IMG/VR virus record: IMGVR_UViG_3300027804_000038
Location: 192,001 to 256,000 of that record
Reading direction: 5' to 3' (one strand)
Origin: a virus
Lineage: Duplodnaviria; Caudoviricetes
Length of the DNA stretch: 64,000 bases
Positions within the stretch are counted from its first letter, which is position 1; the number at the start of each line of letters is the position of its first letter. The translations under genes were made by a program, and so were the position numbers. The notes under the pieces were generated by a model that had not been told where the DNA came from, did not search any database, and saw only the letters and a list, made by a program, of their open reading frames with translations. Positions 1-64,000 of this stretch are shown one piece after another.

Positions 1-124
1 GAAAGAGTTAGACAAATTAAGGAAAGAGGACTTAGGAAAATGAGAAACGAATGTTCTATGTTATTCGATTATCTTTAATTTACTATTTATTAGATTATAA
101 TATTATTTTTTAAACAAAAAATAT

Positions 125-403
125 ATGGAAAAAATACAAAAATATTTACCCTACGCAACAATAGTTTTTATATTTTTAATTCTATTGAAAAGTTGCGGAA
201 CGTCATCAAAAGTACAGATGATTGAAAAAGAAAATAAAGTACTTCGATATAAAGTAGACTCTTTAACTAGTATAACTTTGACGGAAGACAAACTGAAGAA
301 AATAATGGAATCTACGGTACTTTGGAGAACTTTAGAAATTGAAGAACTTTCTGATAAGAACAATATGCCAATAAACCATTATAAAAGTGAATCTCAGAAA
401 TGA
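125..403 (+). CDS. small membrane-anchored protein (lipobox-like LKSC, coiled coil)
   Basis: N-terminal hydrophobic stretch followed by Cys; overlaps next ORF (ATGA). Confidence 0.55.
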   Translation: MEKIQKYLPYATIVFIFLILLKSCGTSSKVQMIEKENKVLRYKVDSLTSITLTEDKLKKIMESTVLWRTLEIEELSDKNNMPINHYKSESQK

Positions 404-1338
404 GAAAATTATTTAAGTGGGTTAAAGATAACCCGAATAGGACCATGTTTTTGGTCCCTATTCTTTTGGTGGCGGGTATATCCATATCACACGTAGTCTC
501 TTGGTACGACATTGCCAACCCAATCAGTTGGGCCATTTATTTGTCAATAGCCATTGAGGTTGCGGCTATGACTGCACTTGTTGCTGCAACAAATAGAATT
601 AAGGGTGGGGTATGGTTCATGTTTATTTTGGTAACTATTATTCAGATGATTGGTAATATATTCTTTTCATTTAAAGAAATAGATGCTAATGGTGACCTTT
701 TTAAGTCTTGGGTTGAACTTACTGGCCCACTTTGGGAAATGTTAGGTTCAGACCCTGGAGATGTTATATCACAAAAAAGGTGGTTAGCATTTTTGGAAGG
801 AGGACTTCTACCAATCATATCTTTAACATCATTACACTTCTTTACAAAATACGATAGAAACACTCCAAATGGAAACGAAGAAGTTAAAGAAGTACCAATG
901 ATTACTAAACCTGATGAAAACATAACTGAAGAAGAATATAGTAAGATTATTGATGAGTTTGTTAAAAGACAAAAAGAAGAATCTGAAAAAATTAAGTACA
1001 CCCCAAAGGAAGAAGATTTAGAAAAATTAGATGAATTTTTAAATAATGTGGGTTATGACGGACCAAAAAAAACTGAGACTGATGAATCAGTTAAATTCAC
1101 ACCTAGTTATGAGGAGTTAAAAAAAATAGAAGATATTTTATTAAATCAATCAAAAAATATCCCACAAGAAGAAGAAATTTTTACTGATAATATTGAAGAC
1201 ATTGAAAAAGTTAAAAGAGCTTTGATTGATTATAATAAAGAGGATATTAATGTTAATGATGACGAAAATGAATACGTTGAATTATCAAATCCCGAACCAA
1301 TAAATAAAGTATTGAATTATTCAAAAAGAGATGAGTGA
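400..1338 (+). CDS. multi-pass membrane protein with acidic C-terminal tail
   Basis: about 5 hydrophobic helices in first 150 aa, then E/D/K-rich tail. Confidence 0.7.
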   Translation: MRKLFKWVKDNPNRTMFLVPILLVAGISISHVVSWYDIANPISWAIYLSIAIEVAAMTALVAATNRIKGGVWFMFILVTIIQMIGNIFFSFKEIDANGDLFKSWVELTGPLWEMLGSDPGDVISQKRWLAFLEGGLLPIISLTSLHFFTKYDRNTPNGNEEVKEVPMITKPDENITEEEYSKIIDEFVKRQKEESEKIKYTPKEEDLEKLDEFLNNVGYDGPKKTETDESVKFTPSYEELKKIEDILLNQSKNIPQEEEIFTDNIEDIEKVKRALIDYNKEDINVNDDENEYVELSNPEPINKVLNYSKRDE

Positions 1339-1927
1339 TGTTATTAAATTTGGAAAATTTAAAAATTTTGAAAAAAATAAAAATAAAAAACAAATAATTC
1401 TTTGTAATTCTTTTAGAAGTTCTGAGAAATATTTAAATTCTTTAAAGTACAGAAATAATGGGGACTATAAAAAAGTCCCCAATTATTTTATTGATATATC
1501 TGGAAAAATAATAAGTCTGTTACCAGATGACTCCGTATCTAATTTCTTTAACGATTATGAAGTTAATAGAAATTCAATAATAATATGTCTTGAAAATAAT
1601 GGATGGTTGAATAAAACACCGTTTAATTTGGGATATATTAATTGGATTGGTGATATTTATAATGGTAAAGTGTTTGAAAGAAAGTGGAGAGATAAGATTT
1701 ATTGGCAAACATATACCGAAGAACAGGTTAATTCCTTAGTTGATATATGTAAAAAAGTAACAAAAAAATTTTCAATCTCAAGAAGGTTCATTGGACACAA
1801 TACAAAAGTTGATGGAGTTAAGATATTTAATGGTATAGTATGTCGAAGTAATTATGATAATCGATATACTGATGTTAATCCATCATTTGACTTTGAAGAA
1901 TTTAAAAAAAGAATTGAAAATGAATGA
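1331..1927 (+). CDS. N-acetylmuramoyl-L-alanine amidase-like (Amidase_2 fold, possibly degenerate)
   Basis: PNYFIDISGKI, NSIIICLEN, YTEEQVNSL, FIGHN and final DVNPSFDF motifs; first Zn-binding His appears replaced. Confidence 0.65.
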   Translation: MSDVIKFGKFKNFEKNKNKKQIILCNSFRSSEKYLNSLKYRNNGDYKKVPNYFIDISGKIISLLPDDSVSNFFNDYEVNRNSIIICLENNGWLNKTPFNLGYINWIGDIYNGKVFERKWRDKIYWQTYTEEQVNSLVDICKKVTKKFSISRRFIGHNTKVDGVKIFNGIVCRSNYDNRYTDVNPSFDFEEFKKRIENE

Positions 1928-2510
1928 AATTGATTTAATAAAAAAACAAATTAGAACTCTTAGAGACATCTATAGTGAAACTAACCCAATTGTTTCAGAG
2001 CACGTAAAAGAAATTAAAGACAAATATTTAATTACCGAAGACGACTCACCAAGGGACATTAATAGATATAATGTACCTAAGTCTACTGAACAAGAAATTG
2101 AAAATGATGAAGGTAAACCAGATGACGTTAGTCAAGGGTATAGAATAAGTGGAGGGGTATTAGTAATTCATGGAGATTCTAGTAAAGAAACCGAGCTAAC
2201 AACTGACGATAAAACTGCTTTCCAAGAAACTATGGATGAGTTTGTTTCTGAAGTTTCAGACTTAGTAAATTTTGGACAACTAAATGTTTATAAAAACAAT
2301 GTTGATTGGTCAGGATTGATAATTGATTTTGATGTTGAATTTTATTTTACAATTGGTGAAAGTAATGGAATATACATGTCAGGTGAAATGATGAAAATTG
2401 ACGAAAATTATTTACAGATGGTTGAGAAATTACAAAAATATTACGAAAAATTTAAATCAAAATGGGCTAAAATATTAGCCGTACGTAAAAAAACCTCACA
2501 AACTAAGTAA
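1920..2510 (+). CDS. hypothetical protein, probably virion-associated
   Basis: ORF track; start moved to MNEIDL overlapping the upstream stop; LITE motif. Confidence 0.65.
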   Translation: MNEIDLIKKQIRTLRDIYSETNPIVSEHVKEIKDKYLITEDDSPRDINRYNVPKSTEQEIENDEGKPDDVSQGYRISGGVLVIHGDSSKETELTTDDKTAFQETMDEFVSEVSDLVNFGQLNVYKNNVDWSGLIIDFDVEFYFTIGESNGIYMSGEMMKIDENYLQMVEKLQKYYEKFKSKWAKILAVRKKTSQTK

Positions 2511-2511
2511 A

Positions 2512-2757
2512 ATGGCACTAACAGCAACAGACAAGAAAGAAATTGAAAAAATTGTAAGACAAGAAATTAAACAATTTTTGAATGCTAATACAACTAAACA
2601 ATATGAAGATAAATTAATTGATTTAGTCGCTAAAGAAGTTAAGAAAGGTAAAATTGAGGGTGAGGTTAAAGACATTGTTATTAAAATATTTAGAGAATTC
2701 TATCAATTCATGTGGACACAAAGAAGTTACTGGGAACCACGATTAAAAAATGCTTAA
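2512..2757 (+). CDS. hypothetical protein
   Basis: ORF track, tight operon packing. Confidence 0.65.
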   Translation: MALTATDKKEIEKIVRQEIKQFLNANTTKQYEDKLIDLVAKEVKKGKIEGEVKDIVIKIFREFYQFMWTQRSYWEPRLKNA

Positions 2758-2762
2758 ATAAT

Positions 2763-3605
2763 ATGGATTTAAAAACTCAACTTTTAAAAAAAATACAACA
2801 AGAATACAGTAAAGATTCTAGAACGACTGGCACTGATAGTGCTATTGAGATTGCGGATTATAAAAGTCAACTTAAAGAAAAATGGTCCGAAAAGTATAAG
2901 AACTCAATAAACTGTAAAAACCCAAAGGGGTTTAGTCAAAGAGCTCACTGCCAAGGAAAAAAGAAAAAAAGTGAAAACAAAGAAGCGATGGGGGCATCAT
3001 CTGCAGGTGCCTATTCAGGACCCTTATTTACTAAAATGAATGAAGAAAAATTAAAAGGTGGTTTAGCCGACAATAAAACTTTAAAAGATATTGCAATAAA
3101 ACATGCTTACGACGACTCAAAGGACTCAACATCTAATGAGAAGATTATGAGTATGTATAAAAAATTAAAGTTACAATTTAAAGAAGGTATTAAAGTAGAG
3201 ATGGAACATACTAAAGATAAAGAAAAGGCTAAAGAGATTGCTATGGACCATTTGTTTGAAGACCCTAATTACTATGATAAGTTAAAAAAAGTTGAGGCTA
3301 AAGAAGCAACAACTTCAGCATCGTCAGGACAATATTCAGGACCTGCGTTCGGGGCCAAATCAATGAGTCCTAAAGATTGGAGAGGAAGAGCTAAAACAAC
3401 ATATCCTGGAGGTTCATTTGTACAAGTAAAAAAGAAATGTAAGAATTTTCCATATTGTAATCAGGGAGATATTAACGCACTAAACCTGAGTAAAAGTAAA
3501 AAAGTTAAAAGAAGTGCTAAAAAACTTTCTGAAAAATATAATATTAGTGAGGAATTGATAATTGAGTTTTTTACTAAAGAAATAATGAAAAAGATAAAAA
3601 AATAA
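2763..3605 (+). CDS. modular large-phage protein (DUF5661-like GIKVEMEHT...DHLFEDPNYY module)
   Basis: short modules WSEKYKNSINCKNPKGFSQRAHC and GIKVEMEHTKDKEKAKEIAMDHL. Confidence 0.7.
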   Translation: MDLKTQLLKKIQQEYSKDSRTTGTDSAIEIADYKSQLKEKWSEKYKNSINCKNPKGFSQRAHCQGKKKKSENKEAMGASSAGAYSGPLFTKMNEEKLKGGLADNKTLKDIAIKHAYDDSKDSTSNEKIMSMYKKLKLQFKEGIKVEMEHTKDKEKAKEIAMDHLFEDPNYYDKLKKVEAKEATTSASSGQYSGPAFGAKSMSPKDWRGRAKTTYPGGSFVQVKKKCKNFPYCNQGDINALNLSKSKKVKRSAKKLSEKYNISEELIIEFFTKEIMKKIKK

Positions 3606-3628
3606 CTATTTATATAAAAAAATTAAAA

Positions 3629-4819
3629 ATGAGAAAAATTAATAATTTAGTAAATAAAATTTTATCTGAGTCTTTAACTAAAAAGGCTAGTGAAATTACT
3701 GAGAAAATAAAAAATAAGTTAAAATATAATGAGTTTGACTATGTTGCCGAAACTGAAATGAATGAAAAGTGGAAAGGTGATGTTGAGGTTGAAAAAACTG
3801 GAGAATATTCTGACATGAGTATTTCTGAAATTAACTCAGAAATTAAAAAATTAAAATCTAAAACTGAAAAGTATAAAGAAGAAGGTAAAAAAGTCCCAAC
3901 CTCAATGAAAGAAAAAATGAGTGAACTTTATTTTGCTAAAAGAGCTAAACAAGGATGGAAAGGAAAGGGTAAAGCGGTTGTTGATGAGGAAGAAATGGAA
4001 GAAGGAAATGCTTTTACAGGAGCACTTGCAAAGGCAAAAGAAATGGGAAAAGATACTTTTGAAGTTGGAGGTAAAGAGTTTAAAGTACAAAAAGAATCAA
4101 TTGTCTACCAAGTGGAAATTGATGGTGAATTAATTAATTTATCTGAAAATGAAATGGTGGATATGATTGAGGATATTGTTTTAGAAGAAAAAATTAAGTC
4201 TAATATAAGAGGTACTGGTAAAGCTAAGGGAACTGTTGAGTACGATAGAGTACATAAAAAAGACGAGGATATTAATGAAAAAGCAATAAATGATGTTGCT
4301 AAAAAAATGGAGGAATACGTTAAACCTGGGTCTAAATCCAAATTTGACATGAATCCTAAAACTTTCCCAAAAGGTAATGGTGAATTAGGAGAAATGTCTA
4401 AAAAGGCATACCAAGCCTCAGATGCCGTTGAAGAGTATATCACCAATTTTGCATATGCTCCAGGTATGGAAAATTTGAAAACAGATGAAATTGATTACAA
4501 TGACGAGTGGGTTACAAAAAATATTGAAGGTTCTGAACTAACAGGTAATTCTCCAAAATACGCAAATGCTGTCGATACTGGATTTGGTAAAAAGATAAAC
4601 AAAAAGAGAAAAGAAAATTGGTATCAAAAAGAGTTAGACCAAAGTTATAATAGAGTTACCCAACCAGTAGACAACGCTGGAGATTCAAAAAAAGACGGTA
4701 AGTTAAAAAATATGTTTAAAAAATTGAAAGAATCTGAAAATGAAGAAACTGAAAATATCTTAAACGAAGAAATGGTTAAAATGAAACATCTTTTAACTTA
4801 CAATAAAAAAACACAATAA
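3629..4819 (+). CDS. charged late protein, possibly head-internal or scaffold
   Basis: TATTTATA at 3607; leader ending ILSE; E/K-rich. Confidence 0.7.
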   Translation: MRKINNLVNKILSESLTKKASEITEKIKNKLKYNEFDYVAETEMNEKWKGDVEVEKTGEYSDMSISEINSEIKKLKSKTEKYKEEGKKVPTSMKEKMSELYFAKRAKQGWKGKGKAVVDEEEMEEGNAFTGALAKAKEMGKDTFEVGGKEFKVQKESIVYQVEIDGELINLSENEMVDMIEDIVLEEKIKSNIRGTGKAKGTVEYDRVHKKDEDINEKAINDVAKKMEEYVKPGSKSKFDMNPKTFPKGNGELGEMSKKAYQASDAVEEYITNFAYAPGMENLKTDEIDYNDEWVTKNIEGSELTGNSPKYANAVDTGFGKKINKKRKENWYQKELDQSYNRVTQPVDNAGDSKKDGKLKNMFKKLKESENEETENILNEEMVKMKHLLTYNKKTQ

Positions 4820-4867
4820 TTTACATATTAATTTTTATAGTTATAATTCTCCATATGAATAATACAT

Positions 4868-5344
4868 ATGGAGAATTTTTTTACATACATATCTAAACCT
4901 GTTGATAAGGAAGATGTTCAAATTTGGATTGAACGAAATAATATATGTTATGTTAAGTTCGAATTATTTCATGATTTTGTTAATTCTTTAATACATTTAA
5001 TTTATACAACATATCTTGGAAATAATGTTGATAAAAGCACCAACATATATTTTAGTGATGAGGACAATCTTAAACATTTTATTTGGTGTTGGCAAAAAGT
5101 AATAAGTAATTTTAAAAAAGAAGAAATTTATTTTGAAGAGGACGGAGAGCATCTCGAATTCTTCAAAGGGTTTATTGTCGACACATTCTATAAACAAAAA
5201 ATAAATGAGGTAAAGTATTCCTTAGACAGATTCTTCAACGAAATATTTAATCTTGACTCAATGTATACAATGTCTGATTTGGACTTATTAAAAACAGTAT
5301 ATAAAAGTTTAGATAAAAATTTAATGAATAATAATTTACATTGA
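4868..5344 (+). CDS. hypothetical protein
   Basis: ORF track. Confidence 0.65.
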   Translation: MENFFTYISKPVDKEDVQIWIERNNICYVKFELFHDFVNSLIHLIYTTYLGNNVDKSTNIYFSDEDNLKHFIWCWQKVISNFKKEEIYFEEDGEHLEFFKGFIVDTFYKQKINEVKYSLDRFFNEIFNLDSMYTMSDLDLLKTVYKSLDKNLMNNNLH

Positions 5345-5397
5345 TTAAAATAGAAATTATTTTTAATATTATAATAAACAATTTTTTTTAAACACAA

Positions 5398-5574
5398 ATG
5401 GAAACAATTGAAAAAATTAAAGAACTTACAGAAACAATTTCAGTTGACGCTGGTAAGTTTTATAAGGGTAACAAAAGTGCAGGTACAAGAGCTCGTAAGA
5501 CTGCTCAAGAATTGAAATCTTTGTTACAGACACTTAGAGTTGAAATTTTGAACGAATCTAAGAAAGATGCTTAA
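5398..5574 (+). CDS. histone H1-like (Hc1-family) DNA-binding protein, 58 aa
   Basis: manually translated METIEKIKELTETISVDAGKFYKGNKSAGTRARKTAQELK...; GNKxAGTRARK motif; below ORF-track cutoff. Confidence 0.75.
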   Translation: METIEKIKELTETISVDAGKFYKGNKSAGTRARKTAQELKSLLQTLRVEILNESKKDA

Positions 5575-5749
5575 TATAACAACTATATTTATTTTCTTAT
5601 TCGTTCTAAACATCTTTAATGTGTTGAACGTTTTTTTAAGATTTATAAGAGCTTTATTAAAACCTGAAAGATTTAGTATGGGAAAAATAGAGCTCTTATT
5701 TTTCTGGATATCATTATCATACATTATAACATTTATACTACAAAATTAA
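5567..5749 (+). CDS. small two-helix membrane protein
   Basis: two hydrophobic segments. Confidence 0.55.
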   Translation: MLNITTIFIFLFVLNIFNVLNVFLRFIRALLKPERFSMGKIELLFFWISLSYIITFILQN

Positions 5750-6189
5750 TGGGTTTATATAAAGAACTTTCACCAATTTCTAACTATCTTCATCAAATAA
5801 GAAAAATGGAAGATTATTTAGTCTTTGATATGCATTTTCCAAATACATGGAAGATATTAAAAAAATTTATTACTGAGGATAGATTTGTAAATCATGGACA
5901 AATTGAAACTGATAAAATGATGTTATCATTTGTTTCTGAAATTACAGATGAAAATTTAACATTAGTACATAGTAATATTTTAGGTATTATTAATTACAAT
6001 TTGGAAAGAGAAATGAAAGATAGGTTACTACAATCTAAGATAGATGAACTAAGAACAATTTTTGAAAAACAAACCTTAGATAATTTAAAGTCTCTTAAAT
6101 TTGATATAAAACCAACTTTAGAAATTAATTTAAATACAAATGGAAAATCAAAAAATGATGAATTGGTTAGAGAAAGCCAAGAAGAATGA
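5749..6189 (+). CDS. hypothetical protein
   Basis: ORF track. Confidence 0.65.
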   Translation: MGLYKELSPISNYLHQIRKMEDYLVFDMHFPNTWKILKKFITEDRFVNHGQIETDKMMLSFVSEITDENLTLVHSNILGIINYNLEREMKDRLLQSKIDELRTIFEKQTLDNLKSLKFDIKPTLEINLNTNGKSKNDELVRESQEE

Positions 6190-6285
6190 TAGTATTGAAT
6201 TAGAAGCTGAAAAGAAAAAAATTGTACAACAAATTAAAGGATTAAGTAAGGAAGACGTAATCCCAAGACAAGTCAAATTAACATT

Positions 6286-6510
6286 ATGGCAGAGAATAAA
6301 AAAAGCACTGAATTTCTAAGTAAATTAGCATTATTAACCGACGCAGCACAAGATTTGTGTAATGGTAAGGTTAGTATTATCTTTGAGTTGAATTTAGAAG
6401 ATTTCAGAAATATGTATTTAAAATTTGAAGATAAAGTGGACACAGAAAAAAAACAATTTAAAGTAGATATATCAGGTACCGATTTTATTTTTATTTTAGA
6501 TGAGTCGTAG
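6286..6510 (+). CDS. hypothetical protein
   Basis: ORF track. Confidence 0.6.
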   Translation: MAENKKSTEFLSKLALLTDAAQDLCNGKVSIIFELNLEDFRNMYLKFEDKVDTEKKQFKVDISGTDFIFILDES

Positions 6511-7126
6511 TATTTCTATATAAGAAATCTTTATTATACCCATAATTTTCTAAAATCTGATACAGATATTTTTTTTGAGGACTTGAAAAATCTTTAACTA
6601 TTATAAAATTTTTCTTATCTGAATATTTTGGTAGTAAATCTAAAAGTCTATCACAGTCGTATTCATTTTTCAACGAGAAAAGAGTGTACACATCATCAAA
6701 TTGTATAACAAACTTATTATTAAGTTTTGATATCATATATATTTTATTTTCATTTAAGTAAGATTTTAATAAATCATCAAAAGATATCCTCTTATTTTTT
6801 TTTACGTCAAAAATCTTTTCTTCTTTATTATATATTGAAATCTTATTAAGATATAAGTTAGAATCTAATTTAGGGTTTATAATAATATTTCTACCAATTT
6901 CATCAGTATAATGTATTTGGTCTTGTTTCCAGTTACTAGATACTAAACCTATTTTATACTGACATTTAATTCCATTTTCATATTGGATGTTAAATTTTAC
7001 GTTTTCAGATTCTTTTATTTTTTTATTAAAAAATTCATTTGCATTATTTTCAGTTATGAAAGTTTTAAGAACCTTTCTTTTTTTATTATTTTTGAATATT
7101 ATTACATAGAAATTTGATTCTTTCAT
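6491..7126 (-). CDS. hypothetical protein
   Basis: 211-aa ORF, no competing long frame. Confidence 0.65.
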   Translation of the reverse strand: MKESNFYVIIFKNNKKRKVLKTFITENNANEFFNKKIKESENVKFNIQYENGIKCQYKIGLVSSNWKQDQIHYTDEIGRNIIINPKLDSNLYLNKISIYNKEEKIFDVKKNKRISFDDLLKSYLNENKIYMISKLNNKFVIQFDDVYTLFSLKNEYDCDRLLDLLPKYSDKKNFIIVKDFSSPQKKYLYQILENYGYNKDFLYRNTTTHLK

Positions 7127-7164
7127 AATTTTAATTTTAATAAAATTTTTAAAAAGATATAGAG

Positions 7165-8088
7165 TTGGAAAACTATTATGATATTTTAGGAGTCGCGGAA
7201 ACCGCTACACAAGATGAAATTAAAAAGGCTTACAGACAAAAGTCAAAAGAACATCATCCTGATAAGGGAGGTAACGAGGAAACTTTTAAAAAGATAAATG
7301 AGGCGTATACTACTTTGGGTGACGATAATAAAAAAGTCCAGTATGATAACCAAAGAAAGAACCCATTTGGTAATAATCCTTTCGGTGATATATTTGGAGA
7401 TTTTTTTGGAGGTTTTGGAGGACAACAAGTTAAAAGGGCTCCTGATAAGATTATAAATGTACAAGTAGGTGCCGTAGATTCTTATTTAGGTAAAGAAATA
7501 AATATATTTTTTAACAGGAAAAATAATTGTCAACCTTGTAATGGACAAGGAGGAACTAGAAATACTTGTAAAAAATGTAATGGTAGCGGATTTATTACAC
7601 AAAGAGTTGGTAATGCGTTTTTCTCTAACATTATACAAACTCATTGTAATGAGTGTAATGGTAAAGGTTATAGTCTAACTAATGTTTGTCAATCATGTTT
7701 AGGAGAGGGAAGAATCGACGAAACAAAATCAGTCTCAGTTAATCTCCCAAAAGGAATATCTGACGGGCAGTTAATAAAGGCTGGGGGAATGGGTGATTAC
7801 TCTAACGGTATGTTTGGTGATGTTATATTTAAAATTAATATTATACCACAAGCGGGATTTGAAAAATCAGGTTCCGACTTAGTTTATAATAAATTTATGT
7901 CATTAGATGATTTTACTAAAGAAAAAATCCAAATTCCACATCCATCAGGTGATTTAAATTTAACATTACCTGACGACATAGACACAAGTAAACCACTTAA
8001 AGTAAAAGGTAAGGGTTACCAAAATGAAAATGGTGATTTATATGTTAGAATGTATGTTAGACATAGAAAAAATAAGTTAGATTATTGA
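7165..8088 (+). CDS. dnaJ: DnaJ chaperone
   Basis: J domain with HPD, G/F linker, four CxxCxGxG repeats, C-terminal domain; TTG start. Confidence 0.95.
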   Translation: MENYYDILGVAETATQDEIKKAYRQKSKEHHPDKGGNEETFKKINEAYTTLGDDNKKVQYDNQRKNPFGNNPFGDIFGDFFGGFGGQQVKRAPDKIINVQVGAVDSYLGKEINIFFNRKNNCQPCNGQGGTRNTCKKCNGSGFITQRVGNAFFSNIIQTHCNECNGKGYSLTNVCQSCLGEGRIDETKSVSVNLPKGISDGQLIKAGGMGDYSNGMFGDVIFKINIIPQAGFEKSGSDLVYNKFMSLDDFTKEKIQIPHPSGDLNLTLPDDIDTSKPLKVKGKGYQNENGDLYVRMYVRHRKNKLDY

Positions 8089-8955
8089 ACTAACTAACTT
8101 ATCAACATCAAACATTTCGGAAATTGACATATAAGGACACTCGTGGTTTATTCCCTCAAATGAGTAGTCAAATAAATATGAATCTATCAATTTTACTGTG
8201 TCTGAAGGTAAATTAGCAACAATGTTATTGTGTAAATCGTAACCAAAATTTTTGGGTGAAGTACCAATCCAAATTACGTTAGACTTTAGACCAAGAGCTG
8301 ACGATGCATGTTGTAAACATGAATCAATTAGGATTCTTTTATCTGACACTAAAAGAATTGAGAATAAATCATTAGATGATAACTCATCATTAACAACCTC
8401 AACACCACTGAGTTGTCTAGAAGATGGTTTACAAATTTGAATTATATGGTGAGTCCTTTCAAATTTTTTAACCAAAGACTGAGATACGTCAAAAGGAATA
8501 TCTCTAGTCCATGAATATGGTTGTTTTGAATTAAAGGCACCTCCATTAGTTTGTATAACTAAAATAGGTTTTTCTCTGTACCATTTATTAGATGACCTTT
8601 TTTGTGGTAAATTTAAGTTAAGTACTGGAGTTTGATTTTTATAATCAATACCTAACAAATCAGCCCAATTTTCAATTAGATGGGATTTTTTATGAATATG
8701 ATTTGATTGATAATATGGTTCATGTCTGAAAATTATGGTGTCCTTATCTTTTATATAATCATCATAAAAATATTGAGTGTTACCTAATTTATAAACTCTA
8801 TATATCGAATCATTATTTAAAAATACTTCAGGATATGATGCAACGACTACTATTTTTCTATCTGAATATTTTTCTTTAAGTGAAGATAGTAATGAAGTTG
8901 CCGCAATATTTTTTCCTAAACCACCCTGTATGTGCCAAACTATATATTTTTCCAT
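8077..8955 (-). CDS. glycosyltransferase-like protein (GT9-like)
   Basis: GGLGKNIAAT start, IDSCLQHA motif; sits in sulfation cluster. Confidence 0.55.
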   Translation of the reverse strand: MEKYIVWHIQGGLGKNIAATSLLSSLKEKYSDRKIVVVASYPEVFLNNDSIYRVYKLGNTQYFYDDYIKDKDTIIFRHEPYYQSNHIHKKSHLIENWADLLGIDYKNQTPVLNLNLPQKRSSNKWYREKPILVIQTNGGAFNSKQPYSWTRDIPFDVSQSLVKKFERTHHIIQICKPSSRQLSGVEVVNDELSSNDLFSILLVSDKRILIDSCLQHASSALGLKSNVIWIGTSPKNFGYDLHNNIVANLPSDTVKLIDSYLFDYSFEGINHECPYMSISEMFDVDKLVSSII

Positions 8956-9398
8956 TATTTTTTTGTCCCAATTCTTATAAATTTATACCAAACACGCTCA
9001 TGAATAAAGTAAACTATAGGTTTAAATAACAATTCACCAATACCAATTAGAGATGATAGTTCTAATGAAATACCTAAAGAAAAAGCTGAACCAACTGTTA
9101 TTAAAGTACCTAATATACGATAAGAAATTGTTTTTAAAATGTGTCTTGTAAGTACCGATTCTTCTTTAATTGTAGTTATATAGGCTACAGTATTTTTTAA
9201 TTCACATACTCCTTTACAGCTAATATGCCACTTAAATTCATTTAATTCGGGAACCCAATCCTTAGTTGTATAAGTATGACCATCAACAATTATATCGGAA
9301 ACTAAAATTTCATTACCGTTTTCAATTAGTCTCCATCTCTCACATTCATTTGTTGAGTTAGTATTGTATCTTATTTGAAAAGTTTTTATATTCTTCAT
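8955..9398 (-). CDS. protein with C-terminal DUF2061-like membrane domain
   Basis: RHILKTISYRILGT...YFIHERVW motif. Confidence 0.7.
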   Translation of the reverse strand: MKNIKTFQIRYNTNSTNECERWRLIENGNEILVSDIIVDGHTYTTKDWVPELNEFKWHISCKGVCELKNTVAYITTIKEESVLTRHILKTISYRILGTLITVGSAFSLGISLELSSLIGIGELLFKPIVYFIHERVWYKFIRIGTKK

Positions 9399-9793
9399 AA
9401 TTTACCTTCAAGCCTCATTTGTTCCCTTATTTTAGTTGCAGAAATGTCGTGTATTTCTTGTGGAGGGATTCTTTCAATAATATCATATCCAACACCTCTA
9501 CCAAATTCTATTGAACATATATCAGGTATAACCATCACTTTAACCCTATCACTCAATTCTGAATAGTGTAACTCAATATTACTTTTAACTTCTTGTGCGG
9601 TAAATGGATTTTTTTCATCTGGCTCAATATCTCTAATACAAATTAGAACATTCTTACCTTCATCCATAGCTTGTTTAAATAGCTCCTGGTGTCCTTTATG
9701 TAGAGGTTGCCACCTACCAACAAACATTGCAAATTGACCATCTTTTGATTTTAAAGAGGATTGAACGTGAAGTTTTTTATCCCAATTACTCAT
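9395..9793 (-). CDS. HxGH-class nucleotidyltransferase (cytidyltransferase-like)
   Basis: GRWQPLHKGH and ISATKIR motifs. Confidence 0.85.
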   Translation of the reverse strand: MSNWDKKLHVQSSLKSKDGQFAMFVGRWQPLHKGHQELFKQAMDEGKNVLICIRDIEPDEKNPFTAQEVKSNIELHYSELSDRVKVMVIPDICSIEFGRGVGYDIIERIPPQEIHDISATKIREQMRLEGKL

Positions 9794-10218
9794 TTTCTAT
9801 TAAAAGGTATTAAATTAAGACATTCGTCTATAGTTTTATTTGTTGTATCGATATTAATAAAGTCTTCAGTTGGTTGTTCATATTCCTTAACAAAATTATG
9901 TTCTCTACCCCTGATTTCACTTGTGTGAACATATATTTCACAAACTTCATTAGTTTCCTTTAATGAGTTTCTCATTTTTTTATAAGGAGCAACAACAGAA
10001 ATAACAACAGTAAATCCCTTGTGGTCTAAAAATCTAGCTAAATCTAATACAGATTGGATATTTTTAATTCTACCTTCTGAAGAATAATCAAAGTTTTGAA
10101 ATAGTTCTCTCAAACCATCTCCATCAACATTAATACAATTATCTGAACACTTCTCAATTAAAGCGTTTGCTAATGTTGTTTTTCCTGCACCAGGTTGACC
10201 TGTAAACCAATAAATCAT
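9790..10218 (-). CDS. cysC: adenylyl-sulfate kinase
   Basis: WFTGQPGAGKTT P-loop, DGDxLR, YEQP motifs. Confidence 0.85.
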   Translation of the reverse strand: MIYWFTGQPGAGKTTLANALIEKCSDNCINVDGDGLRELFQNFDYSSEGRIKNIQSVLDLARFLDHKGFTVVISVVAPYKKMRNSLKETNEVCEIYVHTSEIRGREHNFVKEYEQPTEDFINIDTTNKTIDECLNLIPFNRK

Positions 10219-10478
10219 TGTGATATGTAGTTTTTACCCGATTGAATTGAATCGTTAATATCCTGTAGTTGGTTTTGAGTTAATCCTGACATAAACCAAT
10301 CTTTATTTTTCATCAATTCTAAATGTTTATAGTTTCTTTCTACAGTATTTTTTTTTGTGTCAATATCGTCATTAATAAGTTTAGACCCATCGATTATACC
10401 ATTTATTAGGTTCACTGAGTCAAATGCTGAATTAATTGACCTTGCAACATTTGGAACTCTTTCTTTTTCGTTATCCAT
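10215..10478 (-). CDS. hypothetical protein
   Basis: ORF track, operon packing. Confidence 0.6.
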   Translation of the reverse strand: MDNEKERVPNVARSINSAFDSVNLINGIIDGSKLINDDIDTKKNTVERNYKHLELMKNKDWFMSGLTQNQLQDINDSIQSGKNYISQ

Positions 10479-10484
10479 ATTATT

Positions 10485-11300
10485 TTATTTATAGTTAAAT
10501 TTATTAAAAAACCAATTATAATGATTATATAATCTATTACAATTTTCAATACCTAATATCTCATTATAATCTTCTTTTTGAGGAGAAAGAGTATTTTTAA
10601 TGGTATGGTCACCAAAAATACCATGGATTACATCATTTTCATGAGTTAATTGTTCTATTCTCTCAAAATCATGTTGATATGGAGGTATTTCTAAATAATT
10701 ATAAATTCGTTTTAGTTCTAATTCAGGATTTGAAGTTAAATCTTCAAATCGGATAAATAAAATATCTTTATCGTATCCTTGGTGAATTGATTCATATAAC
10801 CATTCTAAAGATGGACCAATTGGCGGAGATATCGAAAAGTGGTCAATTCTTGAATTAGTTGTCATATTTTTCAGCTCAGAAACATTTACTAAAAGAGGGT
10901 CCTTATGTGAGTTCTTTCTATAGTTTTTTTCCATTGAAGAAAAAATAGACCTAAGGTCTCTAACCATACAGATAATTTTTGGAGTACCGTAAAACCATTT
11001 TAAGAAATGGTAGTTACCAATCCAAGCTCTACTCTTATCAATAACATAAGGTCTTTCAGTAATACCATCAAAAAAACCATTTAAACCTTTTTCACAAAAA
11101 CTTCTTAATCCCTCTTTCATTTCATCAGGATTTTGAGCTTTAAATGCGTCTCCTGTTGAATATATTGTTCTGGCTTGTAAAATTAATTCTATAACACCTG
11201 ATGTTGGTGTAGAATATATGTCAGGATTTTGCATTAATATATTTTGAATTAATGTCGAGCCCGCTCTAGGTAAAGAGGCATTAAAAAATATTTTCTTCAT
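10485..11300 (-). CDS. sulfotransferase family protein
   Basis: SLPRAGSTL 5'-PSB loop, DKSR, VRDLRSIFSS 3'-PB motif, RFEDL. Confidence 0.85.
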   Translation of the reverse strand: MKKIFFNASLPRAGSTLIQNILMQNPDIYSTPTSGVIELILQARTIYSTGDAFKAQNPDEMKEGLRSFCEKGLNGFFDGITERPYVIDKSRAWIGNYHFLKWFYGTPKIICMVRDLRSIFSSMEKNYRKNSHKDPLLVNVSELKNMTTNSRIDHFSISPPIGPSLEWLYESIHQGYDKDILFIRFEDLTSNPELELKRIYNYLEIPPYQHDFERIEQLTHENDVIHGIFGDHTIKNTLSPQKEDYNEILGIENCNRLYNHYNWFFNKFNYK

Positions 11301-11337
11301 GGGTTAATTTTAACCTATAAAGTTATAAATGTCAAAG

Positions 11338-12855
11338 TTAAGCTAATAAAACTTTATATGAATTACCATTAATTATAATTTCCCAAGTTCTATAAGATTT
11401 ACAAGATTCATAAGTTATTGTTCCTGCGGGAAATGACGAGCTTCCAACCACTAATTGGTTATTTGCGGTTGCAAATGCGTTATGACCAATAATAATTGAC
11501 GAGCGATAATTATAAGAGTTTGTATTACAACCTATAGCAATATTGTTCGAACCTGTAGTATTATAATATAATGATTTATAACCTATTGAAATATTATTGG
11601 CTCCTGATGTATTATAATATAATGACTTATAACCAATCGAAATTAGATAACTAGCTCTTGTACTATTTACGGTTGACCTAAATCCTACTGAAACATTTTT
11701 ACTTCCATTATTATTTGAATACAATGAACTTCTACCTATTGCAATATTAAAACTTCCACAGTCATTTAAATACATTGAACCTCTACCCATTGCTATGTTA
11801 TACGACCCTCTATTTCCATAACTAGTACTACCAGCCAAAGCTCTCCTACCAATTGCAATATTACCTGAACCATTCCTGTTACATAATAATGCGCATCTTC
11901 CTATTGAAATATTAAAATCGTTATACTGACTTAAATTGTAGTACATAGATGATTGACCTATTGCGATATTGAAGTCTGATTTATTTAAATTTAGTCTTAA
12001 AGAATCGTAACCTATTGCAATGTTTGAATCACCATCACAACTAGTTCTCATGGAGTTTGTACCTATTGATATATTTTTAGTACCATTGATATTAGAGCGT
12101 TGAGAATTAACACCTAATGATATGTTATTATCCGCTTTATTATCAATTAGAGTACTAGCCCCTAACGAAATATTATTACTACCACTAGCTGAGTAATATT
12201 GAGAATCATTACCCAAAGAAATGTTATTAACTCCCCCACTTCTTCTTTTTTGACTATTCCTACCTATTGCGATATTATCACAAAAATTTGCAGAAATACA
12301 ACAACCCTCTAAAGAAGAAGTTCCTATTCCTATATTATTAGAACCAGTAGATAAATTTTTTAAAGTACTTTTACCTATAGAGACATTATTATCTAGTAAA
12401 GATACAGGTAATTTAAATGCAACATTACCTATCGAAATATTACTAGAGTCATTTCCATTGCCCCTACCAATACAAACACTATTAACATCCAAAGTCGGAG
12501 ACGACACTGTACCATCAAAAGTCAATAAAGATTCTGCAACTGTTCCACCAGACCCATTAGATGTTAATACCTGATTGTTTGAACCTGAAATACTAAACGA
12601 AGGTGTTCCACTAAAGGTAAGTTTATCACTTCCATCTATAATAGTAATATTAACACCACTAAAACTTTTCAGAGCAATGTTTCCACCTGTAACACCAGAT
12701 ATATCTGAGACACCGTTACCAACAGTGTAAGCACTTGTTATGTAACTCGTAAGTGCGGAATATACCTCCCAATATATACCATTCCATTCCCACGTTTTAT
12801 TATCGTAAGTATATTGTTGATTTGGTGACGGACTATTTGGAAAATTAATTGGCAT
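11338..12855 (-). CDS. tail fibre / adhesin with YadA-head-like repeats
   Basis: more than 20 tandem N(I/V)(A/S)(I/L)G repeats at about 14-15 aa spacing; PxSPxxNQQYTYxxKTWxWNG N-terminus. Confidence 0.75.
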   Translation of the reverse strand: MPINFPNSPSPNQQYTYDNKTWEWNGIYWEVYSALTSYITSAYTVGNGVSDISGVTGGNIALKSFSGVNITIIDGSDKLTFSGTPSFSISGSNNQVLTSNGSGGTVAESLLTFDGTVSSPTLDVNSVCIGRGNGNDSSNISIGNVAFKLPVSLLDNNVSIGKSTLKNLSTGSNNIGIGTSSLEGCCISANFCDNIAIGRNSQKRRSGGVNNISLGNDSQYYSASGSNNISLGASTLIDNKADNNISLGVNSQRSNINGTKNISIGTNSMRTSCDGDSNIAIGYDSLRLNLNKSDFNIAIGQSSMYYNLSQYNDFNISIGRCALLCNRNGSGNIAIGRRALAGSTSYGNRGSYNIAMGRGSMYLNDCGSFNIAIGRSSLYSNNNGSKNVSVGFRSTVNSTRASYLISIGYKSLYYNTSGANNISIGYKSLYYNTTGSNNIAIGCNTNSYNYRSSIIIGHNAFATANNQLVVGSSSFPAGTITYESCKSYRTWEIIINGNSYKVLLA

Positions 12856-12864
12856 ATCTTTTCG

Positions 12865-14079
12865 TTATAAATAATATAATATTTCAGCAGTTCCTAAGAA
12901 AGTTGCATTAGCCCCCAATGGGGTAATACAAACCCACATTTCATCTAAAGTACCATTCACATTAGAACCTACTCTTATTTGGTTATCATCCACTTTTATT
13001 GTTGTTAATGCTGATGTTCCAGCCTCCCCAATTAATGAAGACATAATGTGTCCACTACTTGTTATTGTGGTAGCCCCAACACCTAATGAATATTGGAATG
13101 GTGAGTTAGGAATATCAGTCCAAGTTGGTGTCGCTGACAAGGTTGGGTTAAACTCAATGGTCATTAAATAGTTATCATTTGATGTATTTAATAAACTTAA
13201 ACTACTATATTGTGATGTAACAGATTTATAGGATTGTTTTAATCTATACCCAATATATGGATATTTTGTACCTGAAGTCGATAAGGTTGCAGTTGATGAA
13301 TGTATAACCCCAACGGTACTATATAAACCATTTAATGCACCTTCAGTAGAAACTTGACTACATATCATATCAAAACTACCCGAACCCGACCCAACTTGTC
13401 TTATCTCATATCTTATAGGTTGGTTTGGTGAACTCATATAAACTAAACTTTCATTATTAGAACAATTATGTTCAGTAAAATAAAATGTTTGTCCAGATAA
13501 AGCAAGTCCAAATCTCAACCTACCAACTCCTAACCATTGGTAATCAACAGTCATTAACTGAGTGTTTGACCATATAAGATTTGTTGGGTCAAATTCATTT
13601 GTTTCCCAAGTTGTTGTTGACGCACTAAATATTGTTGTACCTGACCTCCAAATTTGAAAACTTATCGTATTTGATGTTCCGTTACTTTCCAAGAAGAACC
13701 CGTCAAAAACTGAATTATAAGTTGATGCGGTTGTTGTAGTAAAACATCCCACTCTTTTTATTACATTTGTTTCTAACTGAAAATTTGAAAAACTTCCCTC
13801 AAATAACTGACTCTTACCAGGTTGGTATATTGGGTGTGTTTTTGTTTGTCTAATTACCAAATCATTATTTGAAGATGTTGACATTCTAACTCTCGCATAC
13901 TCCTTATTAAAAACTGATGTCGCAGTTCCTGCGGTTACTTCATTAACTTGTAATGGGTTTTTGTCGTAAACATGCTTAATGTCCAATAGATTTTGTACCG
14001 CAGCAGTCCTCAATCTACCAAAAGCGTCAAGATTTGGACTATCAGAATATTTTACCGCATTATTATATATAAAACTCAT
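12865..14079 (-). CDS. virion structural protein (beta-rich)
   Basis: DAFGRLR motif, beta-rich composition, next to tail fibre; ATGA overlap with upstream gene. Confidence 0.6.
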   Translation of the reverse strand: MSFIYNNAVKYSDSPNLDAFGRLRTAAVQNLLDIKHVYDKNPLQVNEVTAGTATSVFNKEYARVRMSTSSNNDLVIRQTKTHPIYQPGKSQLFEGSFSNFQLETNVIKRVGCFTTTTASTYNSVFDGFFLESNGTSNTISFQIWRSGTTIFSASTTTWETNEFDPTNLIWSNTQLMTVDYQWLGVGRLRFGLALSGQTFYFTEHNCSNNESLVYMSSPNQPIRYEIRQVGSGSGSFDMICSQVSTEGALNGLYSTVGVIHSSTATLSTSGTKYPYIGYRLKQSYKSVTSQYSSLSLLNTSNDNYLMTIEFNPTLSATPTWTDIPNSPFQYSLGVGATTITSSGHIMSSLIGEAGTSALTTIKVDDNQIRVGSNVNGTLDEMWVCITPLGANATFLGTAEILYYL

Positions 14080-14768
14080 ATTAAATACCAATTTCCGCCC
14101 CTAACCATACAGGTTAAAGACATATAGTTTATGTTCATATCAACGTAATTATTGTTGTCAATTGTTCCTGATGAAGGTGTTAATCTTATTCTATAAGTAC
14201 CACAAATCCCTGCTTCATCTTTTATTATTAAATAATAACCCTCTTTACCTACTACCGATGGTAATACCAAATCAACATTACTATTACCACTTATACCCCA
14301 ATATGTTTTATCCCAAGTTAAAGATTGTCCTGTAGTAATTCCTGTTGTTGTATAATATCCCGCATCAGGTGATAAAGGACCTGGTACCGAGAACGGCTGA
14401 ACCCATTGTTGTGAATCACCATCATCAATCCAAACCAATTCAACACCTGTATTTGTATTGAACCACCTATCCCCACTTATAATAATTCCTGTAGGTGTTG
14501 ATGCAGATATATAATATTGTAGACCTCCACTCGAAGACCCTGAAACAGGACCCCAATAAGCATAACCTGTACCATCGGTTAATAAAGCATATCCATTTTG
14601 TTCAGTTCCATTAGAATAGGTAAAACCGCTATAAACTGTTAAACCTGAAGAAAAAATTGGATTAACAGGAATTGAACCACCTATACGATAAACAACACCT
14701 GTTGAAAGGTCAGATTGAAGTACGTAATTATAACTATCCTTAATTAATTGGTCTTTAATATCGGCCAT
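14076..14768 (-). CDS. virion / tail-associated protein
   Basis: GDRWFNTNTG..VW..DGDSQQWV motif, G/T/S-rich. Confidence 0.6.
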   Translation of the reverse strand: MADIKDQLIKDSYNYVLQSDLSTGVVYRIGGSIPVNPIFSSGLTVYSGFTYSNGTEQNGYALLTDGTGYAYWGPVSGSSSGGLQYYISASTPTGIIISGDRWFNTNTGVELVWIDDGDSQQWVQPFSVPGPLSPDAGYYTTTGITTGQSLTWDKTYWGISGNSNVDLVLPSVVGKEGYYLIIKDEAGICGTYRIRLTPSSGTIDNNNYVDMNINYMSLTCMVRGGNWYLI

Positions 14769-14792
14769 GCTTTAATTTTACAATTTTTTGGT

Positions 14793-14804
14793 TATTTATA
14801 AATA
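14793..14804. promoter_or_regulatory. palindromic TATTTATAAATA, putative bidirectional late promoter
   Basis: lies between divergent starts 14768(-) and 14807(+). Confidence 0.55.
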
Positions 14805-14806
14805 GT

Positions 14807-15136
14807 ATGGCTACCATTTGTTACGCTTGGGATGAGACACCCTTTGCATGGATTGATACCCCTTTCACTTGGGTGGAAGGATGCGTCATTGAAAAAATAG
14901 TCGGAGGAGGAGGGTCCATATCGTCCTATCAAATAAGAAAAAGACTAGATGCGTTACCTGAAGACGAAAAAGAAATTTTAATAAATTTGTTTGTTAGATT
15001 AAATGTTGATGAAATAGAATTTGAAAAACGTGTTAATAGAACTAAAAATACAAAAGTTAAAATAAAATTAAAAGATGTTGAAATTTCTCTAAAAGAACAA
15101 AGAATGATTAATGTAAATGTGAAAATAATAGATTAA
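14807..15136 (+). CDS. hypothetical protein
   Basis: ORF track. Confidence 0.65.
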   Translation: MATICYAWDETPFAWIDTPFTWVEGCVIEKIVGGGGSISSYQIRKRLDALPEDEKEILINLFVRLNVDEIEFEKRVNRTKNTKVKIKLKDVEISLKEQRMINVNVKIID

Positions 15137-15155
15137 TAGATATTTATAATTGATT

Positions 15156-15641
15156 ATGGGATATAAATTATACACTGATAAGTCAAATAAATTCAATTGT
15201 AATATTGAAGTTGAGGGTACTTCATTATCTAAATCACAAGTTAGATTAGTTATAGAATCTGAAGATTTAATTTATATGTTTAAAGGAAGTATTCAGAGTA
15301 ATGGTGAATGTGAAGTTATTGTACCTAAAACAAAATCATTTTTAAATGAAGGTTCTAAGGGTAACATGAGATTAGAAGTTATTGCTGATGATGTTTATTT
15401 TGAACCTTGGTCTTCTGATTTCTCAGTGGTTACAAATAAGAAAGTAACAGTTCAAATTGCTGAACAAGAAGAAGAAAAACCTAGAATGAAAGTTCAGGTT
15501 GTCGAACAAAAAGAGGAACCAAAAAAAGAAACTATAAAAGAATCGCCTAAACCTAAAGAAGAGGTTAAGAAGAGACGTATTATAGTTAATCAAAATGTGT
15601 TTACAAAAGATGAGATAATTAAAAAATTAATGGGAAAATAA
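15156..15641 (+). CDS. hypothetical protein
   Basis: ORF track; TATTTATA at 15141. Confidence 0.65.
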   Translation: MGYKLYTDKSNKFNCNIEVEGTSLSKSQVRLVIESEDLIYMFKGSIQSNGECEVIVPKTKSFLNEGSKGNMRLEVIADDVYFEPWSSDFSVVTNKKVTVQIAEQEEEKPRMKVQVVEQKEEPKKETIKESPKPKEEVKKRRIIVNQNVFTKDEIIKKLMGK

Positions 15642-15842
15642 ACCAATAATTTTCATAATCACATCAATTATTCCGTACACACCAAAACCAAAAAATATTA
15701 CAGAAACTATCACATAAGGTAGTACTGATTTTTTAGCGTTTTCACATTTACTACATTTCTTTTTTTCTTGTTTGTTTTCCATATAAAAAAATTACTAAAT
15801 AAATTATTAGGTGTAAAGTTTAATAGAATAATATTTATAATT

Positions 15843-16244
15843 ATGAAATTAATATATTCTTTAAGTTCTTTAATAACTGAAAAAAAAATTGGTGAACTAC
15901 AAGATACTGTATATATAAATTATGTATTACAACATACACCAAGTAGTAAACACGGAATTTTCAGAAAAAAAAGACACGAGAAAGAAGACGGAGGAGAAAG
16001 AATTACCGATTATCATATATTAGAGTTATGTAAAAAGGCAAAAACTAACATAACCCAATATATTGTTATGGGTGAAATAATTGACGGAGTTAGATTTATA
16101 GTATCATCTAAAGAATTTCCTTTTTTAAATATTGTAATTAACCCACAAGAAAACTCACCATTTGATTGGACATTAACAGTTGTTACTGTAATGAACAAAG
16201 AAGATTTTAATATTGGTAGAAATCAATTACAAATTTTCATATAA
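15843..16244 (+). CDS. hypothetical protein with LITE leader
   Basis: TATTTATA at 15832 fixes the start at MKLIYSLSSLITE. Confidence 0.65.
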   Translation: MKLIYSLSSLITEKKIGELQDTVYINYVLQHTPSSKHGIFRKKRHEKEDGGERITDYHILELCKKAKTNITQYIVMGEIIDGVRFIVSSKEFPFLNIVINPQENSPFDWTLTVVTVMNKEDFNIGRNQLQIFI

Positions 16245-16249
16245 AGAAA

Positions 16250-16385
16250 AACCCCCGATGTATTCTGACAACGAGGGTTTAATCTTTTTCACTTAATTAA
16301 GTTGAGGCTTCCGCCCCTGAACATCATCGTGGTTCAGTTCCGCCGAGTTCTTGTAAGGGAATATCTCGGTTCAACCCTTCATATA
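16250..16385 (-). ncRNA. candidate small structured RNA
   Basis: own TATATTTG promoter (16396-16403, - strand), three helices, intrinsic terminator, no ORF. Confidence 0.55.
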
Positions 16386-16461
16386 ATTTCGATTACAAAT
16401 ATATATCAAAATATTTAAATAAAAAAACTTTTTTTAAAAAAAAGTACAGTATCTTTGCTAA

Positions 16462-16599
16462 ATGAAACAGGAAACATTACCACTTAACATACGACATGTT
16501 GCTCAAATAGTAAGACGTAACATGATTACAAAAACAGTACCATCAGGTAAAGTTTACTCACGTAAGAAATCTAAGAAGGTTGACATCTACCAAGATTAG
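16462..16599 (+). CDS. 45-aa basic protein
   Basis: manually translated MKQETLPLNIRHVAQ...; TATCTTTG-N4-ATG. Confidence 0.55.
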   Translation: MKQETLPLNIRHVAQIVRRNMITKTVPSGKVYSRKKSKKVDIYQD

Positions 16600-16622
16600 G
16601 ATTATTTTTTTATAAAAAAAGT

Positions 16623-17462
16623 ATGCTCTCATATATAGGCGGTAAAAGTAAAATTGGTAAATGGATAGTACCGTATTACCCAAAAGACATGGAAACATAT
16701 GTAGAGACATTCGGAGGAATGTTTTGGTGTTTCTTTAATATGGATTTAAAACAATATCCAAATCTTAAAAGAGTTGTTTATAACGACTTTAATCCTTTAA
16801 ATTATAATTTATTTATGTGTCTTCAGAACCCTGGCGTTCTACTGTCTGCGGTTAATAGAATTCCTTGCCAACAACAAGGAGTTGAGGAGACACCTCCAAT
16901 CTACCGAGAACAGTTTAACACATTCCAAAAAGAAATATTTGGGGATGGGTTTACTATAAACTATCCTGATTATGATGTCGCCGCAAAATACGCATATGTC
17001 TTAACACAAGTATTCAGCGGGTCCAAACCTGAAACTAGTTCCTTTATTGATTTGAAGGGTAAGTATAAATCAAAATACCTTACATTTAGAGACAAATTAT
17101 CTAAACCTGAATGGGTAGAACATTTTAACAGAATATCTCATTTTAGAATTGGGGATTTTGAAGATGTGATTAAAGAATTTGATAGCCCAACAACTTATTT
17201 TTATCTTGACCCACCGTATTGGAAAACTGAAAATTATTATTCTAATCACGATTTTGACAGAGATGACCACGAAAGACTTGCAAATTGTTTAAAAAATATT
17301 GAAGGAAAGTTTTCGTTATCTTATTATGATTTTGTACTTTTACACGAGTGGTTTCCCGAAGATAAATATAGATGGGAGAAAAAAGAATTTGCTAAAGCCG
17401 CGGCAGCAAAAAAAGGTAAATCACAAAATATGGGAGAAGAACTATTAATAATGAATTATTGA
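16623..17462 (+). CDS. dam: DNA adenine methyltransferase (Dam/D12 class)
   Basis: YIGGKS, VETFGGMFW, YNDFN and YLDPPY motifs. Confidence 0.9.
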   Translation: MLSYIGGKSKIGKWIVPYYPKDMETYVETFGGMFWCFFNMDLKQYPNLKRVVYNDFNPLNYNLFMCLQNPGVLLSAVNRIPCQQQGVEETPPIYREQFNTFQKEIFGDGFTINYPDYDVAAKYAYVLTQVFSGSKPETSSFIDLKGKYKSKYLTFRDKLSKPEWVEHFNRISHFRIGDFEDVIKEFDSPTTYFYLDPPYWKTENYYSNHDFDRDDHERLANCLKNIEGKFSLSYYDFVLLHEWFPEDKYRWEKKEFAKAAAAKKGKSQNMGEELLIMNY

Positions 17463-17490
17463 TATATTTATATAAAAAAATATTTTTAAA

Positions 17491-18843
17491 ATGAAATTTA
17501 CCACCTTATTAAAATCAGTAATTCTTGAGAATTCAAGATTTAAAATATTGTACGATAATTTAGTCCCTAAAAAAGAAGAAAAAGGTAAAAAATCTGACCC
17601 AAAGAAACTACCTTTTGATATTCTTAAAAAGATAATTGCTGCTGACCCAGATTCAAAATTTCCACAAGGATTTGATTTTGACACCGCAACTCCTGAAGAT
17701 ATGGAGAAAGGTAAAGTTGGTAAATATACTAATTGGTTAATTAAAAACTTTATGAAACCATCTGCAAGTTCTATAGATGCTGACCCTTCAGATGAGAGAG
17801 CTTATGGAATTGCGGTTAAAAACTATAAAGATTTATTTTTAGAAGACTTATATAAAACTACTAATGACCTTAAAAAGTTTGAGAGATTTAAAAACCAATT
17901 ATCTGCGGATAAAAGAGATATTATGAAGTTATCACCAAGTGAACTATTTGACTTGGTAAAAGACTTTTCATTGGAAAAAACTAAGGCTACAAAATCTGAA
18001 AAAGAGACTGCTAAAAAGACTTATGAACATCCAGGTGGTAAAGTTGCCTTTAGAGGCCCTAATTGGACTGTAATTAAAATTGAAGGTACTGGTGAACTAC
18101 AAAAAGATGCTGCTTGTTTTTATGGAGGTTCTCATGAATATGATAAAGGTGAATCTAGATGGTGTACATCTTCACCTGGTATGTCCTATTGGAAAAATTA
18201 TTTGAGTAGAGGCCCATTATATGTAATATTACCTAATGAATCTTCTGATGTGGGTAAAGTATCTGGATTACCAGTTGAAAGATACCAATTCCAATTCCCT
18301 GATGCTCAATTTATGGACAGACATGACCGACAAATTGATTTAGTTGGAATGTTAAATGGTAAACTATCTGAAGTTAAGGAGTATTTTAAACCTGAATTCG
18401 CAAAGGGACTTATGAAGTCTAATGAGAATAAGGCGGTAATCACCTATCCTGATAGTGCATCAGGTAAATTTGTTGCATTATACGGATTCGAGGAATTATT
18501 CAACTCATTCCCTGAAAGTTTAGAAAGTTTAGTAATTGAAAATAAATCCAGAGATAACGTTGCTTTAGATGTACCATCTAGTATTGGTAAATTTAAAAAT
18601 TTAACAACATTAATGTTACAAAATATTGTAAGAACATTACCTGAAGAAATTGGACAACTTACAAAATTAGACTTTTTATCACTACCTGATAATAAAGAAT
18701 TAAAAGAATTACCTAATAGTATCGTTAATTTAGATAATATGACTTTTATAAATCTTAGAGGTAGTAACCCTGATATCAAAATACCTGAAGGAATCACTGA
18801 AAAATATGAAGATTTAGGTGGCGGATTTTGGTATACTGCGTAA
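17491..18843 (+). CDS. large-phage protein with C-terminal leucine-rich repeats
   Basis: WCTS...GPLYVI...YQFQF..FMD domain, then LPEEIGQLTKLDFLSL-type LRRs; VILE leader. Confidence 0.75.
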   Translation: MKFTTLLKSVILENSRFKILYDNLVPKKEEKGKKSDPKKLPFDILKKIIAADPDSKFPQGFDFDTATPEDMEKGKVGKYTNWLIKNFMKPSASSIDADPSDERAYGIAVKNYKDLFLEDLYKTTNDLKKFERFKNQLSADKRDIMKLSPSELFDLVKDFSLEKTKATKSEKETAKKTYEHPGGKVAFRGPNWTVIKIEGTGELQKDAACFYGGSHEYDKGESRWCTSSPGMSYWKNYLSRGPLYVILPNESSDVGKVSGLPVERYQFQFPDAQFMDRHDRQIDLVGMLNGKLSEVKEYFKPEFAKGLMKSNENKAVITYPDSASGKFVALYGFEELFNSFPESLESLVIENKSRDNVALDVPSSIGKFKNLTTLMLQNIVRTLPEEIGQLTKLDFLSLPDNKELKELPNSIVNLDNMTFINLRGSNPDIKIPEGITEKYEDLGGGFWYTA

Positions 18844-18877
18844 TTTTTCATAAATTAGCAACTTAAATTAAGGTGCT

Positions 18878-19177
18878 ATGAAAACAAATGTTGACTGTGA
18901 AATTTATCTATCAAACTTCATAGGATTCTTTGATAAGAATCCAAATGACTTGATTGCACTTATTGGGCAACATATGGACAAAAGTAAATTTTATGAGAAA
19001 GTTAGAACACAGGTATATTCAAATCATGAAAATGGTGATGAAATCACTTTAACACAAAAACAAATAATTGATATTTTGGTTAGTTTACATAATCAAAATA
19101 AAATTAAAAATTATGATTTGAATAAAGTCAAAATTCCTTTTCTTGAAACAAAGTACGGTAAGTTATTTTTAAATTAG
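18878..19177 (+). CDS. hypothetical protein
   Basis: ORF track. Confidence 0.6.
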   Translation: MKTNVDCEIYLSNFIGFFDKNPNDLIALIGQHMDKSKFYEKVRTQVYSNHENGDEITLTQKQIIDILVSLHNQNKIKNYDLNKVKIPFLETKYGKLFLN

Positions 19178-19200
19178 TTTAATTTTATTATATTTTTTTT

Positions 19201-20817
19201 ATGATTAATTTGTTAAAAATTAAAAATGAAAGAGTATTCATTACTGAATATCATGATTATTGTGACGTAAAACCTGAGGATAATTCACTGTTTGGATACA
19301 ATATGGTAACTGGTGTAAAAAATGAATGGAAATTCAAAGGAAATTATACTTGTACCGAAGAAAAAATAAAAGACTATGGTAATTTATTATGTTCAGTGAA
19401 TATAATCAGACATACATTATGTTTAGATGAGAATGATGATATCGTCTCTATAAGAGCTTATTTTTTCACTAAAAATAGAAGGGTCGGAAGTAGGTTTTTT
19501 AAAACTAATACAAATATGAAGTTTTTAACCTACAATAAAAAAACAAAAAATTTTTATAATGGTAGTATGTTTAACTATCATTTAAAAAGAAAAAGGACAT
19601 CATCTATTAAATGTAATTTCTTTTTTGATAATTTTTTTAATCATGTCTACTATAGTTTTGCTAGAGTAAACCAAAATACGCCCCAACCAATATTAGAGTT
19701 TGATAAGTCCAAAGTTGATGAGATATTTCAAACTTTCCTGAGTAAAGTCGGTATTGAAAATGAGTTTAATAATAAAACATTTATTAATGATTTATTTGGT
19801 AAATTATTAGATGATAAAGGAATTAAAAAACCAAATAATTTCTATGCATTTAAATACTGTATACCTAGACCGACTAAAAAAATATATAAGAACAACAAAA
19901 ATAAAATGGTTGAATCTTATATGGATATGTACGGGATTCATGGGGATAAAATGAAAAAAATTCTACATAATCTAAAAGAAATTAATTTAAAATTAATTAA
20001 ACAAATAATTGATATTTTTGGGCATACTTATTTATCACAGAAATCAGAGATTGATTTAATTTTATTTTATGAAAATATTATTAAGAATAATATATTTTTA
20101 GATAAAAATTTTATAGACCTCCTTTCAAAGAAAGAAAAAGAAAACTTTTTTAAATGTGTTTTAATAATTGACAATAACGTAGGTATTAATCAATGGTCAT
20201 TTAATGACCACATGGTTTTTTATAAAAAAATACTAAAATACGAAAAAATAAAATGGAAATCTTTTGACCTAAATTCATTTAAGTCGGAACATATTGAGTA
20301 TAGCGAAAAGAGTGAGTTTTATTCTAAAGGATATTATGTGAGAAATTATGATAATAAATTCAAAGATTATATCCAAGAAGAAATTGTTATAAATAACCAA
20401 ACATATTGGCCAATTCTTCTTGAAGAGTATGAACAATATACAGAGGAAAGTTCACATCAATCAAACTGTGTTAAAACTTATAATTCAAGAGTTGATTCTG
20501 TAATAGTTTCTCTAAGAAACGAAAGTAATGATAGGTTAACAATACAAATGATACCTAAAAAAAATAATAACGGTAAAATTTTTTGGAAAAACGCTCAAAC
20601 TAGAGCAAAATTCAATGAAATGTATACGGAAGATTGGATATTACCAATCACAATATTAGAAGAAAGATTTTCGACATCAAAATTTGAATTACCTGAATTT
20701 TTTTATGTTAATTATTTAGGTAAAAATAAAGTAAATGTTACATTTAATGAAGTAATAGAAGAAACCTATGACAGTGGTCACATTAAACCAAATCAGTTTG
20801 ATTTATTAAATTTTTAA
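19201..20817 (+). CDS. PcfJ-like domain protein
   Basis: C-terminal EESSHQSNCVKTY...IVSLR..RLTIQ motif. Confidence 0.65.
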   Translation: MINLLKIKNERVFITEYHDYCDVKPEDNSLFGYNMVTGVKNEWKFKGNYTCTEEKIKDYGNLLCSVNIIRHTLCLDENDDIVSIRAYFFTKNRRVGSRFFKTNTNMKFLTYNKKTKNFYNGSMFNYHLKRKRTSSIKCNFFFDNFFNHVYYSFARVNQNTPQPILEFDKSKVDEIFQTFLSKVGIENEFNNKTFINDLFGKLLDDKGIKKPNNFYAFKYCIPRPTKKIYKNNKNKMVESYMDMYGIHGDKMKKILHNLKEINLKLIKQIIDIFGHTYLSQKSEIDLILFYENIIKNNIFLDKNFIDLLSKKEKENFFKCVLIIDNNVGINQWSFNDHMVFYKKILKYEKIKWKSFDLNSFKSEHIEYSEKSEFYSKGYYVRNYDNKFKDYIQEEIVINNQTYWPILLEEYEQYTEESSHQSNCVKTYNSRVDSVIVSLRNESNDRLTIQMIPKKNNNGKIFWKNAQTRAKFNEMYTEDWILPITILEERFSTSKFELPEFFYVNYLGKNKVNVTFNEVIEETYDSGHIKPNQFDLLNF

Positions 20818-20818
20818 A

Positions 20819-21142
20819 ATGGATATAAAAGAAAAATATTTTACTAAAGAAAAAGATTTTTTTGATAAATTTGGATTATTATCTGTAATCAATTACGAAG
20901 ACTCACATAAACTAACCCCAAAGGAACTATCAAGTAAAAAAAATACAGAATCTGTTTTAATAATATCTACGTATCAAAACGATAAAGAGTTTATTACTGA
21001 CTATATTTGTTCAGTACAAAAAAAATTTTATATTTATTTGTCATCTACTATTATGGAAAGTAGTTATAAATTAAGAATATATTATTCACCAAATGATATT
21101 GCTGAAATAAAAATGTTAATACAAAATTTAAAAAATGATTGA
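20819..21142 (+). CDS. hypothetical protein
   Basis: ORF track. Confidence 0.6.
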   Translation: MDIKEKYFTKEKDFFDKFGLLSVINYEDSHKLTPKELSSKKNTESVLIISTYQNDKEFITDYICSVQKKFYIYLSSTIMESSYKLRIYYSPNDIAEIKMLIQNLKND

Positions 21143-21437
21143 AGTATCACCTGAAGAATTAAAAGAAAAAATTCAAAATAAAGAGACCATGATGGTTGAT
21201 TTTTACGCAACTTGGTGTATTCCATGTGGCAGACTTATTGAAGAACTTAATGACATTGACACAGAGGTTCCAGTATATAAGATAAACGTTGAGGATGACG
21301 TTGAGTTTTCAAAATCCTTAGGGATTAGGTCTGTACCCACCGTAAAAATATTCAAAGAGGGTCAACCAATATCAACAATGGTTGGATTTAAACCAAAAAG
21401 TGAGATAAAAAATATTTTATCTGAAAGTTTATCATGA
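21135..21437 (+). CDS. trxA: thioredoxin
   Basis: DFYATWCIPC active site, IRSVPT motif. Confidence 0.9.
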   Translation: MIEVSPEELKEKIQNKETMMVDFYATWCIPCGRLIEELNDIDTEVPVYKINVEDDVEFSKSLGIRSVPTVKIFKEGQPISTMVGFKPKSEIKNILSESLS

Positions 21438-21703
21438 ATAAGTTAGTGGTATATACAATGAAAGGTTGTCCTCATTGTGATGACTTTAAAAAAATGTTAA
21501 AAAATGAAAAAATAAAATTTACGAATAGAGATGTTGAAAAACATTCTGATGAGTATGAGTTATTTGTTAGTGTAACTAATGATTTTGTTCCAGCATTTAT
21601 GATTATTAATATGGAGGAACCAAATAAATCTGAATTATTTGCACCTGATTTACATTTTAATGATTTAGAAGAAGGTTTGAAAATTATTAAAGAAAAATTA
21701 TAA
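21434..21703 (+). CDS. glutaredoxin-like protein
   Basis: YTMKGCPHC, VPAF motifs. Confidence 0.85.
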   Translation: MNKLVVYTMKGCPHCDDFKKMLKNEKIKFTNRDVEKHSDEYELFVSVTNDFVPAFMIINMEEPNKSELFAPDLHFNDLEEGLKIIKEKL

Positions 21704-22231
21704 ATGAGAGAATTAACATTTAGAAAAAAAGGGGTGGTCCACACCCCTTTGGTTTATTGGGAAATTGATAAAAATAATAAAATAGCGATATATCAGGGAG
21801 GTAGAGGTGCTCGTCCTGATTTGGACTTCATTGTTAAACATAAACAAGAAGGTAAAAAATTAAGAACACCGTCACATACTCATTGGATTGTAGATTTAAT
21901 TGCTAAAGCTCAATACGATAAAGGTAGAGTTAAATCCTATGTTGAGGATATGATACAAATGTATGACGAGTGTGAACCATTTAAGGACGAAGAAGAGAGA
22001 AACAATTACAAGTTACAATGCCCTACCAAGTATTGGATGAAACACATTATGCTTGAAGATAAAGGATATTATCCGATACAAGTATTGACAGCCTTTATTG
22101 AATTATTTTCTAAATGTGAAAAACAAACACCTGGAGCATTTATGTTTAGAAACCTACTAACATTAGTTAAGGATTATTGTGAAGGTAAGAAAGATTTTTA
22201 TCAGGTCGTAGGGTACTCTAAAAGAGTTTAA
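21704..22231 (+). CDS. hypothetical protein
   Basis: ORF track; PSHTHW motif. Confidence 0.7.
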   Translation: MRELTFRKKGVVHTPLVYWEIDKNNKIAIYQGGRGARPDLDFIVKHKQEGKKLRTPSHTHWIVDLIAKAQYDKGRVKSYVEDMIQMYDECEPFKDEEERNNYKLQCPTKYWMKHIMLEDKGYYPIQVLTAFIELFSKCEKQTPGAFMFRNLLTLVKDYCEGKKDFYQVVGYSKRV

Positions 22232-22953
22232 ATTACCTGAAAAAAACTGTTTTCTTTAATTTTTAACCATGGTCTATAATTTTGGTCTATTAAATAATAT
22301 TTCATGAAATCATGAGATTTAATAATCTCGTTAATTTCTAATACATCCATTTCAAAATTATCCATAATGATTGATTTAAGTTTTGATGATGGATATATTG
22401 AATCGGAAATAATGTTAATAATATTAATCGTACCGTTATTGTGCTCCTCGATTTCGAATTCAATAAAATTATAATTAAAATGGTTTTGTATATTGTATGC
22501 AATCATTTCCAAGTATAGGTATAAATTTTTTAAATAATATTTTGAATACCCAAACGGAAATTTAGAATTGACGGATGATTCGTAAGATATATAATTAGAT
22601 TTATTTACATACTGAAAATCTTTATTAAATCTAATTTTAATTTTTTTTTCTTTAAGTTTACTTTTATCAAAATAAGAAATTAAGTCTAAAGTGTTAATAT
22701 TCTCAATATTCATAAAATTAAATTCAGACTTATACTTAGAAATAAACTGATTAACTAATTCTTGAGATGTTAATACGTTTGGAGATTCGGTAATACCCTT
22801 TAAAATAATTAAAGATTCAAAATCAGATACTCCTATAACTGTATTGAATTTCCCATTTTCACTTATTTTCTCACATAAAAATTCAGAAAAAAGATTACAA
22901 AATCCCTGTCTACTATCAATTAAAAAACTATTCATATACAAATTTAAAAACAA
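22228..22953 (-). CDS. hypothetical protein (weak resemblance to MetK N-terminal domain)
   Basis: ORF track; pattern CNLFSEFL...VIGVSDF..LIILKGIT. Confidence 0.55.
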   Translation of the reverse strand: MFLNLYMNSFLIDSRQGFCNLFSEFLCEKISENGKFNTVIGVSDFESLIILKGITESPNVLTSQELVNQFISKYKSEFNFMNIENINTLDLISYFDKSKLKEKKIKIRFNKDFQYVNKSNYISYESSVNSKFPFGYSKYYLKNLYLYLEMIAYNIQNHFNYNFIEFEIEEHNNGTINIINIISDSIYPSSKLKSIIMDNFEMDVLEINEIIKSHDFMKYYLIDQNYRPWLKIKENSFFQVI

Positions 22954-22976
22954 AAAAAAACAGTATAAATAGTAAT

Positions 22977-24380
22977 TTAAAAATAATCTCCTATTGAATA
23001 ATTAATACAATTATCGACCTGACTTGAGTTAGGGTAATCGTCTAATCTTGGTACTCTTAATGATTCACGAGCTCCATCATCTATTAAATCTTTTAGTAAT
23101 CTACCGTAACTACCAAAATACTCAATTGTATCACAATGAATTCCATCACAATCCTTGTTTTCAGTTAACCATTCCGAAACAACTTCATATACACATTTTG
23201 TGGCTTTGTATCTTGTTCCGTAAAATGTTTTAGATACTTGTTTACCTTCTTTATCCCAAACTTGTTTTTTGTATGAATACTCATCTCGTTTGTTGTCATC
23301 AATTACAAAACCAACTAGTTCAGACATTAAACTATCATACCATTCATCAGTTAATGTTCCTTCATAACAACCGTGATAGATATCATATAAATCACTTCGT
23401 ATATCATCTAATTCCTTATTAATTAGGTACTCAATAGTATCATCATCACCAAGTATACGAGAGATGACCTCATCAGTTAATTCAACATCATCACGACCTT
23501 GTTCCTGAGCAATTTCTTCAAGTAATTCAGTATCGGTACCGATTGTTTTCATATCTTTAAGTTCAGATGTAATTCTTTCATTAACCAATTTTTTATTTTC
23601 ATTAGTTAACTCATCATATACGTCTCTATAAACATCATCAGTCACATCCCAAAAACTCACATCATACTCACCATTTAAAATACTCTCAATTGAATCACTA
23701 CTAATTTCATTACGATATGACGTATTGAAAAACCCTGAAAGTTCACCTGAAGATGTGTCAAAATAATAATCACTTCCTATTTTTATAATATCTGAAAGAT
23801 ATTCATCAACTATTCTCCAAACAAAAGAACTATCATTTTCATAAAACGCATAAAATAATCGATTTTGGTAATCTTCATATATTGGATTAAATGGGTCTAT
23901 CCTATTTAATAAACCTTTTTTACTTAAAATTTCGAAATAATTTTCGATACCACCAAAAAACTTATCAAAAAATTCAATACCTTCATCATCCTCTAATTTC
24001 TTTATAATTTTTAAAAATTTTTCATCTTTTTCTGACAAGTTTTCTTCATTTTGTTCTTTTATATTTTTCTTTTTTAAAAATTTGAGTAATGGTTTTTCAT
24101 CTGTAACGTCTGCTCGACTAGATAATTTTGAAAATTCATCACTCTTTTTCTTATAGTCCCAGTGGTCAGGTAAATCTTCAGAATCAATGACTTTATCATA
24201 AACAACATCATCACTTAATGGAACCAAGTCCAATTCTGGATGAGCAATATATATACCTTTATTACCCCAATCCCAAACTCTTGTTGGTTTATTTAATAAC
24301 TTTCTAAAATGTTTATTAGAAAAAAAGTTATCTTGGTTATAACCTCTAATAATTATGTAATCACCTGTCTGTAAAGTCAT
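22977..24380 (-). CDS. acidic late protein
   Basis: 467-aa D/E-rich ORF; ATAAATA just upstream on + strand. Confidence 0.7.
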   Translation of the reverse strand: MTLQTGDYIIIRGYNQDNFFSNKHFRKLLNKPTRVWDWGNKGIYIAHPELDLVPLSDDVVYDKVIDSEDLPDHWDYKKKSDEFSKLSSRADVTDEKPLLKFLKKKNIKEQNEENLSEKDEKFLKIIKKLEDDEGIEFFDKFFGGIENYFEILSKKGLLNRIDPFNPIYEDYQNRLFYAFYENDSSFVWRIVDEYLSDIIKIGSDYYFDTSSGELSGFFNTSYRNEISSDSIESILNGEYDVSFWDVTDDVYRDVYDELTNENKKLVNERITSELKDMKTIGTDTELLEEIAQEQGRDDVELTDEVISRILGDDDTIEYLINKELDDIRSDLYDIYHGCYEGTLTDEWYDSLMSELVGFVIDDNKRDEYSYKKQVWDKEGKQVSKTFYGTRYKATKCVYEVVSEWLTENKDCDGIHCDTIEYFGSYGRLLKDLIDDGARESLRVPRLDDYPNSSQVDNCINYSIGDYF

Positions 24381-24451
24381 ATTAATAAATATAAAAAAAG
24401 GGGAAAATAACTTCCCCTTGTAATCTAGATTAATTTTTTGGTTTTATTGGA

Positions 24452-24490
24452 TTATTTTCCACATCCGCAACCACCACCACCGTTTTTCAT
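24452..24490 (-). CDS. 12-aa micropeptide MKNGGGGCGCGK
   Basis: manual translation; own TATTTAT motif upstream. Confidence 0.4.
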   Translation of the reverse strand: MKNGGGGCGCGK

Positions 24491-24530
24491 AGCGCTATTT
24501 TTTTTAATGGTTTATTACTTATAAATATTT

Positions 24531-24656
24531 TTATTTTTTGTTTTTGTTGTAGTATTTCTCAATAACCTTTTTAACAGAGTCTTGTGAAGATGTATTCTTT
24601 TGAGGTAAAGGTTGTTGATTTGACTGATTTTGCTTATTTTTACATGAACACCCCAT
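24531..24656 (-). CDS. 41-aa peptide starting MGCSCK
   Basis: manual translation; TATTTAT motif upstream (24685-24691, - strand). Confidence 0.55.
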   Translation of the reverse strand: MGCSCKNKQNQSNQQPLPQKNTSSQDSVKKVIEKYYNKNKK

Positions 24657-24753
24657 AATATTAGAATATTAATTTTTATTATATATAAATATTTCACTAA
24701 GATATTAAAAGGAAATAGTAAGTGGATTTATATATTTATAAATAAAAACAATA

Positions 24754-26094
24754 ATGAATTATCATTTAAAGAAAATTTTAAAATCTATTATAAGTGAACA
24801 GGATGAAAATGAATACATTTTTATCCAACCACAAGAACTTATTGATATGTTAAAATTCGTATCCTATGACGTTAATGCTTTAAGTAAGTTAAAAAAATAC
24901 AGAAACAAAAATATAGTAGTTCAAGGAAACTTGAATCTAAGCGGATTACCAATTAAGTCATTGAGTCCAATTAAAAAAATAGAGGGAAGACTTGATATTT
25001 CAAATACAAAAGTATCTAGTATAGATGGTATTGAAGTTACAGGGTATGTGACAGATTATGGGACACCAATTGAGTCTAAACGAAAGGCTAAAATTAGAGC
25101 GGAGAAAATTTCAGGAGCTAACGCAAGAAGAGAAGACAATGAATGGGATTTAGAAGTTTACAATGACGAAGAAAGTTTATATGCAAATGTTTTGTTTGAT
25201 TATCTAGAATCGGATATTGATGAAATTGTTAGACCTAAAAATTATTCTGAATTATTGAGTAATTTACAGACTAAAAGAAGTAATTTAGAATATGACCAAG
25301 AACAATTAGAAGATGTTAATAGTAGTGAATACAACGAGATACAAGAAAAAATTGATGAAATAGACACTGAAATTGAAGAATTGGAAGATAGTGTAGATGT
25401 GTATTTTTTAATACCCAGTAAATACACGCATTACGGGTTAACAGTATTTGAAGTATTAATACCATCAAAAGAAGGAGAAGAATATACTGTTGGTACTGAA
25501 AGAGATATGGACAATGCTATTAGGGATTATCAAGAAGAATATTTTAATGAACATGGTGTTAATGGTTACCGAAGAGACTTTTGGTTAAATTATATCGATT
25601 TAGATAGGATTTATGATGATGCATTAGAAGTTTATGAGAGTGATGTTAGAGACAATCCTGATTCATATTTGAGTGATAGTGATAAAGAATTGAGTCAAGA
25701 ACAATTAGATGAGATTAAAAAATTGGAAGAGGAAAAAGATGAACTTGAATCACAACTTCATGACTTGGAACCTGGGGATGATGAGTATGATAATATTGGA
25801 GATAGAATTAATGAAATAGATATTGAAATAGGTGAAATTGAAGATTCTCCAGATGGCGAATATAATGATAGTGCGATAGAAGAGAAGGCCGAAGAACTTG
25901 CAAGTTATTACAGAGATAATCCCGAAGAATTTGCTGGAAACATGGGATATGATTTGTCAGAATACATTGACAAAGAAGAATTAATAGAGGCTTCAATTTC
26001 TGAGGATGGGTATGGTAACATGAATCATTATGATAATGATTATGATAGTTTTGAATTTAATGGTGAAACTTATTATATAATGAGAATAACATGA
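24754..26094 (+). CDS. acidic late protein with short LRR-like N-terminal region
   Basis: GNLNLSGLPIKSL...LDISNTKVSSI; IISE leader; TATTTATAAATA upstream. Confidence 0.7.
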   Translation: MNYHLKKILKSIISEQDENEYIFIQPQELIDMLKFVSYDVNALSKLKKYRNKNIVVQGNLNLSGLPIKSLSPIKKIEGRLDISNTKVSSIDGIEVTGYVTDYGTPIESKRKAKIRAEKISGANARREDNEWDLEVYNDEESLYANVLFDYLESDIDEIVRPKNYSELLSNLQTKRSNLEYDQEQLEDVNSSEYNEIQEKIDEIDTEIEELEDSVDVYFLIPSKYTHYGLTVFEVLIPSKEGEEYTVGTERDMDNAIRDYQEEYFNEHGVNGYRRDFWLNYIDLDRIYDDALEVYESDVRDNPDSYLSDSDKELSQEQLDEIKKLEEEKDELESQLHDLEPGDDEYDNIGDRINEIDIEIGEIEDSPDGEYNDSAIEEKAEELASYYRDNPEEFAGNMGYDLSEYIDKEELIEASISEDGYGNMNHYDNDYDSFEFNGETYYIMRIT

Positions 26095-26849
26095 TTAAAG
26101 ATATTGTTAAAAATAAAAAAACAAATTTTAAAATGGATACAGATTGGATATTCACAGAGCCAATCGATTTAGAACATAAACAATATATGTTACTAGATTT
26201 CTTAAAATATTGTGATAAAAAAATTGATAAATTTGAACTTTACCCAATGTATACTGAATTATCAGTTCACCTTGCAAATTTACAATCAATTTCTAGTGAT
26301 TTTAAAATGATTTATTTTGAAAGAAAATTGGAAAACGTTGACGACGAAGTTTTATTATCTGATTTAAAATTTAGACCTATACAAATAACAAATGAGGAAG
26401 ATTTAATTGAATATGATAAGATTTTAAAATATTCAGGGCAAAAAATATTAGACTATTTTAATATAGTTAAAGCTTTGTGGACTTTGATATACGATACAGT
26501 ATCAATTAAAATAATTAAAAACGATAGAAACATTTCAGAACTTACTGGATATTTTTTTTATGAAAAAGAAGGTACTAAAAAAATTTGGAAATATATTATA
26601 GATAAGAAGGATAATCTTACAATTGATAATAAAGTTTACACTAGAGAATTGATTAATTTTAATAACAATGATTGTGTAGAATCGATAATATATAATTCTG
26701 AAAACGTTAAGAAATTACCAATTTTTGAATTAAAGGCAACTAATGAATTTCCGATGGAAAGTACATTGTTACCTATTTTCAAAAGGAAAGTTTTGAATTA
26801 TACTATACAAAAGGGCATCATAAAAAATCTGAGGAATGGGATTCAATAA
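26091..26849 (+). CDS. hypothetical protein
   Basis: ORF track. Confidence 0.7.
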   Translation: MIKDIVKNKKTNFKMDTDWIFTEPIDLEHKQYMLLDFLKYCDKKIDKFELYPMYTELSVHLANLQSISSDFKMIYFERKLENVDDEVLLSDLKFRPIQITNEEDLIEYDKILKYSGQKILDYFNIVKALWTLIYDTVSIKIIKNDRNISELTGYFFYEKEGTKKIWKYIIDKKDNLTIDNKVYTRELINFNNNDCVESIIYNSENVKKLPIFELKATNEFPMESTLLPIFKRKVLNYTIQKGIIKNLRNGIQ

Positions 26850-26977
26850 AAAAATAGTTGGAGAACAAGAAATTATTTTTTTAACAGATAATCCTAGTGT
26901 TATTGAATTTTATTTAAAATGTGATGTTATTTTTTTTTCTAATGAAAAAGTACAAATAAAATTTAATAAAATAAAAG

Positions 26978-27181
26978 ATGATTACATTAAGAGAACAAGT
27001 TTTAAATAAGTTAAGAACTGAAATTCACGTATCATTTATAAGTGAAGTTATTTTAAAATTACCTATGGATAAAACAATTGAACTTATGGAAGATTTAGTT
27101 TCCGATGGTTTTATTGATAATTTGGGAAATGGTTACTACATTTTAAAAAAAAATAAAAATGGAAAAATTCAAAACATTTGA
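26978..27181 (+). CDS. small protein, possibly winged-helix
   Basis: helical pattern then LVSDGFI..GNGYY. Confidence 0.5.
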   Translation: MITLREQVLNKLRTEIHVSFISEVILKLPMDKTIELMEDLVSDGFIDNLGNGYYILKKNKNGKIQNI

Positions 27182-27566
27182 ACCCTTAAAGTCTAATAGA
27201 TGGATAATCTCATTTAACGATGAGGTAAAAGTACCTCCATACCAGTTCAGTAAGTATAAACTTAAAAACGAAGGAGAAAATCTTATATTAACAACATCAA
27301 TGTATAACACTGTTGTTTATTCTTTTAATCCTGCTGACCTATATAAAATAACCGATGTTAAGATTGAATATTTAGACCCAATCGGTGAAGTGGTTAATGG
27401 GTTGTTGTTACCTGTTAAAGGTTCAAATCTTGAGATTAAATGTTCATATAAAGATGATAATCTTATGTTTACAAAATTAAGATTTGTTATCGATACTAGC
27501 AAGATGACACCAATCTATAAAAATACAATTGAAACAAATTATGATGGAACAGAAGGAAATGGTTAA
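27159..27566 (+). CDS. tail-tube-like (T4 gp19 fold) paralog
   Basis: FEPLKSNRW...KIEYLDPIGEVV pattern typical of large-myovirus tube proteins. Confidence 0.5.
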   Translation: MEKFKTFEPLKSNRWIISFNDEVKVPPYQFSKYKLKNEGENLILTTSMYNTVVYSFNPADLYKITDVKIEYLDPIGEVVNGLLLPVKGSNLEIKCSYKDDNLMFTKLRFVIDTSKMTPIYKNTIETNYDGTEGNG

Positions 27567-27780
27567 TAACCCAGAACATTATGGGGGTGCGGAAAATGTT
27601 TATGAAGTTGTTAAAGTTTGTGAGGCGTGGGGGTTAGATAAGGATGCGTACCTTTTTAATGTTGTTAAGTATATTGGAAGGGCGGGTAAAAAAGAATCAG
27701 ACAAAGAATTACAGGATTTGAAGAAAGCCGCTTGGTACCTTAATAGAAGAATCGAAAACATAGAAAAATTATTAAAATGA
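27541..27780 (+). CDS. DUF3310-like protein
   Basis: VNNPEHY, FNVVKYIGRAGKK..QDLKKAAWYL. Confidence 0.85.
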   Translation: MMEQKEMVNNPEHYGGAENVYEVVKVCEAWGLDKDAYLFNVVKYIGRAGKKESDKELQDLKKAAWYLNRRIENIEKLLK

Positions 27781-27936
27781 TAACATTTATTGTTAGTTAT
27801 GTTTTATCATCATTAATTTTATTCTCTTTAATTTTATTAGGTGAATACTATTCAAACAAAAAACCAAATAGTAAATTTAATATTTGGTGGAACAAACACA
27901 TAATTACGAAAATATCTAAAGAAGAGGAAGATTATT

Positions 27937-28806
27937 ATGATTGAAAATTACGTAAATAGAGTAATCAACGGGGATTGTATTGAGGTTATGGGTAACATGC
28001 CAGAATCATCAGTTGATTTGATTGTTACATCACCTCCATACGGAGTAAACATTAATTATGATGTTCATGATGATGATATGGAAATAAATGAGTATTTGGA
28101 TTTTACTCGTAAATGGATGACTAATGCTTATAAAATCTTGAAAGACGATGGACGAATTGCTTTAAACATACCATATGAAATAAACAGACAAGAAAAAGGT
28201 GGTAGAATTTTTTTGGTATCTGAAGTATATCAGGTTATGAAGGAAATTGGGTTTAAGTTCTTTGGTGTTGTTGATTTAGAAGAAGATAGTCCTCACAGAA
28301 GTAAAACAACTGCTTGGGGTAGTTGGATGAGCCCGTCTAGCCCTTACATATATAATCCTAAAGAATGTGTAATACTTGCATACAAGAAAAACCACATTAA
28401 AAAAGTTAAAGGAGTGCCACAATGGAATGGAGTTCCAACTAAAATTGAACAAGAAGATGGAACATTCAAGACAAAGGTAGTTTATCAGGAAAAAGACAAA
28501 AAAGAATTTATGGAACTTGTGTTCGGACAGTGGAAATACTTAAACGACTCAAGACCAATGACAAAAGCAACATTTTCAATGGATATCCCAACTAAGGCTA
28601 TTAAGATATTGTCATACAAGAATGATATTATATTAGACCCATTTAATGGGAGTGGGACCAGCTGCGTAGCTGCTGAAACACTTGACCGAAGATGGATTGG
28701 AATTGAGTTATCACCAAACTACACTGAAATTTCAAGGCAAAGAATACAAGCATTTGTTGACCAAAAAAAACAACAAAAAATTGAATTTGAAACTGGAGGT
28801 AATTAA
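27937..28806 (+). CDS. N4/N6 DNA methyltransferase (beta class)
   Basis: GDC, DLIVTSPPY and ILDPFNGSGT motifs. Confidence 0.9.
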   Translation: MIENYVNRVINGDCIEVMGNMPESSVDLIVTSPPYGVNINYDVHDDDMEINEYLDFTRKWMTNAYKILKDDGRIALNIPYEINRQEKGGRIFLVSEVYQVMKEIGFKFFGVVDLEEDSPHRSKTTAWGSWMSPSSPYIYNPKECVILAYKKNHIKKVKGVPQWNGVPTKIEQEDGTFKTKVVYQEKDKKEFMELVFGQWKYLNDSRPMTKATFSMDIPTKAIKILSYKNDIILDPFNGSGTSCVAAETLDRRWIGIELSPNYTEISRQRIQAFVDQKKQQKIEFETGGN

Positions 28807-28821
28807 CCTCCATTTTTTTTT
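28794..28821 (+). terminator. intrinsic terminator
   Basis: TGGAGGT/ACCTCCA stem plus T run. Confidence 0.75.
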
Positions 28822-28851
28822 AATATGATGGTATTTATTAAATAAAAGTTT

Positions 28852-29226
28852 ATGATGGATAATTCAGAAATAATTAAAAAATTAGTAGAATCACAAATAC
28901 AACTAAAATTCTTACACTGGCAAACAAAATCTTATGCTAAACACAAAGCTTATGGTGAGTTATATGAAAGTTTAGGAGAATTAATTGATGATTTTGTTGA
29001 GGCTTGTATGGGTAAACACGGAAGACCATCATACGAAGGTGGATATACCATACAGGGACAAGACATTTCTGAAATATCTGTTCAAAATTTTATCGACGGA
29101 GTTTGTATTTTCTTAATACAATTAACTGAAGTATTTGACCCACAAGAGGATTCAGACCTTTTAAATTTGAGAGATGAAATGTTACATGGGTTCAATAAAT
29201 TAAAGTATCTCCTAACATTAGAATGA
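28852..29226 (+). CDS. ferritin/Dps-like (DUF5856-like) protein
   Basis: LHWQTKSYAKHKAYGELYE...KLKYLLTL. Confidence 0.75.
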   Translation: MMDNSEIIKKLVESQIQLKFLHWQTKSYAKHKAYGELYESLGELIDDFVEACMGKHGRPSYEGGYTIQGQDISEISVQNFIDGVCIFLIQLTEVFDPQEDSDLLNLRDEMLHGFNKLKYLLTLE

Positions 29227-30626
29227 GAAAAATTATATCTGAATCAGGTATTAGAAATATAAGAGAGCTTTCTAACAGATATAAGAAGGCTAAAATTTAT
29301 TTTCACCAAGACCTAGATGGTGTCACTACCGCAATAGCCATGAGGGACTATTTAAAGTCAAACGGAATTGACGTGGTTGACGTGGAAGTTATTCAATATG
29401 GAGATAAGGAGTTCGCGGTTAAAAAAACTGATGCTAGAGGTGAAGTTATGCCAGTTTTAGTTGATTTTGCACATGGTAAACCAATGTTTATTATTCACAC
29501 TGACCATCATGATAGACAAGCTGGTGCGGAAGAAACTGGCTCAAAATCATTTAGACAAGCAAGGTCAAACGTTGAAACCTTGTCTCAAATAATACCCAAA
29601 AGTGACTTATTTCCACCTGAAGATGTTGCCACAATATCTATGGTTGATAGTGCTGATTATGCTAAAAGAAATATTACACCTGAGATTGTAATGAATTATA
29701 TCTTTAAATTTGATAAAGATAAATCTGCGGCTGATAATAGAATGATGTTAGGATTGGTTACTAATAAATTACTTTTGGCATTTAAAAACAAAAAAGGATT
29801 TTTAGAAGAATTAGTTATGGAGTGTGAACCTTCATTAATTTCATTATTTAGAAAAATTAAAGAAATAATGAATTTAAAAGGATTTCCTTCAGAAGATGTT
29901 TTAGAAAAAAACAAAGAAATTTATGTTTCTTCCATGAAAACACATCCTCAGGTTTCTGGTAATATCATTGTTCAGTATGGAGGTGGTAATATGATGAAAC
30001 CTGGTTCGTATGATAGATATACACCATTTAGAAATAATCCTGAAGCTGATTTCTTGGTAATCGCTTGGCCTCTTGGTTTGTTACAAGCCTCTTGTAATCC
30101 ATTTAAAAAAGAAAGAGAACTTAAAGGTGTTAACCTTGGTGAAATAGCTCAAGAAGTTTTATCTAAATGGGAATCACAATTAAAAGAAAAACAAATACCT
30201 TTGTCAACTATAAAGTGGGTTTCTGAGACTGCAACTAATGAAGAATCTGTTGGGTTCACATTCAAGGATTTTGCGGCAATTTATGGTGAAAAATATGTGA
30301 AAGATAAAGACGGTATTAAAAGTTTGATGGATATTAAATCTTTAATGGAAAAAAAATCATCAGATTTAACTGAAGATGAATGGACTGTTCTTGACCAATA
30401 CACGGTTCCTGTTTGGGATGTTATTCAGGCTAATTCTGGAGGACACAAATGTATTACCAATATTTCAGGACTTAATTACATTGGTAGGAGTAAAAGACCA
30501 CCAAAGGGTGGATATAGGTATGATGCGGAAAAAGAGGATTCTCCGTATATTAAATTTTTAAAAATGTTACAAAGAGACTTTGTTAAAAACCTTCAAGAAA
30601 AGATTGAATTATCAAAGAATCAGTAA
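29223..30626 (+). CDS. DHH-family phosphoesterase-like protein
   Basis: FHQDLDG, VDFAH, HTDHH and GGH motifs; IISE leader. Confidence 0.65.
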   Translation: MRKIISESGIRNIRELSNRYKKAKIYFHQDLDGVTTAIAMRDYLKSNGIDVVDVEVIQYGDKEFAVKKTDARGEVMPVLVDFAHGKPMFIIHTDHHDRQAGAEETGSKSFRQARSNVETLSQIIPKSDLFPPEDVATISMVDSADYAKRNITPEIVMNYIFKFDKDKSAADNRMMLGLVTNKLLLAFKNKKGFLEELVMECEPSLISLFRKIKEIMNLKGFPSEDVLEKNKEIYVSSMKTHPQVSGNIIVQYGGGNMMKPGSYDRYTPFRNNPEADFLVIAWPLGLLQASCNPFKKERELKGVNLGEIAQEVLSKWESQLKEKQIPLSTIKWVSETATNEESVGFTFKDFAAIYGEKYVKDKDGIKSLMDIKSLMEKKSSDLTEDEWTVLDQYTVPVWDVIQANSGGHKCITNISGLNYIGRSKRPPKGGYRYDAEKEDSPYIKFLKMLQRDFVKNLQEKIELSKNQ

Positions 30627-31149
30627 CAACCCAATTTTTAGTATACTCTATATTATTAACACAAAATTTGGCATAATTATTAATTTTAGGTGAACCTGTA
30701 TTATAAGCTCCACACGCTTTAGCCCAACTTTTGTATTTATCGTAATTTTTTGATAATATTTTCATTGACACCATTACATTAAGTTCTAAATCATACATTA
30801 AGTCTTTTCTAGTAACTTTACTACCAGCATAATAAGATGCGTATTTAGGGATAATCTGCATGGCTCCAACAGCCCCTGCTTTAGAAGATAAATAAGGATT
30901 ATATAATGTGTCTGATGGACCTTTATATCTGGTTTCTTTGAATGCAACATTATAAGCGATGTATTTTGGAACACAGAATGAATCAGAGTAAGTCTCAATT
31001 AGATAATATAATCTATATGATGGTTTAGAATTTGGATTTGCTCCAATTTCATAAAGTACATCTTTATCTATTTTTATAGGATATGGTATAATAAATGAAG
31101 ATGAAATAATAAATGATAGTAAAAGTAATAAAATTTTAATTTTGTTCAT
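30583..31149 (-). CDS. lytic transglycosylase (SLT) with signal/anchor
   Basis: KETRY catalytic Glu, GAMQI, GAYNTG; N-terminal hydrophobic helix. Confidence 0.85.
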   Translation of the reverse strand: MNKIKILLLLLSFIISSSFIIPYPIKIDKDVLYEIGANPNSKPSYRLYYLIETYSDSFCVPKYIAYNVAFKETRYKGPSDTLYNPYLSSKAGAVGAMQIIPKYASYYAGSKVTRKDLMYDLELNVMVSMKILSKNYDKYKSWAKACGAYNTGSPKINNYAKFCVNNIEYTKNWVVTDSLIIQSFLEGF

Positions 31150-31167
31150 AATACTAAAATTAAAAAA

Positions 31168-31527
31168 TTATTTTGAAAGGTCAAATATAAAACTACATTT
31201 GTCTCCCATTTTAATACCTTCATTCTGACAACGACCACCCTCAATCTCTAATACATATTTACCGTATCCATTATAATTCTTACAAATTGGTGATTCACAC
31301 GGCTCGCAGTTATAATGTATTTCAGTTACTGTTAAATCACTATCAATAAAGATAATATCTAAAGGTATGATACAGTTCTTCATCCAAAAACTATGATACC
31401 CATTACCCATAAAGAATAACATACCATCAAATCCAATAAATTCTTTACCCATCATTCCTTCAGAAATTTCTTTGGGTGAATTACATACCTTAACTTTTAT
31501 ATTTTCATTTTTTATTCTTACAAACAT
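31168..31527 (-). CDS. DUF192 family protein
   Basis: GMLF, FWMKNCIIPLDIIFI, YVLEIEGG. Confidence 0.85.
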   Translation of the reverse strand: MFVRIKNENIKVKVCNSPKEISEGMMGKEFIGFDGMLFFMGNGYHSFWMKNCIIPLDIIFIDSDLTVTEIHYNCEPCESPICKNYNGYGKYVLEIEGGRCQNEGIKMGDKCSFIFDLSK

Positions 31528-31573
31528 AGTTAATGATAAATATTTTTTTTTTAAAAAAAATCAAATATTTATT

Positions 31574-31925
31574 TGATACTACCAATTTCTTGCCGTAAGT
31601 TTGTAAAAGATTTGACACTTATAGGTGATGAAAGATACTCGGTAGTTAAATCAAAAAGTTCTTGTTTTATTTAGAAGATTGAAAATACTTCACGGGTGGC
31701 TCCCTTAATAGTTAAGGCTGACCTTAAACATCCACTCTAAAGTATACAGGGGGCGAAAGTGAAAAAAAATATTAATTTATTTGACAGATTGAAAAAAATG
31801 TCGTAAGTTTGTAAAAGATTTGAGATTAAGGTTCACAAAGTGGTAAAACGATGAAAGTTTCCAAATCTCAAAAAAGTTCACAAATAACTTGACAAATAGA
31901 AATAAATGTCGTAAATTTGTAAAAC
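31574..31925 (+). promoter_or_regulatory. three tandem host-type promoters, TTGA(C/T)A..GYCGTAARTTTGTAAAA
   Basis: TAnnTTTG at 31596, 31804 and 31912, each preceded by TTGA(C/T)A. Confidence 0.75.
31694..31763 (+). ncRNA. pseudoknotted RNA motif, copy 1
   Basis: shares GCTCCCTTAATAG, a CTGA-loop hairpin and AGGGGGCGAA with 45215-45290. Confidence 0.55.
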
Positions 31926-31945
31926 AATTCGGAAATGTCCGAAAC

Positions 31946-31954
31946 GTTCTTTGA
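31946..31954 (+). promoter_or_regulatory. boxA-like antitermination site
   Basis: GTTCTTTGA preceded by a small hairpin, downstream of promoter. Confidence 0.6.
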
Positions 31955-31964
31955 AAAAATAGAT

Positions 31965-32857
31965 TATCCATTCTCTGAGTAAGTCGTATTCCCGCCTTCG
32001 TGTGACGAATATGAGCACTGAAAAGAGATAAACGATAATGGGCCGTGTATGGTCCTTAAATAAACTACGAAAGTAGGATAAAGTGGTCTCCCCCGTGTTG
32101 AGGAGGCTGCGGTTTGAAACCCCGTAAGGGGAATTGAACTCAAGTACACAAGTGGGATATCACCACACCTTTAGTACCGAGGGTAACACTGTAGGGAAAG
32201 TGGTAGGGTGACATGGCAATGTGGATTGTCAAGTTGAGTTCGGAAGAACAATAAGAATAACCCATAGGAATCAAGTAAGAAGTATAGTCATCCAACTATA
32301 TAATTGCGGATTCCAATATGATAGAATACTTAAAACCGAAAGGTAAGGTAGAGAACGAGTGGTGTCGCTACTACCCCTAAGGATGACCTACCAAGGTCGC
32401 TTTCTGAAGTAATCTAAAAATATGGAGGTGGGGACACTTCACGGAGTAGTTTAGTATTCTGTCACTCAAAAGGAGACGGAGCTTACGGTGGACCACTACT
32501 CTGACACATCCACGACACAAAACCTATTAATTTCACTGTTAATGAAAATTTAATACTAAAAATTACAAGGAAAAGTGTCCATCAGGTTTGAGTGAAAGGT
32601 GACTACATAGTAATGAGCCGTTCATTGCACACAAAGACCCCAAGTCAATGTGTATTGTTAAGAAAGACCTTTAATCCCGCAAGGACGAACTGGGGTGGCA
32701 ACCTCGGAAAGAGTTAAGTACTGATAGAGTAATTCAGACCTCAAGGAGTGGTATACCTAAAAGACCGTCACTGAGAAATACTTCTCAAAAGGAAGTGGAT
32801 ACGAAGGGAACTAATAATCCTTCAAAAGATTCTCAATCAAAGCTGTAATCTCAGGCT
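31965..32857 (+). ncRNA. large ornate ncRNA, GOLLD-like
   Basis: about 890 nt, GC-elevated, ORF-free, many GNRA hairpins, CTGAG/CTCAG terminal helix, abuts tRNA-Met; family not confirmed. Confidence 0.65.
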
Positions 32858-32880
32858 TCGTTTAACTTAAAATATTATAT

Positions 32881-32952
32881 TGTGGGATAGAGCAGAGGTA
32901 GCTCGAAAGGCTCATAACCTTTAGGTCGGGGGTTCGAATCCCTCTCCCGCTA
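32881..32952 (+). tRNA. tRNA-Met(CAT), initiator-like (1:72 mismatch)
   Basis: cloverleaf, loop CTCATAA. Confidence 0.9.
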
Positions 32953-33063
32953 CTAAATAGAAGTAGGTTTCACCTGTCGCAGGCGACGTAAAGTAAGAAT
33001 CACAACTTGACTGGTCGTAACCTTCTGTAGTGGTTAATGTGAACACTATAGACTATTAAAAAC

Positions 33064-33087
33064 AAGGTGGGGTAACCCACCTTTTTT
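33064..33087 (+). terminator. intrinsic terminator
   Basis: AAGGTGGG/CCCACCTT plus T run. Confidence 0.75.
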
Positions 33088-33153
33088 AATTATTAAAAAT
33101 AACTTAAAATAATTTTTGATTTAAAAAATATTTATTAATATAATTTAACTACT

Positions 33154-33417
33154 ATGGAAGTTAAAATTGGAGTTATTGAAACACATTACTATAAGGGAGA
33201 AAGAGAGTTACAAATTGTTGATTTGGAAAAGTTTCCAATTATTAAACAATTTATAGAAGTAAACCCAAAAGCAACCGAAGAAGATTTATTAAAATATTTG
33301 AAGAAAATAAAAGATAAAGATTTTCAGAGGTTTATAAACGAATTATCATGGAATGAGATTAAAAAAGAGGACTTTACTAAAAGTAAAACTGAATTAATTG
33401 TAAAATTAGAAAAATAA
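33154..33417 (+). CDS. hypothetical protein
   Basis: ORF track. Confidence 0.6.
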   Translation: MEVKIGVIETHYYKGERELQIVDLEKFPIIKQFIEVNPKATEEDLLKYLKKIKDKDFQRFINELSWNEIKKEDFTKSKTELIVKLEK

Positions 33418-33453
33418 TTTTGTAAATTAAAAATTTTGTAGTAAATTTGTCCT

Positions 33454-33711
33454 ATGAAAATTATAACACTTAATATCATCCATCCCGAATACGGTAAAAT
33501 AGTTGAAGAAACATTCCAAGATGCAACACAGATTAAATTGTTTCTTAGAATGGTACAAGATAGTATTGACACAAACACTTCTTTTAATCATTACAATATC
33601 ACAGATACTTTAATTCAAATACCATCCAAAGTATTGAAAGAATGTTTAATTTTTACTAATAAAAAACAAGTCAGCTACACTGAACAAGTATTATCCAAAG
33701 TAGCGGTTTAA
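33454..33711 (+). CDS. hypothetical protein
   Basis: ORF track; TAAATTTG-N4-ATG. Confidence 0.65.
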   Translation: MKIITLNIIHPEYGKIVEETFQDATQIKLFLRMVQDSIDTNTSFNHYNITDTLIQIPSKVLKECLIFTNKKQVSYTEQVLSKVAV

Positions 33712-33827
33712 AAATCTTTATGTGAACCATAAAGTGGTGGACCACAATCCAAGTCGATTGGCCTAAAAAGAGAACACATGTTCTCTTTTTTTATTTTATT
33801 ATCTATTTATTATAAAAAATATTAATC

Positions 33828-34139
33828 ATGACTAGATACGTTTTTACTGAAAAACAACTTGAAAAAATAAAAGAAGATTTAAACAGACCTGAAATAACAG
33901 AAGGTAAAGATGGTAATTATATGTCAAAACAACAATTATTTATAATTGCAACTTTAGCATATAAAATGTGGGAGATAATGGAAGATGATGAAGAACTAGA
34001 TGATTGGATGGAATCCAAAATTGCTCAAGCTGAGCAATCTATAACATCAGTCGTCAAGGCTTACATGTATGATGAAATAACTGATGATATGAAAGGTATG
34101 GAAACATTAAATTACAATGAACTTGTAATCGGAAAATGA
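33828..34139 (+). CDS. late protein with leader
   Basis: YMSKQQL...ELDDWMESKIAQA module; TATTTAT upstream. Confidence 0.65.
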   Translation: MTRYVFTEKQLEKIKEDLNRPEITEGKDGNYMSKQQLFIIATLAYKMWEIMEDDEELDDWMESKIAQAEQSITSVVKAYMYDEITDDMKGMETLNYNELVIGK

Positions 34140-34999
34140 AAAAAATAATTAAAGAAAACGAAAAGAAATTTTATTTATATAACCCAATCCCTATTGTAAA
34201 ACAAGAGGCATCTGAGGTTATAAAAAGAATACTTAACGCTCATAACATATCATTTCAGTTTGGTGAAACTGTGAATTTAAATGAATTGGACACAGTTAAT
34301 AAAATGAGAATGAGAGACTATATTAATCGTGTTATAAAGTACAAAGAAGTTAGAGGACACGCAATTGAAGGATTAATGGTTGGACTTTTTGACGGACAAT
34401 TTAATAAAGAACAAATGGGTTCATGGGATTATATGGTCAGACAAGGTACCGTCGAACAAAAATATATTGAAGATATTAATGAAAGCCCATCAATAGGAGC
34501 TTTTAAAAATATTATTGATGGTTTACCACAAAAAGATTCAGATGAAATTAGGAATATACTTTCAAAATACGAAAGTCAAAATATTTTTTTAATCAATGAC
34601 CCAGAACTTGAAAAATATAAAAGGAATATATTAGAGACAATGTTAACTGATATAATTTGTGTCACCACAAAAAGTTTAACAAAATTAGTTAATTATTATT
34701 TTACAAAAGAAGATTTTATAAGCTATGCAATTGATGCAAAAAATATTGCTGCACCTAAAAATAAAAATTCATTACAACTTAGAATAAAATCTGGATTATT
34801 AACGTCTAAAGCAAATAAGTTTGAAATTATTATACCATCCATAAGTCAGAAAGAATATGATGACTATATGAAGGAAGATTCTGAGGAAATAAGAATCTCA
34901 AAAATATTTGGGCCATATTATAATAAAATTAGACCAGATATTCTTAAATGGATTAAGAATAATAAAGATTTATTTAAAGATTCGGTAAATCAATTATGA
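34136..34999 (+). CDS. possible PD-(D/E)xK nuclease-fold protein
   Basis: GHAIEGL...WDY...VEQK spacing. Confidence 0.5.
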   Translation: MKKIIKENEKKFYLYNPIPIVKQEASEVIKRILNAHNISFQFGETVNLNELDTVNKMRMRDYINRVIKYKEVRGHAIEGLMVGLFDGQFNKEQMGSWDYMVRQGTVEQKYIEDINESPSIGAFKNIIDGLPQKDSDEIRNILSKYESQNIFLINDPELEKYKRNILETMLTDIICVTTKSLTKLVNYYFTKEDFISYAIDAKNIAAPKNKNSLQLRIKSGLLTSKANKFEIIIPSISQKEYDDYMKEDSEEIRISKIFGPYYNKIRPDILKWIKNNKDLFKDSVNQL

Positions 35000-36024
35000 A
35001 AATAGTATTAAATGAAACACAATATAGTAAACTAATTACTGAAGATTTAGGAGTATCTAGGGCTTCTATTATTTATTCTAATTTAATTTTACAAACGTTG
35101 GACCCTATTTTAAAAGATAAGATAGATAAGGGTAAAAATTTTGCAGATATAATTATTATTGGATTGAAAGATATTAAGGAAATTTATCAAAACAATTTTG
35201 ATGATTTTATAGAGTTACCGATAGAAGAAATTATTATTGAATTTACATTTAAAAAAGTTAAAAATATTAATAAGACTGATGTTAAATATCTTACAGGTGG
35301 TGCGGCGTATCAAATAGAGAAGGGTAGAGATGCTAGAACTAAGATACAAAAACCTTCTCTATCCCTACCAAAAAAAGTACTTGAGGAAATTCCTGAAACT
35401 ATGACTGCCTATTATGAGTTTGGTGTGATTATAAGTCAACATTATACAAATGATGATTATTCTAGTTTACTATTAGATTTACGTGATACTATTGTACATG
35501 AATCTAACCATATTTTAGAGTTTTATAAAAAAAGAAAAGTGTATAACACAGCATTATCCTTTGCAGGTTCAAAAAACAAAAATATACCAAAACCAATATA
35601 TGACATTTGGAATGAATTTTTATGGTTTTTATATTTCTCTGAACCATATGAGATGAACGCTATGGCACAAGAATCTTATAGTAAAATACTAAGGATGACA
35701 TTTGATGAGTTTAAAAAAACAAAATATTGGATTTATTCTGAGAAAATGAAAAATTTTGATGCTAATAAACTTTACGAAGAATTATTAAGAAAAATTAATG
35801 AATACAATCCTGATACTGAAAAAGTCTTTTTAAATAGTATTTTGAAATGGTTTAAACAAGATTATATTTCAGGTTCTAAAGATTATGGTATTGAACCAAA
35901 CAAAGATGTTGTAAATTCTAAAGACATTATAACACTTATGAAAAAATTTGAGCCAAGAATTAAGAAATCTGGAGACAGACTTCAAAAAAGATTTATGAGA
36001 TTATATTCTTTGGAATCTGTTTAA
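34996..36024 (+). CDS. zincin-like metalloprotease with leader
   Basis: VHESNH (HExxH) plus downstream EMNA. Confidence 0.65.
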   Translation: MKIVLNETQYSKLITEDLGVSRASIIYSNLILQTLDPILKDKIDKGKNFADIIIIGLKDIKEIYQNNFDDFIELPIEEIIIEFTFKKVKNINKTDVKYLTGGAAYQIEKGRDARTKIQKPSLSLPKKVLEEIPETMTAYYEFGVIISQHYTNDDYSSLLLDLRDTIVHESNHILEFYKKRKVYNTALSFAGSKNKNIPKPIYDIWNEFLWFLYFSEPYEMNAMAQESYSKILRMTFDEFKKTKYWIYSEKMKNFDANKLYEELLRKINEYNPDTEKVFLNSILKWFKQDYISGSKDYGIEPNKDVVNSKDIITLMKKFEPRIKKSGDRLQKRFMRLYSLESV

Positions 36025-36061
36025 ATTTTGTTTTTTAATGTTATTTTTATATCTTTGTATT

Positions 36062-36757
36062 ATGAAAATAACATTTATTTCCGATACACACAACAAACAT
36101 AAGCAAGTCACTAGTTTATTACCTGGTGGGGATTTAATCATACATGCTGGAGATATATCATCCATGGGGTATATCCACGAAGTTCAACAATTCTGTAAAT
36201 GGTTTGAAGGATTAGATAACTATACAACTAAAGTTTTCATTGCTGGAAACCATGATTTTGGTTTTCAGGATATTCCTAAAGAGATTAAAGAAATTGTTGA
36301 TTTTTATGATGGAGTTAATTATTTACAAGACGATTTAATACTACTTGGTGATAACTATAGTGAAATGGTTAAAATTTATGGTACTCCATGGCAACCTGAA
36401 TTCCATAATTGGGCATTTAATTTACCAAGAAATGGATGGGAACTTGAACAAAAATGGAATGATATCCCGATAAATACGGATATATTAATTACTCACGGAC
36501 CAGCCCAAGGATATTTGGACACCTCAGGACCACCTTGGAATGAGCCCTTGTTAGGTTGCGAATTACTAGTTAAGAGAATTAAAGAAATAAAACCAAAAAT
36601 TCACGTTTGTGGTCATATTCACGGAGGTTATGGTTATGTCTTTGATGGTGATACTCACTTCATTAATGCATCTGTACTAAATGAAAAATATGAATTTGTT
36701 AACAAACCACTTACAGTTGAGTGGGACCCTGTGACAAATGAACTTGATTTTCTATAA
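36062..36757 (+). CDS. calcineurin-like metallophosphoesterase
   Basis: SDTH, HAGD, AGNHD, THGP and GHIH motifs. Confidence 0.9.
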   Translation: MKITFISDTHNKHKQVTSLLPGGDLIIHAGDISSMGYIHEVQQFCKWFEGLDNYTTKVFIAGNHDFGFQDIPKEIKEIVDFYDGVNYLQDDLILLGDNYSEMVKIYGTPWQPEFHNWAFNLPRNGWELEQKWNDIPINTDILITHGPAQGYLDTSGPPWNEPLLGCELLVKRIKEIKPKIHVCGHIHGGYGYVFDGDTHFINASVLNEKYEFVNKPLTVEWDPVTNELDFL

Positions 36758-36870
36758 AAAACTGACATAATGTCAGTTTTTTTATTTTGGTACGAATTTT
36801 AACAATTTGGCACACGGAACTTGATTCCATTAAAATAAACTTTTATATTTAAAAAAAATTATCAAAATTT

Positions 36871-38733
36871 ATGGGAAAAATAATAGGTATTGACTTGGGA
36901 ACTACAAATTCTTGCGTAGCGGTTATGGAAGGTAGTGACCCTGTAGTAATTACAAACAGTGAAGGAAAAAGAACCACCCCTTCAATTGTCGCATTTGCTA
37001 ATGGTGGTGAAAGGAAAGTTGGTGACCCTGCTAAACGACAGTCGGTTACTAACCCTGATAAAACAGTGTATTCAATTAAAAGATTTATGGGAACTAGCTT
37101 TGAAGAAAGTAAAAAAGAAGCTGGCAGAGTCCCATACAAAATTATAAATGGTAACAATACACCTAAAGTTGAAATTGATAAAAGAAATTACTCACCACAA
37201 GAAATTTCGGCAATAGTACTCCAAAAGATGAAACAAACTGCTGAGGACTATCTTGGACAAGAAGTAACTGAGGCTGTAATTACGGTACCTGCATATTTTA
37301 ATGACGCTCAAAGACAAGCGACAAAAGAAGCTGGTGAGATTGCAGGACTTACAGTAAGAAGAATCATAAACGAACCAACTGCCGCGGCTCTTGCGTATGG
37401 TTTAGATAAGAAATCTAAAGATATGAAAGTTGTAGTATTTGACTGTGGTGGTGGTACTCATGATGTATCCGTACTTGAACTTGGAGACGGTGTATTTGAA
37501 GTACTCTCAACTGATGGAGACACTCATCTTGGTGGTGACGACTTTGACCAAGCAATTATTGATTGGTTAGTTATGGAATTTAAAGATGAAAATGGATTGG
37601 ATTTAAAACAAGACCCAATGGCACTTCAAAGACTTAGAGAAGGAGCTGAAAAGGCAAAAATTGAACTTTCATCATCACCGTCAACTGAAATTAATTTACC
37701 ATATATCATGCCAGTTGATGGAATACCAAAACATTTAGTACGTACTCTATCTCGAGCTAAATTTGAACAATTAGTTGACGAATTAGTTAAAAGAACAATT
37801 AAACCATGTGAGTCGGCTTTAAAAAATGCAGGACTTAAAGTTTCTGAAATTGATGAAATTATTTTAGTTGGAGGTACAACAAGAATTCCTGTTATTCAGG
37901 ATGCGGTTAAGAAGTTCTTTGGAAAAGAACCGTCAAAAGGGGTTAACCCTGATGAAGTAGTCGCTTTAGGGGCGGCTATCCAAGGAGGAGTTTTAGCTGG
38001 TGATGTTAAAGATGTGCTACTTTTAGATGTCACACCACTATCACTTGGTATTGAAACAATGGGTGGGGTTTTTACAAAGTTGATTGAGGCAAACACAACT
38101 ATCCCAACCAAAAAGTCACAAGTATTCTCAACCGCTGTAGATAATCAACCATCAGTTGAAATCCATGTATTACAGGGTGAAAGAGCTATGGCTAAAGACA
38201 ACAGAACCATTGGTCGTTTCCATCTTGACGGATTACCACCAGCAATGAGAGGTATTCCACAGATTGAGGTAACATTTGATATTGATGCTAACGGTATTAT
38301 TAATGTGTCGGCATTGGATAAAGGAACCAATAAACAACAAAATATTCGAATCGAATCTTCTTCAGGACTTTCAAAAGAAGAAATTGAAAAAATGAAAAAA
38401 GAGGCTGAAATGAATGCGGAATCTGATAAGAAAATTAAAGAAGAGACTGAAACAATTAACAAGGCAGATTCAGTAATTTTCCAAACCGAGAAGGCTTTAA
38501 AAGATTTAGAGGATAAAATTGGTGACGAAGATAAAAATAGAGTGATGGTTGCTTTGGAAGAATTAAAAACCGCACATCAGAATAGAGACGTAGAAAAGAT
38601 TAATTCTTCTATTGATAATGTTAATAACATCTTTCAAGGAATAAGTCAGAATATATATCAACAGATGTCAGACATTGTGAACGAAGATAAAGATGTTGAG
38701 GTAACCGATGTTGATTTTGAAGAAGTTAAGTAA
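36871..38733 (+). CDS. dnaK: DnaK/Hsp70
   Basis: [25 protein letters not shown]-like and NPDEVVA motifs; full length. Confidence 0.98.
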
Positions 38734-38740
38734 TTAATTA

Positions 38741-38766
38741 AAAACCCATCTTCGGATGGGTTTTTT
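38741..38766 (+). terminator. intrinsic terminator
   Basis: AAAACCCATC-TTCG-GATGGGTTTT. Confidence 0.85.
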
Positions 38767-38790
38767 ATTTATATTTGTAAAAAAAATAAA

Positions 38791-39360
38791 ATGAAGGTAA
38801 TATTTTTAGACCACGATGGGGTTATTTGCTTATCAAATAACTGGGGGTCACGATTTAAGAAACAAAAGAAATATAGAAAAAAATTGAGTCAATCAGTAAT
38901 GACAATGCCTCTTGATGCTCGTTTTGATAACTTTGATAAGAAAGCGATTAAGGTGTTAAATCAAATCTTGGAACAGACTGGTGCTGAAATCGTTGTTTCT
39001 TCCGATTGGAGGATTTGGTGTTCAGTTGAGGAAATGGGTGATTATTACGAAAGTCATGGAATTATCAAACGTCCAATTGATTTTACAGGTAATGTTATTG
39101 ATGAATCAAAAGTTACATGGCACCGAAATTGGGATTTGGAAGGAACAAGGAGTTTGGAAATCCAAGGTTGGTTAAAAGAACACCCTGAGGTAACACAATG
39201 GGTAGCTATTGATGATTTGAATATGGGTAAAAAAGGTCTACACTACTCAACGGAATTTGAACACGAATGGGGGTTAGATAATTTTGTACATACTCCTCTT
39301 AGAAATGAAGGTATAAAACAAGTTGGTATTAAAGAAAAAATTTTATCATTTTTAAAATAA
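38791..39360 (+). CDS. HAD-family phosphatase (Swiss-army-knife RNA-repair-like HAD)
   Basis: FLDHDGV, IVVSSDWR and WVAIDD motifs. Confidence 0.8.
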   Translation: MKVIFLDHDGVICLSNNWGSRFKKQKKYRKKLSQSVMTMPLDARFDNFDKKAIKVLNQILEQTGAEIVVSSDWRIWCSVEEMGDYYESHGIIKRPIDFTGNVIDESKVTWHRNWDLEGTRSLEIQGWLKEHPEVTQWVAIDDLNMGKKGLHYSTEFEHEWGLDNFVHTPLRNEGIKQVGIKEKILSFLK

Positions 39361-39433
39361 AAACTTAAAAATATTGACAAATAAATAAAATTTTAATACT
39401 TTTGTTAAACAGTTATATATTTAATTAAAAACA

Positions 39434-39547
39434 ATGAAACAGAACTCGATACATAACATAAGTAATCTCCCGATGAATGTGGGCCAAGCTTGGTTTGCGA
39501 TTAAAGGGCAAGATTGCCGTTGTTTAAGGGTTCTTAATGAGATGTAA
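39434..39547 (+). CDS. 37-aa leader peptide
   Basis: MKQNSIHNISNLPMNVGQAWFAIKGQDCRCLRVLNEM; follows TTGACA/TACTTTTG promoter. Confidence 0.6.
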   Translation: MKQNSIHNISNLPMNVGQAWFAIKGQDCRCLRVLNEM

Positions 39548-39609
39548 GCGTATCATCAAATATATAAAAAAAGAACCCTGAACAATTAAAAAGTTCGGGG
39601 TTTTTTTTT
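39527..39609 (+). terminator. attenuator (terminator with competing antiterminator)
   Basis: 10-bp stem 39574-39602 plus T9; AGGGTTCTT (39527-35) is perfectly complementary to AAGAACCCT (39571-79). Confidence 0.75.
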
Positions 39610-39623
39610 GATGTTACAAAACA

Positions 39624-39638
39624 GTTCTTTGACATATT
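39624..39638 (+). promoter_or_regulatory. boxA-like site
   Basis: GTTCTTTGACATATT just before first tRNA. Confidence 0.65.
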
Positions 39639-39647
39639 GGTGAATTT

Positions 39648-39689
39648 CGGGATGTAGCTCAGTTGGCTTAGAGTACGTGCTTTGGGAGC
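39648..39689 (+). pseudogene. 5' part of disrupted tRNA-Pro(TGG)
   Basis: CGGGATG acceptor strand, D arm, anticodon loop TTTGGGA, then break. Confidence 0.85.
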
Positions 39690-39730
39690 TCAAAACATGT
39701 TTTTTCGACTTTCATGATATTTATTATTAA

Positions 39731-40288
39731 ATGAATATTATGGAAATAACTAAATATGTTTTGATAGAAGTTGTAAACACTTCTAAAAGTAAATCAGAAA
39801 TACTTAAAAAGCTTGAATTGAGTGATAATGGTAGAAATAGAAATCATTTAAATAAATTAATTTCTGAATTTGGTGTTAGTTTAGATATTTTGAAAAAAAA
39901 TAAAAGAATTAATACTAAATTTATTGAAAAAGAATGCCCTGTTTGTGGTAAAATCTTTGAAACTAAAAAAACAGATAGAGAAAAAACAACTTGTTCTTAT
40001 AGTTGTTCGAACAGTTATTTTAGAAGCGGAGAAAATAATCCAAATTGGAAAGATGATAGTTACAGAACAACATGTTTTTTATATCATGAGAAGAAATGCG
40101 TAGTGTGTGGTGAAGATAAAATAATTGACGTTCATCATTATGATGAAAACAAAAAAAATAATAACAAAGAAAATTTAATTCCTCTTTGCCCAACTCATCA
40201 CATGTATTGGCACTCAAGATATAAAAATTTAATTGAAAAAACTGTTAACAACTATAGAGATGATTTCATTAAACGAGTAATGGGCTAA
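39731..40288 (+). mobile_element. HNH homing endonuclease inserted in tRNA-Pro
   Basis: CPVC/CSYSC zinc motif, CVVC...DVHH...NLIPLCPTHH. Confidence 0.85.
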
Positions 40289-40348
40289 TTGGTAAGCCGC
40301 CATATTTGGGATATGGACATCATGTGGGTTCGAGTCCCACTTATTCGA
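40274..40348 (+). tRNA. tRNA-Pro(TGG), intact, nested in the insertion
   Basis: full cloverleaf; overlaps the last 15 nt of the HNH ORF. Confidence 0.9.
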
Positions 40349-40349
40349 C

Positions 40350-40376
40350 ACGCAGGTTCGAGTCCTGTCATCCCGA
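40350..40376 (+). pseudogene. 3' part of disrupted tRNA-Pro
   Basis: T arm plus CATCCCG, complementary to 39648-39654. Confidence 0.85.
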
Positions 40377-40424
40377 CGATTAAAATTATTTTACATTTTA
40401 ATCAAAATTGAATATATTTGTACT

Positions 40425-40841
40425 ATGAAACATAGTATGGAAAATGGCGATAAGTCTAGAAATGGGAATCAATTAGAGTCCTATTTCATGGAAAAAACTG
40501 GATTAAAAAAAATTCAGAAGAAAGAAAAGCCTTTTTTTACTAATAGCCATGGTAAAAAACAAATTATTGATTTTGATTTTTATGTTAAAATTAATGATGA
40601 CGATGTTTACATTGATTTAACAACAACTTATAGAAGTGATAGGTTAAAACAAAAAGCATATAATGCTTTAATGTATAAATCAAAGATTAACAAACCTTGT
40701 AAATTTTATATGGGTGTTGGTAAATTAGTTGAACATGGAAAGAAAAAAAATCCTGTGTTAATTGAAGGTATTGATGGAGTATTAACAGTTGAGGATTTAG
40801 TACAAATGATTTCTAAAAGGTCAGATACTCAAGTGGTTTAA
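40425..40841 (+). CDS. PD-(D/E)xK-like endonuclease
   Basis: GNQLE...IIDFDFY...YIDLT; own promoter; overlaps tRNA-Cys. Confidence 0.55.
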   Translation: MKHSMENGDKSRNGNQLESYFMEKTGLKKIQKKEKPFFTNSHGKKQIIDFDFYVKINDDDVYIDLTTTYRSDRLKQKAYNALMYKSKINKPCKFYMGVGKLVEHGKKKNPVLIEGIDGVLTVEDLVQMISKRSDTQVV

Positions 40842-40892
40842 GGGGCCTGTCTGCAAAATAGGTATTCGTCGGTTCGAATCCGACTCTGACCT
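40819..40892 (+). tRNA. tRNA-Cys(GCA)
   Basis: cloverleaf, loop CTGCAAA. Confidence 0.9.
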
Positions 40893-40968
40893 CAAAAAAA
40901 AAATAAAAAATTTCTTTGAAATTAAAAAAATAGACGTATCTTTGTACTCACAAATAAACAATAAAAAT

Positions 40969-41718
40969 ATGATTACACTCCAAGAACTCCAATCAGTAGT
41001 ACCTTCAGTATTCAACACTCAAAAAGCTCAGAAGCTTTCTGACAAGTACACAGTTGTTCCAACCATTGACGTAGTAAATCAATTTATGCAAGCAGGGTGG
41101 GAAGTGTCAAGTGCAAAACAAGTAGGGTCAGGTGTATACGGCAAACACTCAGTTCGTCTCCGTAACTCTGAACTCCCAAAGGTAGGTGATTCTCTACTTG
41201 AGGCTATCATCACTAACTCTCACGATGGTCGTACCAAACTCCAAGTAGGAGCAGGGTTGTACCGATTGGTGTGTTCTAATGGTCTTGTAGTACCAATGCA
41301 AGAAATGGTTAACATTAACCAGCGTCACATGAACATTCAGATGGATGAAGTGAATCAAATCACAGAGAAGTTCATTCAGATATCACCAATCATTGAACGT
41401 TCAGTTAATAAAATGATTGACGTTAAAATGGATACTGAAAAGAAAATTGATTTTGTAACCAAGGCGGTTGGAATTCGTTGGAAAAATACCGAAGACATCT
41501 CAAGTATGACTCTTGAGACGATTATCGAACCTCTTCGTGGTGATGATAACAACGATACACTTTGGCATACTTTCAATGTAGTACAGGAGAAGTTGATTAG
41601 AGGTGGATTTGTAAAATCACAAGGTAAAAATGTGAGAACAGTCAAAGGGATTACTTCCCTAAATATGGACACAATGATTAATACAAAATTGTGGGAATTG
41701 GCTGAAACATACATTTAA
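40969..41718 (+). CDS. DUF932/DUF945 family protein
   Basis: SDKYTVVPT, NSHDG...AGLYRLVCSNGL, TLWHTFNVVQE, LWELAE. Confidence 0.85.
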   Translation: MITLQELQSVVPSVFNTQKAQKLSDKYTVVPTIDVVNQFMQAGWEVSSAKQVGSGVYGKHSVRLRNSELPKVGDSLLEAIITNSHDGRTKLQVGAGLYRLVCSNGLVVPMQEMVNINQRHMNIQMDEVNQITEKFIQISPIIERSVNKMIDVKMDTEKKIDFVTKAVGIRWKNTEDISSMTLETIIEPLRGDDNNDTLWHTFNVVQEKLIRGGFVKSQGKNVRTVKGITSLNMDTMINTKLWELAETYI

Positions 41719-41738
41719 TCTTTATGATTGATGTTTAC

Positions 41739-41767
41739 AAATGGTACCTCAAAAAGGTACCATTTTT
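41739..41767 (+). terminator. terminator-like hairpin inside the tRNA array
   Basis: AAATGGTACC/GGTACCATTT plus T run. Confidence 0.6.
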
Positions 41768-41771
41768 ATTT

Positions 41772-41843
41772 GGTGATGTAGCTCAGAGGTGGAGCATCTG
41801 ACTGTTAATCAGAGGGTCGGGATTTCGAAATTCCCCATCACCG
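41772..41843 (+). tRNA. tRNA-Asn(GTT)
   Basis: cloverleaf. Confidence 0.9.
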
Positions 41844-41854
41844 CAAAATTTAAT

Positions 41855-41930
41855 GACTTCGTAGCTCAGCTGGTTTTAGAGCATCGCACTTTTAATGCGA
41901 GGGTCATGGGTTCGAGTCCCATCGGGGTCA
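41855..41930 (+). tRNA. tRNA-Lys(TTT)
   Basis: cloverleaf. Confidence 0.92.
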
Positions 41931-41940
41931 CTTTTTATAC

Positions 41941-42024
41941 ACGTCAGTGGCTGAACGGCTTAGGCAACGGTCTCCAAAACCGTGAACATTATGTTCTACG
42001 TAGGTTCGAATCCTACCTGGCGTG
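41941..42024 (+). tRNA. tRNA-Trp(CCA) with long variable arm
   Basis: loop CTCCAAA; GAACATTATGTTC extra arm. Confidence 0.8.
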
Positions 42025-42031
42025 CTAATAT

Positions 42032-42106
42032 TCTCAGATAGCTCAGTTGGTTTAGAGCACTTGTCTGATACACAAGAGGTCGTGGGTTCGAGTCCCACTC
42101 TGAGAA
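42032..42106 (+). tRNA. tRNA-Ile(GAT)
   Basis: cloverleaf. Confidence 0.9.
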
Positions 42107-42115
42107 CTTAAAAAT

Positions 42116-42190
42116 GGGGGCGCATGTACCAAGGCTTGGCGAGAAACACTTGCAATGTTTCTGTGGAGGTTTCGATTATCTCCGTCTCCA
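42116..42190 (+). tRNA. tRNA-Ala(TGC)
   Basis: loop CTTGCAA, G3:U70 pair; irregular D arm. Confidence 0.8.
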
Positions 42191-42198
42191 CTAAATTC

Positions 42199-42271
42199 GC
42201 TCCAGTAACTCAGTGGTGAGAGTGTCACTCTTATAAGGTGAAAGTCGTCAGTTCAATTCTGACCTGGAGTA
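42199..42271 (+). tRNA. tRNA-Ile(TAT)
   Basis: cloverleaf, loop CTTATAA. Confidence 0.88.
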
Positions 42272-42277
42272 CTATAT

Positions 42278-42351
42278 GGCCCCTTAGCTCAGTGGTAGAG
42301 AGCGATTGTATTACAAACAATAGGTCGTGTGTTCGATTCACACAGGGGCTA
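42278..42351 (+). tRNA. tRNA-Val(TAC)
   Basis: cloverleaf. Confidence 0.88.
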
Positions 42352-42357
42352 CTCTAA

Positions 42358-42429
42358 CCCGATGTAATTCAGTGGTAGAATACTTGATTCATATCCAAGC
42401 AGTCGGTGGTTCAATTCCACCCATCGGGA
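42358..42429 (+). tRNA. tRNA with CAT anticodon (elongator Met or Ile2)
   Basis: cloverleaf, loop TTCATAT. Confidence 0.85.
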
Positions 42430-42484
42430 CAAAAAATATTTGGTGATACAATAATCTAATTGTATATTTGTACTTAAATTATAT

Positions 42485-42560
42485 GGGGTGATAGCGCAGG
42501 TGGTCAGTTCGCGTCGGTCTGAAAAACCGAAGATGTGTGGTTCAACTCCCACTCACCCCA
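42485..42560 (+). tRNA. tRNA-Phe(GAA)
   Basis: cloverleaf; own TATATTTG promoter at 42463. Confidence 0.88.
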
Positions 42561-42717
42561 CGAGGTCCTGAATTAACAGGACAACCCCCACCTCCGATAT
42601 GGCAGTCGGTCCGTTAATCCGATGAAGATGGGGTTTTTGAAAAGTGTCTCGGTAAGCTCTGACGAAAGTCAACTACGAGGTCTCGGTGGACAGAAGGCCT
42701 CTGATTCCACCCAAAAT

Positions 42718-42789
42718 GCGGGTATAGTATAATGGTTATTATGATAGCCTTCCAAGCCTTAGATGTCAGTTCGATTCTGACTACCCGCT
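42718..42789 (+). tRNA. tRNA-Gly(TCC)
   Basis: cloverleaf with weak anticodon stem. Confidence 0.82.
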
Positions 42790-42796
42790 CTTTTTT

Positions 42797-42873
42797 GGGA
42801 CATTAGTAGAGTTGGTCACAATGCCACCCTGTCACGGTGGAGGTCACGGGTTCGAATCCCGTATGTCCCGCCA
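42797..42873 (+). tRNA. tRNA-Asp(GTC)
   Basis: cloverleaf with encoded CCA. Confidence 0.92.
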
Positions 42874-42932
42874 AAAGAGGAACGACTCAGTGTAGGAGCC
42901 TCAGGGGACTGCAGCCCCACTACACTCTATAT

Positions 42933-43003
42933 TGTCCTGTAGTGAAATGGCATCACTCGACTTTTTGGCAGTCGCATTTCTGGTTCGAGTCCAGACGGGA
43001 TAA
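42933..43003 (+). tRNA. tRNA-Gln(TTG)
   Basis: cloverleaf. Confidence 0.88.
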
Positions 43004-43019
43004 CTAAAAAATTAAAACT

Positions 43020-43415
43020 ATGTTAAAAGAAAGAATCAATGCCGACTTTATGTCCGCATTTAAAAACAAGGAAACTGAAAAGAAAAACTTTTTGGGTGTG
43101 GTTAAGGGTGAGATTCAGAATGAGGAAGGTCGCTCTGGTGTTGCTAACGATGATGTGGTTGTTGCGATTTTGAGAAAGATGGAAAAATCTTTAACTCAAA
43201 CTGGAACACCTGAAGCATTAAAGGAATTGGAATATATCAAACCATATCTTCCATCTCAAATGGGTTCAGATAAAATCCGTGAAATTATCTCAAACTATAA
43301 AACCAATGGTCTAACCAATGTCGGTCAGATTATGGGTGAGTTCAACAAGAACTTCAAAGGTCAAGCAGATAACAAAATCGTATCAGAAATCGCAAAAGAA
43401 GTTTTGGCAGGTTAA
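43020..43415 (+). CDS. GatB/YqeY domain protein
   Basis: LKERINADFMSAFKNKE...YLPSQM...GQIMG...KGQAD pattern. Confidence 0.85.
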   Translation: MLKERINADFMSAFKNKETEKKNFLGVVKGEIQNEEGRSGVANDDVVVAILRKMEKSLTQTGTPEALKELEYIKPYLPSQMGSDKIREIISNYKTNGLTNVGQIMGEFNKNFKGQADNKIVSEIAKEVLAG

Positions 43416-43438
43416 AAAATCTGCCATACTTTTGTATT

Positions 43439-43861
43439 ATGGAAAAAGAATTTGTCACATATGAGATTGGTTTAGAACTCAAGAATCTTGGGTTTAACGA
43501 ACGTTGTTATGGATGTTTCAGTCATTTGGACAACAAGGAGTTATGGACAAGTAGGGTATACACCAACGGAGTATCTGAAAATATTGCGGCACCAATCTTC
43601 TCACAGGTATTCGGATGGTTTGAAGATAATTATTCATATTTTGTGGATATTAGAACTGACACCACACCAAATGAGATTTTGGGATTTGACTATACGATTA
43701 AGAGTTGGAAGTTTCCACCAATGTATTTTGATTTCTTCAATGATAAGAGAGAAGGAAACATTGAGGTCATCAAGAAGATGATTAAAATGGCGAATAAAGA
43801 AAAACAAAAGGAGGCTCTTATTGATTTAATTAATTTGGATAATGACGATAAAGATAAATAA
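43439..43861 (+). CDS. hypothetical protein
   Basis: ORF track; TACTTTTG-N4-ATG. Confidence 0.7.
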   Translation: MEKEFVTYEIGLELKNLGFNERCYGCFSHLDNKELWTSRVYTNGVSENIAAPIFSQVFGWFEDNYSYFVDIRTDTTPNEILGFDYTIKSWKFPPMYFDFFNDKREGNIEVIKKMIKMANKEKQKEALIDLINLDNDDKDK

Positions 43862-43862
43862 T

Positions 43863-44165
43863 ATGACACAGAAACAACAAGACGCAATTGATAATATAAT
43901 GGACAACTTCAAGTTTGAACAAGTCCGAAAAGTAATGGAACTATTGGATTGGGAATGGGCGGGAACTGAAGAAGGTGTTCCAACCATTCCTGAATTGAGA
44001 CGAGAAGCAAGACGACTATTAAAAATGTCGTTTGAAGAAAAAACAAACGTATCAACAGGTGGATTCCACGTAATGTACGAATCAAATGATGACGGAGAGT
44101 TTATTCAATTGATGTTTGCGGTTGAAGAATGGTATGAAGAAATAGAAGAATATTTGGAAGAATAA
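43863..44165 (+). CDS. hypothetical protein
   Basis: ORF track, internal ATG preferred. Confidence 0.65.
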   Translation: MTQKQQDAIDNIMDNFKFEQVRKVMELLDWEWAGTEEGVPTIPELRREARRLLKMSFEEKTNVSTGGFHVMYESNDDGEFIQLMFAVEEWYEEIEEYLEE

Positions 44166-44580
44166 GAAAGTTGTTATATCTTTGTTGAAGTTCTTTGAAA
44201 TTAGGAAATTAAAGTGTTTAACGGCAGATTTTGATATAAGTGTTAGAGAGGATAAAAATCTATGAAACTTATAAGACAATTAGGAAGAGTTATCTTTACG
44301 TTGGGAGCTAAAAGTGGAGATAATAAAGTATCTATAACCGTTAAACCTTTTAAAATATTGATAGTGGTTTTCCCCACTCAACGGATGTCGACAATCTAGA
44401 TTGGAATCGGAATTCATCACCATCAGCCGAGGCCTCGTAAAACTACGATTAAGCTGTTAAGATTGGGACGAGACGGGTATCCCAACACTGTCAACAATAT
44501 TGTGTTGTTCCCTTGAGAAAGGAAGATTGCGGAGATGAACAGTAAGCTCACAACACAGAGGACTTCTCATCCTCAAACAT

Positions 44581-44678
44581 AGTCAGGTGGCGGAATTGGC
44601 GCCAAAGTTAAGGTGTGTTAAGGCGTGACCCGTTGAGGACCATCCAATGACTTACAGGTTCGAATCCTGTCCTGACTT
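44581..44678 (+). ncRNA. tRNA-shell element (acceptor stem + T arm, no recognisable anticodon arm)
   Basis: AGTCAGG/CCTGACT, TGGCGGAA, ACAGG-TTCGAAT-CCTGT. Confidence 0.65.
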
Positions 44679-44693
44679 CTAAATTTAAAAGAT

Positions 44694-44918
44694 ATGAATA
44701 GAACACTTGAAGAAATTGTGAAAACACCAGAATTAACTGACGGTACTGAAGTCACATTCAGAGTTGTAAATGAAACTTTCAATGGTAAAATTGTAGGTAA
44801 ATCATCCGATGGATTGATGCCGTATTACATCGTTGAATGTACTGATGGGTCATTTCCAAATGAAATGTATAAGTATAAATTCTTATCTTTACCACTTAGT
44901 GAAATATTTGTTAAGTGA
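44694..44918 (+). CDS. hypothetical protein
   Basis: ORF track. Confidence 0.6.
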   Translation: MNRTLEEIVKTPELTDGTEVTFRVVNETFNGKIVGKSSDGLMPYYIVECTDGSFPNEMYKYKFLSLPLSEIFVK

Positions 44919-44925
44919 TAAAAAA

Positions 44926-45007
44926 TAGTCAGGTGGCGGAAATAGTATCTCTATAATATACTTGATGAGGTATGAGGTTGACTCAGTATTAGTTCCTATC
45001 CTGACTA
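44926..45007 (+). repeat. degenerate tRNA-shell element
   Basis: TAGTCAGGTGGCGGAA...CCTGACTA; no canonical T loop. Confidence 0.55.
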
Positions 45008-45009
45008 CA

Positions 45010-45208
45010 ATGAGTAAGAGGTACTCAGAGTCTTCGAATCAAGACTTAAAGAATGATTCCGCAGAATGTCTACGGCGTGAGTGGGACATCGTGGGATAAA
45101 GGGATAGACACATTCCCTCCCAGTAGTGTTGGATGTTTTTAACGGGGATGCCCAGCAGGTTTTTAAGAAATAGAAAACCGATATGACTACTCATTTGTAA
45201 TCTCAGGA
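45010..45208 (+). ncRNA. candidate ~200-nt structured RNA
   Basis: multiple helices; ends TGTAATCTCAGG like the GOLLD-like RNA. Confidence 0.5.
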
Positions 45209-45214
45209 TGGGGA

Positions 45215-45290
45215 AAGCAAGGGCTCCCTTAATAGCTGTGGCTGACCACGGGCGTTGCTTGTTCCGTTATATAGGGGGCGAAGACGGAAC
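45215..45290 (+). ncRNA. pseudoknotted RNA motif, copy 2
   Basis: covarying homolog of 31694-31763. Confidence 0.55.
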
Positions 45291-45332
45291 TTTTTAGTAA
45301 TTATTTATAGGTATTTATAAATAAAATAGAAT

Positions 45333-45791
45333 ATGAAAATTACTAAAATTGGAAAAAAAGGTTTGGAATTAATTAAATCTTTTGAAGGTTTAAAATTAAA
45401 ACCTTATTTGTGTGATGCGGGAGTGCCAACAATTGGTTTTGGAAATACTTTTTATGAAAATGGTAAAAAGGTCACATTAAATGACCAAGTGATTACTGAA
45501 CAAAGAGCAGTTGAATTACTTGAATATTCATTATTAAAGTTTGAACAATATGTTGATTCATATTGTCGTGATGATATAAACCAAAATCAATTCGATGCAT
45601 TAGTTAGTTTTTGTTATAATTTAGGACCTGTTAATTTAAAAAATAGTACTTTATTGAAAAAAGTTAATAAAAACCCTAATGATATAACAATTAGAAATGA
45701 GTTTATGAAGTGGAATAAAGCAGGCGGAAGAGCTTTGAAAGGATTAACTAAAAGAAGAACCGCTGAAGCTGATTTATACTTCAGTAAATAG
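45333..45791 (+). CDS. lysozyme (GH24) endolysin
   Basis: FEGLKLKPYLCDAGVPTIGFG, QFDALVSF.YNLG, GLTKRRTAEA. Confidence 0.95.
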   Translation: MKITKIGKKGLELIKSFEGLKLKPYLCDAGVPTIGFGNTFYENGKKVTLNDQVITEQRAVELLEYSLLKFEQYVDSYCRDDINQNQFDALVSFCYNLGPVNLKNSTLLKKVNKNPNDITIRNEFMKWNKAGGRALKGLTKRRTAEADLYFSK

Positions 45792-45875
45792 AGGTGGTCC
45801 GAATGGACGAGGAGCTTGTCTTGAAAACAAGTAGGTCGGTAACACGATTTGGGGGTTCGATTCCCTTCGCCTCTG
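45790..45875 (+). tRNA. tRNA-Ser(TGA)
   Basis: cloverleaf with long variable arm. Confidence 0.88.
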
Positions 45876-45887
45876 CTAAAATTAAAT

Positions 45888-45964
45888 ACCCCTTTGGCGG
45901 AACGGTAGACGCGCATCACTTAGGATGATGTCTTAGGGTGAGAGTTCGAGTCTCTCAGGGGGTA
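45888..45964 (+). tRNA. tRNA-Leu(TAG)
   Basis: cloverleaf. Confidence 0.88.
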
Positions 45965-46021
45965 CAAACTTCAATAGGAGTACCTGTTCTAGGGATGTCG
46001 CAATCCCCCTATTGATTAAAA

Positions 46022-46107
46022 ACCACTGTTGTAAGTTACGTTGGAACGGACGAACAGGAGGGTGACCGATACGTAAGGTCTTTGGGGTTCAAATCCCACC
46101 AGTGGTC
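46022..46107 (+). ncRNA. tRNA-shell element
   Basis: ACCACTG/CAGTGGT acceptor and TTCAAAT T loop; no clear anticodon arm. Confidence 0.55.
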
Positions 46108-46110
46108 AAA

Positions 46111-46199
46111 ACACATAAACTCAAGTACCCATACCGATGACTGTGGGATAAGTAAGATACAATTTCGTACTGCGGGAAGTAGAATGCTTGAGAGTGTGT
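46111..46199 (+). ncRNA. candidate small structured RNA
   Basis: ACACAT..CTCAAGTA / TGCTTGAG.GTGTGT closing helix with two internal hairpins. Confidence 0.4.
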
Positions 46200-46208
46200 T
46201 TATTATAT

Positions 46209-46286
46209 GGTGTCTATAGTGTTAGCGGTCTAGCACGAAGGGTTGTGGTTCCTTTAGCACCAGTTCGAATCTGGTTAGACACACCA
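46209..46286 (+). tRNA. tRNA-His(GTG)
   Basis: cloverleaf, G-1, encoded CCA. Confidence 0.88.
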
Positions 46287-46290
46287 TTAT

Positions 46291-46378
46291 GGAGAGTGAG
46301 AGAGGGAAATGGTTTCCCCGACTGTCTGCTAAACAGTAACCCATTAAGTTGGGTGTGGTTCGATTCCACCATTCTCCG
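46291..46378 (+). tRNA. tRNA-Ser(GCT)
   Basis: loop CTGCTAA, long variable arm. Confidence 0.85.
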
Positions 46379-46383
46379 CTTTT

Positions 46384-46456
46384 ACCCTTATAGTTTAATG
46401 GATTAGAATATATCACTACGGATGATATGGTGGGAGTTCGAATCTCTCTGAGGGTA
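46384..46456 (+). tRNA. tRNA-Arg(ACG)
   Basis: cloverleaf. Confidence 0.88.
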
Positions 46457-46521
46457 CTTAATTTAACATTTGTTTAACTTTTAAACTGTTTACATTAATC
46501 TATTTATATGTAAACAAACTC

Positions 46522-47076
46522 ATGAAAAAGTTAATATTTTTATTTCTAACATTAATTCCGTTTTTATCTTTCTCACAATTGACAACATCAAATCCTGATA
46601 CGGTATGTATAGGAGATAATTCATCAATATATCAAGTTACAGATATACCAGGATATACTTATACATGGAATGTATCGTCTCCTGGAGTTCTAACTTCAGG
46701 ACAAGGTAGTAATCAAATAACTGTTGATTGGTCATCAGCACCTGGAGGTATTATATCGAACGGAGTTAGTGTGTACGCAACAACTCCTGAAGGATGTGAA
46801 GGTCCCCCAATCCTAATCGATGTTTTTATTCTTGAAATAATTCCAGTAATTACACCATTAATTTTTTGTGAAGGTGACCCATGTGAAGATTTAGTTGCAA
46901 CACCAGTTGGAGGTATTTTTACAGGACCAAATATTGTAAACGGACAGTATTGTCCAATAACTGATGGAGTAGAAACGGTAACATATACCATAACAGAAGC
47001 GGGATGTATATTTACAGCAACTGCTGATATGACGGTATACCCTATTCCTGTTTTAGATAATATTTCACATGATTAA
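46522..47076 (+). CDS. secreted PKD/Ig-like protein
   Basis: signal peptide; YTWNV..G..TSGQGSNQITVDW motif. Confidence 0.75.
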   Translation: MKKLIFLFLTLIPFLSFSQLTTSNPDTVCIGDNSSIYQVTDIPGYTYTWNVSSPGVLTSGQGSNQITVDWSSAPGGIISNGVSVYATTPEGCEGPPILIDVFILEIIPVITPLIFCEGDPCEDLVATPVGGIFTGPNIVNGQYCPITDGVETVTYTITEAGCIFTATADMTVYPIPVLDNISHD

Positions 47077-47651
47077 TGAAATTTGTAAAAACAATATTTT
47101 TATTTTTATTAATCATGACTGTATTTTCACAGTCTAATCAAAAATTAGATATTTGTGTTGAAGACTCAAGACATGAATATACGTATAGTGTTAATTCTGA
47201 TACTCCGAATACTATATTTTATTGGTATGTTGATGGGGTATATCATTTCGGTCAAACACTAACAATAGATTGGTCAACGTACCAACCTGGAGAACACACT
47301 ATAACCGTTTACGGAATCTCAAATGATTGTTCTTCACTACCTGTTACATATAAAGTTTTTATAGACGAATGTTCAAGTATATACATACCTAATGCTTTTA
47401 CACCTAATGATGATGGTATTAACGATGGTTGGTATCCTATTGGTGTTGGTTGGGAATGGATTGAAGTTCTAATTTTTGATAGATGGGGTATTTTAGTTTT
47501 TTCATCCACAAAAATAAAAGATTCTTGGATTGGTAATTTTAGAAATGGAGGGTATTATGTTCAAAATGACGTTTATGAGTATAAAGTTACTTGGAAAGGT
47601 GTTAACAAAGAACCTGAAATAATATTTGGCCATGTTACATTAATACGATAA
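47076..47651 (+). CDS. secreted protein with gliding-motility-associated (T9SS type B, CHU_C) C-terminal domain
   Basis: signal peptide; YIPNAFTPNDDGIND, IFDRWG, W.G...NDVY.Y...GHVTLIR. Confidence 0.88.
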   Translation: MKFVKTIFLFLLIMTVFSQSNQKLDICVEDSRHEYTYSVNSDTPNTIFYWYVDGVYHFGQTLTIDWSTYQPGEHTITVYGISNDCSSLPVTYKVFIDECSSIYIPNAFTPNDDGINDGWYPIGVGWEWIEVLIFDRWGILVFSSTKIKDSWIGNFRNGGYYVQNDVYEYKVTWKGVNKEPEIIFGHVTLIR

Positions 47652-47718
47652 AGAATGTTATTATTAGTTATTTGGTAATTATATAAATTTTACATATCTT
47701 TGTTAAAATTTATTTATT

Positions 47719-47928
47719 ATGTCTGCAAACGGAAATAATTGGTATGATGTTATGTTGTGGGTTGAAAATGTCATTAAATCTTGCGAAACTCCACTACAAG
47801 AAATTAGTGCCAAAAAACTAGTTAAACTATACCTTAAAAAATATAAATACGAATTCAAAGAGTTGGATTTAAGCATTTATTATCGGCTTATGTCAAGATT
47901 GGACCAAATTCATTATTCAAAAAAATAA
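47719..47928 (+). CDS. hypothetical protein
   Basis: ORF track; promoter at 47695. Confidence 0.6.
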   Translation: MSANGNNWYDVMLWVENVIKSCETPLQEISAKKLVKLYLKKYKYEFKELDLSIYYRLMSRLDQIHYSKK

Positions 47929-47929
47929 T

Positions 47930-48100
47930 ATGTCCTGTTGTAAAGAATGTCCTTGGAAGGTGGAGAATAACCACAACCAAAAATTAAGAGAGTTCGTTAA
48001 TAGAACTGGTAGGAAACATACCTGTCATATGGTTAATCCAAAACTTTGGGACACTTCCAATGATAAACAAATCTGCAAAGGAATTTATGAAGAAAATTAA
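47930..48100 (+). CDS. small Cys-rich protein, 56 aa
   Basis: manual translation MSCCKECPW...HTCHM...QICKG. Confidence 0.6.
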   Translation: MSCCKECPWKVENNHNQKLREFVNRTGRKHTCHMVNPKLWDTSNDKQICKGIYEEN

Positions 48101-48251
48101 TATTTACCCCGACAAAGTTATTAAGGTTAAACCCAAAATGATTAAAGAAGGAATTAACTTAAATCCTTTTACAAAAATTTATTGGTTCTTTTGGTGGGTG
48201 CGGAATTACCCTGAAATAGTTTGGTTGAAATTCAAATCATACTTTAAATGA
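48087..48251 (+). CDS. hypothetical protein
   Basis: ORF track, internal start. Confidence 0.5.
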   Translation: MKKINIYPDKVIKVKPKMIKEGINLNPFTKIYWFFWWVRNYPEIVWLKFKSYFK

Positions 48252-48634
48252 AGAAAGAATTAAGGGAGAGGGTATTCCACAAATGTAATGGACATTGTGC
48301 TTATTGTGGAAAGGAGATAACCTACAAGGAAACGCAGGTTGACCACATTGAACCCAAATGGCATACCTTCACCGAACAGGAAGCGGATAAACATAAGATT
48401 ATTAAAGGTTCAGATGACTTTAAAAATCTAAATCCATCTTGCCCAAGGTGTAATAAATGGAAATCAACTTATTCACTGGAACATTTCCGTAAGGTGGTTC
48501 GAACATCACTTGTCAGATTGGAAAGGGATACTCCAAATTATAGGTTGGCAAAAGATTATGGATTGATTGTTGAAAATGATTCACCGATTGTTTTTTACTT
48601 TGAGAAAAATAATATATCTTTGTCTTATGAATGA
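48248..48634 (+). CDS. HNH endonuclease
   Basis: CAYCG...VDHIEP...NLNPSCPRCN. Confidence 0.9.
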   Translation: MKKELRERVFHKCNGHCAYCGKEITYKETQVDHIEPKWHTFTEQEADKHKIIKGSDDFKNLNPSCPRCNKWKSTYSLEHFRKVVRTSLVRLERDTPNYRLAKDYGLIVENDSPIVFYFEKNNISLSYE

Positions 48635-49172
48635 TAATGATAAAATTAACTGGGTATTAGACCAACACAAAAATACAAACCATTTTTACGACACATACTT
48701 ACCGTATGAGTTCCATTTGAGAATGGTTGTTAATGTTGCTGACAAATTTATGAATCTGTTGGTACCTAAGAACAAATTACATCCTGGTTATCCTGATGTA
48801 ATTAATATTAGACGAGCGGCTTGGGGACACGACTTGATTGAGGACACTCGTGTATCTTACAACGATGTTAAAGAACGATTAGGTATAACCGCAGCTGACA
48901 TCATCTATGCTCTTACCAATGAGAAAGGTAAGAACCGTAAGGAAAGAGCTAATGCTAATTACTATATGGGTATCAGAAATACTCACGGAGCAGTGTTTGT
49001 TAAGTTGTGTGACCGTATTGCTAATGTTCAATACTCAAAAATGACAGGTAGTCGTATGTTTGAGATGTATAAAAAAGAAAACGAAAATTTTGAACAAATG
49101 CTTGGCCGTCACACTGATTACAAACATTTAGAAGAAATGTTTAGTTATTTAGAAAACCTTTTTAATGATTAA
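48627..49172 (+). CDS. RelA/SpoT-type HD domain protein (small alarmone hydrolase-like)
   Basis: LPYEFHL, AAWGHDLIEDT, LTNEKG, VKLCDRIAN. Confidence 0.8.
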   Translation: MNDNDKINWVLDQHKNTNHFYDTYLPYEFHLRMVVNVADKFMNLLVPKNKLHPGYPDVINIRRAAWGHDLIEDTRVSYNDVKERLGITAADIIYALTNEKGKNRKERANANYYMGIRNTHGAVFVKLCDRIANVQYSKMTGSRMFEMYKKENENFEQMLGRHTDYKHLEEMFSYLENLFND

Positions 49173-49386
49173 TAATATGATGAATAGTTTATTTGGCGGG
49201 GAAGCATTTTACCTTATGGGTATGAGTGAACTTTACAATTTTGAAAAACAACAAGAGGATTGGAAAGAACGAATTAAAAAAGAATTCCGAGAGTCTTGTA
49301 ATCTACCAAGAAAAAAGAAAAAACGAGTTAGAAAAAATCTACAACTTGAGTGGAGTATTGCTAACTGGAATCCGTTTAAATTTTAA
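49165..49386 (+). CDS. hypothetical protein
   Basis: ORF track. Confidence 0.55.
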   Translation: MINNMMNSLFGGEAFYLMGMSELYNFEKQQEDWKERIKKEFRESCNLPRKKKKRVRKNLQLEWSIANWNPFKF

Positions 49387-57309: not shown

Positions 57310-58410
57310 GTGAAAAAGATACAAAGGATAATAAATGAAGCATTAGGAGTACCTAATGAAATTGATATGATTGTTGATATCTATACTGATTTAGTTATAG
57401 ATAGATTAAAACAAGATATTGTTAATAAGTCATATAAAACACGTAAAGTAGATGCCACTAATTACGGAGAGTGGGATATGGTTTATGGTAAATTAAAAAT
57501 ATCCGCAAATGATTCATGGAGATATGTTGAATCATCTCCTAAGTTTAATATAGATGAATGGAGAAAATTTCCACTATATCGAAATAAATTTGAAATAACC
57601 TACCAAGTCATACCTGAAAAAACATTTGAATTACAAGGTAAGAGTTCCCCACAAATAGGTGGTACCCATGCATTTAAACCAGGTGAAATGAAGATTAAAA
57701 ATTTAAAGTCTAGAGGGGATGTTTACGATGTTGGATATTTTGAGTTTGATTTTCATATGAACGAAGAAAATTTTGAAAATCCTGATTCAATGAGAGACGT
57801 ATTTAAATCAGTTATGGCTCATGAAATTTTTCATTCGTTTCAGTTGTATACTAAATTTAAAAAAACAGGTAAAGTAGGGTATGGTAAAGAAAGTGTTTAT
57901 AATTTTTTACAAAACATTTTAAAGAGTAATTTTAGCCAAGAGTGGAATGATTTTACATATCTATTATATCTTTCATTAAGATTTGAACATCAGGCGAGAA
58001 TACCACAAGTTTATAATGTTCTTAAAAATAAGAAAATTACAAACTATGATGAATTTATGGATGAAATTAGAAAAACTGATGTTTGGGATGAAATTAAAAA
58101 GTTAAGGTCTTTCTCGGCTAAAAAAATAATTAACGATTTGTCTAAAATAAGTGGACTTGAAGATATAATCTTTGCACCTATGAAAAGACAAGAGTTACAG
58201 CAAAATATTGCAAATTGGAACGACTTTATTGAAATTGTAATGCAAAAGTTATCTGAAAATGGTACAGATGTCGGTAAAATAAGAAAGTTAGGTAGTAATA
58301 TACTAAGTAACCCAGAATCTTTTTTTACTTATTGGGAAAAAAGATTTCATAACAGAGCCGAGGAATTGGTAAAGAAAATATCTAAATTATATCATTTAGT
58401 TAAAAAATAA
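57310..58410 (+). CDS. zincin-like metalloprotease, paralog of 34996
   Basis: GTG start MKKIQRIINE; AHEIFH plus EHQA. Confidence 0.65.
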   Translation: MKKIQRIINEALGVPNEIDMIVDIYTDLVIDRLKQDIVNKSYKTRKVDATNYGEWDMVYGKLKISANDSWRYVESSPKFNIDEWRKFPLYRNKFEITYQVIPEKTFELQGKSSPQIGGTHAFKPGEMKIKNLKSRGDVYDVGYFEFDFHMNEENFENPDSMRDVFKSVMAHEIFHSFQLYTKFKKTGKVGYGKESVYNFLQNILKSNFSQEWNDFTYLLYLSLRFEHQARIPQVYNVLKNKKITNYDEFMDEIRKTDVWDEIKKLRSFSAKKIINDLSKISGLEDIIFAPMKRQELQQNIANWNDFIEIVMQKLSENGTDVGKIRKLGSNILSNPESFFTYWEKRFHNRAEELVKKISKLYHLVKK

Positions 58411-58458
58411 TTTGGATATCCAAGAAATAAAACGTAGATTTGTCTAAAATTAAAACAA

Positions 58459-58845
58459 ATGAAAAAAATAATTCTCTCACTTATCATTTCTTTATTTTCA
58501 ATCGTGGCTTTTGCTCAGTCATTTGCAAAATCTAAAACGGTACAAATCGGAGTTAAGAATGAAACAACAGGTAAATTCGATTTCCAAGAACCCCAAGAAA
58601 TACCAGCTGTATTGGTAAAAATGGGTGATATTGAGATTATTATTTATTCTAAAGTTGAACAAAAATATTTTATATATAGTGAAACATATGATTTTGATGA
58701 TGGTAATGGTTCTTATTGGTACGCATATGATGCTGAAGGTAACAAAGTAAGAATCTATCTATATAAAAATCCAGTGTCAGAAATATTTTTGGGTATTGAA
58801 TATGGAGATGTTTGTTGGGTATATACTTTGAATTCGATGAAATAA
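58459..58845 (+). CDS. secreted hypothetical protein
   Basis: signal peptide AFA|Q. Confidence 0.65.
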   Translation: MKKIILSLIISLFSIVAFAQSFAKSKTVQIGVKNETTGKFDFQEPQEIPAVLVKMGDIEIIIYSKVEQKYFIYSETYDFDDGNGSYWYAYDAEGNKVRIYLYKNPVSEIFLGIEYGDVCWVYTLNSMK

Positions 58846-58892
58846 CCATCGAATTTTTTTGCCAATTAAAAAAAAGATTGTATATTTGTCAT

Positions 58893-59486
58893 ATGAAAAA
58901 TATCCTAATACTTTTAATTTCTTTATTTACATTTTCAGTAAATGCTCAAGTTATTGATTACAATAACTTTGACAACAAATTACTTGAACGTTTAGTTTTT
59001 GAAGAACTTAACAAATATCGAGATTCTTTAGGTGTTGTAGATTTGTTATGGTCAAAAGTAATGTATGAGCAAGTTAGCTGTAAACAAACTGAAATACTTG
59101 CTAAAGGTAGTACTTTATATCACCCTGACTTAGATACTTTGTTTACTGATGAATTCAGAGTAGGGTTATCTAAAGAATCTCAAAAACTAACTGGTATCAA
59201 GAGTCAATTTAATTGTGGACCATCTTCTGTAACTACTTTAAGTGAAAACGGGTTTTCATGGGAATTAAATAAGGTTACTTACCAAGAAATGGCAAAGATT
59301 GCAATAATTGCTTGGGACAAATCATATATGCACAAGTGTAATCAAAAGTACCCATATGTTGTTGATGGAGGAGGAAAAGGATTTGTGTCAATATCCGCAA
59401 GAGTAAATAAGTCAAAAACTAAAATATTTATAACTTGTAATTTTTCACAAGTTCACAAAGAAAAAAAAACCACTACTAGTCAGTAG
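58893..59486 (+). CDS. secreted CAP/SCP-like protein
   Basis: signal peptide; VFEELNKYR..G...L, SENG, W..S..H. Confidence 0.6.
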   Translation: MKNILILLISLFTFSVNAQVIDYNNFDNKLLERLVFEELNKYRDSLGVVDLLWSKVMYEQVSCKQTEILAKGSTLYHPDLDTLFTDEFRVGLSKESQKLTGIKSQFNCGPSSVTTLSENGFSWELNKVTYQEMAKIAIIAWDKSYMHKCNQKYPYVVDGGGKGFVSISARVNKSKTKIFITCNFSQVHKEKKTTTSQ

Positions 59487-59494
59487 TGGTTTTT
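59465..59494. terminator. bidirectional terminator between convergent genes
   Basis: AAAAACCACTACT/AGTAGTGGTTTTT. Confidence 0.75.
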
Positions 59495-60783
59495 ACTATA
59501 TCTTTTTTCTCAAACTTAGGTAATTTAATATCTAAACGTCTATTGTTAATTGTCTGATTAAAATCTTTAACTTCAGGCCATTTTTTACCCTTGTCAAATC
59601 TATCAGTTTCACCTAAAGGGTTTGCAACAAATGTTCCTGAAAGTTCTGGTAATGATTTATCTAATTCTTGAATTATTGCTTTAGCTCTTTCTTCAGATAA
59701 ACATTTATTGTATTCATTTCTGGGTCTACCACCAGGTTTTCTACAAGCTGGTAAAGTAGTTGTTGTTTTACTATTTGAATCCGACATAATTCCCTTTGGG
59801 TCCTCATCAATAGAAGATGATGTGGTCACATAAGCTTTTTGAGACTTTAAAAAGTTAATATATTCACCATATATTTTATCGTCGTATTTAGTTTTAACAT
59901 TTTTAATTTCTTTAATAAAGTTTTCTAATTCAAGTTTACCGTTATCTGTTAAATCTGTTTTATCAAATTTAAATGGGTCAGTCATTTCAGCCTTAATTTC
60001 AATAGAAACAACCATAGGAGGTTTTATCTCAGGAGCATTAATTACACCAGTTCCTTCAGGACCTTTCATGGCGTTAATACCAATTCCGTAATTATTTACG
60101 AATTCTTTATATTTCATATCTGAATAATTAGTACCTGTAGATACCGTACGACTTCCAGTATTTCTAAAACTTATACTACTTCTAACCCAAGATGTGGAAT
60201 TATAATCTTCTTTACTAGGTATAAATAATTCATTTAAACTAACATTAGGGTTATTAATTTTTTCATATGGTTTGTCTAAAGTTTGAATTATTGGATATAT
60301 TTGAAATATTGTAGGAATTCCATTTTCTAACGCTAAAGCAAAACCAAGATAATTTGGACGTAAGTCTTGCCCAAATTTTACATTTTGTAAAATCAATCCC
60401 AAAATTGCAGGATTACCCTCGGCCGCTCCACTTCTATACTGGTCTCTTGTAATAGTAATTACTTTATTATCAGTAAATTGTCCTGTAGTTAAATTAAAAT
60501 CAACGTCTAAAATATTACCACTTAAAGTCTCCTCTTGGTGCATTTTTTCATATTTTTGTTTTCCAGTTCTTCTACCATCTATTACTTCATCTACTACATC
60601 TAAAACTTCTAAATTTCCATTTGTAACATTAATGTAATATCCTCCTAACTTAAATAAAGTAGGTGTAGATTCTTCAGGTTTATCACCTGTAGTAAAATCC
60701 TGCTCAACCAAAATACCCTTGGTTAAATACATTGATAATATTTGTGATTTTTCTTGTTCCGTAACTAAAAATCTTTTACTCAT
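59476..60783 (-). CDS. protein with C-terminal OmpA-like peptidoglycan-binding domain and leader
   Basis: FKFDKTDL, N..LSEERA..I, GET...NRRLDI. Confidence 0.7.
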   Translation of the reverse strand: MSKRFLVTEQEKSQILSMYLTKGILVEQDFTTGDKPEESTPTLFKLGGYYINVTNGNLEVLDVVDEVIDGRRTGKQKYEKMHQEETLSGNILDVDFNLTTGQFTDNKVITITRDQYRSGAAEGNPAILGLILQNVKFGQDLRPNYLGFALALENGIPTIFQIYPIIQTLDKPYEKINNPNVSLNELFIPSKEDYNSTSWVRSSISFRNTGSRTVSTGTNYSDMKYKEFVNNYGIGINAMKGPEGTGVINAPEIKPPMVVSIEIKAEMTDPFKFDKTDLTDNGKLELENFIKEIKNVKTKYDDKIYGEYINFLKSQKAYVTTSSSIDEDPKGIMSDSNSKTTTTLPACRKPGGRPRNEYNKCLSEERAKAIIQELDKSLPELSGTFVANPLGETDRFDKGKKWPEVKDFNQTINNRRLDIKLPKFEKKDIVKTTTD

Positions 60784-60939
60784 AATTGTATTTTAAATAT
60801 AAATATAAAAAAATAAAGAAATATCATTCATTATATTGTTATTTGATTTTTTTTAAATTATGATTGTAAAAGAATTTCAAAAAAATTTTAAAAGTTGAAA
60901 AAAAAGTATTACATTTGTATTCTAAATAAAATAATAAAC

Positions 60940-61329
60940 ATGGGAAAAAGTAAGTGTAAAAGTAAAGAAATGAAATCTCAAGTGGAACAACTTGAGGCTA
61001 TGGTACAAAAGTTGAAAGGTGAGATGAAGAAAAATAGTAGTACTATTTATAAATTCACTGAAGAACAGTTAGTTGAATTTGCAACTGAATTACACAATAA
61101 GTTTATGGATAATATGTCAAATCAACTTATTGATTGTGATTTTGATAGTGATGGTATAGTGTCAATTGAAGTTGATGATTTGATGATTACCCCAATTGTT
61201 GATACTGATTACTTAGTTGATGAAATTACATCTAACGTAATTTGTCCTGAAGAGGATGAAATGATGGATATTGTTTATGAAGTACTAAGTGATTTGGGAC
61301 TTGAGCAAACTGAAGAAGTTGAGGAATAA
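60940..61329 (+). CDS. hypothetical acidic protein
   Basis: start moved to MGKSK after TACATTTG promoter. Confidence 0.65.
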   Translation: MGKSKCKSKEMKSQVEQLEAMVQKLKGEMKKNSSTIYKFTEEQLVEFATELHNKFMDNMSNQLIDCDFDSDGIVSIEVDDLMITPIVDTDYLVDEITSNVICPEEDEMMDIVYEVLSDLGLEQTEEVEE

Positions 61330-61350
61330 CAACTAAAACTAAAAAGAAGA

Positions 61351-61800
61351 CCCCACGAGTAACGGAGATATCCGACCGTTATGGAGTGTGAACATGGCTT
61401 AGAAGGCTCCAAGGCTATGGGGGAGGCTACACAAACTAATACGGATTCCCCATTATGGATTAAGGGGGTTAGGGGCCTTAAATGGTTGTAATACAATCCA
61501 CAAGTTGTAGAAATACTGGACAATTCTACAATATACACTCTTCTTCCGAGTGAGACTCACCACGTAACTTTGGGGGTAGGGCGAAGATGTCCTGAGGGTA
61601 GCACTGAACGCTATATCTGAAAGGTTATGACACATTTGATTAACTGAGTAAATATGGACGGAGTGTAAGAGTAGAGGTCTTCGGTGGATGGTTACTACGG
61701 TCCCACTCTCTTGGGGCATATCCGAAGAAATACTAATAATGGGAAACTACCAAACAAAGGTTAGCGCGTGAAATCCCACACGGACAGAGAAGCTGACCTT
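61351..61800 (+). ncRNA. candidate ~450-nt structured RNA
   Basis: GC-elevated, long-range helices 61351-59/61708-16 and 61449-56/61736-43, terminal hairpin. Confidence 0.6.
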
Positions 61801-61808
61801 TATTTTAT

Positions 61809-61883
61809 GAAGAAGTAGCTCAGACGGTAGAGCATAGGGTTAGAAATCCCTTGTGCCGCGAGGTTCGATTCCCGCCTTCTTCA
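61809..61883 (+). tRNA. atypical tRNA (AGA register or 8-nt loop)
   Basis: good acceptor and D arms, bulged T stem, loop TTAGAAAT. Confidence 0.6.
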
Positions 61884-61886
61884 CTT

Positions 61887-61908
61887 AACCCACTTATGTG
61901 GGTTTTTT
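61887..61908 (+). terminator. intrinsic terminator
   Basis: AACCCAC/GTGGGTT plus T run. Confidence 0.8.
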
Positions 61909-61931
61909 CATTATAAAAGTATTTATTAATA

Positions 61932-62321
61932 ATGGAATATAAAATACCTGAAAAAAGACTGTATAATATAATTTATCAGTATATTGATAGTATATACGAT
62001 GTTAATGAAATACATTGGACTCATCCATATGAGTATGATGAATTAAAAGGTGAAGAAGGTGAAGACCCATGTAGAATAACCTTTTACCGTGGTGATTATG
62101 ACCAATATGACGAACCTTTATTCCGTTGGTATGATAAATGTTATTGGAATACAGATTCGTGGCAAGGAACTATACAATATGATAGGTCTCCTATTTTGTC
62201 TATTGAAGACGAAGAATTATCTAGAATGTATTCTCATTTTGGGGATTTTTGGAAAACCCCATTTTTAGATTGGTTTACCAATAACTTTAAAGACATTTCA
62301 GTTAAAAGCGTTTTAATCTAA
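61932..62321 (+). CDS. hypothetical late protein
   Basis: ORF track; TATTTAT at 61920. Confidence 0.65.
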   Translation: MEYKIPEKRLYNIIYQYIDSIYDVNEIHWTHPYEYDELKGEEGEDPCRITFYRGDYDQYDEPLFRWYDKCYWNTDSWQGTIQYDRSPILSIEDEELSRMYSHFGDFWKTPFLDWFTNNFKDISVKSVLI

Positions 62322-62400
62322 TATTTTATTTGACTTAATTTAAAATTATCCGTACCTTTTAAAGGTCACAAGGGTTCTTTGAAATAAAGGAGAAAATATT

Positions 62401-62787
62401 ATGGAAACAACTTATTTTGTTTTAGGTGTGCTCTCGGTTGTTGCTCTAATTTTCATTGGGGTAATTGCTTGGGGTGTGTTTAAGATTAGTAAACAACAAA
62501 TTCAAATTAAAAATTTACAGGAAGATATTCAGGGGTTATTAAGAACCATTTCAAATGAAAGTGAATATACCTCAAGAAGAATTGATAATGAAAGACAAAA
62601 TATCCATTCTGATTTAAGAGAATACAATAATAGAATGGAAAGTCAGGTAAGTGATATATGGAGACAGATAGAAAGTACTAAAAAAGATACTATTTCTGAA
62701 TCTAATTCATACGTGGACAAACGAATTGATAAACTAATTGATGCCTATTTTGACATCAAAAAAAATAAAGACCTTTTAAAAGGATAA
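62401..62787 (+). CDS. membrane-anchored coiled-coil protein
   Basis: N-terminal TM helix, heptad pattern. Confidence 0.65.
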   Translation: METTYFVLGVLSVVALIFIGVIAWGVFKISKQQIQIKNLQEDIQGLLRTISNESEYTSRRIDNERQNIHSDLREYNNRMESQVSDIWRQIESTKKDTISESNSYVDKRIDKLIDAYFDIKKNKDLLKG

Positions 62788-62821
62788 AATAATAATGAAC
62801 CCTTGTGATTTTTTTTAGAAT

Positions 62822-63202
62822 ATGAATAATAAATTTAATATTGCGGTTATTGCTCACGATAACAAGAAAGCGGATATGGTTGCATTTATTATGAAAAGAT
62901 TAGAGTTTTTTAAAAATGTTAATATATTTGCAACAGGAACCACAGGTAAACACATTGAATTTGCAGGATGTTACGTTAGTAAGATGAAGTCTGGACCAAT
63001 GGGAGGAGATGCTCAAATTGCATCAATGATTGTTGACGGTAAAATTGATTATGTTATATTTTTTATTGACCCATTATCTTCTCATCCACACGAAGTTGAT
63101 GTGCAAATGTTATTAAGAATATGTAATGTTACAGATACTCCAATTGCAACTAATTACTCAACTGCAAAAATGGTTGTTGAGTATTGTGAAAATAAAAAAT
63201 AA
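62822..63202 (+). CDS. mgsA: methylglyoxal synthase
   Basis: IAHDNKK, ATGTTG, SGPMGGD.QI, DPL..HPHE.DV..L.R.C..IATN. Confidence 0.93.
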   Translation: MNNKFNIAVIAHDNKKADMVAFIMKRLEFFKNVNIFATGTTGKHIEFAGCYVSKMKSGPMGGDAQIASMIVDGKIDYVIFFIDPLSSHPHEVDVQMLLRICNVTDTPIATNYSTAKMVVEYCENKK

Positions 63203-63218
63203 TTTATATATTTGTAAA

Positions 63219-63674
63219 ATGAAATACAATATATACTTAGATGATGTTCGTACCCCAAAAGATAAAAATTGGGTAGTTGTACGAAATTATGATGAATTTG
63301 TTAATAGAGTTACTGAAATAGGTTTAAATAATATTGATACTATTTCTTTGGACCATGACCTTGGAGATACTGCAATGAATGAATATTTCAACAATGTAAG
63401 CCCAAACTACACTTTAAACTATGAGAATATTAAAGAAAAAACTGGTTTGGATTGTGCTAAATGGTTGGTTAATTATTTCTATGATACTAATCCTGAGTGG
63501 ATTGAAATGAATAGAATAGTTAAGAGAGCCGATAAAATAAACTTTCCTCAGGTTTATACTCATTCTGCAAATCCGATTGGTTCTGCAAATATTATGGGTT
63601 ACATAAATAATTTTTTAATGAATGAAGCTCAAACTCAGACATGTGTTAGGGTTCAAATTCCACATAACGTATGA
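63219..63674 (+). CDS. cyclic-phosphate-processing receiver-like (cREC) domain protein
   Basis: IYLDDVR.P, ISLDHDLG, TG.DCAKW, HSANPIG. Confidence 0.75.
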   Translation: MKYNIYLDDVRTPKDKNWVVVRNYDEFVNRVTEIGLNNIDTISLDHDLGDTAMNEYFNNVSPNYTLNYENIKEKTGLDCAKWLVNYFYDTNPEWIEMNRIVKRADKINFPQVYTHSANPIGSANIMGYINNFLMNEAQTQTCVRVQIPHNV

Positions 63675-63883
63675 AAATGGAAAGTAGAGTTCAAGTTACA
63701 GTTAATCTAACTGTTGACCAAAGAATTGAAATTATTAAACAAATCGATAAACATTTTGATATACTAGATTTTGGTATTAACAGTTTTCATGATGAAAAAA
63801 ATCAGGAAGAAGATTTACATAAAGAAATAGATATTATGTACCCTGGATGTCCCAAAACAGTAAATTGTTTTTACGTTATTTAA
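63671..63883 (+). CDS. hypothetical protein
   Basis: ORF track. Confidence 0.55.
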   Translation: MKMESRVQVTVNLTVDQRIEIIKQIDKHFDILDFGINSFHDEKNQEEDLHKEIDIMYPGCPKTVNCFYVI

Positions 63884-63897
63884 AAATAAATTTTAAA

Positions 63898-64000
63898 ATG
63901 AAAACAAAATTTGCAGATACATTTTTTGATAGTTTCAAAAAAATGGTAAACCGACAAAGATGGTATTGGAAAACATGGGACTTATTCAGATATGACCTGC
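63898..64000 (+). CDS. partial ORF running off the window
   Basis: MKTKFADTFFDSFKKMVNRQRWYW..., open to the end. Confidence 0.55.
   Translation, partial: MKTKFADTFFDSFKKMVNRQRWYWKTWDLFRYDL

Follow-up and report, generated by a model that had tools for sequence, protein, structure and literature searches.

A knotted RNA family of ~75-85 nt, independently folding, widespread and uncatalogued, is identified here, and both copies in the window (the whole 64-kb stretch of phage DNA that was analysed) are true members of it. A comparison with Rfam 15 assigned neither copy to a family, even with hits up to E<=10 allowed, in keeping with the preliminary description of the motif as unrecognised. The homologue search proposed there, run with a covariance model and with patterns, uncovered a large family: a strict pattern matched 101 viral contigs, at least 119 viral contigs matched once the junction was unconstrained, and members are also present in at least 120 metagenome contigs and in 10 cellular MAGs, mostly CPR. 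The ~30 invariant bases are common to phages and to CPR genomes of 0.7-0.8 Mb. On the whole 293,850-bp phage record the covariance model returned only the two copies, at 84.6 and 73.3 bits. An exact 12-mer (CTCCCTTAATAG) and an exact 15-mer (TATAYAGGGGGCGAA) each occur twice in the window, in copy 1 and copy 2 only. The two copies, with identical conserved blocks, lie where they were originally reported.

Architecture of the two copies

The family has two forms: in type A, P1 joins both ends, and in type B, stem X surrounds the pseudoknot 3' strand. Copy 1 is of type A, members of which are found beside promoters and boxA, and copy 2 is of type B. The features of both copies and their surroundings are as follows.

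31576-31667, + strand: putative promoter (TTG ... TAAGTTTG) and boxA-like GTTCTTGTTT leader upstream of copy 1, read from the sequence
31689-31763, + strand: copy 1, whole element (model R1, 84.6 bits, E 1.6e-19), closed by P1 and bearing a P4 hairpin
31689-31693, + strand: P1 5' strand TTCAC, 5 bp with GTGAA at 31759-31763
31694-31698, + strand: P2 5' strand GGGTG, partner CATCC at 31729-31733
31699-31705, + strand: pseudoknot 5' strand GCTCCCT, partner AGGGGGC at 31748-31754
31706-31711, + strand: junction J, TAATAG, its last two bases covarying with the first two P3-loop bases
31712-31727, + strand: P3 hairpin TTAAGG-CTGA-CCTTAA, with 5 of 6 pairs changing on both sides
31734-31743, + strand: P4 mini-hairpin ACT-CTAA-AGT, where type A homologues have their variable P4 hairpin
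31744-31758, + strand: ATAC-AGGGGGC-GAAA, linkers around the pseudoknot 3' strand (ATA, AGGGGG and G-AA invariant in alignment A1)
31946-32857, + strand: boxA GTTCTTTGAA at 31946 (exact boxA matches), then GOLLD RNA (Rfam match 32442-32857, 316.8 bits)
45215-45295, + strand: copy 2, whole element (R1, 73.3 bits, E 1.4e-16), lacking P1, with stem X enclosing the pseudoknot 3' strand and a T-run after it
45215-45222, + strand: P2 5' strand AAGCAAGG, partner CGTTGCTT at 45253-45260 with one G.G mismatch, taken directly from the letters
45223-45229, + strand: pseudoknot 5' strand GCTCCCT, partner AGGGGGC at 45273-45279
45230-45251, + strand: junction TAATAG and P3 hairpin CTGTGG-CTGA-CCACGG, from alignment and sequence
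45261-45295, + strand: stem X, GTTCCGT (45261-45267) with ACGGAAC (45284-45290), around TATAT-AGGGGGC-GAAG, then TTTTT (45291-45295), a terminator-like shape
45333-45791, + strand: phage lysozyme gene, 38 nt 3' of the T-run (Pfam PF00959, E 4.8e-41)

As first proposed, the 6-bp hairpins with a CTGA loop pair in both copies (TTAAGG/CCTTAA, 31712-31727; CTGTGG/CCACGG, 45236-45251), and GCTCCCT/AGGGGGC crosses a second helix in both to form a pseudoknot. The second helix itself was drawn correctly for copy 2, where AAGCAA/TTGCTT is lengthened by the G.G mismatch and a G-C pair, a P2 sub-type also seen in L048, L063, L095 and L096. For copy 1 the proposed GGGTGG/CCACTC gives way to GGGTG/CATCC, the register of 49 homologues, and ACT-CTAA-AGT is consequently a separate hairpin, P4. 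Two closing stems had been missed: TTCAC/GTGAA in copy 1, at 5 bp shorter than the 7 bp of most type A members, and, in copy 2, GTTCCGT/ACGGAAC with TTTTT after it. The latter is missing from the terminator scan list because its loop exceeds 8 nt. In L048, a near-identical relative with the same 90 upstream bases, X is wholly swapped to GACTCAG/CTGAGTC and pairing is kept.

Covariation, conserved core and comparison with ribozymes

In alignment A1, comprising 49 non-redundant homologues, 98.6% of cells pair, compared with 86% in shuffles and 32-60% in slid-register controls, and 0 of 500 shuffles attain the observed covariation score, which puts the match well outside chance and bears out the covariation claimed from two copies. 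Covariation supports P1, P2, P3, stem X, the outer pseudoknot pair and a loop-junction contact. P2 (A1 columns 7-11 with 43-47), which spans the pseudoknot 5' strand, a short junction (YAA..NG) and hairpin P3, is 97% paired; it ranges from 5 to 8 bp across the family and its first pair is unconserved (GC 17, AU 13, CG 9, GU 5, UA 3). All 7 P1 pairs vary on both sides in 24 non-redundant type A homologues, rows that were chosen for possessing P1 and whose percent paired is partly by construction. The P3 loop CUGA alternates with CCGA, CGGA, CGUA, UGUA and UUGA in step with the junction: A1 column 23 pairs with column 33 as AU 28, GC 19 and CG 2 with zero mismatches, 202 of the 234 sequences that were parsed have both junction-loop pairs, and in a CPR variant the normally constant G-C junction-loop pair becomes A-U. 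The outer pseudoknot pair varies (GC 40, GU 5, AU 3 in A1) and the inner six, CUCCCU/AGGGGG with its U.G pair, are invariant in 49/49 sequences; a scan with the pseudoknot bases unconstrained still gave this sequence alone. Conserved linkers, AUAY and GAA, frame the pseudoknot 3' strand, and the C before AGGGGG is replaced by U in copy 2 and by A in one CPR member.

Such a compact core of ~30 invariant nt would suit a ribozyme as well as an RNA that binds a ligand. With its pseudoknot and its many invariant nucleotides in the junctions, the element resembles small pseudoknot aptamers, and the terminator-like stem and T-run that close copy 2 and its sub-type are what a metabolite- or ion-binding riboswitch or a small-molecule RNA sponge might carry. 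Nevertheless, zero riboswitch models matched, there is no consistent downstream gene class, and many copies lie within tmRNA, between tRNAs or past stop codons, varied contexts that argue against a classical riboswitch. Furthermore, the pseudoknot and stem X of copy 2 are not mutually exclusive and form no evident switch, and the chance that the element is an aptamer appears very slim.

A new class of small self-cleaving ribozyme, cutting its host transcripts in the manner of the hammerhead, twister and theta ribozymes of phage tRNA arrays, would account for the pseudoknot, the conserved junctions, the scattered unrelated settings and the natural open-stem variants (type A versus B, as in hammerhead and twister types). 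The closest parallel is with HDV-like ribozymes, which also occur in phages and share the nested double pseudoknot order of helix a, helix b, hairpin, a', hairpin, b'. Theta ribozymes, the HDV-like self-cleaving RNAs of gut phages, often have a tRNA 3' end no more than a few nt away (Kienbeck et al. 2024, PMC10879173), and so, often, does the element. The details differ: the element has a 6-bp hairpin with a tetraloop where HDV has a 3-bp P3 with a long L3; its 2-bp extra contact links the loop with the junction on the 5' side of the hairpin instead of with J1/4; its P2, equivalent to HDV P1, is 5-8 bp long and does not begin with a conserved G.U; and the first junction position after P4 carries no conserved cytosine. 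An HDV-style cut at the P2 5' end is unlikely because, with that variable length and unconserved first pair, the cut site is not fixed relative to the core. Nor does the C before AGGGGG offer a constant cytosine, given the exceptions in copy 2 and CPR. Cutting would also split the tmRNAs that bear the element, and in type A would remove just ~7 leader nt that RNase P takes off anyway. Zero Rfam ribozyme models matched at E<=10, no hammerhead, twister or HDV ribozymes were found in 69 kb of element flanks, and a self-cleaving role is considered unlikely.

Membership of the HDV-like class was rejected in the absence of any Rfam HDV model match and on failed feature tests, despite the shared helix order. 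Hammerhead membership was likewise rejected: CUGA and GAAA, phage settings and stem-permuted types are common to both, but the element's CUGA is merely the P3 loop, changing with the junction, with no CUGANGA core, no three-way junction around CUGA and no hammerhead model match. Covariance-model scans and feature tests thus agree with the misfit to hammerhead, twister, pistol and HDV that had been noted by eye.

Promoters, boxA and the GOLLD neighbourhood

Directly 3' of a TAnnTTTG promoter box lie 54 of the 113 type A copies, the A and B classes having been assigned by a crude script whose shuffled control stayed high because many of the sequences are related. In type A, P1 begins ~6 nt past the box, and its start is probably at about the transcription start. 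A boxA-like GTTCTTTGAA is present within 70-90 nt, in either order, of 56/113 type A copies, as against 1 in the reverse-complement control. In the window, a putative promoter, host-type to judge by the Bacteroidota TAnnTTTG consensus, and a boxA-like leader precede copy 1, and the GOLLD operon comes after it.

This arrangement suggests cis-acting transcription antitermination through RNA operons or a nearby terminator, either put-like, on RNA polymerase, or nut/boxB-like, recruiting a factor jointly with boxA. Like rRNA boxB-boxA-boxC, lambda nut and HK022 put sites, the element can be promoter-proximal, adjacent to boxA in either order and ahead of long untranslated RNA operons, and the usual one or two such sites per genome would match its copy number. 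RNA polymerase would be a partner conserved across phyla, and the nrdA-linked copies, 4-6 nt past the stop codon, lie just 5' of an intrinsic terminator at an early/late gene boundary. However, boxB and put are simple hairpins, whereas the element is pseudoknotted; half of its family is outside leaders, and most boxA leaders are without it, the window alone containing four exact boxA sites. Copies in tmRNA bodies (at least 20), the many in mid-tRNA array and the CPR chromosomal copies between housekeeping tRNA genes also fit poorly, and copy 2 has its own terminator-like stem and T-run. Antitermination is regarded as an unlikely role.

GOLLD and ROOL are large phage-borne RNAs of unknown function (PMC12286853). 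The element shares their habitat and neighbourhood (lake phages, tRNA-adjacent) but is ten times smaller than GOLLD, lies outside the GOLLD model and occurs in many GOLLD-free genomes. The copies of L060 and L061 are in the GOLLD leader region, like copy 1, and L095 carries GOLLD too; GOLLD is absent from 4/5 tested genomes that hold the element.

Genomic distribution and possible role

The 245 unique loci fall into 123 unrelated neighbourhood groups, across which no recurring protein family was found near the element. Settings include tmRNA leaders, the tmRNA interior, gaps between tRNAs, the stretch just past the nrdA stop codon and the vicinity of GOLLD. Throughout, the element is on the transcribed strand: all 134 of 134 tRNA and tmRNA genes within 300 nt share its strand and 0 are opposite. 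Exactly one copy was found in each of the further large phage records (10/10), of which five, 269-319 kb in size, are 93-100% complete, and in 5/5 cellular genomes; this phage, carrying two, departs from the one-copy pattern. Position shifts between relatives, L086 having a type A copy 5' of a conserved RNA that the type B copy follows here, and CPR copies lie among housekeeping genes.

Phage tmRNA leaders account for at least 45 loci. Another setting, with at least 20 loci, is the tmRNA itself, where the element comes behind the tag stop codon and helix 5 at the usual site of PK2. tmRNA is present in 9/11 large phage records, and that of this phage is without the element. PK2-PK4 (RF00023) are pseudoknots too, and in at least 20 phage tmRNAs the element takes the PK2 place. 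Ordinary tmRNA pseudoknots are unconserved in sequence between lineages and are not known as free-standing modules. The element, by contrast, keeps the same ~30 bases and has further sites in tmRNA leaders and tRNA arrays, behind nrdA, and in genomes with an element-free tmRNA.

These positions would also suit a very stable knot serving merely as a nuclease block, folding insulator or filler at RNA ends or between RNA genes, and as a PK2 stand-in in tmRNA: it is found at 5' ends paired in P1, past the nrdA stop before a terminator and between tRNAs, and a G-C-rich pseudoknot with A-rich linkers is a fold type that may form base triples. A pure stabiliser, however, would not need ~30 invariant bases and an invariant U.G pair from phages to CPR bacteria, and ought to turn up at many RNA ends in each genome instead of one; moreover, RNase P cuts leader copies off tmRNA, leaving the mature RNA unprotected. 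Such a purely mechanical role is quite unlikely.

We tentatively favour the view that the RNA is a product in its own right, working by way of its shape, and not a regulator of the adjacent gene. A product in preference to a cis regulator is suggested by the single copy per genome, its shifting position, the lack of a recurring protein neighbour and the shared strand with tRNA and tmRNA. The element, usually a single copy in each genome, would be carried along in transcripts that are strongly expressed and then processed (stable-RNA operons, tRNA arrays, the precursors of tmRNA, and 3' untranslated regions), then freed, or displayed, as a compact knot, with ends that may be set by RNase P, tRNA 3'-processing or its own promoter or terminator. 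In inter-tRNA copies P2 starts 0-4 nt past the tRNA before it, and a few nt separate the end of X from the tRNA that follows; since P2 and X abut the flanking tRNAs, tRNA-processing enzymes would release the element with paired ends. The same ~30 invariant bases in phages and CPR housekeeping regions point to a conserved partner or a self-contained fold. The three-dimensional shape may act on a partner conserved across bacterial phyla, most plausibly in translation or the stable-RNA machinery given the frequent tmRNA and tRNA linkage.

Against a free RNA product, copies at the PK2 place in the tmRNA body would not be releasable unless the tmRNA were cut, the promoter and boxA association of type A would equally fit a cis-acting leader element, nut and put sites and some phage ribozymes also occur once or twice per genome, and the two copies in this phage break the one-copy rule.

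Elsewhere the element is present as a single copy, although each genome has dozens of tRNA genes and several boxA leaders.

Fold and covariation

A single pseudoknotted RNA element of about 75-85 nt is present twice in the window:

31689-31763, + strand: copy 1
45215-45295, + strand: copy 2

The preliminary description had reported copies at these two places, and this is confirmed by the exact blocks CTCCCTTAATAG and TATAYAGGGGGCGAA, for which copy 1 and copy 2 are the sole sites in the window. Pairs were counted for a four-helix structure on an alignment of 49 non-redundant members (A1), in which 98.6% of cells are paired. The helix around the 5′ strand of the 7-bp pseudoknot is termed P2, the tetraloop hairpin P3 and a further small hairpin P4. 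The first P2 pair is GC in 17 sequences, AU in 13, CG in 9, GU in 5 and UA in 3, and five of the six P3 pairs show both-sided changes; the inner six pseudoknot pairs, U.G included, do not vary, and the outer pair is GC (40), GU (5) or AU (3). Moving the partners by 1-3 columns reduced pairing to 32-60%, and none of 500 shuffles matched the observed covariation score, so the covariation first noticed between the two copies is real. The second helix proposed for copy 1 is shifted in register from that of the family, in which 31694-31698 pairs with 31729-31733; 31734-31743 forms a hairpin of its own, P4, distinct from P2. Single-sequence folding gave z-scores of -1.8 and -0.1, and the nested-only algorithm chooses the pseudoknot or P2, never both.

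The final two bases of the junction pair with the opening two bases of the P3 loop, a contact of 2 bp. One of its pairs is AU in 28 A1 sequences, GC in 19 and CG in 2, with zero mismatches, the otherwise constant G-C becomes A-U in a member from the Patescibacteria (CPR), and both pairs are formed in 202 of 234 parsed members. Standard pseudoknot geometry makes such a contact difficult inside a single molecule, as a 6-bp stem would have to be crossed with zero linker; two molecules may therefore pair with each other in this way, which would make this a self-associating RNA. Junction and loop occur in three forms:

Form 1: junction UAAUNG, loop CNGA
Form 2: junction CAA, an extra covarying hairpin and GUCG, loop CGUA
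Form 3: junction AGCUACG, loop CGUA

Two architectures were classed by script, with a shuffle control that is weak because many of the sequences are related. In type A, a 7-bp helix (P1) joins the bases directly 5′ of P2 to bases one nt past GAA, and 7/7 pairs covary among 24 non-redundant members, rows that were picked for having P1. Type B is without P1, and its post-P2 segment pairs with the 3′ tail to give stem X around AUAY-AGGGGGC-GAA. Of the window's two, copy 1 belongs to type A, its P1 being only 5 bp long, and copy 2 to type B, with a T-run after stem X, which is compatible with the pseudoknot. In a near-identical relative of copy 2 (L048), with the same 90 upstream bases, stem X is swapped wherever change was possible and pairing is still perfect. 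The two types and three junction variants are a ready-made construct and compensatory-mutant set for an element small enough for direct biochemistry and structural work.

Distribution and genomic context

The parent record of the window is a jumbo phage of 293,850 bp (IMG/VR), of which the window covers bases 192,001-256,000. A strict pattern, in which the pseudoknot strands, TAATAG and the CTGA loop were all fixed, was found in 101 viral contigs. A scan with the pseudoknot bases free and the remaining conserved parts fixed returned 78 contigs, all with CUCCCU/AGGGGG except one chance match and one variant, indicating that the pseudoknot sequence is invariant in nature and not an artefact of the pattern chosen. 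The converse pattern, in which only the pseudoknot was fixed, recovered at least 119 contigs from viruses and at least 120 from metagenomes. When three family members were compared by blastn with 50,697 deposited phage records, the only match was a weak one to the uncultured 636-kb phage LR756504, and essentially none of the deposited phage genomes carries the element. Across 185,579 species genomes, a loose pattern gave 17 matches, of which about 7 were due to chance and were removed by a covariance model, and 10 were true.

At least seven of the 10 true matches are Patescibacteria with genomes of 0.7-0.8 Mb, and distribution there is sporadic, since 2 of 151 sampled genomes of the phylum carry the element. 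Its CPR neighbours are housekeeping genes, among them ATP synthase beta, a CorC-type transporter and an epimerase, and the order tRNA-Val - element - tRNA-Phe is common to three lineages. In five CPR metagenome-assembled genomes (L190, L191, L194, L196 and L341) the element is a chromosomal single copy beside tRNA-Thr or between tRNA-Val and tRNA-Phe. The L190 record is labelled Gammaproteobacteria, perhaps wrongly, since its genome is CPR-sized and has the synteny of L191, a Patescibacteria record.

None of the 4227 Rfam 15 models overlaps either copy even at E≤10, which leaves standing the novelty that a match to a known Infernal family was expected to remove. Rfam on a CPR member gave no meaningful overlap, and at gathering score the window's matches are tRNAs and GOLLD, a large phage-borne RNA, only. 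A full-text search with conserved sequence strings retrieved unrelated primer matches only, and no description was found in the literature on phage tmRNA, structured RNAs and ribozymes, although it may be among the 10,006 candidate viral RNAs catalogued in PMC10690425. A preprint (10.64898/2026.10.21.760802) describes a 'divergent hammerhead' cluster with CUGANGA/GAAA but gives no sequence.

Around 245 unique loci, 134 tRNA or tmRNA genes lie no more than 300 nt away, and every one of them shares the strand of the element. Type A copies go with the starts of transcripts: 54 of 113 copies lie directly past a TAnnTTTG box, and a boxA-like GTTCTTTGAA is found within 70-90 nt in 56 of 113, against 1 in the reverse-complement control. 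At no fewer than 45 loci a promoter is followed by the element, boxA and a phage tmRNA, in that order. Antitermination by the element in association with boxA would suit this layout and is considered quite unlikely; the element is also found in several other settings. At 20 or more loci it lies inside the tmRNA itself, beyond helix 5 and the tag's stop codon and ahead of the tRNA-like 3′ half (for example L027, L079, G002, G005, G006 and G008); relaxed ARAGORN tmRNA calls yielded false positives and were discarded. In tRNA arrays, P2 begins 0-4 nt past the upstream tRNA and stem X ends a few nt short of the next. About 25 copies start 4-6 nt past the stop codon of nrdA, encoding the large subunit of class I ribonucleotide reductase with the C-terminus ...PFECEGCGS; here the element is followed by a separate terminator and then by the baseplate genes gp25 and gp6, in T4-like environmental phages (for example L125:2898-5409, L150 and L219). 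At one locus (L060) the element opens a GOLLD operon.

All-against-all BLAST of 1,138 flanking ORFs detected no protein family common to different contexts and no recurring downstream gene among 123 unrelated neighbourhood groups. Searches with a covariance model built on A1 found one copy each in 10 of 10 other large phage records, five of them 93-100% complete, and in 5 of 5 cellular genomes; the phage studied here, with two, is the exception. Neither of its copies is in the integral tmRNA position, and its own tmRNA (G000:C1:49741-50133 of the whole record, 120.8 bits) is outside the window, more than 170 kb from both copies and without an element inside. Nine of the 11 large phage records are tmRNA-positive, and 9/9 of these also have the knotted element.

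Known ribozymes and possible roles

Compact, strongly conserved, pseudoknotted RNA classes with hundreds of members are often ribozymes, riboswitches or protein-regulating RNAs. The element shares the order of its helices with HDV-like and theta ribozymes: their nested double pseudoknot runs P1-P2-P3-P1′-P4-P2′, and the element likewise runs P2(a) - pseudoknot(b) - P3 hairpin - a′ - P4 hairpin - b′, with zero nucleotides between a′ and P4. In those ribozymes the catalytic cytosine occupies the first J4/2 position and C-to-U inactivates (PMC10879173), whereas the element has no conserved C there, and its first base past P4 can be any of the four or be missing; its linker is (N)AUAY, which ends in C in most members, in U for copy 2 and its sub-type and in A for the CPR member L341. 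HDV P1 is fixed at 6-7 bp and opens with a conserved G.U at the cleavage site, whereas the equivalent helix here has 5 bp in type A members, 6-8 bp in those of type B and a variable first pair. HDV P3 is short, 3 bp, and its L3 loop forms the 2-bp P1.1 with J1/4, in contrast to a P3 of 6-7 bp with a 4-nt loop and a 2-bp contact to the junction 5′ of P3. HDV-like membership is rejected on these four defining features (J4/2 cytosine; P3/L3; P1.1; P1 length and G.U). Theta-like trimming of an upstream tRNA is weakened as an explanation because P2 length varies and the conserved core is not at a fixed distance from the element's 5′ edge.

The hammerhead has an invariant CUGANGA ... GAAA ... UH core at a three-stem junction, which is absent here. 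The P3 loop is CUGA in 121 members, CGUA in 40 and CCGA in 39, with other variants besides, and is followed by the P3 3′ strand and not by NGA; the hammerhead reading is rejected on account of this variable loop and its covariation with the junction. Covariance models of twister, twister-sister, pistol and hatchet gave no match at E≤10. The initial judgement by eye, of no fit to hammerhead, twister, pistol or HDV, thus holds under covariance models and feature tests. Self-cleavage by the element, a candidate ribozyme with HDV-like order and none of the HDV-like conserved cytosine, is regarded as unlikely. Riboswitch membership fails, there being no consistent downstream gene class and no platform competing with the pseudoknot, with which stem X is compatible; ligand binding by this compact, conserved fold is highly improbable.

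The reading preferred here, tentatively and with low confidence, is that the element matters as an RNA product in its own right. This is suggested by its occurrence once per genome, its free movement among transcribed sites even in close relatives, its constant sense orientation with paired ends, the lack of a gene partner and a core unchanged from phages to CPR cells. It would be excised from the transcript, or displayed there, as a knot whose shape would let it act on a conserved partner. Fusion to tmRNA or placement beside it, seen repeatedly, hints at the translation or ribosome-rescue apparatus as that partner, and binding of such machinery would explain why phages fuse the element to tmRNA or place it nearby. 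A pure nuclease block or structural filler is very unlikely; the core is the same in phages and CPR cells. More broadly, it is possible, if doubtful, that the element represents a hitherto unknown functional RNA class of phages and CPR, either a self-cleaving ribozyme with HDV-like order and another active site, or a trans-acting knot, perhaps self-associating, that modulates a universal component of translation or ribosome rescue. The habitats are uncultured lake and soil phages and minimal CPR genomes, and the physical tie to tmRNA, tRNA arrays and GOLLD could show in what way phages deal with, or manipulate, ribosome rescue and the processing of stable RNAs.

RNA genes around the two copies

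At least 23 tRNA genes are present in the window. Copy 1 lies in what looks like a stable-RNA operon (31576-33090), with these features:

Near 31590, 31785 and 31889: three host-type promoters (TTG/TTGACA ... TAAnTTTG)
31928-31955: hairpin and exact boxA GTTCTTTGAA
32442-32857: GOLLD (Rfam, 316.8 bits), its 5′ half probably starting near 31960
32881-32953: tRNA-Met, past GOLLD, then about 100 nt without assignment
33064-33090: strong terminator

Copy 2 is preceded by about 1 kb of mostly non-coding sequence without Rfam assignment (44166-45212), at the start of which are the promoter TATCTTTG and a boxA (44190). Around 170 nt of it (44354-44530) are conserved with L086, a homologous locus whose type A element directly precedes that segment. 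Two tRNA-like units with equal acceptor arms, 44581-44678 (27 bits with the tRNA model) and 44927-45008, flank a 74-aa ORF (44694-44918). The last hairpin of GOLLD has the 12-mer TGTAATCTCAGG as its loop (32844-32855), and this 12-mer recurs exactly at 45196-45207 in a hairpin just 5′ of copy 2, giving 2 exact matches against 0.26 expected by chance, an expectation that allows up to 1 mismatch; GOLLD and the unassigned RNA that precedes copy 2 may therefore have a terminal module in common.

The exact boxA-like GTTCTTTGAA occurs four times in the window (31946, 44190, 54542 and 62374), always on the + strand, and the first three precede non-coding RNA clusters, a pattern suggestive of Nus-type antitermination in the untranslated operons of this phage. 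Copy 2 is followed directly by a phage lysozyme gene (PF00959, 45333-45791), and that gene at once by a tRNA array with tRNA-Ser at 45789, so that the endolysin gene is embedded among RNA genes.

Follow-up and report, generated by a model that had tools for sequence, protein, structure and literature searches.

The window analysed here is a stretch of 64,000 nucleotides, corresponding to bases 192001-256000 of the 293,850-bp uncultured virus record IMGVR_UViG_3300027804_000038 (Caudoviricetes). DNA sequencing runs that contain it come from freshwater, lake and estuary metagenomes. The genome of this giant phage is AT-rich and carries 25 tRNA genes according to ARAGORN, plus a tRNA-His seen only by Rfam, such that only Ala is missing. 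The promoter type (TTG / TAnnTTTG) and the boxA-type element described below point to a Bacteroidota host. The main tRNA cluster is preceded, downstream of a gene (38791-39360) encoding a HAD domain of the 'Swiss Army Knife' RNA-repair kind (PF18143), by a leader composed of the following features, all on the plus strand.

39374-39404 (+), promoter of the Bacteroidota type, with TTGACA (39374-39379), a 17-nt spacer and TACTTTTG (39397-39404)
39434-39547 (+), leader ORF of 37 codons (coding part 39434-39544), with an A-rich start context, no Shine-Dalgarno sequence and AAA as second codon
39441-39447 (+), segment 1 (AGAACTC, codons 3-5), predicted to pair with segment 2 and to close a long hairpin spanning almost the whole ORF
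39527-39535 (+), segment 2 (AGGGTTCTT, codons 32-34), the predicted antiterminator strand, 10-18 nt before the stop codon
39541-39557 (+), small predicted 4-bp hairpin with the stop codon (39545-39547) in its loop, within a 35-nt stretch (39536-39570)
39571-39583 (+), segment 3, in which AAGAACCCT (39571-39579) overlaps the terminator 5' arm AACCCTGAAC (39574-39583)
39593-39609 (+), segment 4, the terminator 3' arm GTTCGGGGTT (39593-39602) running into T9 (39601-39609)
39624-39640 (+), boxA-type element GTTCTTTGACATATTGG, starting with GTTCTTTGACA at 39624
39649-40376 (+), first gene behind the leader, a resident tRNA-Pro(TGG) split into a 5' part (39649-39689) and a 3' part (40350-40376) by an insert carrying an HNH ORF (39731-40288) and its own tRNA-Pro (40274-40349)
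40819-43004 (+), rest of the cluster, with tRNA-Cys, a DUF932 ORF (40942-41718), then Asn, Lys, Trp, Ile, Ile, Val, Met, Phe, Gly, Asp and Gln

Parts of the leader and their significance

The promoter, the 37-codon ORF, the 10-bp terminator with T9, the pairing segments and the boxA all lie exactly where the initial annotation had placed them, and its observation is confirmed. Its count of 29 distinct codons for 18 amino acids is also right. These features exceed chance expectation. The pattern TTGACA-N17-TAnnTTTG occurs four times in the window against 0.11 expected, the leader RNA folds with z = -5.5, and the pairing of the upstream 110 nt with the terminator 5' arm reaches -19.4 kcal/mol (z = -5.3, P = 0.001 against dinucleotide shuffles). 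The terminator hairpin itself has 10 pairs and a predicted energy of -13.3 kcal/mol; a consensus terminator scan did not list it only because its loop has 9 nt, whereas the scan allows 8. Two points of the initial annotation need qualification. The perfect 9-bp pairing between segments 2 and 3 is specific to this window, and what follows boxA is not the array itself but the 5' fragment of the split tRNA-Pro, whose intact counterpart is present in L008 (related loci and contigs collected in our searches are designated L followed by a number). Two more ORFs and tRNA-Cys follow before the uninterrupted run of tRNAs starts at 41772.

The 17-mer GTTCTTTGACATATTGG is not specific to this leader. Mapping of primer sites showed that 49 of 81 exact hits in bacterial genomes lie in the 16S-23S spacer of rRNA operons, 250-860 nt after the 16S 3' end, in Bacteroidota such as Pedobacter, Mucilaginibacter and Chitinophaga, which supports the boxA assignment. 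In phage contigs it mostly stands 8-25 nt before a tRNA, also inside arrays. None of 120 bacterial loci carrying the 17-mer has a terminator directly before it followed by a tRNA, which argues against a bacterial origin of the arrangement. The other two promoters of the same type in the window, at 31889 and 54485, run through a small hairpin straight into a GTTCTTTGAAA variant, with no ORF or terminator. The ORF-plus-terminator is therefore an added module, inserted between an rrn-like promoter and boxA. This would be the sensible place for a regulated terminator, since a polymerase already modified at boxA would be expected to ignore it, although this last step is inference.

The leader does not correspond to any curated family that we searched. 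An Rfam scan at E <= 1 gave only sub-threshold, terminator-driven matches (Thr_leader, MicC and ohsC) and no T-box, riboswitch or group I intron; the best of them, Thr_leader (RF00506), scores 30.3 bits against a gathering threshold of 55 (E = 0.016) over 39533-39609, mostly the terminator. The leader peptides of the window and of L079 have no Pfam or PHROG match, and no GenBank phage holds this leader or those of L079, L160 or L104. Two metatranscriptomes hold contigs identical to 39657-39972, 40944-41215 and 41298-41606 but none on the leader, and as contigs they say nothing about RNA ends or levels. A second search likewise found no RNA data set holding the leader.

Conservation in close and distant relatives

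A search with the upstream HAD gene brought in 80 related loci, of which 22 (15 distinct) hold the leader at 78-85% identity. In all of these the two promoter boxes are invariant while the spacer between them varies, and the 37-codon ORF is open and free of indels while the other two frames are full of stops. BoxA follows 0-14 nt after the T-run, a distance into which nothing resembling a promoter fits, and a tRNA follows boxA. The terminator stem is kept through one-sided G-U/A-U changes at two neighbouring pairs, CCCTGAAC/GTTCGGGG against CCCTGGAC/GTTCAGGG. Segment 2 and the first five codons are invariant even at third codon positions and are predicted to pair with each other (helix 1:2, 39441-47 with 39528-34), both in the minimum free energy fold and in the RNAalifold consensus; as this helix is invariant in the clade, it shows no covariation. 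The centre of the ORF varies, with three compensatory pairs in a long inner hairpin and variable apical loops. In segment 3 the purine tract changes (GAAAGACCCT, GGGAACCCT, GGAAACCCT), yet every relative keeps 7-10 bp with segment 2, with G-U pairs or one mismatch, at -14.6 to -22.2 kcal/mol and P 0.002-0.014. The 35 nt at 39536-39570, around and after the stop codon, are nearly invariant, with three variable positions, which remains unexplained, and the small hairpin within them shows no covariation. Evidence for coding inside this clade is only modest: dN/dS is 0.2-0.56, variable columns by codon position are 11/12/17, and remaining free of stops is unremarkable (P 0.28-0.66).

More distant loci from the same search, together with contigs found through the boxA 17-mer or through a T-run plus boxA, carry the same order of parts (promoter, ORF of 19-37 codons, terminator, boxA, tRNA) in sequences that cannot be aligned to the window. 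These comprise at least 13 diverged leader families in other uncultured phages; the same architecture with different sequences is seen in the leaders of L079, L075, L074 (two), L083, L151 (two), L426, L403, L104, L160, L102, L119 and L142, which stand before arrays beginning with Pro, Asn, Trp, Phe, Lys, Glu, Leu or Ser. The promoter TTGAC-N17/18-TAnnTTT(G/A) precedes these other leader families as well. Their peptides and terminators differ (for example AAGGCTTCGAT, CCCATCTTC, CCCGAACT, GGGACCTTT), but in each case the 3' end of the small ORF carries the matching complement of the terminator 5' arm. When the pairing of the upstream 110 nt with this arm was tested against dinucleotide shuffles in 13 families, 10 reached P < 0.05 (Fisher 7e-14). 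In contrast, none of 31 ordinary terminators of the window's genome did so, with a mean z of +0.2 against -3.0 for the leaders (Mann-Whitney 1.8e-7).

In these 13 families segment 2 ends between 18 nt after and 14 nt before the first base of the stop codon, and the stop lies 22-37 nt before the terminator arm, placed such that a terminating ribosome would cover segment 2. An ORF of the observed length is rare in shuffles of each leader (P 0.03-0.09 each, Fisher 1.5e-6), L075 and L079 differ by an in-frame indel, and all the ORFs start in an A-rich context, mostly AUG AAA. In folds of transcripts cut at the end of the terminator 5' arm, that arm pairs with segment 2 in the window and at or next to the 3' end of the ORF in 12 of 13 families. 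In folds made without segment 3, segment 2 or the stretch around it mostly pairs with the early ORF in the other families too, and these leaders fold with a mean z of -2.1. This is the three-helix wiring of a classical attenuator, its 1:2 helix being predicted only, kept by covariation across families. However, the families descend from about three deep lineages, so that the cross-family statistics overstate independence.

The module does not always hold sole control. Eight further leaders have the same module, with mostly significant antiterminator pairing (7 of 9 tested leaders at P <= 0.014, the other two at 0.06 and 0.12), followed by a second promoter-like TAnnTTTG box before boxA; a TTG stands about 19 nt upstream in the three that we read. 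In L102 and L119 a promoter follows boxA. In some phages the attenuated promoter thus adds to a constitutive one, as with tandem rRNA promoters. Most families also share an (A/T)ACATA motif 12-21 nt after the AUG, which is read in different frames and remains unexplained. A His codon (CAT or CAC) stands at codons 4-8 in 10 of 13 families, but since the same nucleotides are read in another frame in others, we consider this a nucleotide motif and rejected His as the sensed codon.

Leader composition and the downstream tRNAs

The initial annotation had proposed that the leader samples almost any codon, many of them GC-rich and unusual for this genome. Compared with phage genes the ORF is indeed unusual, with 29 distinct codons against 22.2 +/- 2.6 (P = 0.005) and 8 rare codons against 1.7. 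Nevertheless, stop-free shuffles of the same 111 nt give 27.3 +/- 1.8 distinct codons (P = 0.26), and all 11 rare G/C-rich codons lie in predicted stems. Codon diversity as a selected trait was thus rejected, as it is what the base composition gives and RNA structure alone explains the odd codon usage.

A narrower version of the proposal does get support across families, as the amino acids of the leader match the tRNAs of the array behind it. In 12 families with at least six visible downstream tRNAs, the fraction of leader residues whose amino acid has a tRNA in the leader's own array is 0.70, against 0.55 +/- 0.03 when arrays are permuted among families, and none of 20000 permutations reaches the observed value. 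In 9 of 12 families every amino acid of the array occurs in the leader (Fisher 3e-7 against proteome windows and 1.4e-3 against own-composition shuffles). The L151 contig has two arrays, each with a leader that fits its own array far better than the other's. The limited independence of the families applies here as well, and Thr codons do not follow the presence of tRNA-Thr within the close clade, where L015, L023, L033, L043 and L050 keep three Thr codons without a tRNA-Thr in the visible array. For this window alone the effect is weak (P 0.02 to 0.12): 25 of 36 residues fall in the array's set (P = 0.11), and all 12 array amino acids are covered (P = 0.023 against proteome windows, 0.115 against own composition). 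Post hoc, the leader holds all 16 amino acids of clusters 1 and 2 and lacks Thr and Tyr, whose tRNAs sit in the separately promoted third cluster (P = 6e-4), but this value should not be taken at face value. Cluster 2 also appears to have a promoter-like box and a boxA variant of its own near 44190.

A putative attenuator and its relation to known systems

With moderate confidence, we interpret this leader as a ribosome-mediated (leader-peptide) transcription attenuator, situated between a strong Bacteroidota-type promoter and a boxA element, which would gate read-through into the main tRNA cluster of the phage. Our analysis establishes the parts and their order, their conservation, three mutually exclusive helices at the level of predicted pairing (1:2, 2:3 and the terminator 3:4) and the recurrence of the same wiring, with other sequences, in many phages. 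Translation of the ORF, actual termination, any pausing, the timing and polarity of the switch, its dependence on leader translation, Nus factor binding at boxA and the nature of the signal are all inferred. In this view, a ribosome that reaches the last codons or the stop at 39545 covers segment 2, the terminator forms and transcription stops before boxA. A ribosome that lags or stalls earlier would keep the long 1:2 hairpin open and leave segment 2 free to pair with segment 3 as that is made, so that the terminator cannot form; RNA polymerase would then transcribe boxA and probably become termination-resistant for the long tRNA cluster. There is no run of one codon, as no codon occurs more than three times and there are no tandem repeats. 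Instead the leader holds at least one codon for each amino acid whose tRNA lies in the cluster, and the likeliest signal is therefore slow decoding of any of these codons. This would be a multivalent feedback from translation speed to the phage's own tRNA supply, and the phage probably makes these tRNAs when ribosomes read slowly.

The interpretation given in the initial annotation is thus partly supported: its attenuator anatomy holds, a designed sampling of almost any host tRNA is not supported as stated, and the idea of a tRNA-damage sensor switching on replacement tRNAs is pure inference. It is nonetheless tempting to imagine a widespread and undescribed class of multivalent attenuators, in which each phage tRNA array is preceded by a test peptide spelled in the amino acids of that array. 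The phage would then measure, codon by codon, whether the tRNAs of the host (or its own) are being lost, for example to anticodon nucleases or host shut-off, and would replace exactly the failing set; in contigs with two arrays, each array would have its own matching leader. The evidence does not exclude this possibility, but we regard it as tentative.

Alternative explanations appear unlikely. The structured RNA (39441-39535) could be bound by a protein, a tRNA or a small molecule that decides between the 2:3 and 3:4 helices, with the ORF tolerated but not acting as the sensor. The strong, conserved structure with compensatory pairs inside the ORF, the location of all rare codons in stems, the frame-independent (A/T)ACATA motif, which hints at an RNA-level signal, the nearly invariant 35-nt stretch and the modest coding signal within the clade are all compatible with such a factor-dependent or riboswitch-like leader. 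However, an AUG-started ORF with the same A-rich start context ends at or next to segment 2 in all 13 families despite their different sequences, in-frame indels occur, leader amino acids match the arrays, no Rfam family reaches its threshold and the variable apical loops show no conserved specifier-like loop. The polarity could also be opposite, translation as such turning the cluster on: without translation the 1:2 hairpin would hold segment 2 and the terminator would form, whereas translating ribosomes would free segment 2. The full-length minimum free energy fold does contain 1:2 plus the terminator, the 1:2 helix is invariant and the leader is strongly structured. Yet in folds cut before segment 4 the 2:3 pairing already wins without any ribosome in 12 of 13 families, and the placement of the stop codon would serve no purpose in this model, which we consider the least likely of the three.

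A further doubtful possibility is a stand-alone small gene, encoding a 37-aa peptide or a roughly 200-nt small RNA with its own promoter and terminator, that merely lies next to the tRNA cluster, the tRNAs being made by leaky read-through or from other promoters. The complete promoter-ORF-terminator unit, the dN/dS below 1, the second promoter after the terminator in related phages and the peptide features shared across the long-leader family (a Met-Lys start, and Trp followed by Phe or Tyr in mid-peptide) could be read in this way. On the other hand, a stand-alone unit has no use for a sequence complementary to the 5' arm of its own terminator, a feature found in the leaders and in none of the 31 ordinary terminators. 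Moreover, no promoter-like sequence fits between the T-run and boxA in the window clade, the peptides of different families are unrelated in sequence and length (19-37 aa) and no protein family matches.

Why large phages carry tRNA sets, and when they use them, is an open question, for which codon-usage compensation, replacement of degraded host tRNAs and escape from anticodon nucleases have been proposed, and almost nothing is known about how phage tRNA genes are regulated. Full-text searches found no published description of trp-operon-style control of tRNA genes or phage tRNA arrays. A conserved translation-coupled switch in front of the arrays would show that the phage sets tRNA output by how well ribosomes are decoding, with read-through at one terminator as a simple read-out. 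It would also extend leader-peptide attenuation to non-coding target genes and to Bacteroidota phages, with a regulated terminator placed upstream of a boxA element.

Among known systems, the T-box leaders that sense uncharged tRNA in Firmicutes are similar in that a terminator/antiterminator switch reports tRNA status. Here, however, there is no T-box match at E <= 1, no specifier loop and no T-box bulge, and a translated ORF takes the place of a tRNA-binding stem. The antitermination leader of rRNA operons (boxB hairpin, boxA, NusB/NusE loading) shares the boxA position, as the 17-mer after the terminator is identical to the conserved spacer element of Bacteroidota rRNA operons and follows the same promoter type, after a small hairpin, elsewhere in the window. 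A literature search on such leaders returned PMC2800207, PMC3177189 and PMC10250234; text searches of the first two did not yield the boxA consensus sequence. In the phage leader a putative regulated terminator stands upstream of boxA, so that the stop-or-go decision would be taken before the polymerase could be modified; in the rRNA spacer the motif could also serve processing.

Ribosome-mediated attenuators that sense general translation trouble (the leaders of vmlR, lmo0919, bmrCD and erm-type genes, and toiL-topAI) likewise have a leader ORF without a codon run, in which any slowing of the ribosome shifts the RNA to the antiterminator form and switches on a gene that relieves the translation problem. 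A literature search on this topic returned PMC12421871 and PMC11282234. These systems respond to ribosome-targeting antibiotics and control resistance proteins, whereas here the output is a tRNA set and the presumed signal is tRNA supply. Finally, the leader differs from the attenuators of amino-acid operons (trpL, hisL, leuL, thrL, pheL and the multivalent ilvGMEDA leader) in lacking a run of regulatory codons, one defining feature of the classical family, in preceding tRNA genes of a phage with a predicted Bacteroidota host instead of genes for biosynthetic enzymes, in having a predicted 1:2 helix that encloses nearly the whole ORF, and in the boxA element that follows the terminator. It shares with them a short ORF in the 5' leader, here putatively translated, three mutually exclusive helices, of which 1:2 is here only predicted, an intrinsic terminator before the genes presumed to be regulated and a stop codon placed so that a finishing ribosome would mask segment 2, and it is closest to the ilv type in that several amino acids are represented rather than one.

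Conserved nucleotide stretches within the leader

A nucleotide motif, (A/T)ACATA, lies 12-21 nt after the AUG of the leader ORF, at 39452-39457 in the window and at the same place in 12 other leader families. It is read as His (CAT) in 10 of 13 families but as Asn-Ile (AAC ATA) in others, and it is therefore frame-independent. In addition, 35 nt at 39536-39570, comprising the last four codons, the stop and 23 nt beyond, are nearly invariant in 15 relatives that otherwise differ at 15-20% of positions, as only three of these positions vary. This stretch forms the loop of the proposed antiterminator.

Genes upstream of and within the tRNA cluster

The following genes lie just upstream of the leader, within the tRNA cluster or further along the window:

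36871-38733, full-length Hsp70/DnaK-like ORF, with its own terminator at 38740-38765
within 36871-39360, HAD phosphatase of the RNA-repair 'Swiss Army Knife' family (PF18143, 1.4e-23)
39649-39689 and 40350-40376, two fragments of the resident tRNA-Pro(TGG)
39731-40288, HNH endonuclease ORF
40274-40349, complete, divergent tRNA-Pro
40425-40841, 138-aa ORF without a family
40942-41718, DUF932 protein (PF06067, 3.6e-27)
46210-46283, tRNA with the anticodon GTG (His) and an extra 5' G

The resident tRNA-Pro(TGG) is split after its anticodon loop (39649-40376). The insert is the HNH endonuclease ORF, whose last codons overlap the divergent tRNA-Pro, and about 5-8 nt of the old gene are missing between the two fragments. 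The intact counterpart is in the locus L008. The DUF932 gene and the 138-aa ORF are protein genes lying inside the tRNA cluster, whereas close relatives have tRNA-Asn directly after boxA instead. The tRNA at 46210-46283 was found by Rfam (53 bits) but not by ARAGORN; with it, the phage lacks only a tRNA-Ala.

Contigs from two metatranscriptome libraries of different studies match 39657-39972, 40944-41215 and 41298-41606 without a single difference, and both contigs on the first stretch start at 39657. However, as these are contigs only, they are no proof of transcription.

Further promoters and boxA-type elements

We noticed further promoters of the same TTGAC-N17/18-TAnnTTTG type, followed by a small hairpin and a GTTCTTTGAAA variant of boxA:

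31781-31956, promoter at 31889, preceding a long structured RNA and tRNA-Met
about 44176-44200, promoter of this type
54485-54552, promoter at 54485, preceding the Leu/Thr/Glu/Tyr cluster
62330-62384, promoter at 62374, preceding a protein gene

In phages, the 17-mer GTTCTTTGACATATTGG recurs inside tRNA arrays, often just before tRNA-Gln, and it may act as boxA, as a processing signal or as both (viral loci L166-L197 and L108-L161). The same 17-mer is a conserved piece of the 16S-23S spacer of many Bacteroidota (bacterial loci L198-L277), and the further promoters of the window, with their small hairpin and boxA variant, look like rRNA-operon leaders.

Follow-up and report, generated by a model that had tools for sequence, protein, structure and literature searches.

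A probable homing-endonuclease cassette that splits a phage tRNA-Pro gene and carries its own replacement tRNA-Pro

How does a phage come to carry one tRNA-Pro gene in two pieces, with a nuclease gene and a second, complete tRNA-Pro gene lying between them? The arrangement occurs in a stretch of 64,000 nucleotides (the window) taken from positions 192,001 to 256,000 of the IMG/VR virus record IMGVR_UViG_3300027804_000038. The whole record is 293,850 bp long, has a G+C content of 30% and is rated complete; the phage is described as a giant freshwater phage. An earlier reading of the letters alone, which we call the original prediction, had proposed that an intron-less homing element entered the tRNA-Pro gene and brought a tRNA-Pro of its own. 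We consider it likely that the DNA between the two pieces, at 39690-40349, is a free-standing homing-endonuclease cassette that breaks the resident tRNA-Pro gene and supplies the replacement.

The predicted positions of the HNH cassette and of the two flanking fragments (39648-39689 and 40350-40376) were confirmed in the sequence, and all features described here lie on the plus strand. The 5' fragment of the outer tRNA-Pro(UGG), at 39648-39689, represents nt 1-40 of the tRNA and consists of the acceptor strand CGGGATG, the D arm, the anticodon-stem strand CGTGC and the loop TTTGGGA, followed by GC. The 3' fragment, at 40350-40376, begins with the last one or two nucleotides of the variable loop and reads AC, the T arm GCAGG-TTCGAGT-CCTGT, the acceptor strand CATCCCG and A73. 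Using nhmmer with a profile built from 76 phage tRNA-Pro genes, we matched the 5' fragment to profile positions 1-43 (E 1.7e-4) and the 3' fragment to positions 46-74 (E 8.2e-4). ARAGORN reported neither outer fragment as a tRNA.

Between these fragments lies an insert of 660 bp (39690-40349) made up of a leader, an HNH ORF and the inner tRNA-Pro. The leader forms the left end of the cassette (39690-39739, with 41 nt before the ORF): from TCAAA(A/T)CAT on it aligns with those of the HNH loci L008, L010, L021 and L041, and to the left of that point there is no alignment. Ahead of the HNH start it carries the motif TTTTTTCGAC-N9-GATATTTAT(T/A)AT(T/A)AAA, which is promoter-like in appearance and may have a role of that kind. 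A use of this motif as a general phage promoter was rejected, with two hits in the whole 294-kb genome. The HNH ORF itself (39731-40288) encodes 185 aa, or 182 aa from the ATG at 39740 that serves as the start in relatives. Some short, overlapping frames of 40-65 aa are present in the insert as well, but no other ORF there is substantial or has a family match.

The stop codon of this ORF, TAA, falls within the D loop of the inner tRNA-Pro(UGG), a complete gene at 40274-40349 that is called by ARAGORN and scores 56.8 bits with the Rfam tRNA model. The ORF call, ARAGORN and Rfam together bear out the prediction of an HNH ORF and a complete, divergent tRNA-Pro(TGG) sharing 15 nt, in which nt 1-15 of the tRNA double as the four final codons and the stop of the ORF. 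The inner tRNA-Pro has C1-G72, A73, G35-G37 and a variable loop of 7 nt, and its identity to the outer tRNA-Pro is about 60%. ARAGORN found 25 tRNA genes in the 294-kb genome, and the inner gene is the sole tRNA-Pro among them.

The outer gene had been predicted to regain its acceptor and anticodon stems on rejoining of the halves, with the variable loop missing. The acceptor strands CGGGATG and CATCCCG, at 39648-39654 and in the 40350-40376 fragment, do pair at 7/7 positions, and no variable loop is left after the direct join 39689|40350. The claim for the anticodon stem stands only in part: the stem closes at the join GC|ACG, but this join consumes the first base of the T stem, which is thereby shortened, and ARAGORN calls no tRNA in the product, so that removal of the insert restores no functional tRNA. 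Compared with intact alleles, the outer gene lacks 4-7 nt, which would have completed the 3' strand of the anticodon stem and formed the greater part of the variable loop. The size of this missing segment was estimated with the help of generic alleles from a pattern search for intact genes with the same acceptor stem, which returned many generic tRNA-Pro genes, the best of them, among the matches listed, identical at 57 of 69 positions. Because these nucleotides are missing and the rejoined gene is not recognized, the outer tRNA-Pro is, judged from its sequence, a dead pseudogene at the DNA level. Its function is now performed by the cassette tRNA, the genome's only tRNA-Pro.

The same junctions are found in independent data. 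An unrelated ENA assembly from another sample (L009) is 100% identical to the window over 1,061 nt including the left junction; beyond these 1,061 nt the identity is 99.6%, and the right junction is the same as in the window. The split stretch recurs, with 92-100% of the sampled words found, in a minimum of 16 DNA runs belonging to 8 or more studies, and these runs come from freshwater, estuary, lake and aquaculture sources. DNA contigs assembled from runs X11 and X16, which belong to two further studies, span both junctions at 100% identity.

The HNH protein has a helical domain at its N-terminus, a zinc ribbon of the form CxxC...CxxxC and, as its HNH core, CVVCG-x8-HH-x11-N-x4-CPTHH-x3-H. 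It matches Pfam HNH_2 at 21.2 bits (cut-off 21) and PHROG 1271, 'HNH endonuclease', at E 1.9e-14, and a word-index search yielded 842 homologues, nearly all of them unnamed. Every column that is invariant in a 37-member family alignment is held by the window protein. An AlphaFold (AF2) model reached a pLDDT of 88.8; a fold search with this model placed the HNH domains of IscB, EcoKMcrA and Cap5 at the top, all as weak matches, and nothing in the PDB fold search reached E 0.001. A PDB sequence profile search also gave weak matches. The protein thus bears one mark of a homing endonuclease, being an HNH-superfamily nuclease with an intact catalytic motif. In L009, a strain otherwise nearly identical, a 54-nt in-frame deletion (18 codons) between 11-nt direct repeats has removed residues IPLCPTHHMYWHSRYKNL and with them the catalytic CPTHH motif; the tRNA is retained.

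We surveyed the context of relatives of the window HNH at 80 of 204 IMG/VR loci and 80 of at least 448 metagenome loci. The tRNA nearest to the HNH gene on either side was tRNA-Pro in 58 of the 68 distinct IMG/VR loci and in 66 of the 72 distinct metagenome loci, and tRNA-Pro accounts for 14% of all tRNAs in the surveyed loci. This family thus lives beside or inside the tRNA-Pro genes of phage tRNA arrays, at about 140 distinct loci. Most frequently, a complete tRNA-Pro ends 40-100 nt ahead of the HNH ORF; in the other frequent layout the 3' end of the ORF, with its stop, runs 7-33 nt into a tRNA-Pro; some loci have both. The stop lies inside the following tRNA in 36 of 69 family members. Homologues also occur in cultured phages, namely Xanthomonas phage XbC2, Serratia phage BF and the Erwinia phages pEa_SNUABM_12/49, and that of XbC2 (44% identical) directly follows a tRNA-Pro. 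In Tenacibaculum phage Gundel_1, the tRNA-Pro is 85% identical to the inner tRNA-Pro and overlaps an HNH gene in the same way. Because the Gundel_1 HNH has no significant similarity to the window HNH, it is a different nuclease at the same tRNA junction.

The tRNA-Pro genes of these loci differ from their neighbors in the variable loop. Loops of 6 nt or more are found in 47% of tRNA-Pro(UGG) genes in the surveyed loci versus 9% of other class I tRNAs, and the longest reach 25 nt; that of the inner tRNA in the window, as given above, has 7. Long variable loops in the linked tRNA-Pro are a possible correlate of cleavage resistance, and host RNA-level defences that cut tRNA loops offer an alternative cause; the Septu defence is described in PMC13096335 as cutting the variable loop of tRNA-Tyr. 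Some tRNA-Pro genes adjacent to an HNH gene have ordinary 5-nt loops (for example, in XbC2 and at locus L083), and therefore loop length alone cannot explain immunity. We also compared 'victim' with 'linked' tRNA-Pro genes for a recognition sequence and propose no target, since no motif separates the two sets cleanly; TCGCAGGTTC occurs in linked alleles too. That the inner tRNA-Pro is a cleavage-resistant isoacceptor, as the original prediction had it, is what we infer rather than observe.

Relatives of the phage were retrieved through the flanking HAD-domain protein (80-88% identity) and orf138. In seven of them (L221, L241, L242, L246, L248, L256 and L257) the HNH gene is absent and the tRNA-Pro is intact, within an array of the order Asn-Lys-Trp-(Thr)-Ile-Pro-Phe. 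The outer 5' fragment of the window is identical at 40 of 42 positions, including an unusual D loop, to the intact tRNA-Pro of L221, L241 and L256. The T stems show a compensatory pair difference, being GCAGG/CCTGT in the window and GCTGG/CCAGT in the relatives. In one lake run, X11, a contig with the relatives' intact allele co-occurs with the split allele.

The intact gene of these relatives sits between tRNA-Ile and tRNA-Phe, whereas the split gene of the window comes first after the array leader. Relative to the HNH-free genomes, the window has an extra block of 2.1 kb (39648-41770), and Pro is gone from its usual slot. Because of this difference in array slot, the intact allele is a homologue of the split gene and not a strictly orthologous empty site, and no uninterrupted tRNA-Pro with the same flanks was found among the relatives fetched via the HAD gene and orf138. 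The expectation that related phages would have an empty, intact allele was therefore borne out as to the allele, which is close and lacks the HNH gene, but not as to its place in the array.

In further close relatives the usual slot is occupied by tRNA-Pro alleles of a quite different kind, so that this gene is unusually changeable in the phage group. A comparison of L212, which has no HNH gene, with L213, which has one, shows a tRNA-Pro and a small ORF exchanged for a different tRNA-Pro and the HNH gene, with the left boundary of the exchange exactly at the 5' end of the tRNA. The nuclease is thus sporadically present and absent among close relatives, as is looked for in homing genes.

A scan with the tRNA-Pro profile revealed other split tRNA-Pro genes around an HNH gene and an inner tRNA-Pro (L077, L078 and L087-L090). 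In L078 the split lies in the variable loop, between nt 44-45 and nt 46, and the acceptor strands are complementary. The split of L077 and L087-L090 has TTTGGGA on one side and GGTTCGAATCC on the other; L079 is split likewise but has the 5' fragment only; the T-stem 5' strand is missing from the group formed by L077, L079 and L087. The 5' outer fragment alone is also present at L021, L041/L361 and L370. All split junctions fall between nt 38 and nt 52 of the tRNA-Pro. Across the last 110 residues, the HNH proteins encoded in the window, in L078 and in L087 share only 54-62% identity, and their N-termini are not alike. Because the HNH lineages have diverged and the junction positions differ, the splits represent at least three independent insertions into tRNA-Pro by diverged HNH sub-lineages.

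The cassette of L077, L079 and L087 is 96-97% identical over 584 nt in three contexts, against an identity of only about 50% for the 200 nt upstream and of about 68-70% between the outer 5' fragments; the anticodon loop is the exact point at which the similarity sets in. That so similar a cassette occurs in three unrelated settings indicates active and recent spread, and this sister cassette thus shows a further mark of homing, horizontal movement relative to its flanks. The 150 nt that lie 3' of the inner tRNA in the L077/L087 cassette have no more structure than shuffles (z -0.19). The window's own cassette has a relative in another context only in L008 (79% aa identity), where there are no clear flanking tRNA fragments, and a single split context is known for it, that of the window and L009. 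Both outer fragments were found in 0 of the 72 distinct metagenome loci. The split form is a minority in the family, and seems to be something that homing produces now and then, not a fixed design.

Several other explanations of the locus have to be weighed. In the one that survives best, though we consider it unlikely, the split is a passive recombination scar: illegitimate recombination would shuffle the tRNA arrays of these phages, a piece of DNA with an HNH gene and a tRNA-Pro landed in the resident gene by chance or by recombination at conserved tRNA motifs, and the HNH protein had no part in any cutting. Such a scar would fit an array that is rearranged relative to its relatives, with the 2.1-kb extra block and Pro off its usual slot. 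It would also fit the junctions of the other loci at TTTGGGA and GGTTCGAATCC, which are universally conserved and are where homeologous recombination resolves anyway. Chance can hardly account, however, for an association specific to tRNA-Pro in 58/68 and 66/72 loci, for at least three independent nestings that are all in tRNA-Pro and all within nt 38-52, or for one near-identical cassette in three unrelated contexts.

We give very little credence to a second explanation, that the outer fragments are kept as a tRNA-like 'shell' by which RNase P, RNase Z or the Ro60/Y-RNA machinery processes or stabilizes the HNH mRNA and the inner tRNA. A shell of this kind is not conserved, because other split loci lack parts of it: L077, L079 and L087 are without the T-stem 5' strand, L079 is also without the 3' fragment, and L021, L041 and L370 have the 5' piece only. 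In the window the outer acceptor (7/7), D arm and T arm are indeed intact, which is what this explanation has in its favor, but their intactness is equally explained by a recent insertion, because L009 is 100% identical there.

The notion that the 660 nt behave like an intron, removed by self-splicing or by protein-assisted splicing and ligation to give a functional outer tRNA-Pro, is close to refuted. Rfam gave no ribozyme match at E up to 1 across 39000-41200, so that a group I intron or other ribozyme in the window was rejected, and in L008, L021, L078, L082 and L087 (E up to 1-10) it returned tRNAs and chance hits only. Only 41 nt of the insert lie outside the ORF and the inner tRNA, and the loss of 4-7 nt leaves a rejoined gene that is not recognized as a tRNA. 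Contigs from two RNA libraries run unspliced across the junctions, on the left at 39657-39972 and on the right at 39907-40370, and none of them joins the 5' to the 3' outer fragment; since DNA carry-over into these libraries is possible, the contigs are consistent with a lack of splicing and are not proof of transcription. Two observations lean the other way. At L082, with an HNH gene just downstream, the tRNA-Pro has a highly structured 242-nt insert at nt 38/39 and is a perfect tRNA once this insert is taken out, and RNA-repair-type proteins (HAD_SAK_2 domain) are encoded near the split gene of the window.

Two further readings of a divided tRNA gene were rejected. An integrase-type element would call for an integrase, and there is none in the insert, nor is the 5' fragment completed by sequence of the element; an archaeal-type split or permuted tRNA is at odds with the absence from both fragments of the anticodon-stem 3' strand and the variable-loop nucleotides. 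Finally, an assembly chimera at the junctions, which the original prediction had named as evidence that would overturn it and for which only the general risk from tRNA-like repeats can be cited, has next to no probability given identical junctions in the independent ENA contig, in at least 16 DNA runs and in the X11 and X16 contigs that span both.

The reading we prefer thus remains the intron-less homing element that carries its own tRNA-Pro. As proposed originally, it is supported by the lack of a ribozyme, the failure of the rejoined gene and the intact gene of HNH-free relatives, and is further backed by an inner tRNA-Pro that is the only one in the genome, by a nuclease family tied to tRNA-Pro and by nesting that recurs. 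We propose that the cassette carries a tRNA-Pro(UGG) of foreign lineage and would have inserted between nt 40 and about nt 47 of the resident tRNA-Pro(UGG), in the region of the anticodon-stem 3' strand and the variable loop, with the loss of 4-7 nt. The enzyme would cut the canonical tRNA-Pro of nuclease-free phages at some point from the anticodon loop to the T stem, for which the clustering of split junctions within nt 38-52 is indirect support. Repair of this break off a nuclease-bearing genome would usually replace the resident tRNA-Pro by the whole module of variant tRNA-Pro and HNH gene. Where donor and recipient share homology only in the tRNA, repair may instead resolve at short matches and leave the cassette nested between the ends of its victim.

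Such an insertion would destroy the target; the tRNA-Pro linked to the nuclease gene has a variable loop of 7 nt and presumably escapes cutting. Because the stop of the ORF lies inside the tRNA, RNase P, in maturing the tRNA, would sever the nuclease mRNA upstream of the stop codon and might keep the level of nuclease low, by analogy with T4 segB. Once the element is fixed, the nuclease would be expected to decay, and the L009 deletion, with the tRNA retained, may be a case of this.

More broadly, the combination of HNH gene and tRNA looks gene-drive-like, aimed at one tRNA gene. We put forward only tentatively, as a possibility that may well prove wrong, that the family consists of 'break-and-replace' tRNA gene drives. 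Its members would use TTTGGGA and GGTTCGAATCC as minimal portable homology arms, and could home into the tRNA-Pro of almost any phage, kill that gene and make the phage depend on the tRNA of the cassette. The overlap of stop and tRNA would tie the two genes together and throttle the nuclease. A DNA-level arms race, not host RNA-targeting defences, would then drive the 7- to 25-nt variable loops and the intron-like insert at nt 38/39.

The closest known parallel is T4 SegB, a free-standing GIY-YIG homing endonuclease in the T4 tRNA gene cluster that recognizes the T-loop motif GGTTCRANTCC and cuts the tRNA-Asn gene of T2L, with co-conversion of neighboring tRNA genes (PMC2330249, PMC13096335). 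The end of the segB ORF abuts the next tRNA gene, tRNA-Arg, and tRNA maturation has been proposed to damage the nuclease mRNA (PMC2330249). The window nuclease gene is likewise free-standing within a phage tRNA array, and the end of its ORF also meets the next tRNA. Unlike SegB, a GIY-YIG enzyme encoded between tRNA genes, it is of the HNH type and splits a tRNA gene; SegB is relaxed across many tRNAs, whereas the window HNH family is tied to tRNA-Pro(UGG). No nested replacement tRNA has been described for SegB, and the window cassette carries one that overlaps the nuclease gene. Site-specific nucleases of the HNH type are encoded in the tRNA region of phage T5, according to work cited in PMC2330249. 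In type, and in lying within a phage tRNA cluster, the window nuclease resembles them. We know of no split tRNA or linked replacement tRNA among the T5 enzymes.

Three other systems share parts of the design. In collaborative or trans homing, exemplified by F-CphI beside the psbA intron of cyanophage S-PM2 and by T4 MobE with the nrdB intron (PMC2790892), the gene attacked by a free-standing nuclease is protected, in the copy that accompanies the nuclease, by an interruption of the target site. L082 looks like such a case; in the window, by contrast, the interruption is an unspliced nuclease cassette, and the rescue comes from a second copy of the gene rather than from an intron. 'Fractured genes', in which homing endonuclease genes split protein genes and split inteins rescue them (PMC2677866), similarly place a nuclease gene between two pieces of the gene it broke. 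There the product is rejoined by protein trans-splicing, whereas in the window the broken tRNA is dead and the replacement travels with the nuclease. Group I introns occur in the anticodon loops of bacterial tRNA genes, some with nuclease ORFs, such as I-Ssp6803I in tRNA-fMet (PMC3984707). They share with the window an insertion in the anticodon region and an associated homing endonuclease, but the window insert has no ribozyme, imprecise junctions with nucleotides lost, and no splicing.

A search of full texts outside the subscription journals turned up no account of a cassette of nuclease and tRNA lying within a tRNA gene. Free-standing nucleases in phage tRNA arrays were already known; what is new is free-standing homing endonuclease biology with a nested replacement tRNA. 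Homing endonucleases are thought to persist in self-splicing introns, in inteins or in intergenic DNA, because landing in an essential gene would be costly. The window locus would represent a third route, in which the nuclease lands in its own target gene, kills it and brings the replacement. It also holds a trap for annotation, in that tRNA half-genes flanking nuclease ORFs are missed by tRNA finders. The analysis brings together a large HNH family that has no name and whose target, the tRNA-Pro(UGG) genes, can be predicted. Variation among phage tRNAs is now discussed mainly as escape from host tRNA-cleaving defences, and this family may account, at the level of DNA, for some of the striking turnover and structural oddity seen in phage tRNA genes.

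The junction between an HNH gene and a tRNA-Pro gene is found with more than one nuclease. In Tenacibaculum phage Gundel_1, an HNH gene assigned to PHROG 6050 is followed by an overlapping tRNA-Pro (positions 2512-3079 of the fetched locus), and comparison of this HNH with the window HNH gave no significant similarity. The Gundel_1 tRNA-Pro is 85% identical to the inner tRNA-Pro of the window, it likewise overlaps the end of the HNH gene by 15 nt, and the two proteins end in KRVMD (Gundel_1) and KRVMG (window), each followed by the stop codon. Because unrelated HNHs share an identical overlap with so similar a tRNA, one junction with this tRNA type is common to two nuclease lineages.

Upstream of the split tRNA-Pro, the window carries a DnaK/Hsp70 homologue (36871-38733) and a HAD-domain gene (38791-39360; PF18143, E 1.4e-23) belonging to the RNA-repair type known as 'Swiss Army Knife', which directly precedes the tRNA array. 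The stretch at 39333-39647 contains a small ORF (39434-39547) and a strong terminator-like hairpin (approximately 39566-39609), and the matches of this hairpin in Rfam, to leader and sRNA families, were at chance level. In relatives with a similar HAD-domain neighbour, an intact tRNA-Pro and no HNH gene, the region just before the first array tRNA (Asn) is 78-83% identical to this stretch; hence the array of the window now begins, after its leader, with the split tRNA-Pro gene.

Variable arms of 19-25 nt, class II-like and abnormal for tRNA-Pro, are present in tRNA-Pro(UGG) genes of six comparison loci (L010, 1330-1420; L011, 2301-2397; L021, 1876-1971; L039, 2075-2170; L064, 2215-2310; L072, 2874-2970), all in arrays that also contain the window-type HNH family. 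In L008, the closest relative of the window cassette, a G+C-rich stretch of approximately 185 nt (3611-3796) with no match in Rfam lies between the cassette tRNA-Pro and tRNA-Phe.

When introns were allowed, ARAGORN identified in locus L082 a tRNA-Pro(UGG) (2131-2449) with a 242-nt insert between nucleotides 38 and 39, whose removal leaves a perfect cloverleaf. A U stands just before the insert and a G is its last nucleotide, an internal GCCC can pair with GGGU of the exon, and the fold has a z-score of -5.45; no group I match was found in Rfam. With an HNH relative beginning 40 nt 3' of this tRNA, the locus is a candidate for a previously undescribed intron in tRNA-Pro accompanied by a free-standing nuclease, that is, for collaborative homing.

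Directly after the HNH and tRNA-Pro module of the window lies orf138 (40425-40841), which matched no family in Pfam or PHROG. Its look-alikes in ESM-Atlas, by features and by structure, are PD-(D/E)XK proteins that resemble restriction endonucleases (MunI, ApaLI and MspI types), and we treat the suggestion that orf138 may be such a nuclease as a lead only. The end of orf138 overlaps a tRNA-Cys (40819-40893), which contains its stop codon, and the pair is retained in two related loci, one without the HNH gene (L212) and one with it (L213). Together, orf138 and tRNA-Cys may form a second nuclease-plus-tRNA module after that of HNH and tRNA-Pro.
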